Below, one piece after another: positions 1 through 22,489 of a stretch of 22,489 nt of DNA. The notes beneath the pieces were generated by a model, which had not been told where the DNA came from, made no database searches, and was given only the letters and a program-made list of their open reading frames with translations. How positions within the stretch are numbered: the stretch's first letter is position 1; each line of letters begins with the position of its first letter. Origin of the DNA: a virus (lineage: Duplodnaviria > Heunggongvirae > Uroviricota > Caudoviricetes); the IMG/VR virus record IMGVR_UViG_2778261588_000007, positions 1 through 22,489 of that record, one strand, 5' to 3'. Both the position numbers and the translations under genes were made by a program.

Positions 1-846
<846 letters not shown>

Positions 847-1215
847 GGTGAAAGCCTGAGGGCGATTTGCAGACGAGATGAATTTCCTCATCTTGCGACA
901 GTTCTTGCGTGGCTTCATCGACATGATGAGTTTCACGAGCAATACGCGCGAGCCAGAGAGATACAGGCTGAAGTAATGGCCGAAGATATCATCATGTACG
1001 CAGACTCAGCATCAGAAGAATCAGGTTCAGTGGCAAAAGCCAGGCTTCAGGTGGATGCAAGGAAGTGGTATGCGTCTAAGGTTGCTACGCGTCGATTCGG
1101 TGACAAGATTCAGCACGACCAGCGAATAACCATCAACGATATGACTGATGAAGAGATAGAGCGTCGCATTAGGGAGTTGCAGAATGCACAATCTGGATCG
1201 GGAGCAGAAACTTGA
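847..1215 (+). pseudogene. phage terminase small subunit (P22 gp3 / Sf6 gp1 family), 5' end replaced by IS sequence
   Basis: Translation from about 847 (GESLRAICRRDEF...YARAREIQAEVMAEDI...AKARLQVDARKWYASKVATRRFGDK) matches the conserved core of P22-like small terminases, but roughly 20-25 N-terminal codons are missing. The six-frame ORF 796..1215 only reaches an ATG by reading into the IS terminal repeats. Confidence 0.7.
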
Positions 1216-2632
1216 GTTATTACGCTTGCTGGAGGAAAAAGCACGTCGCTCGCATCTGTACAGGTATCGCACTTATTTCGATACCAGATACGAGTGGCAA
1301 AAGAAGTTCATCTCGCTAAGTAGTAAATACTCTCAGGTTGCATTAATTGCTGCAAACCGTGTGGGAAAGACTGATACCGCCACCTATATCGACGCTATCC
1401 ATGCAATAGGTGACTACCCTGATGGATGGGGTGGGTATAAGTTTGATCATGCCCCGCTAATCTGGTGTCTCGGTTACTCAGGGGAAAAGATTAGAGACCT
1501 TTTGCAAACACCGTTGCTGGGCAGAAAAACAGACGACGGCTGGGAAGGTGGTCTAATACCTGGAGATTTGATTGTTGATACAGAACCAATGACTGGTACG
1601 CCAAATGCAGTACGTTCTGCTTATATCAGGCATAAGTCAGGTCGGCTTTCGAAAATTCAGTTCTGGTCTTACTCGCAAGGTCAGCATGCACTAATGGGTG
1701 ACAGTGTTGACTGGTTCCATATCGACGAAGAGCCAAAAGATGAAACTATCTACCCGCAGGTTCTTACCCGTACAGCTACCGGAGACAAAGGTCGTGGTGG
1801 TCGTGGGATACTGACATTTACACCGGAAAACGGACGTACAGAGCTGGTTATTGGATTCATGGATAACCCCTCTGAGGCGCAAACGTGCATGAATGTTGGC
1901 TGGGATGATGCTCCACACCTTAGTGATAAGGTGAAAGAGGATTTGCTCTCATCATTTCCTCCTCATCAACGAGACATGCGAACGAAGGGGATTCCTATGC
2001 TTGGTCATGGTCGTATTTATGACTTTAGCGAAGACACAATCACCTGTGATCCATTCCCGATACCTCCCCACTGGATGGTGATTGATGGCATGGACTTTGG
2101 CTGGGATCACCCGCAGGCTCACATGCAATTAGTTATCGATAACGACAACGAAACGTACTATGTGACCAGAGCATGGAAAGCGAGCCAGACATCTCCAGCA
2201 GAGGCATGGTCTTCAGTTAAGTCATGGGCATTAAAAGTACCCACAGCATGGCCGCAAGATGGATTACAAACAGAAAAAGGGTCAGGACTTCAGCAGAAGC
2301 AGTACTACCACGAAGCGGGGTTTCAGATGCTTCATGAACCAGCGCAATGGCCTGATGGTTCTAGATCAGTTGAGGCAGGCCTGTTCGAACTGTACGACCT
2401 GATGAAGCTGGGTAAATTTAAAGTATTCCGTGGACTTCGAGACTGGTTCGACGAATTTAACTATTACCATCGTGACGAGAAAGGGCGTATAGCAAAAACC
2501 CGCGATGACCTTCTTGATGCCACACGCTATGCATACATGATGCGCCGATACGCTAAGCGTTATGGCGATATTAACAAGCCAAAAGAGAAGAAAACACCAG
2601 CCCCAATCAGGCCCATCGCACGGAGAACTTAA
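1184..2632 (+). CDS. phage terminase large subunit (ATPase/nuclease)
   Basis: 482 aa ORF immediately after and overlapping terS by 32 nt; Walker A-like LIAANRVGKTD and acidic WFHIDEEP motif; position before the portal gene as in P22. Confidence 0.85.
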   Translation: MHNLDREQKLELLRLLEEKARRSHLYRYRTYFDTRYEWQKKFISLSSKYSQVALIAANRVGKTDTATYIDAIHAIGDYPDGWGGYKFDHAPLIWCLGYSGEKIRDLLQTPLLGRKTDDGWEGGLIPGDLIVDTEPMTGTPNAVRSAYIRHKSGRLSKIQFWSYSQGQHALMGDSVDWFHIDEEPKDETIYPQVLTRTATGDKGRGGRGILTFTPENGRTELVIGFMDNPSEAQTCMNVGWDDAPHLSDKVKEDLLSSFPPHQRDMRTKGIPMLGHGRIYDFSEDTITCDPFPIPPHWMVIDGMDFGWDHPQAHMQLVIDNDNETYYVTRAWKASQTSPAEAWSSVKSWALKVPTAWPQDGLQTEKGSGLQQKQYYHEAGFQMLHEPAQWPDGSRSVEAGLFELYDLMKLGKFKVFRGLRDWFDEFNYYHRDEKGRIAKTRDDLLDATRYAYMMRRYAKRYGDINKPKEKKTPAPIRPIARRT

Positions 2633-4798
2633 ATGGCCGACGAAAACAGACTCAATTCCATTCTGTGTAAGTTTGACGCAGACTGGATGGCGAGCGATGA
2701 AGCCAGAACCGAGGCGACAAATGACCTGTATTTTAGCCGAGTGTCGCAATGGGATGACTGGCTATCAAACTACACGACTCTGCAATATCGCGGACAATTC
2801 GATGTTGTTCGCCCGGTGGTCAGGAAACTGGTCGCAGAGATGCGCCGGAACCCTATCGACGTTCTCTTCCGACCCAAAGACGGTGCTAATCCTGATGCAG
2901 CCGATGTGTTGATGGGGATGTATCGTACTGATATGCGCCATAACACGGCAAAGATTGCCGTTAACGTTGGCGTTCGTGAGCAGATAGAGTCCGGCGTTGG
3001 TGCATGGCGTCTGGTCACGCAGTACGAAGACAACGATCCAACAAGCAACAATCAGGTAATCCGACGCCTTCCAATCCATGAAGCCTGCTCACACGTCATA
3101 TGGGACGCCAATAGCAAGCAGATGGATAAGAGCGACGCTAAGCATTGCACGGTGATTAACGCCTTGTCGCGCAATGGCTGGAAAGAGTTCGCAGAGGATT
3201 ACGGTATTGATCCGGATGCCTTGCCATCTTTCCAGAATCCGAACGATACATGGCTGTTTCCGTGGGTATCGAATGATGTCGTCTACGTCGCTGAGTATTA
3301 CGAGGTCGAAGAGAAGAAGGAGAAAGTCTTCATCTACCGCGACCCGCTGACAGGTGAGCCGGTCAGCTATTACCAGCAGGATATCAAAGACGTCATCGAC
3401 GACCTGGCTAATCGTGGATTCATTAAGGTAGCAGAGCGTAAGGTGAAGCGTCGTCGTGTGTATAAGTCGATCATCACCTGCACGCAGATACTGAAAGACC
3501 GAGAAAAGATAGCCGGAGAGCATATCCCAATCGTTCCAGTGTATGGAGAATGGTCATTCGCTGGTGACAAGGAGTGCTACGAGGGAGTGGTAAGGCTGAC
3601 GAAAGACGGTCAACGCCTTCGTAACATGATCATGTCGTTCAACGCCGATATTGTTGCTCGTTCACCGAAGAAGAAACCGACCTTCTTCCCTGAGCAAATC
3701 GAAGGCTACGAATACATGTACGGTGGAAATGATGACTATCCGTACTATCTGCAGAACAGGACCGATGAAAACGGTAACGACCTGCCGATTGGTCCAATCT
3801 CCTACATGGAAAACCCTGAAGTGCCGCAAGCCAACGCTTACATGCTTGAGGCTGCCACCAACGCAGTGAAAGAGGTGGCTAGTCTTGGCGTGGATGCGCA
3901 GGCGGCAAACTCTCAGGTCGCTTTCGATACCGTCAATCAACTGAACATGCGGGCAGACCTTGAGACATACGTGTTTCAGGATAACCTGGCTACCGCAATG
4001 CGACGTGATGGCGAGATTTATGCCTCAATGGTCAACGATATTTATGACGTTCCTCGTCATGTAACGCTGACACTTGAAGATGGTAGCGAGAAAGACGTTC
4101 AACTCTACGCGCAAGTTGTAGATTACCAGTCCGGTAATGTGGTCACACTCAACGACATTCGCGGTCGCTATGAGTGCTATACAGACGTTGGGCCATCCTT
4201 CCAGAGCATGAAGGAACAGAACCGCGCAGAGATTCAGGAGTTACTCACCAAGGTTCCGCAAGGTACTCCAGAGTTCCAGATGCTGATGCTGCAATACTTC
4301 ACGCTGCTTGACGGTAAAGGCGTTGAGATGATGCGAGAGTACGCGAACAAGCAACTGGTGATGATGGGGCTGAAGAAACCAGAAACACCTGAAGAGATGG
4401 AGATGGTACAGCAGGCACAACAACAGCCGCAGCAGCCATCAGCAGAGCAAATTCAGGCGCAGGGTATCCTTCTGCAAGGTCAGGCTGAATTGCTCAAGGC
4501 AGAGAACCAACAGGCGCAGATTCAGGTTGAAGCTGCCAAGGTTGAAGCCCAAAACCAACTCAACGCCGCGAAGATTGCAGAAATCTTCAACAATATGGAC
4601 CTCGACAAGCAGGCAGAACTGCGTGAGTACCTCAAGCTCGTAGGTCAATTCCAGCAACAGCGCAGCAAAGATGCTCGTGCTAACGCTGAGCTGCTTCTTA
4701 AAGATGCAGACCAGACTCATTCACAACGCATGGATTTCGCGAATCTTATGCGTCAAGTTCAAATCCCCTCCGGCGGAGTAGCCGAGACACCTCAATAA
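2633..4798 (+). CDS. portal protein (P22 gp1 homolog)
   Basis: 721 aa; N-terminus [55 protein letters not shown] and C-terminal Q-rich barrel region closely match remembered P22 gp1 (725 aa). Confidence 0.95.
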
Positions 4799-4811
4799 GA
4801 GAGAGTTAATC

Positions 4812-5723
4812 ATGGACCAAACCACCGACATTCAGGCTTCTGAAGAATTAACCCTGCCCGGCAATCATGCAGCGGCATCTGCTGATGGCTTAGTTGTCGA
4901 TAATGCCAACGACAACGCAGGTCAGGAAGAAGGCTTCGAGATTGTCCTGAAAGACGATGAGAAACCAAAACAAGACCCGGCAACTAATGCTGAATTTGCC
5001 CGTCGCCGCATCGAACGCAAACGCCAGCGTGAGCTTGAGCAACAGATGGAAGCGGTTAAGCGTGGAGAGTTGCCGGAGCACCTGCGGGTGAACCCTGAGT
5101 TACCAAAACAACCAGACCCTAACGATTATCTTTCCGAAGATGCACTGGCTAAGTACGACTATGACCAGAGCCGCGCACTGGCTGCCTTCCAGCAGGCAAA
5201 TAGTGAATGGCAGATCAAGGCTATGGACGCACGAAGCCAGGCTGTCGCCGAGCAGGGTCGCAAAACTCAGGAGTTCACCCAGCAATCAGCGCAATACGTC
5301 GAGGCAGCCCGTAAGCACTACGACGCAGCGGAAAAGCTCAATATCCCTGACTATCAGGAGAAAGAGGATGCATTCATGCAACTGGTGCCGCCAGCAGTCG
5401 GTGCCGACATCATGCGCCTCTTCCCGGAGAAATCCGCTGCTCTCATGTATCACCTTGGTGCTAATCCTGAGAAAACACGCCAGTTGCTGGCGATGGACGG
5501 GCAATCCGCGCTGATTGAACTCACTCGACTGTCAGAACGTTTAACTCTCAAGCCTCGAGCCAAACCTGTTTCAGAAGCCCCGCTACCTGATGAACCCATT
5601 CAGGGACACGCTGTTGCTGCAAATATATCTGCGATTGAAAAGCAGATGGAAGCGGCAGCAAACAAAGGGGATGTAGAGAGATACCGCAAGCTCAAGGCGC
5701 AACTGAATAAAGGAATTCGATAA
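4812..5723 (+). CDS. scaffolding protein (P22 gp8 homolog)
   Basis: 303 aa, same length as P22 gp8; near-identical stretches ([44 protein letters not shown]-terminal GDVE.YRKLKA). RBS GAGAG upstream. Confidence 0.9.
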
Positions 5724-7018
5724 TGGCATTAAATGAAGGTCAACTGGTCACGTATGCTCTAGATGAAATCATCGAAACCGTCCAGAACCTGACGCCAATG
5801 GCGTCCAAAGTGACAAAATACACCCCTCCGGCAGAATCCATGCAGCGTTCAAGCAACACCGTGTGGATGCCTGTTGAGCAGGAAGCGCCAACCCAGACTG
5901 GCTGGGATTTAACTGGCAACGCAACCGGGATTCTGGAACTCTCCGTGAAATGCAACATGGGCGATCCGGATAACGATTTCTTCGAGCTTCGTGCAGATGA
6001 CCTGCGTGATGAGCGTTCTTACCGTCGTCGCATCCAGGCATCCGCCAAAAAACTGGCGAATAACATTGAGTCAGCAATTGCAAAACAGGCAACTGAAATG
6101 GGCTCGCTTGTTGTTCACGATACCCGCGCAATTGGTCCATCTACTGGCCTGTCTGGCTGGGATTTTGTGTCTGATGCAGAGCGCCTGATGTTCTCCCGTG
6201 AGCTAAACCGCGATATGGGCATCAGTTACTTCCTGAACCCTGACGATTACCGCAAAGCAGGCCGCAACCTGGTAGATGGTGACATCTTCGGGCGCGTTAC
6301 TGAAGACGCGTATCACAACGGTACTATTCAGCGTCAGATTGCTGGCTTTGATGAAATTCTTCGCTCACCGAAACTTCCCGCAGTTACCAAGTCAACCGCT
6401 ACTGGTGTAACTGTTTCTGGTGCGCAGAAGTTTAAGCCGCAGGCATACACCCTTGATACCGATGGTAACAAAGAGAACGTCGATAACCGTGTTGCAACGG
6501 TGACCGTATCCTCCACCACCGGATTTAAGCGCGGCGACAAAATCAGCTTCACTGGTGTGAAATTCCTGTCTCAGATGGCGAAGAACGTGCTGACTGATGA
6601 TGCGACTTTCTCAATCACCCGTGTGATCGATGGTACTCACATCGAAATCACGCCGAAGCCGATTGCGCTGGATGACGCGTCACTGACAAAAGAAGAGAAG
6701 GCTTACGCTAACGTAAACACCTCTCTTGCTGATACCACTCCGGTAAACGTTCTGAACGTGGCAACAACCACCGCTAACGTGTTCTGGGCTGATGACTCAA
6801 TCCGCCTGCTGTCTCAGCCGATCCCGGTAACCCATGAACTGTTTGCTGGCATGAAAACGTCTTCCTTCAGCATTCCTGGTATTGGTGTTAACGGCATCTT
6901 CGCAACGCAGGGCGATATCAACACTCTGTCTGGTAAGTGCCGTATTGCTGTGTGGTATTCAGCATGTGCTGTACGACCAGAGGCAATTGGTGTTGGTCTG
7001 CCTAACCAGACTGCGTGA
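5723..7018 (+). CDS. major capsid (coat) protein (P22 gp5 homolog)
   Basis: 431 aa (P22 gp5 is 430 aa); start overlaps the scaffold stop (TAATG); followed by a strong intrinsic terminator. Confidence 0.9.
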
Positions 7019-7025
7019 TAACCAG

Positions 7026-7049
7026 AGGGAGCTTCGGCTCCCTTTTTTA
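7026..7049 (+). terminator. intrinsic terminator downstream of the coat gene
   Basis: AGGGAGC-TTCG-GCTCCCT hairpin (7 bp stem, UUCG tetraloop) followed by TTTTTT, 8 nt after the coat stop codon. Confidence 0.6.
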
Positions 7050-7062
7050 TCTGGAGACAAGC

Positions 7063-7306
<244 letters not shown>

Positions 7307-7329
<23 letters not shown>

Positions 7330-7807
7330 TTTAGTTCTTGCGGCATTACGTAAGCTCGGTGTGGCATCAAATGCCACGTTAACCGATGTCGAACCGCAGT
7401 CTATGGAAGACGGCGTCAACGACCTTGAAATGATGATGGCTGAATGGCTTGGTGGTGATGTGTCACCTGGCATCAACGTTGGCTACATTTTTGCTGATGC
7501 AGATATCGCTCCGGATCCGGGAGATGAGCACGGCTTATCAAATAACGCTATCAATGCCGTCATTTTCAACCTTGCCTGCCGCATTGCTCCAGATTATGCG
7601 CTGGAAGCGTCTGCAAAACTTATAACCACTGCCAGATACGGGAAAGAGCGACTCGTCAAACTGTCTGCAATGGACAGAGCAAAAGCCGCTAAATGTAAGT
7701 CCGGTTATCCAAACCGTATGCCTGTTGGTAGCGGTAACCAGTTGGCGAAGTGGAACGGTTGGAGTTACTTCCACCGGAAGGAACCTTGCGATAACGGGAG
7801 CGAATAA
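7307..7807 (+). CDS. head completion / portal-binding protein (P22 gp4 homolog)
   Basis: 166 aa from the internal ATG at 7307 ([32 protein letters not shown]...); matches P22 gp4 in length and sequence. The upstream part of ORF 7202..7807 is only the QS-frame of the repeat. Confidence 0.9.
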
Positions 7808-9226
7808 ATGCCGATTCAGCAACTTCCGCTCATGAAAGGCGTCGGCAAAGACTTTCGAAACGCCGACTATATCGACTATCTGCCAGTGAATATGTTGGCT
7901 ACACCCAAAGAAATCCTCAACAGCAGCGGATATCTTCGCTCATTCCCGGGCATTGCCAAACGTTCTGATGTGAACGGCGTATCGCGAGGCGTCGAGTACA
8001 ACATGGCACAGAATGCTGTTTATCGCGTGTGTGGTGGCAAATTGTATAAGGGCGAAAGTGAGGTCGGTGACGTCGCCGGAAGTGGTCGCGTATCAATGGC
8101 GCATGGTCGGACATCACAGGCGGTAGGCGTTAATGGTCAACTGGTCGAGTATCGTTATGATGGCGCGGTCAAAACCGTCTCAAACTGGCCTACAGACAGC
8201 GGATTCACACAGTATGAGTTAGGCTCGGTCCGCGACATTACGCGCTTACGTGGGCGTTATGCGTGGTCAAAAGACGGAACTGATTCATGGTTTATCACTG
8301 ACCTTGAAGACGAATCGCATCCTGACCGCTACAGCGCACAATATCGCGCAGAATCGCAGCCGGACGGCATCATCGGCATAGGTACATGGCGAGACTTTAT
8401 CGTCTGCTTTGGTTCATCGACGATTGAATATTTTTCCCTGACAGGTGCAACCACCGTTGGTGCTGCTTTGTATGTCGCACAGCCATCACTGATGGTGCAA
8501 AAAGGCATCGCCGGGACTTACTGCAAAACGCCATTCGCTGATTCTTATGCGTTCATCAGCAATCCGGCAACAGGTGCGCCGTCTGTGTATATCATCGGCT
8601 CCGGTCAGGTATCACCAATCGCCAGCGCGAGCATTGAGAAAATACTACGCTCCTACACTGCTGATGAACTGGCTGATGGCGTGATGGAATCGTTGCGGTT
8701 TGATGCTCATGAGTTGCTGATTATTCACCTGCCGCGCCACGTCCTCGTGTACGACGCATCTTCAAGCGCCAATGGTCCGCAATGGTGTGTACTGAAAACA
8801 GGCCTGTATGACGATGTGTACCGCGCTATCGACTTCATTTACGAAGGCAACCAAATTACGTGCGGCGATAAGCTTGAATCGATGACAGGGAAATTGCAGT
8901 TCGATATCAGCAGCCAGTACGACAAGCAACAGGAACACCTGCTGTTTACTCCGTTGTTCAAAGCGGATAACGCCAGAGTTTTCGACCTTGAAGTTGAATC
9001 GTCAACTGGCGTTGCGCAGTACGCTGACCGCCTGTTCCTCTCTGCAACCACTGACGGCATAAATTACGGTCGTGAGCAGATGATTGAGCAGAATGAACCG
9101 TTCGTTTACGACAAACGCGTTTTGTGGAAGAAAGTAGGGCGCATCAGGAAAAACATTGGTTTCAAATTGCGCGTTATCACGAAGTCACCTGTCACTCTGT
9201 CTGGCGCTCAGATAAGGATTGAGTAA
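7808..9226 (+). CDS. packaged-DNA stabilization / tail hub protein (P22 gp10 homolog)
   Basis: 472 aa, same length as P22 gp10; syntenic position; start directly abuts the gp4 stop. Confidence 0.9.
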
Positions 9227-9927
9227 TGGCGGATTCGAATCTCAATGTGCCGGTAATCATTCAGGCTACACGGCTCGACACATCAGTCCTTCCACGCAAT
9301 ATCTTTTCGCAGTCGTATCTGCTTTACGTTATCGCACAGGGTACTGATGTTGGTAACGTGGCTAACAAGGCCAACGAGGCCGGACAGGGCGCTTATGATG
9401 CACAGGTCAGGAACGATGAGCAGGATGTTATTCTGGTCGATCACGAAGAAAGAATTCTTCAGCTCCGCATCGACGTAGACGACCATGAAATCCGTATTAC
9501 TGCAAATACCAATGCAATCGCGTCGCTGGATGTCAGACTAACCACGGCTGAAGGTGAAATAGTCACCTTGCAGGCTGATGTCAGTGCTCTTGATGGTAGA
9601 GTGACGGAGGCTGAAGGAAATATTTCTGCATTGCAGGACGATTACGTATCGAAAACAGCAACAGCAACACAATCGCTGGCATCCCCCCTCAACGTAACAA
9701 CATCCTATTCAGTCGGCGGCACCAAGGTTATCGGTGCTCGTCAGACAGGATGGACAGCGGCAACCGGAACGGCACTCCTCGGCGCATTCAACGCTAACCA
9801 GTCATACACTGTCGGCACTACGTACACGCAATCCGAAGTCGCAGCACTCGCTACAGGTTTGCAGCAGGCGCGGCAGCGTATTCTGGCGCTTGAAACGGCA
9901 CTTAGATTACATGGGCTGATTGACTGA
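9226..9927 (+). CDS. tail needle protein (P22 gp26 homolog)
   Basis: 233 aa, same length as P22 gp26; conserved N-terminus ([30 protein letters not shown]) and trimeric coiled-coil heptads (DVDDHE.RITANT.AI..L.VR.TTAEGEI). Confidence 0.95.
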
Positions 9928-10382
9928 TGATTACATTCAAACCAACGCGAAACATCGACCTGATCGAAGCAGTAGGAAATCACCCTGACATCATCGCCGG
10001 GAGCAACAACGGTGATGGATACGACTACAAACCTGATTGCCGTTACTTTGAGGTGAACGTGCACGGTCAGTTTGGCGGCATTGTTTACTATCAGGAGATT
10101 CAGCCGCTGACATTCGATTGCCACGCCATGTACCTGCCAGAGATTCGCGGCTTCAGCAAGGAAATCGGGCTGGCGTTCTGGCGATACATTCTGACTAACA
10201 CCACTGTTCAGTGTGTCACATCGTTCGCTGCGCGCAAATTCCGCCACGGGCAGATGTACTGCGCAATGATTGGCCTTAATCGTGTAGGAACCATCAAGAA
10301 ATACTTCAAAGGCGTGGATGACGTGACGTTTTACAGCGCAACACGCGAAGAACTAATCGACTTCCTGAATCACGGGAGATAG
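9927..10382 (+). CDS. head completion protein (P22 gp14 homolog)
   Basis: 151 aa; ATGA start/stop overlap with gp26; position between needle and ejection proteins as in P22. Confidence 0.8.
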   Translation: MITFKPTRNIDLIEAVGNHPDIIAGSNNGDGYDYKPDCRYFEVNVHGQFGGIVYYQEIQPLTFDCHAMYLPEIRGFSKEIGLAFWRYILTNTTVQCVTSFAARKFRHGQMYCAMIGLNRVGTIKKYFKGVDDVTFYSATREELIDFLNHGR

Positions 10383-10384
10383 CC

Positions 10385-11077
10385 ATGTTATATGCATTTA
10401 AGCTGGGCAGAAAACTGCGCGGCGAGGAACCTTATTGCCCTGAAAAAGGCGGGAAAGGTGGCAGTTCTGATAAAAGCGCAAAGTATGCCGCAGAAGCTCA
10501 GAAGTATGCAGCAGACCTGCAAAATCAGCAGTGGCAGACGATCATGAAAAACCTTGCTCCGTTCACGCCTCTTGCGGAGCAGTATGTTAACCAGCTTCAG
10601 AACCTTTCCAGTTTAGAAGGTCAGGGGCAGGCACTTAATCAGTATTACAACTCTCAGCAGTATAAAGACCTTGCAGGTCAGGCTCGTTACCAGAGTCTTG
10701 CTGCTGCGGAGGCGACGGGTGGACTTGGTTCGACAGCCACAAGCAATCAACTGGCTGCGATCGCGCCGACTCTCGGTCAGTCTTGGTTATCAAACCAGAT
10801 GAGCAATTACAACAATCTGGCAAACGTTGGGCTTGGTGCGCTGCAAGGTCAGGCAAACGCCGGGCAGACGTACGCCAACAACATGAGCAGCATTGCACAG
10901 CAAAGCGCAGCTCTTGCCGCTGCTAATGCCAATAAACCATCAAGTCTTCAGACTGCAATTAGTGGCGGAACGTCTGGTGCGATTGCCGGTGCAGGTCTTG
11001 CCAGCCTTTTGGGAACATCAACACCTTGGGGCGCTGGCATTGGTGCTGGTATCGGATTGCTTGGCTCGTTGTTTTAA
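10385..11077 (+). CDS. ejection (internal virion) protein, P22 gp7 homolog
   Basis: 230 aa; N-terminus MLYAF.LGRKLRGEEP..PEKGGKGGSSD as in P22 gp7; Gly/Ala-rich C-terminus. Confidence 0.85.
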   Translation: MLYAFKLGRKLRGEEPYCPEKGGKGGSSDKSAKYAAEAQKYAADLQNQQWQTIMKNLAPFTPLAEQYVNQLQNLSSLEGQGQALNQYYNSQQYKDLAGQARYQSLAAAEATGGLGSTATSNQLAAIAPTLGQSWLSNQMSNYNNLANVGLGALQGQANAGQTYANNMSSIAQQSAALAAANANKPSSLQTAISGGTSGAIAGAGLASLLGTSTPWGAGIGAGIGLLGSLF

Positions 11078-11086
11078 GGGGTAATC

Positions 11087-12553
11087 ATGGCTACTTGGCA
11101 AGGATCAAATGGCGGATTGTTGGCTGGTATCGGTGGCGTCAACTCAAACGCTCCGAGCGTAAATGACATCGGCAATACGCTTCAGATTATCAGGCAGAAC
11201 AATGATATTGAGCGTTCAGGCGCTAACAATGTTGGTCTTACTGCTTTGCAAGGCCTTTCAGGTATTGCGGGGGTGTTTCAGCAGGAAAAGCAGGCTCAGC
11301 GGCAGAAAGAATTTCAGCAGGCATACGCTAATGCTTATGCGTCTGGTGATCGCGGTGCTTTGCGTCAGTTGGCTACTCAATATCCAGACCAGATTGAATC
11401 CGTTCGTAAAGGCATGGGATTCATTGATGAAGACCAGCGTAATTCTATCGGCACCTTAGCGGCTGGCGCACGCCTTGCGTCATCGTCTCCAGAAGCAATG
11501 CAATCATGGCTGCAAAACAACGCCAAGGAACTGACTCGCGTCGGTGTTGACCCTAACAGTGTTGCTCAGATGTATCAGCAGAACCCTTCAGGATTTGGTG
11601 AGTTTGTTGATCACCTTGGAATGGCTGCTCTTGGTCCGATTGATTACTTCAATGTTCAGGACAAGATGGCTGGTCGTGAGATTGACCGAGGCAGACTGGC
11701 AGAGACAATCCGCAGCAATCAGGCCAGCGAAGCACTTCAGGCGAGAGGGCAGGATATTAGCCGAGCAAATGCGTTAACGTCAGCATATGCACCAACAGCC
11801 GCAATGCAGAATTACAATCAGTACGCGCAAATGTTAAAGGCAGATCCAGATGGTGCAGCGGCATTTGCGGCAGCGGCGGGAATTAATCCCAATGCTAAGA
11901 AATTACTTAAGGTTGAAACCAATCCTGATGGCTCGGTAACTAAGTATTACACCGATGGCAGCGAGGAAGCCGGAAAACTAAACCAACCTATATCTGGTGA
12001 TGGCATTAAACCAATTAGCTTGCCACAAGCGCAAAGCATCATAGATAAGGCTAATGAGGGTTCCAAGAAGGCGGCAGGATTTGCTTTGCGATTAAAAGAT
12101 TCAATGGACTCAATGAATCAGCTTAGTAAAAGCATTGACCCTAAGCGAGTTGCATTAATAAATCGCTCTCTTGGTGATGGGACTATTGCAAATTTAAGCC
12201 TATCACCAGCGGAGCAGCAATATATGGTAAATGCGAGAGACGCATTGTATGCAATTTTGCGCCCAGAAACAGGTGCAGCAATTACTCTGCCAGAGATGCA
12301 GGAGTATTCCAAAATGTACCTGCCTCAGCCCGGTGATTCCAAGGCTGCTACTGAAACAAAAATGCGAAAAATGCAGGGCCAATATAACTCATTACGTGGT
12401 CAGTCTGGTCGCGTTTATGATGCTTTGGTGGTTTCAAGTGCTGCAAATAGTCAACAACAGAGCAATAGCCAACAACCGACAAATACCCAACAGCAGCAGA
12501 GTCAATCCGGATCATATACCTCAAAATCAGGCATTCAATTTACGGTGGAATGA
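11087..12553 (+). CDS. ejection protein, P22 gp20 homolog
   Basis: 488 aa; syntenic; Gly/Gln-rich low-complexity ends typical of ejection proteins. Confidence 0.8.
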
Positions 12554-14397
12554 TGAAAGTAACTGCAAACGGTAAGACATTTACCTTCCCTGATGGTACG
12601 AGCACGGAAGATATTGGCACCGCCATTGATGAGTATTTTGCTGGTCAGGCTGTTCAGCAACAAACAGTTAATCAGGCCAATAATGAACCAGCACGTGAAG
12701 AACCATCATTGATGCAACAAGCTGGCGATTGGCTCACAGGTGGTCAAAGTGCAGGGCAAATTGCAGAGCAGGCTGGTCGTGGTCTGGTAAACATACCATT
12801 TGACGTATTGCAGGGTGGCGCAAGTCTGATTAATGCAATCAGTCAGGGGCTTGGTGGGCCAAAAGTATTGGATGATGTCTATCGTCCAGTCGATCGACCG
12901 ACAGACCCTTATGCGCAAGCTGGAGAAACAATTGGCGGGTATTTAGTTCCAGGAGTTGGAACGGCAGGAAGCATGGCTATTGGATCACTGGCAGAGGCCG
13001 CAAATCAGAAAGGCGATTTCGCACAAAATGCAGCTAAAAATGCCGGAGTTAACCTTGCCGCTCAGGGTGTTCTTTCCGCAGCAGCAAAGGGAATAGGGCG
13101 TGGAATAACGGCTATAAAAGGTGATATTGCGCCAGAAGTGGCGAAGAAAATAGCCACATCAGAATCGATGGGTGTGACACCAATGACATCTGATGTTATC
13201 CCGCCGAAAAATGCTTTCACTCGCGGACTTACTCAGGATGCCGAGGGGGCTTTGCTCGGGACAGGCTCAAAGCGAGCGGAGCAATATGCAACGCGTAGTA
13301 AGCTGGTAAGCAATTATTTTGACCGTTTTGGTGAGTACAACCCTGATGATGTGGTGAAATCTCTGACCACCACGTTAAGGGGACGGAAGGATGCCGCTGG
13401 CGCTGTTATCAATGACGTCACCAATAAAATGGGTAATGCCGCAGTTGATACCACAAATACCATGAATGCTCTGAATACAGCGATCGCAAGACAGGAACGG
13501 CTTGGGACGTCTGCCAATCAAAGCCTGCTTACATCCTTGCGTAACCTACGTGAAGAATTAGCAAACCCTGCAACTGATTTGGATGTTACGTTTGATCTCT
13601 TGCGCCAGCACAGAACAGCATTTAGATCTAATGTTCAGGGAGATGCTATGGTCTTCCCCAACCAGGCAAAAGCAGCTACCAATATGGTAGAGAATGCAAT
13701 GTCAAAAGACCTTCGTAACGCAGTTGCAAAAAACCTCGGTGCGTCAGACGCAGCAAAATACCTTAAAGCAAATTCCGATTATGCAAACGTTTATAATAAG
13801 GTGCTTAATAAAAACATTGCTAACAAGCTCAACAAGGCAAGCAGTGAAGCCAGTCCTGAACTTATAAATACCGTTGTATTAAGCAGAAAACCATCTGACG
13901 TGAAACGAATCTGGAGCGCATTGGATGATAAAGGGAAAGATGCTATGCGTGCAGCTTACGTCAGCAAAATAGCGGAAAAGGCCGGTGACTCTCCAGCCAA
14001 GTTCATCACTGAAGTTAATAAGCTGAAATCTCAGTCAGGTGGTGAAATTTACAACACTATTTTTTCTGGAAAGCACATGAAAGAGCTTGATTCTCTTCAT
14101 GAAGTTCTACAGCAAACAGCAAGGTCAGACACCGCAAATGTAGTAACTCAGACGGGGCAATCGCAAGCCAACAGGATAAGGACGATTGGCGCAACTGCGA
14201 CTCTTGGCGTATCAATGGGGCTTGAGGCTGGTTTCGGTGCAATGATGCGCTTGTATGAGTCCAAGGCAGCAAGGAATGCTCTCTTACGTTTGGCAAACAC
14301 CAAAGCAGGAACACCAGCCTATGAAAGAGCGCTAAATAATGCTGCAAATGCGATACGCCCTATACTTTCAAGCCAAATTACAGCAGAACAGCAATAA
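12550..14397 (+). CDS. ejection protein, P22 gp16 homolog
   Basis: 615 aa (P22 gp16 about 609 aa); ATGA overlap with gp20; last gene of the + strand late operon. Confidence 0.8.
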
Positions 14398-14411
14398 AAG
14401 ATAAGATATAA

Positions 14412-14897
14412 CTACCTGATATTACTGCTACTGTTGCATGTTACCGTGTTTCCAAATCCTGAATTGCAGTTTGTATATGTGTCAACGCGTGTTGGGTAAG
14501 GTTGAGTTATAACAGGCTGGCGCGCTTTTTGCTCGATCGCTTGCATTGTGTTTACAGCCTGATAATTCAATAAAGCCTGCTGGAATGATTGGCTTTGTGC
14601 TATTTGTTGGGCTTGTTCTTGGCTTTGTAATTGAACATAAAGATTCTGAAGCTCAAGTCTTGCCTGTGCGTCACTTATCTTGCCTTCATTGACACCTTGC
14701 CCGAGCATCTTTGCAGCAAGGACATACAGCTTAGGTGTTGGTGCTGATGCCATGCGTGAGTCGTTCTTCACACTGGCATCAAGGCAATTAGCCATATCGC
14801 TAAGCTTTTGATAGCGTTGTTCGCAACTTGCTTGATAGTCACTTACTTTTGCGCATCCAACCAGCAGAAGCGGGATAATTAACAGTGATTTTTTCAT
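14412..14897 (-). CDS. secreted lipoprotein of unknown function (candidate superinfection-exclusion factor)
   Basis: Start chosen at MKKSLLIIPLLLVGC (ATG at 14897) with AAGGAG about 9 nt upstream; lipobox L-V-G-C; mature part has a Gln-rich predicted helical segment and a C-terminal C-x9-C pair. Sits downstream of mnt on the same strand, at the position of sieA in P22. Confidence 0.7.
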   Translation of the reverse strand: MKKSLLIIPLLLVGCAKVSDYQASCEQRYQKLSDMANCLDASVKNDSRMASAPTPKLYVLAAKMLGQGVNEGKISDAQARLELQNLYVQLQSQEQAQQIAQSQSFQQALLNYQAVNTMQAIEQKARQPVITQPYPTRVDTYTNCNSGFGNTVTCNSSSNIR

Positions 14898-14967
14898 ATG
14901 GTTAACTCTCCTTAGTTTTTCACAGGATATCATGAAGGCTATGCCATTTTAGCCGGAAACTAGATTT

Positions 14968-15234
14968 CTATGTTTCCTTTTTATTATTGCTATACATGGT
15001 CTTAAGCGTTTCAAAAACCATTTTCTTAACCATATCAGATTGTTGTTCTGCCATACGCTCTGCATCGTCAATGTAAACGGATGCAGAGCTTTGTTTAGCC
15101 AATGATTCTTCAATCGCTGCAATTATCTCTGAGTTCAGCGACCTGTTATTCATCTTCGCACGCTGTTTAATTTTCGCGTGGAGTTCATGCGGAAGTCTCA
15201 AGTGAAACTGCGCCTCGTCGTATTTGCTGTACAT
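14968..15234 (-). CDS. mnt: Mnt-like ribbon-helix-helix repressor
   Basis: 88 aa from the internal ATG at 15234; FHLRLPHELHAKIKQRA..NRSLNSEII.AIEESLAK and DDAERMAEQQSDMVKKMVFETLK align with remembered P22 Mnt (83 aa) along its whole length. Confidence 0.8.
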   Translation of the reverse strand: MYSKYDEAQFHLRLPHELHAKIKQRAKMNNRSLNSEIIAAIEESLAKQSSASVYIDDAERMAEQQSDMVKKMVFETLKTMYSNNKKET

Positions 15235-15355
15235 CCTTGATGCCTCACCAGTTGGGTGGAATGGCATCGTAACCTACTGGATAAATACTCAATAGTACCA
15301 TTTCGGTATGCAATCACATCATGGTTGCATCATATCATTCGTCTGGAGCAATGAA
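15235..15355. promoter_or_regulatory. divergent intergenic region between mnt and tailspike; probable promoters and operator
   Basis: 121 bp non-coding; imperfect inverted repeats CCAGTTGG...CCTACTGG (15247-15279) and TGCAATCA...TGGTTGCA (15309-15329); tailspike RBS GGAG at 15345-15348. Confidence 0.35.
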
Positions 15356-17224
15356 ATGTCAGATATCACCGCAAACTTAGTGGTAGGGATGCCTGCGCAG
15401 CTTTTCACGCTGGCACGCTCATTTAAAGCAAATGCCAACGGTAAAATCTATCTTGGGCTACCAGATACCGACCCTACAATCCCAGCGAATCAAATCCCTG
15501 TTTATATTGAAAGTGAAACTGGAGATCTGATTCCGACTGCTCAGCCGATAGTCATTAACGCGGGTGGGTATCCTGTTTACAACGGGCAGATATCAAAGTT
15601 CGTTACTGTGCAGAATTACAGCATGGCTGTTTACGACGCCTATGGATCGCAGCAGTTCTACTTCCCTGACATTGCAAAATACGACCCAGATAAGTTAAGG
15701 CAACAGCTTGAAGGGAGCAATGGCGCTGGATTAGTTGGATTCGATAAATCAGTTGATTACGCAGATGATACGGTTGGGGGTACGCTAAAAAATGTTATAT
15801 TCGTCAATCCTGATATGTATACAACATTACAGGATGCGATTGATTATGCCGCATCTTTAACCGGGCTAGAGCACTCCCCAAGCACTGCTGCTGGTCATCC
15901 AGACTGGATACAACCAAATACTGTATGCAAAGTTGTCAGATTAAATGGAAAGAAATACCCCATAAACACAACATTACATGTTTACGGTGATGTAAGCATA
16001 GATGCAGAATTTGGAGGGGTATATCTCACGGATGACTTCATAGCGGATTCTTCTGGGTATGCTGTTAAATGCGATAAAGGAACAGGTAATCAATACGCTG
16101 GGCACATTAGCAATCTTTTAATTGACGCCCGCGCAAAGACTGTTAATGGATTTAAAATATCTGATGGTTATGCCAACAAGTTAGATGGTATTTACGTAGC
16201 CAACGTTGATGGTCATGGCATTCATATCGCTGGCGGCATGGGTGTTCATCTCATGAAGTTTTACGCGGTAGGTGTATTAAAACCTACGAACCCCCTAAGT
16301 CAAGCCCATATTATTGAAGGCAGCGACCATCAGGTAAGCATGGGTGAAGGTCGTTATTTCCGATTTGGGACGTGGGTGAGGGGTGGCGGTAACAATCGTA
16401 TCGATAAAGTACATAACTGGGGTATGTATGACGACTCGGTAGCTGACCAAAACTCAAGAATGAAGTGTTGCTTTGTTGTGCAAAACTCGATAAACAACTC
16501 ATTCAACCAATGCTTTGCAGACTCTCCGTCAAAATGGGACTACACGAAGGCTAATTTAGATTCGGTAGATGGTTATATTAACGGCGGTATTGGTTTCTTT
16601 GTCGATTCGGGAGCATCGGGTAATACGTTTTCTCAATGTCAGACATTCGTGAATATGAATGCATTCAATGCTGCGGGACTGTCTTCTTACACTGCATCAT
16701 TAATGCCGTTTGCCGTTGGTAGCGTTAACTGCTCATTTGTTGAGTGTGGAAACTCAAACTCACCAGCATGGACAGCAAGGTTGATAAACCATATTTACTC
16801 TATAGACCAGTCGTTTACAAACATCCTGGCAGCTAAGAACTTTGTTGGGATAGAGTACGATATGTTTAGCAATAGCACAATTTTTAGGAGAAGCGTAGGT
16901 GTTCCCCTGCTTGTAGCGTCTCCGAAATTTGACACCCCCGGTGCATCGTATGCGCCTGACTTTTCTAATGCAGCGTATGTGTCAGCAACGGTAACTGGCG
17001 ATGTAACAATAACCCCAGCAGCATTGTCAAATGCGTTAACTGGGTATGTAGAAGTTACATTAGCTGTTTATTCGGCGGCATCAAAAACAATAACATTCGG
17101 GTCTAACGTTAAACTTGCATCAAATACACCGTCGCTTTCATTTTCAGGAACGCAGGTATTTAGGCTTTCAACAATAAACGGCGGCACTCAATGGTTTTGC
17201 AGACTTATTGCTAACTACACATAA
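15356..17224 (+). CDS. tailspike protein: P22 gp9-like head-binding N-terminal domain fused to a divergent receptor-binding domain
   Basis: Start at ATG 15356 ([43 protein letters not shown]), 622 aa. The first ~115 residues match P22/Sf6 tailspike N-termini; the remainder has no P22 similarity I can recognise. Confidence 0.9.
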
Positions 17225-17253
17225 AAAATGGCCCGATGTTTTGGGCCTTTTTT
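17223..17253. terminator. bidirectional intrinsic terminator between the convergent tailspike and gtr operon
   Basis: AAAAAA - GGCCC..(8 nt loop)..GGGCC - TTTTTT, lying between the tailspike stop (17224) and the 3' end of the type-specific gtr gene (17258). Confidence 0.7.
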
Positions 17254-17257
17254 AATT

Positions 17258-18685
17258 TTAACAAACTCTATCGCCATACACGACGATAATATCTTCACCA
17301 ATTTTAAATACATTATAATATCTTGTTTTTATTATTGGTGATGATTTTTTTTCACAAACCTCATTTAACTTGTTAACTTGTACTGTTTTTATCCATGGTG
17401 CCAAATTCTTAACACTTAATTGCTGCATCATTGATACAGCAATCCATGGTACAGCAGGGCTATACACAAATTTGAGGAACGGTGTTGCCTCAATCATTTT
17501 CCAAGTAATAGGAGAGTCGTATATCCTTCCATAAGTGTATACCTCGCCGTTAAAGTCAAGCCTTCCCAAATCATTAGCCACCATCTCCATGACAAATTCC
17601 TCATATTTCCTTTGCTCTTTTATGGCATTTGAAAATTGGAATGAAGTGGTTATGGTGATAAACAACATTACTACAGAAATAAAATAAAAAGATTTTTTTC
17701 CGAATAATTTATATATGGAAAAAATAACTATCGCTATGGATGCTGACGCGCCTGATAGAACCCTTATATCTGTAATCCCTTCCTTTAATAAAAATGCTGG
17801 TCCAGGCAATGCTAATAATAGCGCTAATGGTGATAATAAATTGGATGAGCACTCTAAAAACCCTAGGGATAACTGATGTTTGACCTTTTTAACATAACAA
17901 ACAAAATAGGATAACAATCCAATGTAAACAGGAATCAAAAAAGATATCCCAATGGGTTCTATATATTTAAAAGTCTTATTAATAGATTCATAAAGAGATG
18001 ATGGTATGTCTGCGAATGACACCATTATAGATCTATTGTCAGCACCATATTTCATTATATAAAACATAGTGACATAATATAATGCATATGTTACTACGAA
18101 TGTCAGTGCAAGATGATATGATTTGTTTTTCCCATTACCAAATAAAGCATTGTATGCAATTAATGATATAAATATGTTTGCGCAAGGCTGGTATAAGCTT
18201 AAGCATGAAAATAAAGAAACAATGGATAATAATGACTTTGGAAATGATCTAATGTCAAATACAAAGAATGACAGCATACATAATGAATTTGCTAAAATCA
18301 TCGTTAATGCGTCAAATTGAAAAGACACGTTTTGTATAAACAATGGACTCACAAAAATGATTGTGAGCATAATGGATATCTGCAGAGAGTCTTCTTTTTC
18401 AACAAGATAATTACAAATATAATAAATTATTGCTGATGCAATGAATATACCAAAGAACAACGGAAGAGGAGCAGCGCTTGGTAATAAATCAAAATTAAGA
18501 GAAAAAATATGCATTACAAAATCAGAAAGTGGCCTACCAAGCCCTCCCCATGCAGAAAATGAATATACAGACCTTGCCACATCATCCCTATAAAGGACAT
18601 CAGCAGACACTATTGGGTAACAAAATATAAATATAATTGATAATGGTATGTAAAAATATTTAGAATTAAACATTCCTATTTTCAC
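17258..18685 (-). CDS. type-specific O-antigen glucosyltransferase (GtrC / Gtr-type), polytopic membrane protein
   Basis: 475 aa, many predicted TM helices, strongly AT-rich coding sequence; start overlaps the gtrB stop; third gene of a gtrA-gtrB-gtr(type) operon. Confidence 0.8.
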
Positions 18686-19595
18686 CTTTCTTTAGTATGT
18701 ACTTTGGTCTTTTTTTGGTTTCTATGTATATGCGTCCAATGTATTCACCAAGGACACCAATCCCAATCAATTGAATGCCGCCAAGGAAAAGTATGGAAAC
18801 CAACAGTGACGGGTATCCAGGAACACTATTACCGAAAAGAATCTTATCTAAAATCATCCACGCGCCATAAATGAATGACAGGCTGGCGACAGCAAGTCCG
18901 ATGTATGTCCACATGCGCAATGGGAAAGTTGAGAAGCTTGTTATGCCTTCCAGTGCCAGATTCCATAGCTTCCACCCATTGAATTTTGAGTTGCCGGCAA
19001 CGCGTTCAGCTCTTGCATACTCAACAACATCAATTTTACCGCCAACCCATGACAAGACGCCTTTCATGAAAAGATTGCGCTCAGGAAGCAATTTAATGTT
19101 TTCAACAACTTCTCGCGACATCAGGCGAAAATCACCCACGTTCTCTTCGATTTTTGGGTTGCTAATCTTGTTGTGTAGCTTATAGAACCACTCAGCCGAT
19201 TTGCGCTTTAGCCTTCCATCGGTAGATCGGTCTGTTCTCTTAGCCAGAACCATATCAGCGCCATCCTGCCATTTTTGAATGAGGTGAGGGATGACATTGA
19301 TAGGGTCTTGCAGATCAACATCAATTGGAATGACCGCTTCCCCGGTTGCATTATCAAGCCCTGCAAACAGGGCTGGTTCTTTACCAAAGTTTCGTGTAAA
19401 TGACAGCGGAACAACTAGAGGATCTGAAACGGACAGAGCGTTAATGATTGACTCCGTAGCGTCTTTGCTACCATCATTTATAAAAACAATTTCCACTTCA
19501 TATGGCTTCAACTCTTCGAATTCACGTACCGTTTTATAAAAAATAGGTATCGCTTCCTCTTCGTTGAAGACAGGAACGACCAGAGATATCTTCAT
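18666..19595 (-). CDS. gtrB: bactoprenol glucosyltransferase GtrB (GT2 family)
   Basis: 309 aa; N-terminal GT-A fold signatures ([25 protein letters not shown]) and two C-terminal TM helices; high similarity to remembered GtrB/YfdH. Confidence 0.9.
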
Positions 19596-19954
19596 TTCGC
19601 ATCCCTAAAGACAATGAACTTTGAATAGACGAAACCGCACACTAGGCTGATGGCGGAGAAGGTGACAAGAGTGACAATTGGAGGAAGTGCACATTTATCG
19701 GCAGCCCATCCAACAGTAGCACTCAGTGTTCCCATGAATCCTACATATAACATGTAGCGCATCGTTGTAGTCGAAGCTTTGAATGTGAATTTTGCATTCG
19801 CGAAGAAGCTAAAGCTCACAGCCACAACGAAACCTGCGAAGTTTGCAAGAGCCTGATTGGTGTGCGCGGCATAGATACATACACCAAAAACCACCCAATG
19901 TATAAGTGTGTTCAGCACACCAATCGAGGTGTACTTTGCAAATAGCTTTAACAT
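19592..19954 (-). CDS. gtrA: GtrA flippase-like small membrane protein
   Basis: 120 aa, four predicted TM segments; [20 protein letters not shown]... matches GtrA/YfdG; ATGA overlap with gtrB. Confidence 0.9.
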
Positions 19955-20100
19955 TTCTTCTATCAGCTAATAATCAAAGGCATGAAGTCTATCATCCAAG
20001 CATCAATCGATCGATGACTTGCTGTGGTTGATGAGACAAAACTGAGATACACAAGGCTTTGTGACATTCGATAGTGGTTAAGGTCGATCACTCCACCTTT
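19955..20100 (-). promoter_or_regulatory. gtr operon promoter region, overlapping the 3' end of int; contains GATC sites and ATAG/TCGAT motifs
   Basis: GATC at 20009-20012 and 20086-20089; repeated TCGAT/ATAG-containing motifs (ATCGATCGATGA, TTCGATAGTGG, GGTCGATCACTCC). Confidence 0.35.
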
Positions 20101-21245
20101 TCATCAAGCCAGTCCGCCCACCACTGCATCATTTCTCTGCGCTTATCGAGATACTGAGCATGGTTGTAAATCCCACGCACAGATCCGCCGTTGGCATGTG
20201 CCAGTTGCACTTCAATAGCATCAGCAGGCCATTCGTGCTCGTTCATAATCGTGCTGAATTCATGCCTGAATCCGTGACCGCTTTCCAGACCCTCATAGCC
20301 GATTTGTTTGATCACAAGCAGTACCGCGTTCTCGCAGATTGGCTTCTTCTTATCGTTGCGCCCGGCAAAAACAAACTCTGATACTGGTTTGGTGATTGAG
20401 CTTAGCGTAGTGAGAAGTTCAACCACCTGGTCTGACATAGGAACCACATGAATTTTGCGTCCTTTCATCACACTGGCGTCGATGGTGATAATCCTGTTTT
20501 CAAAATCGACGTTCTTCCATAGCATGGAACGAAGCTCTTTCGTTCTTAGGGCTGTGTAGCGTAAAACTTTGGTCGCAATGAGCGATACGATACTTCCTGA
20601 AAATGTTGCCAGTGCTTTGTTGAATGCAGGGATCTGGTCTGCAGGAAGAAACGGGAAGTTCTTCTTGCGGTATCCCTTCATGGCGTCAGCAAGGTCAGGT
20701 GCCGGGTTATATTTAGCCCTACCAGTGACAATAGCGTAACGGAAAACCTCGCCGCATCTTCTGCGGGCTTTGTTGGCTCGCTCCATTGCACCGCGATCTT
20801 CAAATCTGCGGATTACTTCCAACAGTTGCATCGGCTCAATATCCTGAATCTCAAGACCGCCGATGATGGGTAAAATGTCGTCATCAAACATTTTGGCAAG
20901 TTCAGTTGCATAGCCTACTGACCAGACTTGCTTCTTGTGCTCGTACCATTCCTTGTAAATCGCACTAAAGGAATTGTTGTTAGACGAAGCCTTTTTCGCC
21001 TTTACCGGATCGATGCCAACCGAGATGTCTTTCCTCGCAGTCCATGCTTTATCCCTTGCCTCTTGCAAAGTCATAAGCGGATATTTTCCGACGGTCAGGA
21101 TTTTCTCCTTACCGTCAATCTTGTAGCGAAGCTGCCATACCTTTTTCCCGGATACAGGGACATAAAGGTACAGGCCATTACCATCGAGAAGGCGGTATGG
21201 TTTTTCTTTCGGCCTTGCTGCTTCAATCTGCTTAACGGTGAGCAT
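20088..21245 (-). CDS. int: tyrosine recombinase / prophage integrase (argW-associated, IntS-like)
   Basis: Start chosen at MLTVKQIEAARPKEK (ATG at 21245), 385 aa; C-terminal catalytic region GHGFRHEF...LAHANGGSVRGIYNHAQY (His-x-x-Arg and Tyr nucleophile); lies directly beside a tRNA gene. Confidence 0.9.
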   Translation of the reverse strand: MLTVKQIEAARPKEKPYRLLDGNGLYLYVPVSGKKVWQLRYKIDGKEKILTVGKYPLMTLQEARDKAWTARKDISVGIDPVKAKKASSNNNSFSAIYKEWYEHKKQVWSVGYATELAKMFDDDILPIIGGLEIQDIEPMQLLEVIRRFEDRGAMERANKARRRCGEVFRYAIVTGRAKYNPAPDLADAMKGYRKKNFPFLPADQIPAFNKALATFSGSIVSLIATKVLRYTALRTKELRSMLWKNVDFENRIITIDASVMKGRKIHVVPMSDQVVELLTTLSSITKPVSEFVFAGRNDKKKPICENAVLLVIKQIGYEGLESGHGFRHEFSTIMNEHEWPADAIEVQLAHANGGSVRGIYNHAQYLDKRREMMQWWADWLDEKVE

Positions 21246-21406
21246 GGGTAAAAATCCGGTGGGTAAAATTATTTTATCCACTTTTTACCCGTCATGGAGT
21301 GCGGCTGTCAACGATCTGACGCGAACCATTACGAACTGTTAATCTACGGAAGGCTTGATATTCAGGGGATTTTGCGGACTGGTACGGATGGGAGCGAACT
21401 GATAAA

Positions 21407-21481
21407 TGGTGTCCCCTGCAGGAATCGAACCTGCAATTAGCCCTTAGGAGGGGCTCGTTATATCCATTTAACTAAGAGGAC
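21407..21481 (-). tRNA. argW: tRNA-Arg (anticodon CCU), argW
   Basis: 75 nt on the minus strand: GTCCTCT acceptor stem, anticodon arm AGCCC-CTCCTAA-GGGCT (anticodon CCU), T arm GCAGG-TTCGATT-CCTGC, 3' CCA encoded. Folded by eye into a cloverleaf. Confidence 0.9.
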
Positions 21482-21556
21482 AATGCGGCATGAGTATACC
21501 CGCTAATGGACTGCGGGGTAAGTACGCTGCCGCTCGATTGCTTAAACCCTCGCCAT

Positions 21557-22489
21557 TTATGCTGGGTTTTTATCATTTTTCTTAATGTTTTCCGCACGTT
21601 CTGCTTTTTGGCGTGCTTCTGCTTTACGCTTGTTGCTCATGTCGTTACGAATCTGTGCATGACTCATTAACGCGAAGATAAAGGTGCCGCCGCAGATGTT
21701 CCCCGCTAAAGTAGGTAGTGCGAAGGGCCAGATGAAATCGCTCCAGTGCAGCGTGCCGTTAAACACCAGATAGAGGATTTCAACAGAACCGACAACGATG
21801 TGGGTGGTGTCACCCAGTGCAATAAGCCAGGTCATCAATATAATCACCACAATCTTTGCCGCACCCGCAGCAGGAAACATCCAAACCATAGTGGCGATCA
21901 GCCAGCCGGAAATGATCGCGTTGGCAAACATCTCGCTGGGGGTGTTCTTCATCACATCCATGCCGATTTTGACAAATGCATCGCGAGTTTCTTCATTGAA
22001 GATAGGCATATATTCAAATGCCCATGCAGCAATACCTGTCCCGAGAATATTACCCAGCAGCACGACGCCCCATAATCGCATAAGTAAGCCGACGTTGCTC
22101 ATTGTCGGTTTTTGCATGACGGGTAGTACCGCAGTCACGGTGTTTTCGGTAAATAATTGCTGGCGGGCCATAATGACGATAATAAAACCAAAGGTATAAC
22201 CGAGATTCTCCAGTAAGAAGCTGCCTGGCACTCCTTCCAGTTCGACATGAAATATCCCTTTTGCCAGTAGCGAAGCGCCCATCGACAGACCCGCCGCAAT
22301 GGCTGACCACAGTAGCGCCATTGCGTCGCGTTCCAGCTCTTTTTCACCATCCTGGCGGATATGCTCATGAATTGCCATCGCCCGGGAGGGGAGTCGGTCT
22401 TCATCTATTTCTATTTTTTTGCCGCGCTCTTTTTCTTCGCTCTCAACTTCAATTTCGTCGCTGTGTTGATCAATTTTGTCGTTGTCCAT
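21557..22489 (-). CDS. yfdC: inner-membrane formate/nitrite transporter family protein YfdC (chromosomal flank)
   Basis: 310 aa with an acidic N-terminus and six TM segments; matches remembered E. coli YfdC, which neighbours argW in K-12. Start codon is at the window edge. Confidence 0.85.
   Translation of the reverse strand: MDNDKIDQHSDEIEVESEEKERGKKIEIDEDRLPSRAMAIHEHIRQDGEKELERDAMALLWSAIAAGLSMGASLLAKGIFHVELEGVPGSFLLENLGYTFGFIIVIMARQQLFTENTVTAVLPVMQKPTMSNVGLLMRLWGVVLLGNILGTGIAAWAFEYMPIFNEETRDAFVKIGMDVMKNTPSEMFANAIISGWLIATMVWMFPAAGAAKIVVIILMTWLIALGDTTHIVVGSVEILYLVFNGTLHWSDFIWPFALPTLAGNICGGTFIFALMSHAQIRNDMSNKRKAEARQKAERAENIKKNDKNPA

What the first reader, a model, noticed from the sequence alone, without database searches (positions are those of the whole stretch)
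14412..15234. Mnt-like repressor plus secreted lipoprotein operon in the sieA/immI slot: candidate superinfection-exclusion module
Between the last ejection-protein gene and the tailspike, P22 carries sieA and the immI region (mnt, arc, ant). Here the same slot holds only two minus-strand genes: an Mnt homolog and, 70 bp downstream, a 161 aa lipoprotein (lipobox LVGC, Gln-rich helical core, C-terminal C-x9-C). I do not recognise the lipoprotein as any characterised protein. Its co-orientation with a repressor that is expressed in lysogens suggests it is made from the prophage and acts at the envelope, for example by blocking a secondary receptor or DNA entry of related phages, as the lipoproteins Llp (T5) and Cor (phi80) do for FhuA.
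Basis: partly seen in the sequence, partly recalled or inferred. Interest (0 to 1): 0.72.

Follow-up and report, generated by a model that had tools for sequence, protein, structure and literature searches.

The report
Prophage lipoprotein gene in sieA slot
A P22-like prophage carries, where phage P22 has its superinfection-exclusion gene sieA, a conserved but uncharacterised outer-membrane lipoprotein gene; a near-identical copy is transcribed from a dormant prophage, which makes it a good but untested candidate for a new phage-exclusion or host-conversion factor.

Summary
Between the gp16-type ejection gene (ends 14397) and the tailspike lie two minus-strand genes. One is an Mnt homolog (14968-15234). 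The other, 70 bp downstream, is a 161-aa lipoprotein (14412-14897: lipobox LVGC, Ala at +2, Gln-rich helix, C-x9-C).

The lipoprotein belongs to a real family under purifying selection (phrog_6067, no named function; dN/dS 0.05-0.26). It has no Pfam, NCBIfam, PADLOC or PDB relative. A confident AlphaFold model (pLDDT 88) matches only generic helical bundles.

In every close-homolog locus examined, spanning about ten enterobacterial genera, the gene abuts gp16 in a P22-like (pro)phage. That is SieA's position, and SieA never co-occurs with it. It is an optional cassette found in 186 of 5426 complete E. coli genomes.

Published RNA-seq of a 96%-identical copy (prophage Gally, E. coli LF82) shows transcription while virion genes are silent.

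The "operon with mnt" is only partly supported. The ancestral arrangement is mnt plus lipoprotein 17 nt apart, but in Gally the gene is transcribed independently of mnt. In the window it has its own extended -10-like element, inside a relic of an mnt 3' end.

Exclusion is plausible but untested; no similarity to Cor or Llp was found. This is a new protein family of a known kind of element.

The parts
14412..14897 (-). Lipoprotein gene (161 aa plus stop), member of phrog_6067, an uncharacterised family
   Evidence: ORF; phrog_6067 E 3.5e-109; 94 close homologs; dN/dS 0.05-0.26
14853..14897 (-). Signal peptide and lipobox (MKKSLLIIPLLLVG-C15); Ala at +2 predicts sorting to the outer membrane
   Evidence: Sequence; Cys15 nearly invariant; lipobox in 111/125 relatives, +2 never Asp
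14598..14852 (-). Conserved N-terminal helical-bundle domain (aa 16-100) with invariant Cys25 and Cys38 and the motif KLYvLaAK..G..V..G.isD.qAR.ELQ.lY
   Evidence: Alignments A1, A2, A5; AlphaFold model mb3c6c68de645, pLDDT 94-98 here
14523..14597 (-). Gln-rich distal half of one long helix (aa 76-125); this extension is absent from the shorter chromosomal relatives
   Evidence: Model helix H76-125; 125-140 aa relatives lack it
14415..14522 (-). Pro-rich linker and C-terminal beta-hairpin with Cys144-x9-Cys154 (type I module ...TNCNSGFGNTVTCNSSSNIR), exchangeable between alleles
   Evidence: Strands 139-146 and 152-159; C144 and C154 nearly invariant; type I and II modules reshuffled relative to the N-domain
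14898..14967 (-). 70-bp spacer between mnt and the lipoprotein gene; two small hairpins, no U-tract terminator
   Evidence: no promoter or terminator called; MFE -19.9 kcal/mol, z -2.9
14912..14933 (-). Relic of an mnt 3' end (ATGATATCCTGTGAAAAACTAA, compare Serratia ATGTATTCTGACAAAAAATAA = MYSDKK*). It contains the extended -10-like element TGATATCCT at 14924-14932, a candidate own promoter
   Evidence: Upstream comparison across 15 loci; position
14968..15234 (-). Mnt-type ribbon-helix-helix repressor gene (88 aa). Its last 10 or so codons resemble the Serratia-type allele linked to the lipoprotein
   Evidence: Pfam Arc plus Repressor_Mnt; 47% identical to P22 Mnt; chimeric C-terminus compared with Sf101
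15235..15352 (.). mnt-tailspike intergenic region, homologous to the P22 Pmnt/Pant/Omnt control region but without arc and ant. The operator-like palindrome TACCAtttcGGTA lies at 15296-15308
   Evidence: Alignment A4 with the annotated P22 region; position

Best explanation
The lipoprotein gene is a self-contained accessory cassette (a moron) of P22-like prophages. It occupies the same site as sieA, converging on the last ejection-protein gene.

Shown: it is a conserved gene under purifying selection, and it is restricted to this slot. A near-identical copy is transcribed from a repressed prophage.

Inferred from sequence and model: the product is exported, lipidated at Cys15 and sorted by Lol to the inner leaflet of the outer membrane (Ala at +2). 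There it would present a disulfide-stabilised helical bundle, a roughly 50-residue helix and a disulfide-clamped C-terminal hairpin to the periplasm. The hairpin comes in exchangeable variants.

Inferred function (the least certain step): it protects the lysogen against superinfecting phages at the envelope, after adsorption. This would be by interfering with assembly or passage of the gp7/gp20/gp16 ejection conduit, or with an outer-membrane secondary receptor. That makes it a functional alternative to the inner-membrane protein SieA.

Mnt is its ancestral upstream neighbour. In the window the gene may be read from Pmnt, from its own extended -10-like element, or from both.
For: - Real, constrained gene.
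- Export, lipidation and a periplasmic location: a lipobox in 111/125 relatives, no Asp at +2, and exactly four further Cys in 94 relatives.
- Architecture: AlphaFold model with pLDDT 88.
- Slot fidelity: in E. coli, Salmonella, Proteus, Providencia, Tatumella, Serratia, Klebsiella aerogenes, Yersinia and Morganella (pro)phages, and in one unclassified Enterobacteriaceae metagenome genome, the gene always abuts gp16 between gp16 and the tailspike.
- Only Lederbergvirus records carry it among 50,697 phage records.
- Presence/absence cassette: the same mnt allele stands alone in Sf101, IME10 and other prophages. The slot can also be empty or hold other exported proteins.
- No SieA in any lipoprotein locus. 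None of the 41 SieA-positive phage records is among the 5 lipoprotein-positive ones.
- SieA lies in this slot, blocks DNA injection, and is absent from two thirds of P22-like phages (PMC10883804).
- Prophage expression of the 96%-identical ortholog while virion genes are silent (PMC9928086 S1 Table).
- C-terminal module shuffling suggests a specificity determinant.
- A distant relative is cargo of an integrase/AlpA/primase island, next to a T5orf172 gene.
Against: - No exclusion phenotype has been tested for any member.
- There is no sequence or fold similarity to any known exclusion protein (Cor, Llp, SieA, Ltp, Imm, Sp, TraT).
- Distant relatives lie in ordinary chromosomal neighbourhoods (uvrC/bio, rluD/yfiH), and some have plain signal peptides. 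The fold therefore has a cellular role unrelated to phages.
- The gene pairs freely with gp16 types only 33% identical to each other, so no co-adaptation with the presumed target is visible.
- Expression in LB is modest (4.5 times background). It rises in DMEM and macrophages together with neighbouring genes on both strands, which fits host-adaptation or H-NS-type regulation equally well.
- The SieA anticorrelation is weak statistically. Type A SieA is a Salmonella feature, and types B and C might escape tblastn, although no SieA-like multi-pass membrane gene lies in the loci inspected.
Confidence: 0.4

Rival explanations
1. It is a lysogenic-conversion or host-fitness factor unrelated to phage exclusion. 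The outer-membrane lipoprotein would alter envelope properties (stress tolerance, serum or host-cell interactions, peptidoglycan or outer-membrane protein organisation), as lambda Bor does. It would have been exapted from a chromosomal lipoprotein family.
For: The ortholog is induced about 4-fold in DMEM and about 16-fold in macrophages at 1 h relative to LB. Chromosomal relatives lie in housekeeping contexts. The slot in other prophages collects other exported proteins of unknown role. The gene is present in pathogenic lineages (O104:H4, the adherent-invasive strain LF82, and O26-type strains).
Against: Deleting the whole Gally prophage did not change LF82 survival in macrophages (PMC9928086). 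The close family is confined to P22-like phages and to one slot, unlike general fitness morons, which spread across phage types. No similarity to Bor, Lom or TraT.
Confidence: 0.25
2. It has a lytic-cycle function, as T5 Llp does in 'lytic conversion'. Made during infection or induction, it would mask an envelope component so that progeny are not lost on debris or on already infected cells, or it would assist ejection or lysis.
For: It lies at the end of the virion-gene block and is retained in phages isolated as free virions (VSe13, Brookers, 720R6). In macrophages it rises together with the tailspike gene.
Against: It is on the strand opposite to the late operon. It is transcribed when late genes are at background. 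It is dispensable in many P22-like phages with the same neighbours.
Confidence: 0.1
3. This concerns the transcription unit only. mnt and the lipoprotein gene form one operon read from Pmnt, so that lipoprotein synthesis depends on Mnt autoregulation.
For: The ancestral arrangement has a 17-nt gap (Serratia L024-26, Proteus L005). The window spacer has no consensus promoter and no U-tract terminator. The Pmnt/Omnt region is conserved upstream of mnt.
Against: In Gally the lipoprotein is transcribed about five-fold above mnt in LB, with a divergent gene between them. Several prophages keep the lipoprotein without mnt. The window spacer carries TGATATCCT, an extended -10-like element shared with five other rearranged loci. 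It also has two hairpins. P22 itself terminates after mnt-orf59a and gives sieA its own promoter.
Confidence: 0.35

Closest known systems
P22 SieA (superinfection exclusion A)
   Same: Same genomic slot and orientation: minus strand, converging on gene 16, between gene 16 and the tailspike. Restricted to P22-like prophages. About the same size (164 against 161 aa). An optional cassette, envelope-located and prophage-expressed.
   Different: SieA is a multi-pass inner-membrane protein with a cytoplasmic FxRYPxEAxxFNK motif (PMC10883804). This protein has only a cleavable lipoprotein signal peptide and a soluble helical body. No sequence similarity.
Cor (phi80/N15/HK022) and Llp (T5) outer-membrane lipoproteins that inactivate FhuA
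   Same: Small phage-encoded lipoproteins predicted to sit in the outer membrane facing the periplasm. Accessory genes next to structural genes.
   Different: The only matches are to the signal peptide (PHROG Cor E 0.033, residues 1-31; Llp 8a60 E 0.24, residues 1-30). This protein is twice their size, with a different predicted fold (helical bundle plus stalk plus hairpin). P22-like phages do not use FhuA. Function untested.
Lambda Bor and plasmid TraT (outer-membrane lipoproteins for conversion or surface exclusion)
   Same: Prophage- or plasmid-borne lipoproteins expressed in the carrier cell.
   Different: No Pfam match to Lambda_Bor or TraT at E <= 0.1. No structural match.
P22 immI region (mnt, arc, ant)
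   Same: The mnt homolog and the Pmnt/Pant/Omnt-like control region are retained in the same place.
   Different: arc, ant, sar and orf59a are absent. The operator half-sites differ (TACCA...CGGTA against GTCCAC...GTGGAC). The Pant-equivalent would read directly into the tailspike gene.
phrog_6067 (PHROGs family of unknown function)
   Same: Full-length match, 1-161 of 161, E 3.5e-109. This is the family the protein belongs to.
   Different: The family carries no annotation. This work adds its slot, its lipoprotein nature, a confident model, its wider chromosomal superfamily and evidence of expression.

Membership tests
Bacterial lipoprotein (SPase II substrate, Lol-sorted to the outer membrane) | N-terminal basic n-region, hydrophobic h-region and lipobox [LVI][ASTVI][GAS]C | tested here: met
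   MKK-SLLIIPLL-LVGC15. A lipobox is present in 111/125 relatives, and Cys15 is conserved in at least 90%.
Bacterial lipoprotein (SPase II substrate, Lol-sorted to the outer membrane) | Residue +2 is not Asp (no inner-membrane retention signal) | tested here: met
   +2 is Ala. Across the family it is A/T/V/S/G and never D.
Bacterial lipoprotein (SPase II substrate, Lol-sorted to the outer membrane) | Actual acylation and outer-membrane localisation | not testable with these tools
   Needs globomycin sensitivity or palmitate labelling, and membrane fractionation.
phrog_6067 | Full-length match to the family profile | tested here: met
   E 3.5e-109, residues 1-161 of 161.
Mnt/Arc ribbon-helix-helix repressors (for the upstream gene) | Arc-type RHH DNA-binding domain plus the Mnt C-terminal tetramerisation domain | tested here: met
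   PF03869 8.4e-15 (residues 7-49) and PF11423 4e-12 (residues 57-81), both above the curated cut-offs.
Mnt/Arc ribbon-helix-helix repressors (for the upstream gene) | Palindromic operator overlapping divergent promoters upstream of mnt | tested here: inconclusive
   The region aligns with P22 Pmnt/Pant/Omnt. TACCAtttcGGTA sits where P22 has GTCCACgGTGGAC. Binding was not tested.
SieA superinfection-exclusion proteins | Sequence homology, several transmembrane helices, FxRYPxEAxxFNK motif | tested here: not met
   No tblastn match of P22 SieA to the window or to any lipoprotein locus. There is no hydrophobic segment beyond the signal peptide, and the motif is absent. Motif and topology are taken from PMC10883804.
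SieA superinfection-exclusion proteins | Position between gene 16 and the tailspike in a P22-like prophage | tested here: met
   This shows positional equivalence only, not membership.
Cor / Llp receptor-blocking lipoproteins | Homology of the mature domain (sequence or fold) | tested here: not met
Cor / Llp receptor-blocking lipoproteins | Blocks infection by inactivating an outer-membrane receptor | not testable with these tools
   Needs plating, adsorption and ejection assays.
Moron (autonomously expressed accessory gene in a prophage) | Presence/absence polymorphism between otherwise collinear phage genomes | tested here: met
   Sf101, IME10 and other prophages have gp16 | the same mnt allele | tailspike, without the gene. 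The slot is empty in L037.
Moron (autonomously expressed accessory gene in a prophage) | Transcribed in the lysogen while neighbouring phage genes are repressed | tested here: met
   Shown for the 96%-identical ortholog only: LF82_138 at 70 against a median of 15.6 in LB, and log2 10.3 in macrophages against gp16 at 3.6-4.1 (PMC9928086 S1 Table). Not measured for this exact locus.
Moron (autonomously expressed accessory gene in a prophage) | Own promoter and terminator | tested here: inconclusive
   Extended -10-like TGATATCCT at 14924-14932, but it lies in a relic of an mnt 3' end, so its conservation may reflect descent. No terminator was found.

The most novel reading that the evidence does not exclude
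The protein founds a new class of superinfection-exclusion factor for short-tailed phages. It would be an outer-membrane-tethered periplasmic 'stalk and hairpin' lipoprotein that intercepts the P22-type ejection-protein conduit (gp7/gp20/gp16) or its outer-membrane docking site from the periplasmic side. That differs mechanistically from receptor-masking Cor and Llp and from inner-membrane SieA. Its swappable C-terminal hairpin would set which phages are excluded.
Probability: 0.2. Interest if true: 0.72.

Novelty: new variant of a known kind. Interest (0 to 1): 0.52.

Why it matters
Only about a third of P22-like phages carry SieA (PMC10883804). What the others put in that slot, and whether it protects the lysogen, has not been studied.

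This lipoprotein is a widespread alternative occupant of that slot. It is found in 3.4% of complete E. coli genomes, including the O104:H4 outbreak lineage and the adherent-invasive strain LF82, and in about ten enterobacterial genera. It has no annotated function in any library searched.

If it excludes phages, it would define a new exclusion family acting from the outer membrane against podophage DNA delivery. It would also give a genetic handle on the periplasmic part of the ejection conduit, through escape mutants as was done for SieA. That would matter for phage-therapy host-range prediction.

If instead it is a host-adaptation factor, its strong induction inside macrophages makes it a candidate conversion gene. 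The original transcriptome study missed it because it fell just under a five-fold cut-off.

Tried and rejected
- Sequence libraries gave nothing for the mature protein. Pfam gave no hit and PADLOC gave no hit. NCBIfam gave only a sub-threshold GspK match (18.7 bits against a cut-off of 130). PDB gave nothing by phmmer or by profile.
- The PHROG Cor and PDB Llp matches are signal-peptide artefacts.
- Foldseek against BFVD gave nothing at E <= 1e-3. AFDB50 was unavailable.
- The search for related loci with the diverse alignment failed. With the close alignment it found only 5 genomes.
- The second word-indexed protein search, with distant members, returned just 4 proteins.
- The consensus promoter/terminator scan found nothing in the spacer. 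Rfam found nothing.
- I first read the conserved TGnTATnCT upstream element simply as a promoter. I then found that it is homologous to the 3' end of mnt (MYSDKK*), so its conservation cannot be counted as independent evidence.
- Literature searches found no paper that characterises the protein.
- I looked for a link between the C-terminal module type and the gp16 type or the presence of an SLT domain. None is apparent in the dozen loci at hand.
Full report
**1. What is in the sequence**

The window is the right arm of a P22-like (Lederbergvirus-type) prophage. Plus-strand virion genes end with a 615-aa gp16-type ejection protein (12550-14397). They are followed by a tailspike with the P22 head-binding domain, gtrC/gtrB/gtrA and an integrase.

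Between gp16 and the tailspike lie exactly two credible genes, both on the minus strand.
- **The Mnt homolog** is at 14968-15234 (88 aa). It matches Pfam Arc at 8.4e-15 and Repressor_Mnt at 4e-12 and is 47% identical to P22 Mnt.
- **The lipoprotein gene** begins 70 bp downstream and encodes 161 aa (ATG 14897, stop 14412-14414).
  - Its product starts MKKSLLIIPLLLVG-C15-A. It has a Gln-rich helical middle and ends ...TNC144NSGFGNTVTC154NSSSNIR.
  - The longer ORF from ATG 14933 listed is not the real start. A strong Shine-Dalgarno (AAGGAG, 14908-14913) precedes ATG 14897, and every homolog begins M-K-K.

P22 has 16 | sieA(-) | orf59a(-) | mnt(-) | arc, ant(+) | 9. The window has no sieA, orf59a, arc or ant.

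**2. The gene is real, conserved and constrained**

- The protein matches phrog_6067 (unknown function) over its full length at E 3.5e-109.
- It has 94 close homologs, all from Enterobacterales and all labelled hypothetical or lipoprotein.
- An HMM search of 1.8 billion representatives finds 252 relatives.
- Against close orthologs dN/dS is 0.05-0.26. For Salmonella phage VSe13, for example, dN is 0.028 and dS 0.58.
- Invariant or nearly invariant positions are Cys15, Gln22, Cys25, Cys38, Tyr58, Ala79, Cys144 and Cys154.
- Of 125 aligned relatives, 111 have a canonical lipobox, none has Asp at +2, and 94 have exactly four further cysteines.

This is what one expects of an oxidised periplasmic protein tethered to the outer membrane. 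Acylation and localisation are inferred, not shown.

**3. Structure**

With 30 close homologs AlphaFold gave a poor model (pLDDT 61). With a 125-sequence alignment that included distant relatives it gave a confident one (mean pLDDT 88.4, pTM 0.62). The model has these elements:
- helices at residues 18-28, 32-45, 47-51 and 53-70;
- one long helix at 76-125, whose first half completes a compact bundle and whose Gln-rich second half extends beyond it;
- a Pro-rich linker;
- a beta-hairpin at 139-159 carrying the C-x9-C pair.

**4. Genomic context across relatives**

In every locus of a close homolog that I could examine, the gene lies between gp16 and the tailspike of a P22-like element, converging on gp16. 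The loci are:
- E. coli prophages, including O104:H4 and LF82/Gally;
- Salmonella phage VSe13 and Proteus phage Brookers;
- Providencia, two Tatumella species and an Enterobacteriaceae metagenome-assembled genome;
- Serratia, Klebsiella aerogenes, Yersinia ruckeri and Morganella.

Among 50,697 phage records, the four that carry the gene and have an inspected record are all Lederbergvirus; a fifth, vB_EcoP-720R6, was not opened.

The gene is an optional cassette. The same mnt allele (96.5% identical) stands alone in the slot in Sf101, IME10 and many prophages. Elsewhere the slot is empty or holds other small exported proteins:
- a second lipoprotein, GALLYPH_14;
- a 104-aa secreted protein in O104:H4;
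- a single-pass membrane protein in Providencia;
- a 122-aa protein in strain 360D-1.

The gene occurs in 186 of 5426 complete E. coli genomes, always on the chromosome. The whole module as found in the window occurs in 106 genomes.

P22 SieA was found in none of the lipoprotein loci. None of the 41 SieA-positive phage records is among the five lipoprotein-positive ones. According to PMC10883804:
- SieA always lies in this slot;
- SieA is present in only 22 of 66 P22-like phages.

That paper does not mention the lipoprotein.

**5. Relation to mnt and transcription**

In Serratia and Proteus the mnt stop and the lipoprotein start are 17 nt apart. That is almost certainly an operon.

Comparing upstream sequences shows what lies before the lipoprotein start in the window. 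The 22 nt stretch ATGATATCCTGTGAAAAACTAA (14912-14933) is a decayed copy of the 3' end of such an mnt gene. The Serratia sequence is ATGTATTCTGACAAAAAATAA, encoding MYSDKK*. The same relic lies in front of the gene in these loci:
- VSe13, and a second E. coli prophage (strain CUVET19-970, locus L003);
- both Tatumella loci and the metagenome-assembled genome;
- the Yersinia, Morganella and K. aerogenes prophages, where mnt itself has been lost and the lipoprotein is the only gene in the slot.

The ancestral unit is therefore mnt plus lipoprotein, and the cassette has since been moved and uncoupled repeatedly.

The window's own mnt is a chimera. Its body is the Sf101-type allele, and its last 10 or so codons (TMYSNNKKET*) are Serratia-like. 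The junction lies near position 15001.

In the rearranged group a 1-nt insertion turns the relic into TGnTATnCT. In the window this is TGATATCCT at 14924-14932. It is an extended -10-like element about 27 nt before the ATG. Because it is conserved by descent, it is only a candidate promoter.

The spacer has no consensus promoter and no U-tract terminator. It folds into two small hairpins.

Upstream of mnt, the intergenic region aligns with P22 Pmnt/Pant/Omnt. The palindrome TACCAtttcGGTA (15296-15308) sits at the operator position.

**6. Experimental evidence from the literature**

E. coli LF82 prophage Gally carries a 96%-identical copy, GALLYPH_13 = LF82_138. The S1 Table of PMC9928086 gives these values.

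| Gene | LB overnight, normalised reads | log2(fpkm+5), LB | DMEM | Macrophage 1 h | Macrophage 6 h |
|---|---|---|---|---|---|
| Lipoprotein (GALLYPH_13) | 70.2 | about 6.1 | 7.9-8.2 | 10.3 | about 8.6 |
| gp16 (GALLYPH_12) | 13.7 | 3.6-3.9 | 3.6-3.7 | 4.0 | 4.1 |
| mnt (GALLYPH_15) | 13.2 | 3.6-3.9 | 5.7-7.1 | 8.9-9.1 | 8.3-8.5 |

- The prophage median in LB is 15.6, so the lipoprotein is at 4.5 times background. It is the second most expressed Gally gene after the c2 repressor (727).
- It falls just below the authors' five-fold moron cut-off of 78.1, which is why they wrote that Gally has no morons.
- In Gally a divergent gene separates the lipoprotein from mnt, so this expression is independent of Pmnt.
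- Deleting Gally did not alter survival in macrophages.

These data show that the gene is made from the prophage. They were not obtained on the arrangement present in the window.

**7. The wider family**

- Relatives of 125-140 aa share the bundle and the Cys-hairpin but lack the Gln-rich extension.
- Two that could be placed lie in ordinary chromosomal neighbourhoods: uvrC/bio/EarP and rluD/yfiH.
- One is cargo of an integrase/AlpA/primase island, next to a T5orf172 gene.
- A few have SPase I-type signal peptides.

The phage protein thus derives from a cellular periplasmic or lipoprotein fold of unknown function.

Within the phage subfamily the C-terminal 30 or so residues come in two discrete types:
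- type I, ...TNCNSGFGNTVTCNSSSNIR;
- type II, ...TTNCTTYGNQTRCQSY.

These types are reshuffled relative to the N-domain. Type I stays 91-94% identical where the N-domain has dropped to 71-72%. Alleles whose Gln-rich region is 96% identical carry type II. This modularity suggests that the hairpin is a binding or specificity element.

**8. Interpretation**

- **Firmly supported:** an accessory, prophage-expressed cassette that encodes an envelope lipoprotein, positionally equivalent to sieA.
- **Most likely function (about 0.4):** protection against superinfection at a post-adsorption envelope step. The basis is slot equivalence with SieA, non-co-occurrence with it, restriction to P22-like phages, the predicted periplasmic stalk-and-tip architecture, and the swappable tip.
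- **Main rival (about 0.25):** a host-adaptation lipoprotein. Induction in DMEM and macrophages and the chromosomal relatives favour it. The neutral ΔGally macrophage phenotype and the narrow phage distribution weaken it.
- **Less likely (about 0.1):** a lytic-conversion role like that of Llp.
valid for the ancestral arrangement, but neither necessary nor demonstrated here.

**9. Verdict**

The finding is real and reasonably interesting. It is a new protein family of a known kind of element (a prophage moron encoding an envelope lipoprotein), with a clear and cheap experimental test. It does not belong to any characterised exclusion family, and no function has been shown.

Noticed in passing
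window 14912-14933 (-) and 14968-15001 (-): There are two traces of an mnt 3' end. One is a decayed copy directly upstream of the lipoprotein ATG. The other is a Serratia-like C-terminus (TMYSNNKKET*) grafted onto an Sf101-type mnt allele. The 3' end of mnt seems to be a recurrent recombination junction for exchanging this cassette.
   Followed up: partly
window 15235-15352: mnt is an orphan here, because arc, ant and sar are missing. The region still aligns with P22 Pmnt/Pant/Omnt, with a variant operator-like palindrome TACCAtttcGGTA (15296-15308). A Pant-equivalent promoter would read straight into the tailspike gene, so Mnt may now control tailspike transcription. In LF82, mnt and the tailspike rise together in macrophages.
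   Followed up: partly
window 15308-15353: The tailspike ORF is listed from ATG 15308, but the P22-like N-terminus [10 protein letters not shown] begins at ATG 15353. The first 15 codons overlap the operator-like palindrome and are probably not translated.
   Followed up: no
window 17258-21281 (-): A gtrC-like (GtrII), gtrB and gtrA O-antigen glucosylation operon is followed by a tyrosine integrase. This is a second, well-known lysogenic-conversion and adsorption-blocking module in the same prophage arm.
   Followed up: no
lipoprotein residues 129-161 (window 14415-14513) and alignment A1: The C-terminal hairpin module exists in two discrete types that are recombined independently of the N-terminal domain. 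The type II tails, and most of the shorter distant relatives, end in an aromatic residue (...C-x-S-Y), whereas the type I tail ends ...SSSNIR.
   Followed up: partly
L004 3447-3866 (Gally GALLYPH_14); L002 5616-5930 (O104:H4); L008 about 7520-7990; L036 3617-3985 and 4124-4543: In other P22-like prophages the same slot holds other small exported proteins of unknown function. These are a 139-aa lipoprotein annotated transthyretin-like (very highly induced in macrophages in LF82), a 104-aa secreted protein, a single-pass membrane protein and a 122-aa protein. The slot looks like a collecting point for envelope-directed accessory genes.
   Followed up: partly
L011-L014 (metagenome contigs), gene at L011 5497-6030: A distant family member (P0138, 177 aa) is cargo of a small integrase / AlpA / primase-helicase island, beside a T5orf172/MUG113 gene. 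That layout is reminiscent of satellite or island defence hotspots.
   Followed up: no
L015 6208-6633 and L021 8001-8390: Other distant members (P0102, P0109) are single chromosomal genes among housekeeping genes (uvrC, bio genes and EarP; rluD and yfiH). The fold therefore also has an unknown cellular role.
   Followed up: no
L001, L024-L029 (the gp16 homologs next to the lipoprotein): Many gp16-type ejection proteins linked to the lipoprotein carry a lytic transglycosylase (SLT) domain and are 665-901 aa long, whereas the window's 615-aa gp16 has none. Nearly identical lipoprotein alleles sit next to gp16 types only 33% identical to each other.
   Followed up: partly
window 14898-14985 (-): The mnt stop codon lies inside a 6-bp-stem hairpin (GGAAAC...GUUUCC), followed by a second hairpin (GGCUA...UAGCC). 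The 101-nt stretch folds better than all 200 shuffles (z -2.9), but there is no U-tract. This may be an attenuating or stabilising element.
   Followed up: no
PMC9928086 S1 Table (LF82_138): The published statement that prophage Gally carries no morons rests on a five-fold cut-off (78.1). The lipoprotein gene misses it narrowly (70.2). By the authors' own data it is the most expressed non-repressor gene of that prophage in LB.
   Followed up: yes

Follow-up and report, generated by a model that had tools for sequence, protein, structure and literature searches.

The variable region to which the locus described here belongs was named the "ant moron" by Villafane et al. 2008 (PMC2629481), and in P22 the transcripts from Pant extend into gene 9 (PMC2629481). 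A mnt-only gene content has been published for phages ST64T, ST104, Para1 and L (PMC2629481; bioRxiv 10.1101/2020.10.05.325894), and for phage L it was left open whether a Mnt without ant has "acquired another function or is a remnant" (bioRxiv 10.1101/2020.10.05.325894). The literature that we searched for mnt-only modules yielded no binding or transcript work. An earlier note on the present DNA proposed that Mnt either directly represses prophage-driven tailspike transcription or regulates itself together with a downstream lipoprotein gene; these alternatives are the question already posed for phage L. The arrangement is not new but a known and widespread variant of the P22 immI region: a mnt gene facing the tailspike gene, with no arc or ant, is also found in Sf101, IME10, VSe13, Gally, ST64T, ST160 and the Proteus phage Brookers as well as in at least 137 of 5,426 complete E. 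coli genomes, O26:H11 str. 11368 among them, and the module is common to phages of Escherichia, Shigella, Salmonella, Citrobacter, Serratia, Buttiauxella and Proteus.

The window, by which we mean the whole stretch of 22,489 nucleotides that was analysed, is a segment of a P22-like (Lederbergvirus) prophage, with the following layout around mnt:

12550-14397, plus strand: gp16-like ORF, which closes a run of virion assembly and ejection genes
14412-14897, minus strand: lipoprotein gene, 161 aa (ORF and translation; PGAP has the same CDS)
14968-15234, minus strand: mnt homolog, 88 aa (Pfam and PDB matches)
15235-15355, no strand assigned: mnt-tailspike spacer of 121 bp, the reduced immI control region (from the gene boundaries)
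15345-15348, plus strand: tailspike Shine-Dalgarno GGAG, 7 nt before the ATG at 15356 (read from the sequence)
15356-17224, plus strand: tailspike gene, 622 aa, with a P22-type head-binding N-terminal domain (Head_binding match, 8.6e-56)
17258-19954, minus strand: gtrC, gtrB and gtrA, after the tailspike gene
20088-21281, minus strand: integrase gene, after gtrA

The mnt and lipoprotein genes form a cassette between the gp16-like ORF and the tailspike gene, inside the late operon and on the opposite strand, and the same gene order occurs in VSe13, Sf101, ST64T, ST160, Gally and Brookers. The divergence of mnt from the tailspike gene across 121 bp, which the earlier note had described, was borne out by the Pfam and PDB matches and by the PGAP boundaries; the RefSeq/PGAP annotation of E. 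coli MLI106K1 places both gene boundaries identically and so has the same 121-bp spacer. Among relatives the spacer measures 109-148 bp, against 121 bp in the window; of the 92 loci that were compared first, 34 have a spacer identical to that of the window. The TCTGGAG ahead of the tailspike gene is kept in every spacer type.

Analysis of the window Mnt indicated an N-terminal ribbon-helix-helix domain (Pfam Arc, PF03869, 8.4e-15, residues 7-49) and a C-terminal Mnt tetramerisation domain (Pfam Repressor_Mnt, PF11423, 4e-12, residues 57-81), with matches to PDB 1mnt (5.7e-19, residues 6-78 aligned) and 1qey (1.2e-6), and the homolog is probably a tetramer, judging from these matches. Its beta-strand recognition residues Q9, H11 and R13 are the equivalents of H6, N8 and R10 of P22 Mnt. 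The start codon used here, M12 of the long mnt ORF, agrees with PGAP and with the 1mnt alignment, and the upstream ATG of that ORF is out of frame in Gally. Sf101_0014 (KJ832078) is mnt annotated as the longer ORF from the upstream ATG, under the name "putative chromosome segregation ATPase", and Mnt homologs are called "partition protein ATPase" in five RefSeq phage records (NC_002371, NC_004348, NC_011976, NC_014900 and NC_027398). Such ATPase-type names are misannotations of an Arc/Mnt-family repressor.

With P22 Arc, Ant, SieA, orf59a and immI DNA as queries, tblastn and blastn over the whole 22.5-kb window gave no match better than E = 0.1, which bears out the claimed absence of arc and ant; sar is not in the window either, and an Rfam scan gave nothing relevant. 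The window lacks the complete P22-type immI arrangement of arc, ant and sar downstream of Pant. Instead of overlapping divergent Pant and Pmnt promoters with the Arc operator between the hexamers, only the Pmnt-homologous hexamers are left, and the cis repression of Pant that characterizes the Mnt family has no counterpart in the window, where there is no ant or arc and no Pant-like promoter. The view of the region as a reduced immI region is supported, mnt being the sole immI gene in the window: it is a stripped-down P22 immI module, or "mnt-only ant moron", from which Pant, Oarc, arc, sar and ant have been lost, as read from the sequence comparison. One class C locus (L009, a Serratia marcescens contig) has no ant gene but still carries, in the stretch from the operator to the tail gene, an intrinsic terminator of the P22 ant type (AAGCCAGCC...GCTGGCTTTTTTT). 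The retained terminator directly supports an origin of mnt-only modules through internal deletion of arc and ant. In VSe13, an ORF annotated as "antirepressor protein" was considered as Ant and rejected, having no significant similarity to P22 Ant.

Within the spacer and at its tailspike-proximal border, the following elements were predicted:

15239-15268, no strand assigned: inverted repeat H1 (GATGCC-T-CACC-AGTTG-GGTG-GAAT-GGCATC), conserved, over the mnt ribosome-binding region
15292-15266, minus strand: leftward Pmnt-like promoter, -35 TTGAGT (15292-15287), 15-bp spacing, -10 TACGAT (15271-15266)
15294-15310, no strand assigned: candidate Mnt operator AGTACCATTTCGGTATG, core TACC-N5-GGTA (from positional homology, conservation and covariation)
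15308-15330, plus strand: inverted repeat H2, ATGCAATCA-CATCA-TGGTTGCAT, about 11 nt upstream of TCTGGAG, in the tailspike leader
15334-15362, minus strand: alternative leftward promoter-like site CTGACA-17-AATGAT, 8.9 bits, overlapping the tailspike start codon

The promoters were evaluated with a sigma-70 matrix that recovered the annotated P22 Pant at 16.8 bits and Pmnt at 14.4 bits. The Pmnt-like site of the window reaches 7.8 bits, which taken alone is background level (113 such matches in 45 kb); the score is low because 2 bp are missing between its hexamers, and the homologous site has 17-bp spacing in VSe13, ST64T, Gally and Brookers. In these reduced spacers the Pmnt-homologous position is the best leftward match (ST64T 10.7, Gally 11.8, Brookers 12.0 and VSe13 9.4 bits). 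A generic promoter and terminator scan returned a single weak leftward site in the spacer. The alternative site at 15362-15334, for which 55 such matches are found in 45 kb, has its -35 in tailspike codons 1-2 and a -10 that is weakened in a divergent 121-bp relative (L006), so that the case for it as a promoter is weak by sequence; if it were active, the operator would lie downstream of the start site and the regulatory logic would be altered.

Toward the tailspike gene the picture is different from P22. In every reduced spacer type, the segment that in P22 holds the strong TTGACA -35 of Pant and the Arc operator is replaced by H1, and the matrix predicted no rightward promoter above 7.5 bits in any of these spacers. 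If Mnt repressed a rightward spacer promoter that would otherwise drive tailspike expression in the prophage, as the first alternative of the earlier note holds, a trace of that promoter might be the Pant-like "ghost" ATGGCA-17-AATACT at 15261-15289 (7.0 bits), which is present in the 121-bp type and would place the start site inside the operator, and in P22 the Pant transcripts reportedly do read into gene 9. The ghost, however, scores at background level; it is confined to the 121-bp type, its hexamers being unconserved in the 135-bp class C type and in class B, and even some 121-bp variants have lost the key T at -7. As this proposal needs a rightward promoter and no Pant-like one survives, direct repression of the tailspike gene by Mnt is unlikely on the sequence, and we give it a distinctly small chance. 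No intrinsic terminator was predicted in 14300-15700, which fits late-operon read-through into the tailspike gene, as in P22.

The two imperfect palindromes reported in the spacer are both present where the earlier note placed them (arms 15248-15255/15273-15280 and 15309-15316/15322-15329, each with a 7/8 match), but neither goes beyond chance: at least one 8-nt repeat with one mismatch arose in 51-64% of shuffled 121-bp spacers, and the three matches observed arose in 16-29%. Because shuffling yields them so commonly, the palindromes are uninformative from a single sequence, and comparison with relatives is needed. The left arm of palindrome 1 falls in the loop of H1; in relatives it varies (CCAAATGG, CCAATTGG, CCAGGTGG) without a compensating change, and in class B spacers it is replaced. 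The right arm, CCTACTGG, is part of a CTACTG segment, which the P22 Arc operator likewise has in its right half. H1 itself is found in all mnt-only spacers (also upstream of mnt in L095, L004, L096 and L007) and is absent from full immI spacers. Its inner stem covaries between classes (CACTT/AAGTG, CGCTT/GAGTG, GTCC/GGAC), and in Brookers the outer stem is TTTGTC/GACAAA instead; the evidence on the strand is mixed, Gally favouring plus and L265 minus.

Palindrome 2, which corresponds to H2, behaves differently from a protein-binding site. Read on the plus strand, its pairing cells comprise 190 Watson-Crick, 22 G-U and 4 mismatched ones, versus 190, 1 and 25 on the minus strand; the substitutions run from U-G to C-G or U-A and from C-G to U-G. 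Pairing is kept in 97.5% of cells, a level attained in 7 of 500 shuffles, and one divergent relative has the compensated stem ATTCAAT/ATTGAAT. Because the substitutions keep pairing on the tailspike-sense strand alone, H2 reads as RNA and is probably a stem-loop in the tailspike leader rather than a protein operator, the evidence being moderate, as the sequences compared are closely related. P22-type leaders, for which P22 itself (L003, 3161-3177) and 57 leaders from the collected loci were compared, have a 7-bp hairpin of another sequence, CCGTAGC-CAY-GCTGCGG, similarly spaced (about 11-12 nt) from TCTGGAG and with the same strand bias; it lies inside the "boundary sequence" of the CUS-3 record. 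The recurrence of a leader hairpin with different sequences across spacer types suggests an RNA element. That the two palindromes might serve as operators for Mnt or another dimeric protein could be argued from their existence and from the maintenance of the second stem in relatives. We nevertheless regard this as extremely improbable, given that neither repeat exceeds chance in the single sequence, that arm 1 changes uncompensated, that G-U pairing kept on a single strand is not what binding of a protein to DNA would select for, and that the palindrome 2 segment is replaced by unrelated sequence in 135-bp class C spacers encoding the same Mnt recognition residues.

The best candidate for the Mnt operator, as judged from alignment, is instead the element at 15294-15310, which was not among the sites listed in the earlier note. 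A Mnt-family operator would be a two-fold symmetric element of about 17 bp next to Pmnt, and the window has a conserved, partly symmetric element at the homologous position, 1 bp from the -35 of the Pmnt-like promoter, as is Omnt in P22. The annotated P22 operator, AGGTCCACGGTGGACCT, directly follows CTCAAT, a hexamer that includes the Pmnt -35 in reverse complement, and this CAAT anchor is kept in every reduced spacer. In 65 unique class C sequences (245 loci), a conserved block spans 15290-15310 and collapses after 15311; conservation is at least 97% at 15295-15299, 15301-15303 and 15305-15308, and variation falls mainly on 15294 and on the symmetry-related pair 15300/15304 (operator positions 7 and 11). 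Beyond its 4-bp arms the window operator is a poor palindrome; relatives carry more symmetric forms (GTACCATTTTGGTAC, TACCGTTTCGGTA, ATACCATTTCGGTAT and GTACCTTAACGGTAC). After the anchor, class B spacers (ST64T, ST160 and Gally) read AAGACCAC-N-GTGGTCT and Brookers reads AAGACCACGGTGATAC. The expectation that the operator would differ from P22 Omnt held on comparison (AGTACCATTTCGGTATG against AGGTCCACGGTGGACCT, with residues Q/H/R against H/N/R), and over four Mnt classes the operator sequence covaries with the recognition residues, numbered as in P22:

P22 class: residues 6/8/10 are H/N/R, operator left half AGGTCCAC
L114 type: residues 6/8/10 are Q/K/R, operator left half TGAACCAC
Class B: residues 6/8/10 are Q/N/R, operator left half AAGACCAC
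Class C, including the window: residues 6/8/10 are Q/H/R, operator left half AGTACCAT

From this series, which comprises only four classes, base 4 seems to follow residue 6, and base 3 residue 8. Full immI modules that have the class B residues place the class B sequence between arc and a Pant-like promoter, at the position of Omnt, which supports the CAAT anchor. Nine such loci from IMG/VR (L364-L372), with a Pant-like promoter, Arc and a Q/N/R Mnt whose C-terminal region is different and longer, have the operator AAGACCACGGTGGTCTC, which is that of the mnt-only modules of ST64T and Gally. The operator site is single-copy in the complete Sf101 genome. Three more exact matches to TACC-N5-GGTA lie in the window, at 4124-4136, 6733-6745 and 13677-13689 (portal, coat and gp16-like genes), making four with the operator where about 0.04-0.3 would be expected; Sf101 has no extra copy. 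As operators the three intragenic matches were rejected, lacking the TTT centre and the operator flanks.

The possibility that mnt and its site have no function and simply remain from an immI region that was deleted, as raised for phage L (bioRxiv 10.1101/2020.10.05.325894), was assessed from the pattern of substitution. The dN/dS ratio over mnt residues 1-50, which cover the DNA-binding domain, is 0.05-0.09 against VSe13 and a Serratia relative, with dS saturated, and pN/pS among close relatives is 0.2. Of 180 loci from three classes, 177 have an intact ORF (88/89 class C, 69/71 class B and 20/20 Brookers-type), the operator core shows conservation of at least 97% next to variable flanks, and the module recurs in phages of the seven genera listed above, from Escherichia to Proteus. 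Occasional decay does occur: the sole class C pseudogene (L010, stop at codon 5) is mutated in its operator core as well, mnt is interrupted by stops in L183 and L184, and L052, from IMG/VR, has an Arg-to-Ile change at the residue equivalent to Mnt Arg10; the ant-type terminator kept in L009 likewise speaks for an origin by deletion. On balance these rates indicate that mnt is under purifying selection, and because of this it is not a decaying remnant; the leftover hypothesis is largely refuted by the selection data and appears very unlikely. In L052 we also observed an apparent IS end (TGGATTTGCCCC...), of unassigned family, 3 bp past the predicted operator, a case of joint decay with the Arg-to-Ile change in Mnt.

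Taken together, we lean towards a model, somewhat better than evenly probable in our estimation, in which the prophage expresses an autoregulated Mnt cassette and the tailspike gene is served by late read-through. Mnt, probably as a tetramer, would bind one operator at 15294-15310, and the abutting leftward Pmnt-like promoter (15292-15266) would express mnt from the prophage and, in the window phage, probably also transcribe the downstream lipoprotein gene. The regulated target would be the promoter of mnt itself, and such a self-regulating cassette is the most likely arrangement because this is the only promoter within the reach of Mnt. The autoregulation could be of either sign, since binding directly upstream of a -35 does not have to be repressive; P22 Mnt bound at the Omnt position reportedly does not shut off Pmnt. 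The tailspike gene, as the last gene of the late operon, would by analogy with P22 be transcribed by read-through across the antisense lipoprotein-mnt cassette, with a small sense-strand hairpin predicted at 15308-15330 in its leader.

The lipoprotein gene lies 70 bp downstream of mnt on the same strand and has a lipobox, LLVGC. Its product belongs to phrog_6067 (3.5e-109), a family without assigned function, and matched no Pfam, NCBIfam or PADLOC family. This family occupies the same position in P22-like phages of E. coli, Salmonella and Proteus (window 14412-14897; L096 2761-3237), and it follows mnt also in the Proteus phage Brookers. As the gene sits in the place of P22 sieA, it may be a superinfection-exclusion or surface-modifying moron. 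The suggestion that Mnt regulates itself and this lipoprotein is plausible for the window but does not hold generally: Sf101, with the same spacer and mnt, has no lipoprotein gene, and since nothing lies downstream of its mnt, expression of a moron is not the general reason for keeping the repressor.

A different reason, compatible with autoregulation, could be that Mnt is retained to act in trans, repressing the Pant-ant of incoming or co-resident P22-like phages of the same operator class and so protecting the prophage from antirepressor-driven induction. In support of this, purifying selection on mnt operates even where nothing lies downstream (Sf101), AAGACCACGGTGGTCTC and Q/N/R are common to full Pant-arc modules and mnt-only modules of class B, and the Proteus group shows the same pairing of full and mnt-only modules (Brookers versus L116 and L117). 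Ahead of arc or ant, however, no class C operator turned up: all of the approximately 245 class C loci are of the mnt-tailspike type, and a pattern search of IMG/VR, which required an arc-like start after the operator, gave just two chance matches, both in unrelated AT-rich phages. A role in trans against ant-carrying phages is plausible for class B on sequence grounds, and as an account of why mnt is kept we consider it unlikely, at about one chance in five. With similarly low expectation, we entertain the broader idea that the mnt-only module is a selected, self-contained device, an orphan repressor-operator pair diversified into at least three specificity classes that might protect the lysogen against the antirepressors of related phages or tune the late transcription reaching the tailspike gene, with the two conserved stem-loops as part of the control.

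The tailspike start itself may be a hotspot for the insertion of mobile endonucleases. In several loci (L034, L008, L107, L179 and others) the tailspike frame breaks after about 5 codons; past the break, L034 and L107 resemble, by inspection, an opposite-strand AP2/HNH-type endonuclease ORF, and Kapi1 has an annotated HNH endonuclease beside the tailspike gene.

Although the arrangement is ordinary for P22-like phages, we believe that its value lies in offering a clean test case. What is gained is a probable operator, relocated to 15294-15310, the loss of Pant at the sequence level, and evidence that mnt and its site are kept by selection. On the question posed for phage L, the data favour function over remnant, through purifying selection and protein-site co-evolution. 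The operator TACC-N5-GGTA is a falsifiable prediction, and the four classes supply a natural series of residue-to-base covariation for recognition by ribbon-helix-helix proteins.

In comparison with the P22 immI region, the window shares the Mnt fold and the tetramerisation helix, the location between gene 16 and gene 9 and an operator 1 bp from the Pmnt -35, but it has no Pant, Oarc, arc, sar, ant, sieA or orf59a, the operator and the recognition residues are changed, and H1 stands in for the Pant -35/Oarc segment. ST64T, ST104, Para1 and L resemble the window in that the module is flanked by the gene 16 homolog and the tailspike gene, and in a mnt that diverges from the tailspike gene without arc, ant or sar and is accompanied by a small accessory gene. 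The left half of the ST64T/L-type spacer is homologous to that of the window (H1 repeat, -10, CTACTG, CAAT box and operator), whereas ST64T and L have a Q/N/R Mnt with AAGACCACCGTGGTCTT and the window a Q/H/R Mnt with AGTACCATTTCGGTATG; the tailspike-proximal half is of the 121-bp type with H2 in the window and P22-type boundary sequence in the ST64T/L group, and the accessory gene is the phrog_6067 lipoprotein gene in the former and orf62 in the latter. Sf101 and IME10, together with E. coli prophages, have the same architecture as the window: in both phages Mnt has 90.5% identity, over mnt, spacer and tailspike N-terminus their DNA shows a match of about 85% to the window, and the 121-bp spacer of Sf101 (KJ832078) is identical to that of the window, although, unlike the window, Sf101 has no lipoprotein gene downstream of mnt.

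Follow-up and report, generated by a model that had tools for sequence, protein, structure and literature searches.

Introduction

Mosaic tailspikes are well known from P22, Sf6, HK620 and Det7. Modular exchange is textbook knowledge for P22-like phages, in which it is a normal way to shift host range, and surveys of E. coli have already catalogued receptor-domain exchange in tailspikes (PMC10408124, PMC8432352). The locus described here thus brings no new principle. What is new is the predicted target of the receptor domain, the OgN3 O-antigen, together with its distribution over five N-terminal anchors and the finding that it is tightly linked to a single gtrC allele.

The tailspike of the window (the whole 22,489-nt stretch of DNA that was analysed) resembles P22 gp9, Sf6 gp14 and the HK620 tailspike in its head-binding N-domain, the position of its linker, the place of its gene before the gtr and int genes, and a receptor domain that is predicted to be a beta-helix. 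It differs from all three in that this receptor domain has no sequence similarity to theirs, ends in another C-terminal domain and has another predicted glycan. The explanation that we consider quite probable is that a head-binding anchor has been joined, in a P22-like prophage tailspike, to an acquired beta-helix module that binds and cleaves the OgN3 O-antigen, with the neighbouring gtrABC operon glucosylating that same polymer.

The Prophage and Its Tailspike Gene

In the window lies a prophage of the P22-like (Lederbergvirus) type that has integrated into E. coli DNA at argW. Its genes follow the order small terminase, large terminase, portal, scaffold, coat, gp4, gp10, needle (gp26), gp14, gp7, gp20 and gp16. 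After gp16 come a lipoprotein-like gene, mnt, the tailspike gene, a terminator hairpin, the convergent gtrC-gtrB-gtrA, the integrase gene, argW and the host gene yfdC. Pfam and PHROG assignments and comparison with the P22 map place the tailspike gene at the close of the P22-type morphogenesis block, ahead of the conversion genes and the integrase. The features that frame it are as follows.

14968-15267, minus strand: Mnt/Arc-type repressor gene, an immI remnant with no ant gene (PF03869, PF11423; P22 map compared)
15343-15346, plus strand: Shine-Dalgarno sequence GGAG, read directly, 9 nt 5' of the ATG at 15356
17230-17247, unstranded: GC-rich hairpin with T-runs on both strands, a bidirectional terminator between the tailspike gene and the convergent gtrC
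20088-21281, minus strand: IntS-type integrase (PF00589, PF13356, PF22022; the same gene is annotated intS in strain MLI106K1)
21407-21481, minus strand: tRNA-Arg(CCT) gene argW, the prophage attachment site (ARAGORN; layout identical in MLI106K1 and in loci L004-L008)
21557-22489: host gene yfdC, following argW

An annotated terminator is found in the same place in P22, between gene 9 and gtrC. The immI region compares less closely: in P22 orf59a lies next to mnt, whereas the window has a 173-aa ORF there (14412-14933, minus strand, between gp16 and mnt) and lacks an ant gene. This ORF carries a lipoprotein-like signal, LLVGC, and its sole match is phrog_6067, a family of unknown function.

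Read from the sequence, the ORF at 15356-17224 (plus strand) is an intact tailspike gene, in which 622 codons encode 622 amino acids beginning with MSDITANL. An alternative, longer ORF starts at 15308, yet the full-length homologues are all 622 aa. The exact 622-aa protein is present on at least 18 public contigs, where it is deposited under a generic name, and is encoded for example in assemblies GCA_032330775.2 and GCA_002459785.1. Among the loci listed, all five that extend far enough show the same argW/yfdC/gtrABC context. The structural genes of the prophage share 95-96% DNA identity with those of coliphages Dewey, IME10 and APC_JM3.2.

A P22-Type Head-Binding Domain and a Sharp Junction

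The first part of the tailspike is readily assigned, and its boundaries are as follows.

15356-15694, plus strand: P22-type head-binding (virion attachment) domain, tailspike residues 1-113 (PF09008, E 8.6e-56)
15695-15730, plus strand: linker, residues 114-125, with a recombination junction at 15711/15712 (gene nt 356/357, codon 119), from DNA alignment

PF09008 (Head_binding) matches residues 1-113 over all 113 profile positions, and a search of PDB chains gives matches confined to residues 1-117, the strongest being Sf6 gp14 (1.6e-48), followed by P22 gp9 constructs (1e-33 to 1e-39), with further hits to related tailspikes. BLASTP against P22 gp9 aligns residues 1-113 at 62% identity (E 4e-40) and nothing past residue 113, where the best later segment reaches only E 0.85. 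Likewise, phmmer (E<=1) retrieves no homology to gp9 residues ~120-666 from the PDB, and after residue ~117 the window tailspike has no sequence alignment to P22 gp9, Sf6, HK620 or any solved structure. The preliminary description had called residues 1 to about 115 P22/Sf6-like and the remaining ~500 residues different from gp9, and both statements are borne out; the C-terminal part does not align along its length with gp9.

The preliminary description had also placed the domain swap at the linker of P22-like tailspikes, and DNA comparisons locate it there, just after the head-binding domain. Six P22-like tailspike genes from complete E. coli genomes align with nt 1-356 of the window gene at 97-100% identity and not beyond. 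An alignment with strain TBE6 is identical as far as ...CAGCTTGA / ...CAACAGCTTGA, after which the two sequences diverge and are unrelated. The coincidence of these end points places the crossover at 15711/15712, in codon 119. From the other side, the tailspike genes of four Ackermannviridae phages match the window gene from nt 388 on, at 79-80% DNA identity. Just past the junction lies the motif L-R-x-x-L-x-x-x-x-G-A-x-L-x-G, which is common to many otherwise unrelated spikes. Conserved motifs flanking receptor domains have been described in lytic genera as likely recombination sites and were not found in Lederbergvirus prophages (PMC10408124).

An apparent mosaic could also arise by fast divergence of a gp9-type domain with no swap at all, and the fold class shared by the two proteins (see below) would fit such a history. 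The breakpoint does not: identity of 97-100% up to nt 356 followed by nothing refutes gradual divergence, beyond it the gene shares 79-80% DNA identity with Ackermannviridae genes whose N-termini are entirely different, and identity to solved tailspikes is 10-15%. Fast divergence is accordingly left with a vanishingly small probability, and the tailspike is a genuine mosaic with a swapped receptor domain.

The Receptor Module and Its Predicted Fold

Residues 118-622 belong to no family in Pfam or PHROGs v4, and a PDB sequence search returned matches to the anchor and no solved structure of the receptor module. When 1.84 billion cluster representatives were scanned exhaustively with HMMER, only 34 relatives of the module appeared at E<=1e-3 and only six at E<=1e-30, which makes the receptor-module family small. 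A word-indexed homologue search with a profile that included distant relatives added two fragments and nothing more. An AlphaFold2 monomer model built from an 11-sequence alignment (mean pLDDT 74.9) divides the module into three parts.

15797-16756, plus strand: predicted right-handed parallel beta-helix, residues ~148-467, a high-confidence part of the model and the predicted glycan-binding and glycan-cleaving body
16775-16924, plus strand: segment modelled with no confidence, residues 474-523 (50 residues; pLDDT about 25)
16925-17221, plus strand: predicted C-terminal beta-sandwich, residues 524-622 (model strands, pLDDT 75-90), the most variable part among homologues, with 98-100% identity to P0002 and 50-72% to P0005, P0009, P0013, P0019 and P0021

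In structural comparison the model matches solved pectin-lyase-fold right-handed beta-helix proteins, including the tailspikes of P22, Sf6 and HK620, with 10-15% identity between these solved tailspikes and the module in the structural alignments. The beta-helix fold for which structure prediction had been proposed is thus what the model returns for residues ~148-467. The earlier claim that the receptor domain is unrelated to gp9 needs qualification: it holds for the sequence but not for the modelled fold, a right-handed parallel beta-helix as in P22, Sf6 and HK620. The module would then have no sequence relation to gp9 and belong to the same broad fold class. By sequence, the module has relatives in other phages (78-90% identity, and 58-66% in Proteus) but none among solved structures.

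Several residues, D257, D324, H353, W355, Y358 and D389 in a D-S-P motif, remain unchanged even in relatives of 22-33% identity. The three aspartates D257, D324 and D389 are candidate catalytic residues. It is conceivable that the module binds its glycan without cleaving it, or modifies it, for example by deacetylation, and leaves the backbone uncut. Such a role would be compatible with the lack of a Pfam or PHROGs family, with catalytic residues that are candidates only, and with the presence of non-enzymatic beta-helix adhesins such as PfbA among the fold matches. Against it, the invariance of the three aspartates and of a His-x-Trp motif in relatives of 22-33% identity is as one would expect for an active site. 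The structures of the P22, Sf6 and HK620 tailspikes are also among the fold matches and, to our knowledge, all characterised P22-like tailspikes (these three) are endoglycosidases. We therefore regard a non-cleaving module as improbable and prefer to view it as a putative endoglycosidase.

One Module Behind Several Anchors

The receptor module is found behind at least five N-terminal anchors. With the P22 head-binding anchor it occurs in the window and in other E. coli prophages, where it is 89-100% identical, and behind PF18668 N-termini it is 82-90% identical. In the Ackermannviridae it forms part of the first tailspike gene, of 993 aa, of Salmonella phage vB_SalM-ps4 and Escherichia phages YX22, BME3 and vB_CECAV_050, with 83% identity over 505 residues; the label TSP4 is given to this tailspike by gene order. 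These proteins of ~993 aa have a long anchor and a branching N-terminus, as opposed to the 113-aa P22 head-binding domain of the window. A fourth anchor is that of P0023 (WP_025651153-like, 720 aa), a tailspike from an E. coli prophage that we take to be epsilon15/phiV10-like (Uetakevirus-type) by its N-terminal sequence and prophage context. Here the module is 78% identical, with central beta-helix blocks at 98-100%, and the hosts are likewise OgN3; the anchor differs, and the next gene encodes an acyltransferase in place of the gtrABC of the window. Finally, (prophage) proteins of Proteus mirabilis carry the module at 58-66% identity. A published definition of a receptor subtype asks for at least 30% identity over at least 60% of the receptor domain (PMC10408124), and the relatives share 58-90% identity over 96-100% of 505 residues and so fall within one subtype.

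A windowed identity profile shows that the receptor module is itself mosaic. To the MLI106K1 allele, residues 241-320 show 68-78% identity, but to metagenome-derived and epsilon15-like prophage alleles they show 90-100%. The pattern changes at residues 521-622, which are 90-100% identical to P0002 and 50-85% identical to those metagenome-derived and epsilon15-like alleles.

The OgN3 O-Antigen as the Likely Target

To name a host O-antigen, the O-antigen cluster was taken from MLI106K1, the closest complete genome (tailspike 88% DNA identity, GtrC 99% protein identity). Both published OgN3 PCR primers match its wzy gene (L011 10021-11187) exactly and give the published 189-bp product (PMC5643014), and primers for OgN5 and OSB16 have no match in this gene. 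Among 5426 complete E. coli genomes, 80 carry this wzy at 99.8-100% identity. In the global ETEC collection, OgN3 accounts for 8 of 55 untypeable isolates and is missing from the classical O1-O188 scheme (PMC5643014).

Among the matches listed, eight of the nine complete E. coli genomes that carry the module also carry OgN3 wzy, compared with the 80/5426 overall, in an association that rests on relatives whose modules are 78-89% identical and on genomes that are not phylogenetically independent. The hypergeometric P is 1.4e-14, or 1.2e-13 with apparent sibling pairs collapsed, both values being inflated by shared ancestry. The ninth carrier, XPFI_3_2, has a tailspike match equal to that of YJR in coverage, identity and score, with no wzy entry among the matches listed. 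The carriers differ in host and country of origin, and the module resides in P22-like prophages at argW in some and in epsilon15-like prophages elsewhere in others; the presence of two prophage types among them argues for selection by the receptor. The different polysaccharide specificity postulated for the swapped domain is therefore supported, with OgN3 as the likely target named from this genome association.

The naming of this O-antigen is not uniform. The primers and probe developed for wzy of the ETEC challenge strain TW11681 likewise fit the MLI106K1 gene, and TW11681 is among the 80 wzy genomes; it has been published as O19:H45, with its wzy, accession LC223608, called O19-specific (PMC6192177). 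By the order of accessions in PMC5643014, LC223608 is the wzy of the OgN3 control strain. O19 was considered as the host O-type and dropped, as the gene has exact sites for the OgN3 primers and no match for the OgN5 pair. One strain with OgN3 wzy is named CE-O153H30, and the tailspike TSP3 of phage AV101 is reported to be O153-specific. Because the sources thus use O19, OgN3 and O153 inconsistently, the genotype name OgN3 is used here.

The OgN3 cluster comprises two GT2 genes, one GT4 gene, wzy, wzx and a gene for a 588-aa protein without a Pfam match; gnu lies upstream of galF. It contains no recognisable sugar-synthesis genes and no pathway for uronic acid or another special sugar, which suggests a neutral polymer of common sugars; the literature search yielded no structure for the OgN3 repeat unit. 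Such a polymer would be expected to be cut by hydrolysis rather than by beta-elimination. A lyase mechanism was considered and judged unlikely, given a cluster without a uronic-acid pathway. In two lysogens that carry the tailspike-gtrC block described below, the O-antigen cluster is damaged: wzx is interrupted by IS1 in MLI106K1 (L011 12144-14533) and wzy is truncated in TST3 (H144), and these strains may be rough.

There is some reason to ask whether the module is directed at another polysaccharide, such as capsule (K-antigen), colanic acid or ECA, with the OgN3 association reflecting strain lineage. Ackermannviridae tailspikes can be capsule-specific, as the Vi-specific ones are. The best PHROG match of the window tailspike is to "tail spike protein with colanic acid degradation activity" and the WceF chain 6tgf also matches it. 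However, these matches cover residues 1-156 and 12-134, respectively, that is, the anchor and linker and not the receptor module. Lineage is a poor account of carriers as varied as these, in two unrelated prophage types, and horizontal transfer has placed OgN3 and other novel O-clusters in separate lineages (PMC5643014). In addition, the module is linked to an O-antigen-modifying gtr operon or, in the epsilon15-like prophage, to an acyltransferase gene. Another polysaccharide is accordingly given little likelihood, and OgN3 O-antigen remains the target that we prefer. For the four Ackermannviridae phages that carry the module, the literature search found no glycan or per-tailspike host assignment; their listed hosts (S. 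Enteritidis, APEC IMT5155 and ATCC 15597) are not known as OgN3, and each phage has several tailspikes.

Linkage to the gtr Operon

Downstream of the terminator, the convergent operon has the following genes.

17258-18673, minus strand: gtrC, serotype-specific glucosyltransferase, 471 aa from MFNSKY (PF14264)
18666-19954, minus strand: gtrB (18666-19595) and gtrA (19592-19954) (PF00535 and PF04138)

The GtrC of the window is 99% identical to that of MLI106K1, 49% to that of strain Ecol_545 and 25-29% to that of P22. Its gtrC allele is present in 4 of 5426 complete E. coli genomes (TST3, CFSAN061763, CFSAN061768 and MLI106K1), and in all four it directly adjoins the receptor module, on its downstream side. 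In these genomes gtrC has 98-99% DNA identity and the modules only 84-88%, a pattern showing that module and gtrC appear to travel together as a cassette. This arrangement supports the view that spike and gtr operon address the same O-antigen. The presumption that the spike targets the O-antigen modified by the adjacent operon thus finds backing in both the OgN3 genome association and the gtrC allele linkage.

Taken together, the favoured explanation can be put as a sequence of steps. As in P22 and Sf6, residues 1-113 would attach a putative trimer to the tail machine of the virion, and the horizontally acquired module of ~500 residues (beta-helix plus beta-sandwich) would take the place of the P22-type endorhamnosidase. 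The module would bind OgN3 O-antigen and presumably cleave it as an endoglycosidase, so that the virion could work down the LPS layer, and the convergent gtrABC would then glucosylate the same O-antigen in the lysogen. Trimer formation, glycan specificity and hydrolytic activity are properties that we infer for this tailspike. As a candidate OgN3 recognition protein it may find use in typing, in phage host-range engineering and in the preparation of O-antigen fragments; OgN3 is the O-antigen carried by the human-challenge strain TW11681.

A Second Module on the Same Backbone

The same head-binding allele also precedes a second, different spike, at 97-100% DNA identity. Of the six genomes in which only the head-binding part matches the window, five are likewise OgN3. 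Ecol_545 (L012 7001-10280) combines the same argW prophage backbone with a spike of 603 aa, unrelated to the window spike in its C-terminus, and with the GtrC that is 49% identical. In TBE6 (L010 6001-8938) the spike is 85% identical to that of Ecol_545 and is followed by an acyltransferase gene. This second module (RBD-B) is 72% identical to AV101 TSP3 (WJJ54145.1), which is experimentally active on "O153" E. coli (PMC10791037). Although the AV101 TSP3 relatives in Ecol_545 and TBE6 share head-binding allele, argW backbone and OgN3 hosts with the window, beyond residue ~125 the two modules have no sequence similarity.

The second module probably serves as another spike against the same O-antigen. 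This leads to the hypothesis that two spikes can stand in for each other on one O-antigen and that each is accompanied by a modification gene of its own. A further and rather doubtful step would be to see these as "attack and disguise" cassettes that contest OgN3 E. coli, the window module with its GtrC on one side and the second module with its own GtrC or acyltransferase on the other, in which each glucosylation would block its own spike only. If this were true, the cassettes would let phages get round each other's seroconversion, and Escherichia phage EcoIv28_Lewi (OX461087.1; L016 3602-6254) would be a snapshot of replacement. This phage has a complete AV101-TSP3-like spike followed at once by a 259-aa ORF that corresponds, at 81% identity, to the C-terminal 250 residues of the window module and looks like a relic of receptor-domain replacement.

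State and Mosaicism of the Prophage

The start of the window (1-~858) is the 3' part of IS100 (IS21-family), including IstB (1-780), and thousands of E. coli records contain IS100 copies 99% identical to it. Next to it lies the small-terminase ORF (796-1215), which falls short of the PHROG profile by ~28 N-terminal residues. By its sequence the prophage is probably defective and unable to package DNA. With IS100 in the small-terminase gene, the tailspike of this genome may therefore never enter virions, though its ORF is intact.

Two further loci, L005 and L009 (Logan contigs ERR15500046_0 and ERR15405261_129), carry an identical tailspike-gtr-int block after a second integrase, the early genes ERF and Ead/Ea22, a 135-aa gp10 fragment and gp16. 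In these the intervening morphogenesis genes appear to have been deleted, or the prophage rearranged. In the window, about the first 1340 of the 1449 nt of the large-terminase gene (1184-2525) have no megablast match in the closest coliphages; the matches of these phages begin at ~2525, which marks another mosaic boundary. G+C content is 30-36% over gtrC (17000-18500), 42-44% in the tailspike gene and about 50% in the morphogenesis genes, and these steps are consistent with a separate origin of each block.

Follow-up and report, generated by a model that had tools for sequence, protein, structure and literature searches.

The stretch of DNA analysed here (22,489 nt; hereafter the window) comes from a P22-like prophage located at tRNA-Arg(CCU), of which it represents the late-gene half. 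Coliphages IME10 and Dewey match approximately half of the window at 95-96% identity. A tailspike gene on the plus strand converges on a minus-strand gtrC ORF, and the ORF list leaves a gap of 33 nt (17225-17257) between the ends of the two ORFs at 17224 and 17258. Past this gap, the plus strand runs through gtrC, gtrB, gtrA, a tyrosine integrase gene, tRNA-Arg(CCU) (21407-21481) and a host gene. The features of the junction and its surroundings are as follows.

15356 to 17224, plus strand: tailspike gene, with stop codon TAA at 17222-17224; the longest ORF starts at 15308
17223 to 17228, unstranded: A6 tract overlapping the tailspike stop codon (sequence, minus-strand scan and fold)
17230 to 17247, unstranded: GC-rich hairpin GGCCCGA-TGTT-TTGGGCC (scans and folds)
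17248 to 17253, unstranded: T6 tract, followed by AATTTT (sequence and scan)
17258 to 18685, minus strand: gtrC-like serotype-specific glucosyltransferase gene, with stop codon TAA at 17260-17258 (TTA at 17258-17260 on the plus strand)
18666 to 19595, minus strand: gtrB, bactoprenol glucosyltransferase of family GT2 (Pfam Glycos_transf_2, E 1.6e-30)
19592 to 19954, minus strand: gtrA, flippase (Pfam GtrA_DPMS_TM, E 2e-13), which opens the minus-strand operon leading up to the hairpin
19955 to 20087, minus strand: gtr upstream regulatory region with a putative promoter (P22 promoter annotation), parts of which align with the regions upstream of gtr in P22 and epsilon34

The tailspike assignment is based on a Pfam Head_binding domain (E 9e-56, residues 17-129 of the long ORF) and on the first ~115 residues of the protein, which match the N-termini of the Sf6 and P22 tailspikes (PDB). 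Translation of this gene probably starts at the ATG at 15356 rather than at 15308, as judged from the GGAG located upstream at 15345-15348 and from the N-terminal protein sequence. The gtrC ORF matches Pfam Glucos_trans_II (E 1e-21) and the PHROG 'GtrC-like O-antigen conversion', and its G+C content is 31.8%, as compared to 47.1% for the window. gtrB is 83% identical in nucleotide sequence to gtrB of epsilon34. Within the gtr upstream region, GATC sites are present at 20009 and 20086 only.

The junction reads, from the end of the tailspike gene into gtrC, CACA, the stop codon TAA, AAAAT, the hairpin GGCCCGA-TGTT-TTGGGCC, TTTTTT, AATT, the TTA of the gtrC stop codon and ACAAAC. The core arms of the stem are GGCCC at 17230-17234 and GGGCC at 17243-17247. 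A GC stem of this sequence, flanked by an A-run and a T-run in the 33 bp between the two stop codons, is what the original prediction had described at 17223-17253, and both the sequence and the ORF list bear out the architecture and its coordinates. The T6 tract encodes the U6 tail of the plus-strand tailspike RNA; this tail abuts the stem and reads UUUUUUAAUU from the stem end onwards. The A6 tract is the template for the U6 tail of the minus-strand gtr RNA, and in the fold it is able to pair with the U-tract of the plus-strand RNA. A U-tract therefore follows the stem-loop in the RNA of either strand. The stem starts 5 nt past the tailspike stop codon on the plus strand and 10 nt past the gtrC stop codon on the minus strand, which places the hairpin just past the last gene of both transcription units, as is typical of an intrinsic terminator. 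With a ribosome terminating so near the stem, folding of the hairpin may be hindered or partly masked during coupled transcription and translation.

A scan for consensus terminators picked out the site on either strand and ranked it first. In a scan of the whole 22.5-kb window with the same criteria, this was the sole hairpin valid in both directions, with an A-tract, a palindromic hairpin and a T-tract lying between convergent genes. Folding of 17215-17262 gave -16.0 kcal/mol for the plus strand (z -4.99) and -13.7 kcal/mol for the minus strand (z -3.58); for each strand, none of 200 dinucleotide shuffles folded as well. A motif search found GGCCC-N8-GGGCC once in the window, at the hairpin. 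The bare motif is not rare, with 0.3 matches expected per window by chance, and what carries weight is the complete architecture together with its precise position. An Rfam search of the window returned only the tRNA and no family for the hairpin, and a megablast search with 16700-17800 found no match in the phage collection.

The surrounding sequence was scanned for other candidates. On the plus strand, from the end of the DNA-transfer gene (14397) to the hairpin, the only other terminator-like site was a weak one at 16940 inside the tailspike gene. There is thus no comparable terminator from 14397 to 17230, so that late transcription, as in P22, has to pass through the antisense Mnt-region genes before it reaches the tailspike gene. 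On the minus strand, the scan gave no G+C-rich candidate inside gtrCBA and no better candidate for more than 1 kb downstream of the hairpin. A minus-strand site at 17289-17268 was considered as a second terminator and rejected; this site falls within the coding sequence of gtrC, before the stop codon, and has only three G-C pairs and a poor tail. The other convergent junction in the window, between the DNA-transfer gene and the next minus-strand gene, has a 14-nt gap (14398-14411) that contains no hairpin.

The two strands do not encode the same structure.

Plus-strand (tailspike) version: 7 bp (five G-C, one G-U and one A-U), 4-nt loop UGUU, -11.6 kcal/mol, U6 abutting the stem
Minus-strand (gtr) version: 5 bp, all G-C, 8-nt loop, -9.3 kcal/mol, one A and then U6

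In the minus-strand RNA, mismatches of the C·A and U·U type replace the G-U and A-U pairs, and only the five G-C pairs are therefore left. Both versions fall within the range expected of a terminator stem-loop (a stem of ~5-14 bp and a loop of ~3-8 nt), with the minus-strand version at its lower edge. As predicted structures, the plus-strand version is a textbook terminator and the minus-strand version lies at the weak edge of the canonical range.

The junction was compared to equivalent junctions in characterized phages. In the P22 record (BK000583), a gtrC terminator is annotated on the minus strand at 18214-18245, between the end of gene 9 (18207) and the end of gtrC (18266). Its sequence, TAATAAAAATGGGTGTAAACACCCATTTTTATTTTA, is organized as A5-TGGGTG-TAAA-CACCCA-T5, with a 6-bp stem and a 4-nt loop, and its folding is significant for either strand (z -5.3 and -4.3). 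In both P22 and the window, the tailspike gene faces gtrC-gtrB-gtrA and its stop codon runs into an A-run, after which come a short G+C stem with a loop of 4 nt, a T-run and a short spacer to the gtrC stop codon. However, the P22 stem TGGGTG/CACCCA is unrelated to GGCCCGA/TTGGGCC of the window, and the P22 hairpin is a perfect palindrome, equal on both strands, whereas that of the window is asymmetric. In the epsilon34 record (EU570103), a Rho-independent terminator is annotated on the plus strand only, at 18432-18456, after the tailspike gene 19; such sites in epsilon34 were placed by position and by relatedness to P22 (PMC2629481). The junction is equivalent, with a G+C-rich hairpin in a 35-nt gap before gtrC, but it lacks the symmetry of A-run and T-run (the epsilon34 tail is CAUCUUCUUCU) and its sequence is different. 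By BLAST, the gap and the 3' ends of the tailspike gene and gtrC gave no nucleotide match to the epsilon34 locus. In the window, as in these phages, the hairpin lies between a tailspike gene encoding a Head_binding domain and a convergent conversion gene. Based on the BLAST search for epsilon34 and the stem comparison for P22, the hairpin of the window is best described as the positional and architectural counterpart of these terminators and not as their sequence homologue. Literature searches on transcript 3' ends mapped to the gene 9/gtrC junction of P22, and on the term 'bidirectional terminator' in connection with the tailspike, yielded nothing usable.

To place the element among P22-like phages, a head-binding domain query was used to retrieve 80 P22-like loci from IMG/VR. 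Sixty-eight of these had a complete tailspike ORF and at least 400 nt of downstream sequence, and the next ORF (at least 100 aa) was convergent in 57. Once near-identical junctions had been collapsed, 43 distinct convergent ones with a gap no longer than 160 nt were left. In most cases the tailspike gene faces an O-antigen modification gene (Acyl_transf_3, 21; GtrII, 7; hexapeptide acetyltransferase, 2), and in 3 it faces the integrase gene. A terminator-like hairpin was found on at least one strand in 33 of the 43 junctions, as compared to 4.8 expected from random windows of equal span in the same loci, and a single hairpin valid on both strands was found in 12 (0.09 expected). Fourteen junctions were called on the plus strand only. 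Most of the negative junctions still hold a strong G+C-rich hairpin, with a loop of more than 8 nt or an imperfect T-tail, and four have gaps of 0-2 nt, which leave no room for one. Among 54 further gaps between genes (15-160 nt) at these loci, which include the junction between the DNA-transfer gene and the following minus-strand gene, a hairpin was called on either strand in 5 and in both directions in none. The hairpin sequences found in the survey are mutually unrelated. This recurrence, as compared to random windows and to other gaps, indicates that P22-like phages in general are under selection to keep a hairpin right after the tailspike gene.

Relatives drawn from E. coli genomes and IMG/VR were aligned to the window to determine with which gene the hairpin is inherited. 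Difference maps identified the following block.

17079 to 18900, unstranded: block at least 99% identical to E. coli strains TST3 (L001) and MLI106K1 (L002), spanning the 3'-terminal 146 nt of the tailspike gene, the hairpin, the complete gtrC gene and the beginning of gtrB

The far end of this block, at ~18900, is approximate. Up to 17078, the receptor-binding part of the tailspike gene displays 10-30 differences per 100 nt to the same two strains. The encoded proteins follow this pattern, with 98.5-99.4% identity for GtrC and 88-89% for the C-terminal part of the tailspike. Among the relatives, the single change in the gap is G17238A in TST3, located in the loop. The idea that the hairpin itself is the mosaic recombination joint was rejected, as the joint lies 146 nt upstream, at 17078/17079. 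The hairpin is conserved in four E. coli genomes that are 92% identical, but the 250 nt around it are no less identical, and its conservation is therefore uninformative as to selection on the stem. A GtrC protein scan of the genome contigs found no confirmed relative, and hence no diverged homologous hairpins.

Two relatives (L044 and L046) have no gtr genes. In both, the tailspike gene converges directly on int across a two-way hairpin, GAAAAGGTGGATCACTCCACCTTTTC, which is strong (-16.7 and -20.9 kcal/mol, z -6.6 and -7.2). The window homologue of this hairpin is located at 20078-20100, between gtrA and int; it carries a stem mismatch, has lost the A-run and, at -7.6 and -8.4 kcal/mol (z -1.6 and -0.9), no longer stands out. 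As read from these alignments, the hairpin at 17230-17247 is linked in evolution to the gtrC block and not to the tailspike gene. This linkage fits a terminator belonging to the gtr cassette. Taken together, the low G+C content of gtrC, the gtrC-linked block and the decayed int-side hairpin fit a gtr cassette that brought its own terminator. The hairpin of the cassette would then have taken over the task after the tailspike gene, with the ancestral int-side hairpin decaying.

A moron is reportedly an independent cassette of promoter, gene and terminator inserted in a phage genome, as described by Hendrix and colleagues. The low G+C content of gtrC, its own upstream regulatory region and its co-inherited hairpin resemble the terminators of such cassettes in lambdoid prophages. 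The difference is that the hairpin of the gtr cassette also holds the position at the end of the late operon, such that it would serve two units. Canonical two-way intrinsic terminators of convergent bacterial genes likewise consist of an A-tract, a hairpin and a T-tract common to two units. Nothing essential differs from these, except that the setting here is a prophage in which a late structural gene faces a lysogenic-conversion operon.

Given its sequence and position, the element is likely to be an intrinsic (Rho-independent) terminator with symmetric A/T tracts that would end the gtrABC mRNA and stop plus-strand polymerases, a reading in which we have good, though not full, confidence. 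The original prediction that one hairpin is common to the tailspike and gtr sides and belongs to the two-way class of intrinsic terminators gains support, as a prediction, from the scan and folds of both strands and from the curated P22 and epsilon34 records. One DNA palindrome would encode a stem-loop and U-tail in the RNA from either strand. On the minus strand, transcription originating in 19955-20087 and proceeding through gtrA, gtrB and gtrC would stop at the hairpin, 10 nt past the gtrC stop codon, and would not continue, in antisense orientation, into the tailspike gene and the other late genes. For plus-strand transcription, the hairpin would act as the first credible terminator after the last late gene and would provide the tailspike mRNA with a hairpin 3' end. 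Stem-loops of this kind stabilize mRNA 3' ends, which would apply in both directions. In lysogens of the P22-like prophage BTP1, the gtr genes are expressed at high levels (PMC7067206), and a regulated promoter of its own drives gtr in P22 (PMC2909390).

The insulation of late lytic from gtr transcription, which had also been proposed, is supported only in part. A predicted two-way terminator does lie at the junction, but the gtr direction is the weaker one, the hairpin is tied to the gtrC block and the late direction is made doubtful by antitermination. A polymerase modified by an antiterminator such as lambda Q or P22 gp23 is expected to read through intrinsic terminators. Because such a polymerase is expected to ignore the hairpin, the blocking of true late transcripts is the weakest part of the insulation claim. 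Late transcription in P22-like phages uses polymerase modified by a gp23/Q-type antiterminator (PMC8022706). In the same work, on phage L, terminators inside or at the end of late operons were suggested to mainly attenuate transcription or to stop transcription that is not antiterminated (PMC8022706). The plus-strand hairpin would thus stop polymerases lacking antitermination efficiently and the gp23/Q-modified late polymerase probably only partly. Late transcription passing the hairpin would run antisense into gtrC and would probably be ended by Rho, because this RNA would be untranslated.

The hairpin could alternatively work in one direction, stopping plus-strand RNA, with gtr RNA either continuing unchecked or being terminated by Rho once it enters the untranslated antisense region of the tailspike gene. 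The asymmetry of the two strand versions agrees with this, as do the plus-strand annotation chosen by the epsilon34 curators and the 14 survey junctions called in that direction only. However, the minus strand keeps five G-C pairs and an uninterrupted U6 and was itself called in the scan, the P22 curators gave the equivalent hairpin to gtrC, and the hairpin is co-inherited with gtrC. The A6 tract would also have no role unless read from the minus strand, though part of it is the stop codon. We therefore regard a one-way terminator as unlikely, while granting it an appreciable chance. A related reading, to which we give only a slim chance, is that the asymmetry is functional, with a firm stop for the plus strand and a leaky one for the gtr operon, such that read-through in lysogens would continuously yield RNA complementary to the 3' part of the tailspike gene. 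If so, this RNA could lower the expression of the tailspike gene of the prophage itself or of a superinfecting phage that carries the identical allele. The sequence neither requires nor contradicts this. An analogue for such antisense action is found in BTP1, in which the antisense RNA STnc6030 blocks BTP1 infection (PMC7067206).

Other roles for the stem-loop were weighed against the preferred two-way terminator. Its main role could be RNA stability, with the stem-loop guarding both mRNA 3' ends against 3'-to-5' exonucleases and the ends arising by processing of read-through RNA. This is compatible with antiterminated late read-through and with the presence of a stable G+C-rich hairpin in most survey junctions, even those with a poor T-tail. 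A mere stabilizer has no need of two perfect six-base tails at the stem, and we consider this improbable as the main role; the two roles are not exclusive. Alternatively, the hairpin could do no more than pause polymerases, with termination requiring head-on and trailing polymerase collisions. The geometry is indeed convergent, and a mechanism of this kind has been proposed for many E. coli convergent pairs (bioRxiv 10.1101/2022.10.23.513370). Terminators of that class (Ju et al. 2019, as cited in 10.1101/2022.10.23.513370) are unlike intrinsic ones, however, and the site studied here has a canonical stem and U-tract on both strands. In addition, collisions between a lysogenic and a lytic unit, which are mostly active at different times, would presumably be rare; this reading appears slightly less probable still than a functional asymmetry. 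The least credible reading, and one we would scarcely entertain, is that the palindrome arose by chance, or that it binds a protein or serves recombination, without a role in transcription. The chance expectation given above for the bare motif and the lack of an Rfam family would allow it. It is contradicted by the full architecture placed exactly between two stop codons, by the shuffle z-scores, by the strong positional recurrence of hairpins with unrelated sequences and by the position of the mosaic joint away from the hairpin.

The element is of an ordinary and already recognized kind, here as an unannotated instance with a sequence of its own. Its importance beyond annotation is small: it would mark the 3' boundary of the late operon and of the gtr operon in an E. 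coli P22-like prophage, the public relatives of which carry no regulatory annotation. It is also a clean example of a rule borne out by the survey: in P22-like phages, the end of the tailspike gene is nearly always followed directly by a G+C-rich hairpin, irrespective of the identity of the convergent gene. The hairpin might be used as a compact part for two-way termination, or might help, as a landmark, to delimit tailspike/gtr specificity cassettes.

Comparison with two E. coli relatives, TST3 (L001) and MLI106K1 (L002), revealed a sharp mosaic joint at window 17078/17079, within the 3’ end of the tailspike gene. Up to 17078, the receptor-binding part of the tailspike diverges from both relatives by 10–30% per 100 nt. 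From 17079 to about 18900, identity to both is 99% or higher in a block that spans the predicted two-way terminator hairpin, gtrC and the beginning of gtrB. Diverged tailspike alleles thus accompany a gtrC that is nearly fixed. The G+C content of gtrC (17258–18685) is 31.8%, as compared to 43–45% for gtrA and gtrB and 47.1% for the window, which is consistent with separate acquisition of the serotype-specific gene.

Features located in the window, and the corresponding module in L001, are as follows.

14398–14411: second convergent junction, a 14-nt gap separating the DNA-transfer gene, whose last base is 14397, from the minus-strand ORF 14412–14933
14968–15267, minus strand: small ORF with both Arc-like and Mnt domains (Pfam)
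20078–20100: decayed two-way hairpin remnant, at the int 3’ end/gtrA upstream region
21407–21481: tRNA-Arg(CCU), adjoining the integrase 5’ end
NZ_CP154406.1, 2609–7315: L001 module of tailspike receptor-binding part, hairpin and gtrCBA, equivalent to window 15737–20014

In L001, whose prophage site adjoins yecA/tyrP, this same module is located behind a TipJ-family tail gene. The tailspike-equivalent protein of L001 has 638 aa, of which the N-terminal 143 or so differ from the window’s tailspike; the Head_binding domain is absent from this N-terminus, which matched PHROG tail-fibre N-termini instead. The presence of the module behind another tail gene, with a different N-terminus, means that the specificity cassette has moved between phage tail types. 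Database matches (PDB, Pfam and PHROGs) to the window’s tailspike are confined to its first 115–155 residues or so, and no sequence match was found in any of the three for the receptor-binding part at 15750–17221 (about aa 130–622). The tailspike ORF, at its longest, begins at 15308. The P22-type N-terminus starts later, at the ATG at 15356, which has a GGAG upstream at 15345–15348, and the RefSeq start of the L002 tailspike is at the position equivalent to this later codon.

In two P22-like relatives without gtr (L044 and L046), the tailspike gene and int are separated by a strong two-way hairpin, of which 20078–20100 is the decayed remnant. The remnant has one stem mismatch (GGTCG vs GGTGG) and has lost its A-run, and it folds with z values of about -1 to -1.6, as compared to -6.6 and -7.2 for the counterparts. 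Such decay leaves int without a good terminator before gtrA. The gtr upstream region (19955–20087) aligns in part with those of phages P22 and epsilon34. However, Dam/OxyR phase variation needs the two GATC pairs present in the P22 region (PMC2909390), whereas the region in the window has just the GATC sites at 20009 and 20086. Phase variation in the manner of P22 may be absent from this gtr operon.

No hairpin was found in the 14-nt gap at 14398–14411, which is consistent with late transcription having to pass there to reach the tailspike gene. The ORF on its minus-strand side belongs to PHROG 6067. The Arc-like/Mnt ORF is divergent from the tailspike gene, and arc/ant genes, present between the mnt-type ORF and the tailspike gene in P22 and epsilon34, are absent from this interval of the window.

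Homology to the related coliphage IME10 ends at 21421, within the 3’ end of tRNA-Arg(CCU), a boundary that marks the attachment core. In E. coli MLI106K1 the same tRNA site is occupied, adjoining yfdC.

Follow-up and report, generated by a model that had tools for sequence, protein, structure and literature searches.

The 22,489-nucleotide stretch of DNA analysed here (the window) carries three adjacent genes that resemble a gtr cassette for O-antigen glucosylation. This raises the questions whether the cassette is functional, which acceptor its type-specific enzyme glucosylates, and how this acceptor relates to the receptor of the phage itself. From homology and genomic context we infer that the cassette is very probably functional and serves lysogenic conversion by glucosylating O-antigen, in a P22-like prophage that occupies argW of E. 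coli. The cassette is ordinary-looking and intact, while its third gene encodes an uncharacterised, rare specificity variant.

Layout of the cassette and its prophage setting

The original prediction, made from the DNA letters, placed a gtrA-gtrB-gtr(type) operon at positions 17258-19954. Three co-directional, full-length open reading frames (ORFs) were found there on the minus strand, and the Pfam, phrog, structural and identity evidence agrees with the family that had been named for each protein. The features of this part of the window are as follows.

15356-17224, plus strand: tailspike, 622 aa from the ATG at M17 of a 638-aa ORF; PF09008, E 9e-56
17230-17247, both strands: GC-rich hairpin flanked by T-runs, from a terminator scan
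17258-18673, minus strand: gtrC, the gtr(type) gene, 471 aa from ATG; PF14264 (Glucos_trans_II)
18666-19595, minus strand: gtrB, 309 aa; PF00535, E 2e-30
19592-19954, minus strand: gtrA, 120 aa; PF04138, E 2e-13; phrog_2224, E 3e-70
19955-20087, minus strand: int-gtrA spacer with the gtr upstream/regulatory region, identical to that of phage Hf4s
20088-21281, minus strand: IntS-type tyrosine integrase (int); PF00589, PF22022, PF13356; annotated intS in relatives
21407-21481, minus strand: tRNA-Arg(CCT), argW, the attachment site; ARAGORN, Rfam 63 bits
21557-22489: yfdC, beyond argW

The gtrA stop and the gtrB start overlap by 4 nt, and the gtrC ATG at 18673 gives an overlap of 8 nt with gtrB, as expected for translational coupling. 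GtrA shares 100 % amino acid identity with GtrA of Escherichia phage Hf4s, 97 % with YfdG of E. coli K-12, 91 % with GtrA of Shigella flexneri phage SfII and 78 % with GtrA of Salmonella phage P22. It is predicted to be a small four-helix membrane protein and is the proposed flippase for undecaprenyl-phosphate-glucose (Und-P-glucose). GtrB is 89 % identical to the GtrB proteins of SfII and Hf4s and 87 % identical to that of P22, and its residues 2-301 match the solved structure of Synechocystis GtrB (5EKP, E 1e-87). These matches point to a GT2 bactoprenol (Und-P) glucosyltransferase, with glucose as the sugar suggested by GtrB homology. The sequence features of a Gtr cassette were found: a GtrA/DPMS-family protein of ~120 aa, a GT2 GtrB, an AT-rich, variable third gene for a polytopic protein, and the A-B-type gene order in a temperate phage.

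Judged by its sequence, the element that carries the cassette is P22-like and resides as a prophage at E. coli argW, adjoining yfdC. The gene order is tRNA-Arg(CCT)/argW, int, gtrA, gtrB, gtrC and then the convergent tailspike gene; the cassette is flanked by int and the argW attachment site on one side and by the tailspike gene on the other, which is the classical genomic setting and fits the classic cassette originally recognized. For the integrase, the ATG at 21245 is the probable start, giving 385 aa. Alignments with genomes of free phages and with the IMG/VR contig end at 21420/21421, so that the phage-derived sequence ends at ~21420. The Rfam search returned the tRNA only, and the ORF at the position of sieA neither encodes a SieA homologue nor matches a PADLOC defence family. 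The argW region of SMS-3-5 was not found by coordinate offset; this genome is rearranged and the stretch there was unrelated. The hairpin at 17230-17247, which is 100 % conserved in relatives, is a predicted bidirectional terminator common to the tailspike gene and gtrC.

Salmonella phage P22 (GtrC family I, O1 factor) is similar in several respects. It is a Lederbergvirus with the same int, gtrA, gtrB, gtrC order, in which gtrC is convergent with the tailspike gene and shares a terminator with it. P22 integrates at thrW, however, with attP between int and gtrA, and its tailspike receptor-binding domain is unrelated to that of the window. The two also differ in the region upstream of gtrA. The mark of phase variation in Salmonella is a set of four paired GATC motifs that fall in OxyR half-sites ahead of gtrA (PMC3688519), and the P22 upstream region contains four, arranged as two pairs 13 nt apart. 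In the window this Dam/OxyR arrangement is absent: one GATC lies near gtrA and one at the int stop codon, and the spacer is of the Shigella/K-12 type, alignable with those of K-12 CPS-53, SfI, SfII and SfV. Expression is therefore predicted to be constitutive or otherwise outside Dam/OxyR phase variation, which we regard as probable.

The S. flexneri phages SfI, SfII, SfIV and SfV share the cassette logic, with 83 % nucleotide identity in gtrA/gtrB and type genes of 32-33 % GC. Unlike the prophage of the window they are not P22-like: no P22-type structural genes were present in the regions fetched, and the cassette adjoins tail-fibre genes or insertion elements and no tailspike. The yfdG-yfdH-yfdI genes of K-12 CPS-53/KpLE1 occupy the same yfdC-argW-intS site, but in a remnant of another phage type, and YfdI (443 aa, 27.6 % GC) is unrelated to GtrC of the window. 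An experimentally studied system is that of Hf4s, a coliphage that is likewise P22-like and has its IntS-type integrase arranged in the same way. Seroconversion of its host has been shown experimentally, and its cassette abolishes self-adsorption in lysogens. It differs in its tailspike, in the O22-like O-antigen of its host and in its type-specific protein, which has 410 aa and is epsilon34/DUF6056-like.

The type-specific protein GtrC

The type-specific protein had been predicted to have 475 aa. Extension of the ORF to an upstream GTG at 18685 (17258-18685) indeed gives this length, but 471 aa is the likelier one, since the ATG (MFNSKYF...) is the start in every homologue and also where RefSeq places the start of near-identical genes. 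The remark that its length resembles no particular characterised Gtr enzyme was borne out, as all seven lengths checked differ (506, 486, 437, 417, 486, 443 and 410 aa). The characterised set compared consisted of GtrI, GtrII, GtrIV, GtrV, P22 GtrC, YfdI and Hf4s GtrC. The best match was P22 GtrC, with 25 % identity along the full length; this protein belongs to the same Pfam family, has 486 aa compared to 471 and is encoded by a gene of the same GC content. No significant BLAST match was obtained with GtrI, GtrII, GtrIV, GtrV, K-12 YfdI or Hf4s GtrC, even though the Pfam family is named after GtrII, and among 50,697 phage records nothing exceeded 29 % identity. By these comparisons GtrC is none of the characterised Gtr enzymes compared, and identity to one of them, which would have spoken against the original prediction, was not found.

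Membership of the Glucos_trans_II family is clear (E 1e-21; 77.8 bits, with a gathering cut-off of 30), residues 27-315 covering positions 5-313 of the 317 of the PF14264 model. An exhaustive profile search retrieved 1,878 cluster representatives at E ≤ 1e-3, indicating a large wider family, whereas a word-indexed protein search found few relatives (12-15). A sequence search against PDB chains gave no match even at E ≤ 1, and a comparison of folds was therefore needed. The confident structure model has a multi-helix GT-C membrane fold, and GtrC is predicted to be a GT-C enzyme of 11 helices in which about 100 C-terminal residues form a periplasmic domain. Applying the positive-inside rule to the sequence and the model helices, the conserved residues Y28, D30, D31, R34, W42, G46 and R47, the segments P110-D121 and Y161-N166, and R304 are predicted to lie in periplasmic loops. 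D31 is invariant and D30 nearly so, both directly after the first transmembrane helix; the conserved residues may be catalytic.

Three sister alleles of GtrC are all uncharacterised: E. coli type 2 (P0004/FG31-1), one from a Proteus mirabilis prophage (P0003) and a metagenomic one (P0002). They belong to the same subfamily (49-62 % identity, 471-474 aa), and their cassettes have the same gene order and face a convergent tailspike gene. Tailspike receptor-binding domains 59-64 % identical to that of the window accompany the Proteus and metagenomic sisters, but these reside in prophages with lambda-like tail genes, where the N-terminal tailspike anchor is PF18668. The type 2 allele is paired with an unrelated receptor-binding domain.

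It had further been noticed that the type-specific gene is visibly more AT-rich than the rest of the window, and windowed GC content confirmed this. The GC content is 31.8 % for gtrC (GC3 27 %), compared to 42.9 % for gtrB, 44.6 % for gtrA, 47.6 % for int and 49.3 % for the first 15 kb, and the sliding-window minimum of 30 % falls at 18001-18500. The AT-richness is real, but its reading as a sign of horizontal acquisition does not extend to a recent event. Type-specific gtr genes of all ten cassettes compared are similarly AT-rich (27.6-38 % GC), and a Proteus gene has 26.7 %; low GC is a standing property of such genes, and recent transfer into this phage was rejected as its explanation.

Pairing with the tailspike and the putative acceptor

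In the proposed mechanism, GtrB would transfer glucose from UDP-glucose onto undecaprenyl phosphate at the cytoplasmic face of the membrane, GtrA would carry the Und-P-glucose to the periplasmic face and GtrC would attach this glucose at a single defined hydroxyl group of the O-antigen repeat as it grows. The likeliest acceptor is the O-antigen bound by the prophage's own tailspike. Lysogens would then no longer adsorb this phage, or others with the same receptor-binding domain, and would be antigenically changed.

The tailspike consists of an N-terminal P22-type head-binding domain and a receptor-binding domain starting at about residue 114 (window ~15695). The latter is 84 % identical at the amino acid level to tailspikes of four Kuttervirus phages, with YX22, BME3 and vB_SalM-ps4 among the carriers, and lysogens with the cassette are for this reason candidates for resistance to such virulent phages. 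At ten loci, each of the two GtrC types is invariably accompanied by the receptor-binding domain type of the same number, whereas the gtrB alleles are reassorted. Identities of GtrC and of the receptor-binding domain run in parallel (99/89, 62/64, 55/59, 96/76 and 69/71 %) in both P22-like and lambda-like-tailed prophages, from E. coli as well as Proteus, in loci that are not independent samples. Part of this co-inheritance could be plain physical linkage of adjacent genes. Blocking of the tailspike receptor, a guess in the original prediction, is a putative role of this cassette that gains indirect support from the co-divergence across phage types and genera and from the experimental work on Hf4s, with its identical gtrA and upstream region. 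If such co-divergence is a rule, the specificity of the neighbouring tailspike would allow the acceptor of a GtrC to be predicted, and vice versa.

This gtrC is rare: four out of 5,426 complete E. coli genomes carry it, and at 90 % identity its protein falls into a single cluster of 66 sequences. The receptor-binding domain type was found in nine of the 5,426, including all four gtrC carriers. Three of these four and strain 2011C-4315, which has been serotyped as O153:H2, have identical O-antigen clusters. This O153-type cluster occurs in 78 of the 5,426 genomes, and in at least six of the nine that have the receptor-binding domain type. For the window, the O-antigen assignment rests on relatives with a gtrC 98.5-98.7 % identical and a receptor-binding domain only 89 % identical to its own. 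We put the chance that an O153/O178-type O unit is the GtrC acceptor at about even. To our knowledge, the published O153/O178 structures contain no glucose side branch, which leaves two options, a modification not yet described or a different acceptor.

Activity of the cassette and alternative explanations

The intact cassette might act elsewhere: on LPS core, enterobacterial common antigen or capsule, or on an O-antigen other than the O153/O178 type. We consider this unlikely, though less so than the other alternatives discussed below. The O153/O178 acceptor is after all deduced from relatives, and coordinate offset did not lead to the O-antigen cluster of TST3, the fourth carrier, whose genome is rearranged; the stretch there was unrelated. 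The same O-antigen cluster is also present in strains with a different gtrC/tailspike pair. Only five phage records have this receptor-binding domain; phage AV101 is not among them, nor is its O153-specific tailspike TSP3 among the receptor-binding domain homologues, so the tailspike provides no independent confirmation of O153. On the other hand, all characterised members of this cassette type act on O-antigen (PMC7685785; PMC3688519), the linked tailspike is built like O-antigen-specific tailspikes and has a receptor-binding domain common to Kuttervirus tailspikes, and the O153-type cluster, present in only 78 of the 5,426 genomes, is found in at least six of the nine with this domain type. 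It is much less probable still that the type-specific protein is a non-glucosyltransferase O-antigen modifier, like the family II 'GtrC' of phage BTP1, which is not known to be a Glucos_trans_II protein. The name GtrC does span unrelated proteins, those of Hf4s and epsilon34 being DUF6056 proteins without similarity to GtrC of the window. A Glucos_trans_II match well above cut-off, the full-length alignment with P22 GtrC, the modelled GT-C fold together with the absence of any acyltransferase family match, and the intact gtrA and gtrB upstream to supply Und-P-glucose all argue for a glucosyltransferase.

The genes might also be intact by chance, forming a silent or decaying moron that is unexpressed or lacks an acceptor and confers no phenotype. 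A consensus scan of the gtr strand upstream of gtrA gave no sigma-70 match of 9/12 or better, and several Salmonella gtr families cause no visible LPS shift (PMC3688519). Damage was seen in relatives: the tailspike gene of carrier CFSAN061763 is a pseudogene, wzx of carrier MLI106K1 is disrupted by IS1, and gtrB of the homologous K-12 CPS-53 is interrupted by IS3 in the derivative GM4792. Some hosts may thus offer the cassette no substrate, or no phage to exclude. Yet none of the three ORFs is truncated and their starts are coupled, and gtrC is under purifying selection, as indicated by dN/dS values of 0.12-0.18 (0.12 for allele 2). Hf4s, a phage whose lysogens have an active cassette, possesses an identical upstream region, and gtr has remained intact in CFSAN061763 beside the decayed tailspike, which suggests selection for gtr. 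A silent cassette consequently appears improbable, and a functional cassette that glucosylates O-antigen remains our preferred explanation.

Glucosylation of O-antigen side branches alters serotype, antibody recognition and phage susceptibility, and is invisible to in-silico O-typing, which reads the rfb locus only. The O153 serogroup includes Shiga-toxin-producing and ESBL-producing strains. A literature search by strain name yielded no serotype for CFSAN061763 or MLI106K1, and the serotypes reported for strains that share one O-antigen gene cluster are in conflict, being given as O153 and as O19. It may tentatively be speculated, as a possibility we hold to be rather doubtful, that the functional unit is a portable recognise-and-mask pair, formed by the receptor-binding domain and gtrC around one bidirectional terminator, which moves between morphotypes and genera and in E. 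coli yields an undescribed glucosylated O153/O178-type O-antigen. If so, this glucosylated form could contribute to the conflicting serotypes. The morphotypes concerned are P22-like and lambda-like-tailed and the genera Escherichia and Proteus; the receptor-binding domain alone is also found in virulent Kuttervirus phages.

The gtr cassette in its prophage setting

The window corresponds to the right arm of a prophage of the P22 type (Lederbergvirus). Other P22-like phages and prophages match it over the first 15 kb, in the genes for portal, coat, gp10 and DNA ejection. Downstream are a Mnt/Arc-type repressor, a tailspike whose head-binding domain is that of P22, the gtr cassette, an IntS-type integrase, tRNA-Arg(CCT) (argW) and yfdC. 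The prophage ends at 21420/21421, within the tRNA 3' end, since free-phage genomes and an IMG/VR contig cease to match at this point. The host is E. coli or Shigella, given the 99.9% identity of yfdC to E. coli sequences. The originally predicted gtrA-gtrB-gtrC operon was confirmed at its exact position, as three co-directional ORFs on the minus strand at the right end, and Pfam and PHROGs both assigned the three ORFs to the same three O-antigen-conversion families (GtrA, GtrB and type-specific Gtr).

Genes of the gtr cassette and the adjoining hairpin
19592-19954, minus: gtrA, 120 aa; Pfam GtrA_DPMS_TM, E 2e-13
18666-19595, minus: gtrB, 309 aa; Pfam Glycos_transf_2, E 2e-30
17258-18685, minus: gtrC, third ORF, 475 aa from GTG; Pfam Glucos_trans_II, E 1e-21 (77.8 bits, cut-off 30)
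17230-17247: GC-rich hairpin flanked on either side by T-runs, separating tailspike and gtrC, which converge

From its sequence, the hairpin should terminate both tailspike and gtrC. The gtrA stop and gtrB start overlap by 4 nt. The predicted length of 475 aa holds for the gtrC ORF from GTG, but translation most likely starts at the ATG at 18673 (471 aa, 8-nt overlap on gtrB), where homologues and RefSeq annotations of near-identical genes all begin with MFNSKYF/MLKSRFF. GtrA is 100% identical to GtrA of the seroconverting coliphage Hf4s, 97% to K-12 YfdG and 91% to SfII GtrA. For GtrB the identities are 89% (SfII GtrB) and 87% (P22 GtrB), and GtrB matches the solved Synechocystis GtrB (5EKP) over residues 2-301 (E 1e-87). 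Because of these similarities the lipid-linked donor is almost certainly undecaprenyl-phosphate-glucose. Every defining feature of a gtr cassette that can be tested in silico is present. The cassette represents textbook gtr lysogenic conversion, unsurprising to a specialist; its specificity gene is uncharacterised and falls in the P22-GtrC/GtrII Pfam family. By analogy the cassette would work as those of P22, Shigella and Hf4s do.

Between int and gtrA lies a 133-bp spacer that does not differ from the one in Hf4s and can be aligned with K-12, SfI, SfII and SfV. Four GATC sites in two pairs are the criterion for Dam/OxyR phase variation of Salmonella gtr operons, and no evidence of phase variation was reported for the Shigella operon (PMC3688519). 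P22 has this arrangement upstream, whereas the window has a single GATC near gtrA; its cassette lacks the Salmonella switch and expression is expected to be non-phase-variable. A scan for consensus sigma-70 promoters upstream of gtrA found none. The spacer also carries the motif CAAAGCCTTG(T/C) (20030-20075, minus), with one copy in the window, Hf4s and CFSAN061763 and two copies, through a 20-nt insertion, in K-12 and the comparison locus L003. Similar repeats near attP in P22 and Sf phages are possibly integrase arm-type sites.

Two further minus-strand genes lie before the tailspike. The ORF at 14412-14933, between a gp16-like ejection gene and mnt, occupies the place of sieA in P22 and encodes, from an internal Met, a predicted 161-aa lipoprotein with a MKKSLLIIPLLLVGC lipobox. 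It belongs to PHROG 6067 (unknown function), showed no similarity to P22 SieA and no PADLOC match, and is a candidate second surface or exclusion function. The gene at 14968-15267, immediately upstream of and divergent from the tailspike, encodes a 99-aa protein with an Arc-like ribbon-helix-helix domain and a Mnt C-terminal domain. The immI region is reduced compared to P22, since no arc, ant or sar RNA was found in the window. Another locus (L024 2911-9282) has a gtrC of 30% identity, part of a prophage with lambda-like tail genes and directly next to mlaA and fadL; as these belong to the same E. coli chromosomal neighbourhood as argW/yfdC, this suggests that a different phage type also uses this insertion hotspot.

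Relatives, predicted topology and recombination of GtrC

Identity to a characterised Gtr enzyme would have contradicted the original prediction, and none was found. P22 GtrC is 25% identical over the full length (BLASTP), GtrI, GtrII, GtrIV, GtrV, K-12 YfdI and Hf4s GtrC gave no significant BLASTP match, and across 50,697 phage records, compared by translated search, no match exceeded 29%. By sequence, GtrC appears to be none of the characterised types. In the protein database 66 E. coli sequences, 99% identical to GtrC, form a single cluster at the 90% identity level. The next relatives share 62% (metagenome), 55% (Proteus mirabilis) and 50% (second E. coli allele), within a wider family of 1,878 cluster representatives (E <= 1e-3). 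The whole operon occurs in 4 of 5,426 complete E. coli genomes (93.5-94.2% nucleotide identity) and in an IMG/VR contig (99.6% over 7 kb).

Homologues down to 20% identity share Y28, D31, W42, G46, R47, P69, P110, N115, Y161, Q162, Y199 and R304, with D30 nearly invariant. Helices of a structure model combined with the positive-inside rule (lysine/arginine-rich loops at ~139-147, 178-187, 261-269 and 321-329) predict eleven transmembrane helices, an N-terminus inside and a C-terminal periplasmic domain of ~100 residues. All conserved motifs would then face the periplasm. The DD motif directly follows the first predicted helix, where GT-C enzymes have their catalytic acid.

The type-specific gene was correctly predicted to be more AT-rich than the rest of the window: gtrC has 31.8% GC (GC3 27%), compared to gtrB with 42.9%, gtrA with 44.6%, int with 47.6% and the first 15 kb with 49.3%. 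This low GC is not particular to the window's copy. Ten cassettes (P22, SfI, SfII, SfIV, SfV, Hf4s, K-12 and three prophages of E. coli, the window among them) have 27.6-38% GC in the type gene and 40-46% in gtrA and gtrB, and a Proteus copy of the type gene has 26.7%. Low GC is a standing trait of type-specific gtr genes and does not indicate recent arrival. The gtrC gene does show recent exchange on other grounds: gtrC and the terminator are 98.9-100% identical to L003 and MLI106K1 (gtrC dS 0.03-0.05), in a common tract from ~17100 to 18900, whereas gtrB (dS 0.68) and the receptor-binding domain of the tailspike (dS 0.61) belong to alleles that diverged long ago. The gtrC gene is under purifying selection (dN/dS 0.12-0.18).

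The tailspike head-binding part is only 69% identical to L003 in nucleotides, compared to 99.7% for the adjacent mnt gene, which marks a further recombination junction. All relatives use a conserved MSDITAN start, and the longest ORF for the tailspike (638 aa) extends upstream of it by 16 codons (15308-15355, plus). In carriers of this gtrC, gtrABC is intact although partner functions are sometimes broken. In MLI106K1 an IS1 element cuts wzx (L011 12143-14532), and in CFSAN061763 the tailspike is a pseudogene (L001 4099-5964), its head-binding part annotated as truncated and its receptor-binding domain detectable by tblastn.

Pairing of GtrC and tailspike receptor-binding domains

The link to the tailspike is what the analysis chiefly adds to the original prediction. 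Ten loci from E. coli and IMG/VR were compared; they are non-independent and have gtrC and tailspike adjacent, so that linkage by itself contributes to the pairing. The window-like GtrC type 1 always adjoins receptor-binding domain type 1 (six loci) and GtrC type 2, 49% identical, always adjoins the unrelated domain type 2 (four loci). The gtrB alleles assort independently. In more distant relatives gtrA-gtrB-gtrC is again convergent with the tailspike. Those from Proteus mirabilis and a metagenome lie in prophages with lambda-like tail genes, and their tailspikes have an N-terminal anchor (PF18668) unlike that of the window but homologous receptor-binding domains.

Identity of GtrC and receptor-binding domain between loci
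Window and MLI106K1: GtrC 99%, domain 89%
Window and metagenome L023: GtrC 62%, domain 64%
Window and Proteus L021: GtrC 55%, domain 59%
FG31-1 and L016 (type 2): GtrC 96%, domain 76%
FG31-1 and L026 (type 2): GtrC 69%, domain 71%

In every pair with GtrC identity <=52% the domains lack meaningful similarity; metagenome and Proteus (GtrC 53%, domain 74%) are the exception to close tracking. The pairing was kept while gtrB, anchor, phage type and host genus changed, which is the pattern expected if GtrC modifies the glycan recognised by the neighbouring tailspike. Hf4s has gtrA and the regulatory region in common with the window; this phage no longer adsorbs to its own lysogens (10.1101/2021.06.09.447823).

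At 84% amino acid identity the receptor-binding domain (15695-17224, plus) is shared with the tailspikes of vB_SalM-ps4, YX22, BME3 and vB_CECAV_050, four large, virulent phages of the genus Kuttervirus. Phage EcoIv28_Lewi matches its C-terminal half at 81%, and the remaining phage records lack the domain. This suggests exchange between temperate podoviruses and virulent myoviruses.

Candidate O-antigen acceptor

The MLI106K1 O-antigen locus reads gnu-galF-GT-hypothetical(588 aa)-GT-wzy-GT-wzx-gnd (L011 6450-13321), without sugar-synthesis genes. Its 6.3-kb cluster recurs at 100% identity in CFSAN061763 and CFSAN061768 and is found in 78 of 5,426 genomes, among which 2011C-4315; SMS-3-5, an O19:H34 strain, also has this cluster. 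Strain 2011C-4315 has serotype O153:H2 (PMC4929515). The gene content fits the description of O153/O178, in which gnu lies upstream of galF, the repeat contains ribofuranose and the number of glycosyltransferases is one below expectation (Liu et al., PMC7685785). Type 1 receptor-binding domains occur in only 9 complete genomes, including all four gtrC carriers. Because the O153-type cluster is present in at least 6 of these 9 and was seen in three of the four carriers (MLI106K1, CFSAN061763 and CFSAN061768, TST3 being the fourth carrier), an O153/O178-type repeat is the most likely acceptor, with roughly even chances of being correct, as judged from relatives. Co-divergence of gtrC and the receptor-binding domain, together with a possible undescribed glucosylated O153-type antigen, adds modest interest.

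The O153 reference sequence is disputed (DebRoy et al., PMC4732683). TW11681, with the same cluster (100% over 6.3 kb), was published as O19:H45 (PMC6630672), a serotype in conflict with the O153:H2 of 2011C-4315. In five complete E. coli genomes (H200-H204, e.g. NZ_CP142680.1 1360967-1362001) a second locus away from argW carries ~69% of the type 1 receptor-binding domain, at 85.5% nucleotide identity. The O153-type cluster is present in at least three of these genomes (FG31-1, OY754353 and 2017.15.01CC), of which at least two (FG31-1 and OY754353) also have a gtr cassette at argW, that of FG31-1 being the type 2 allele with its own tailspike.
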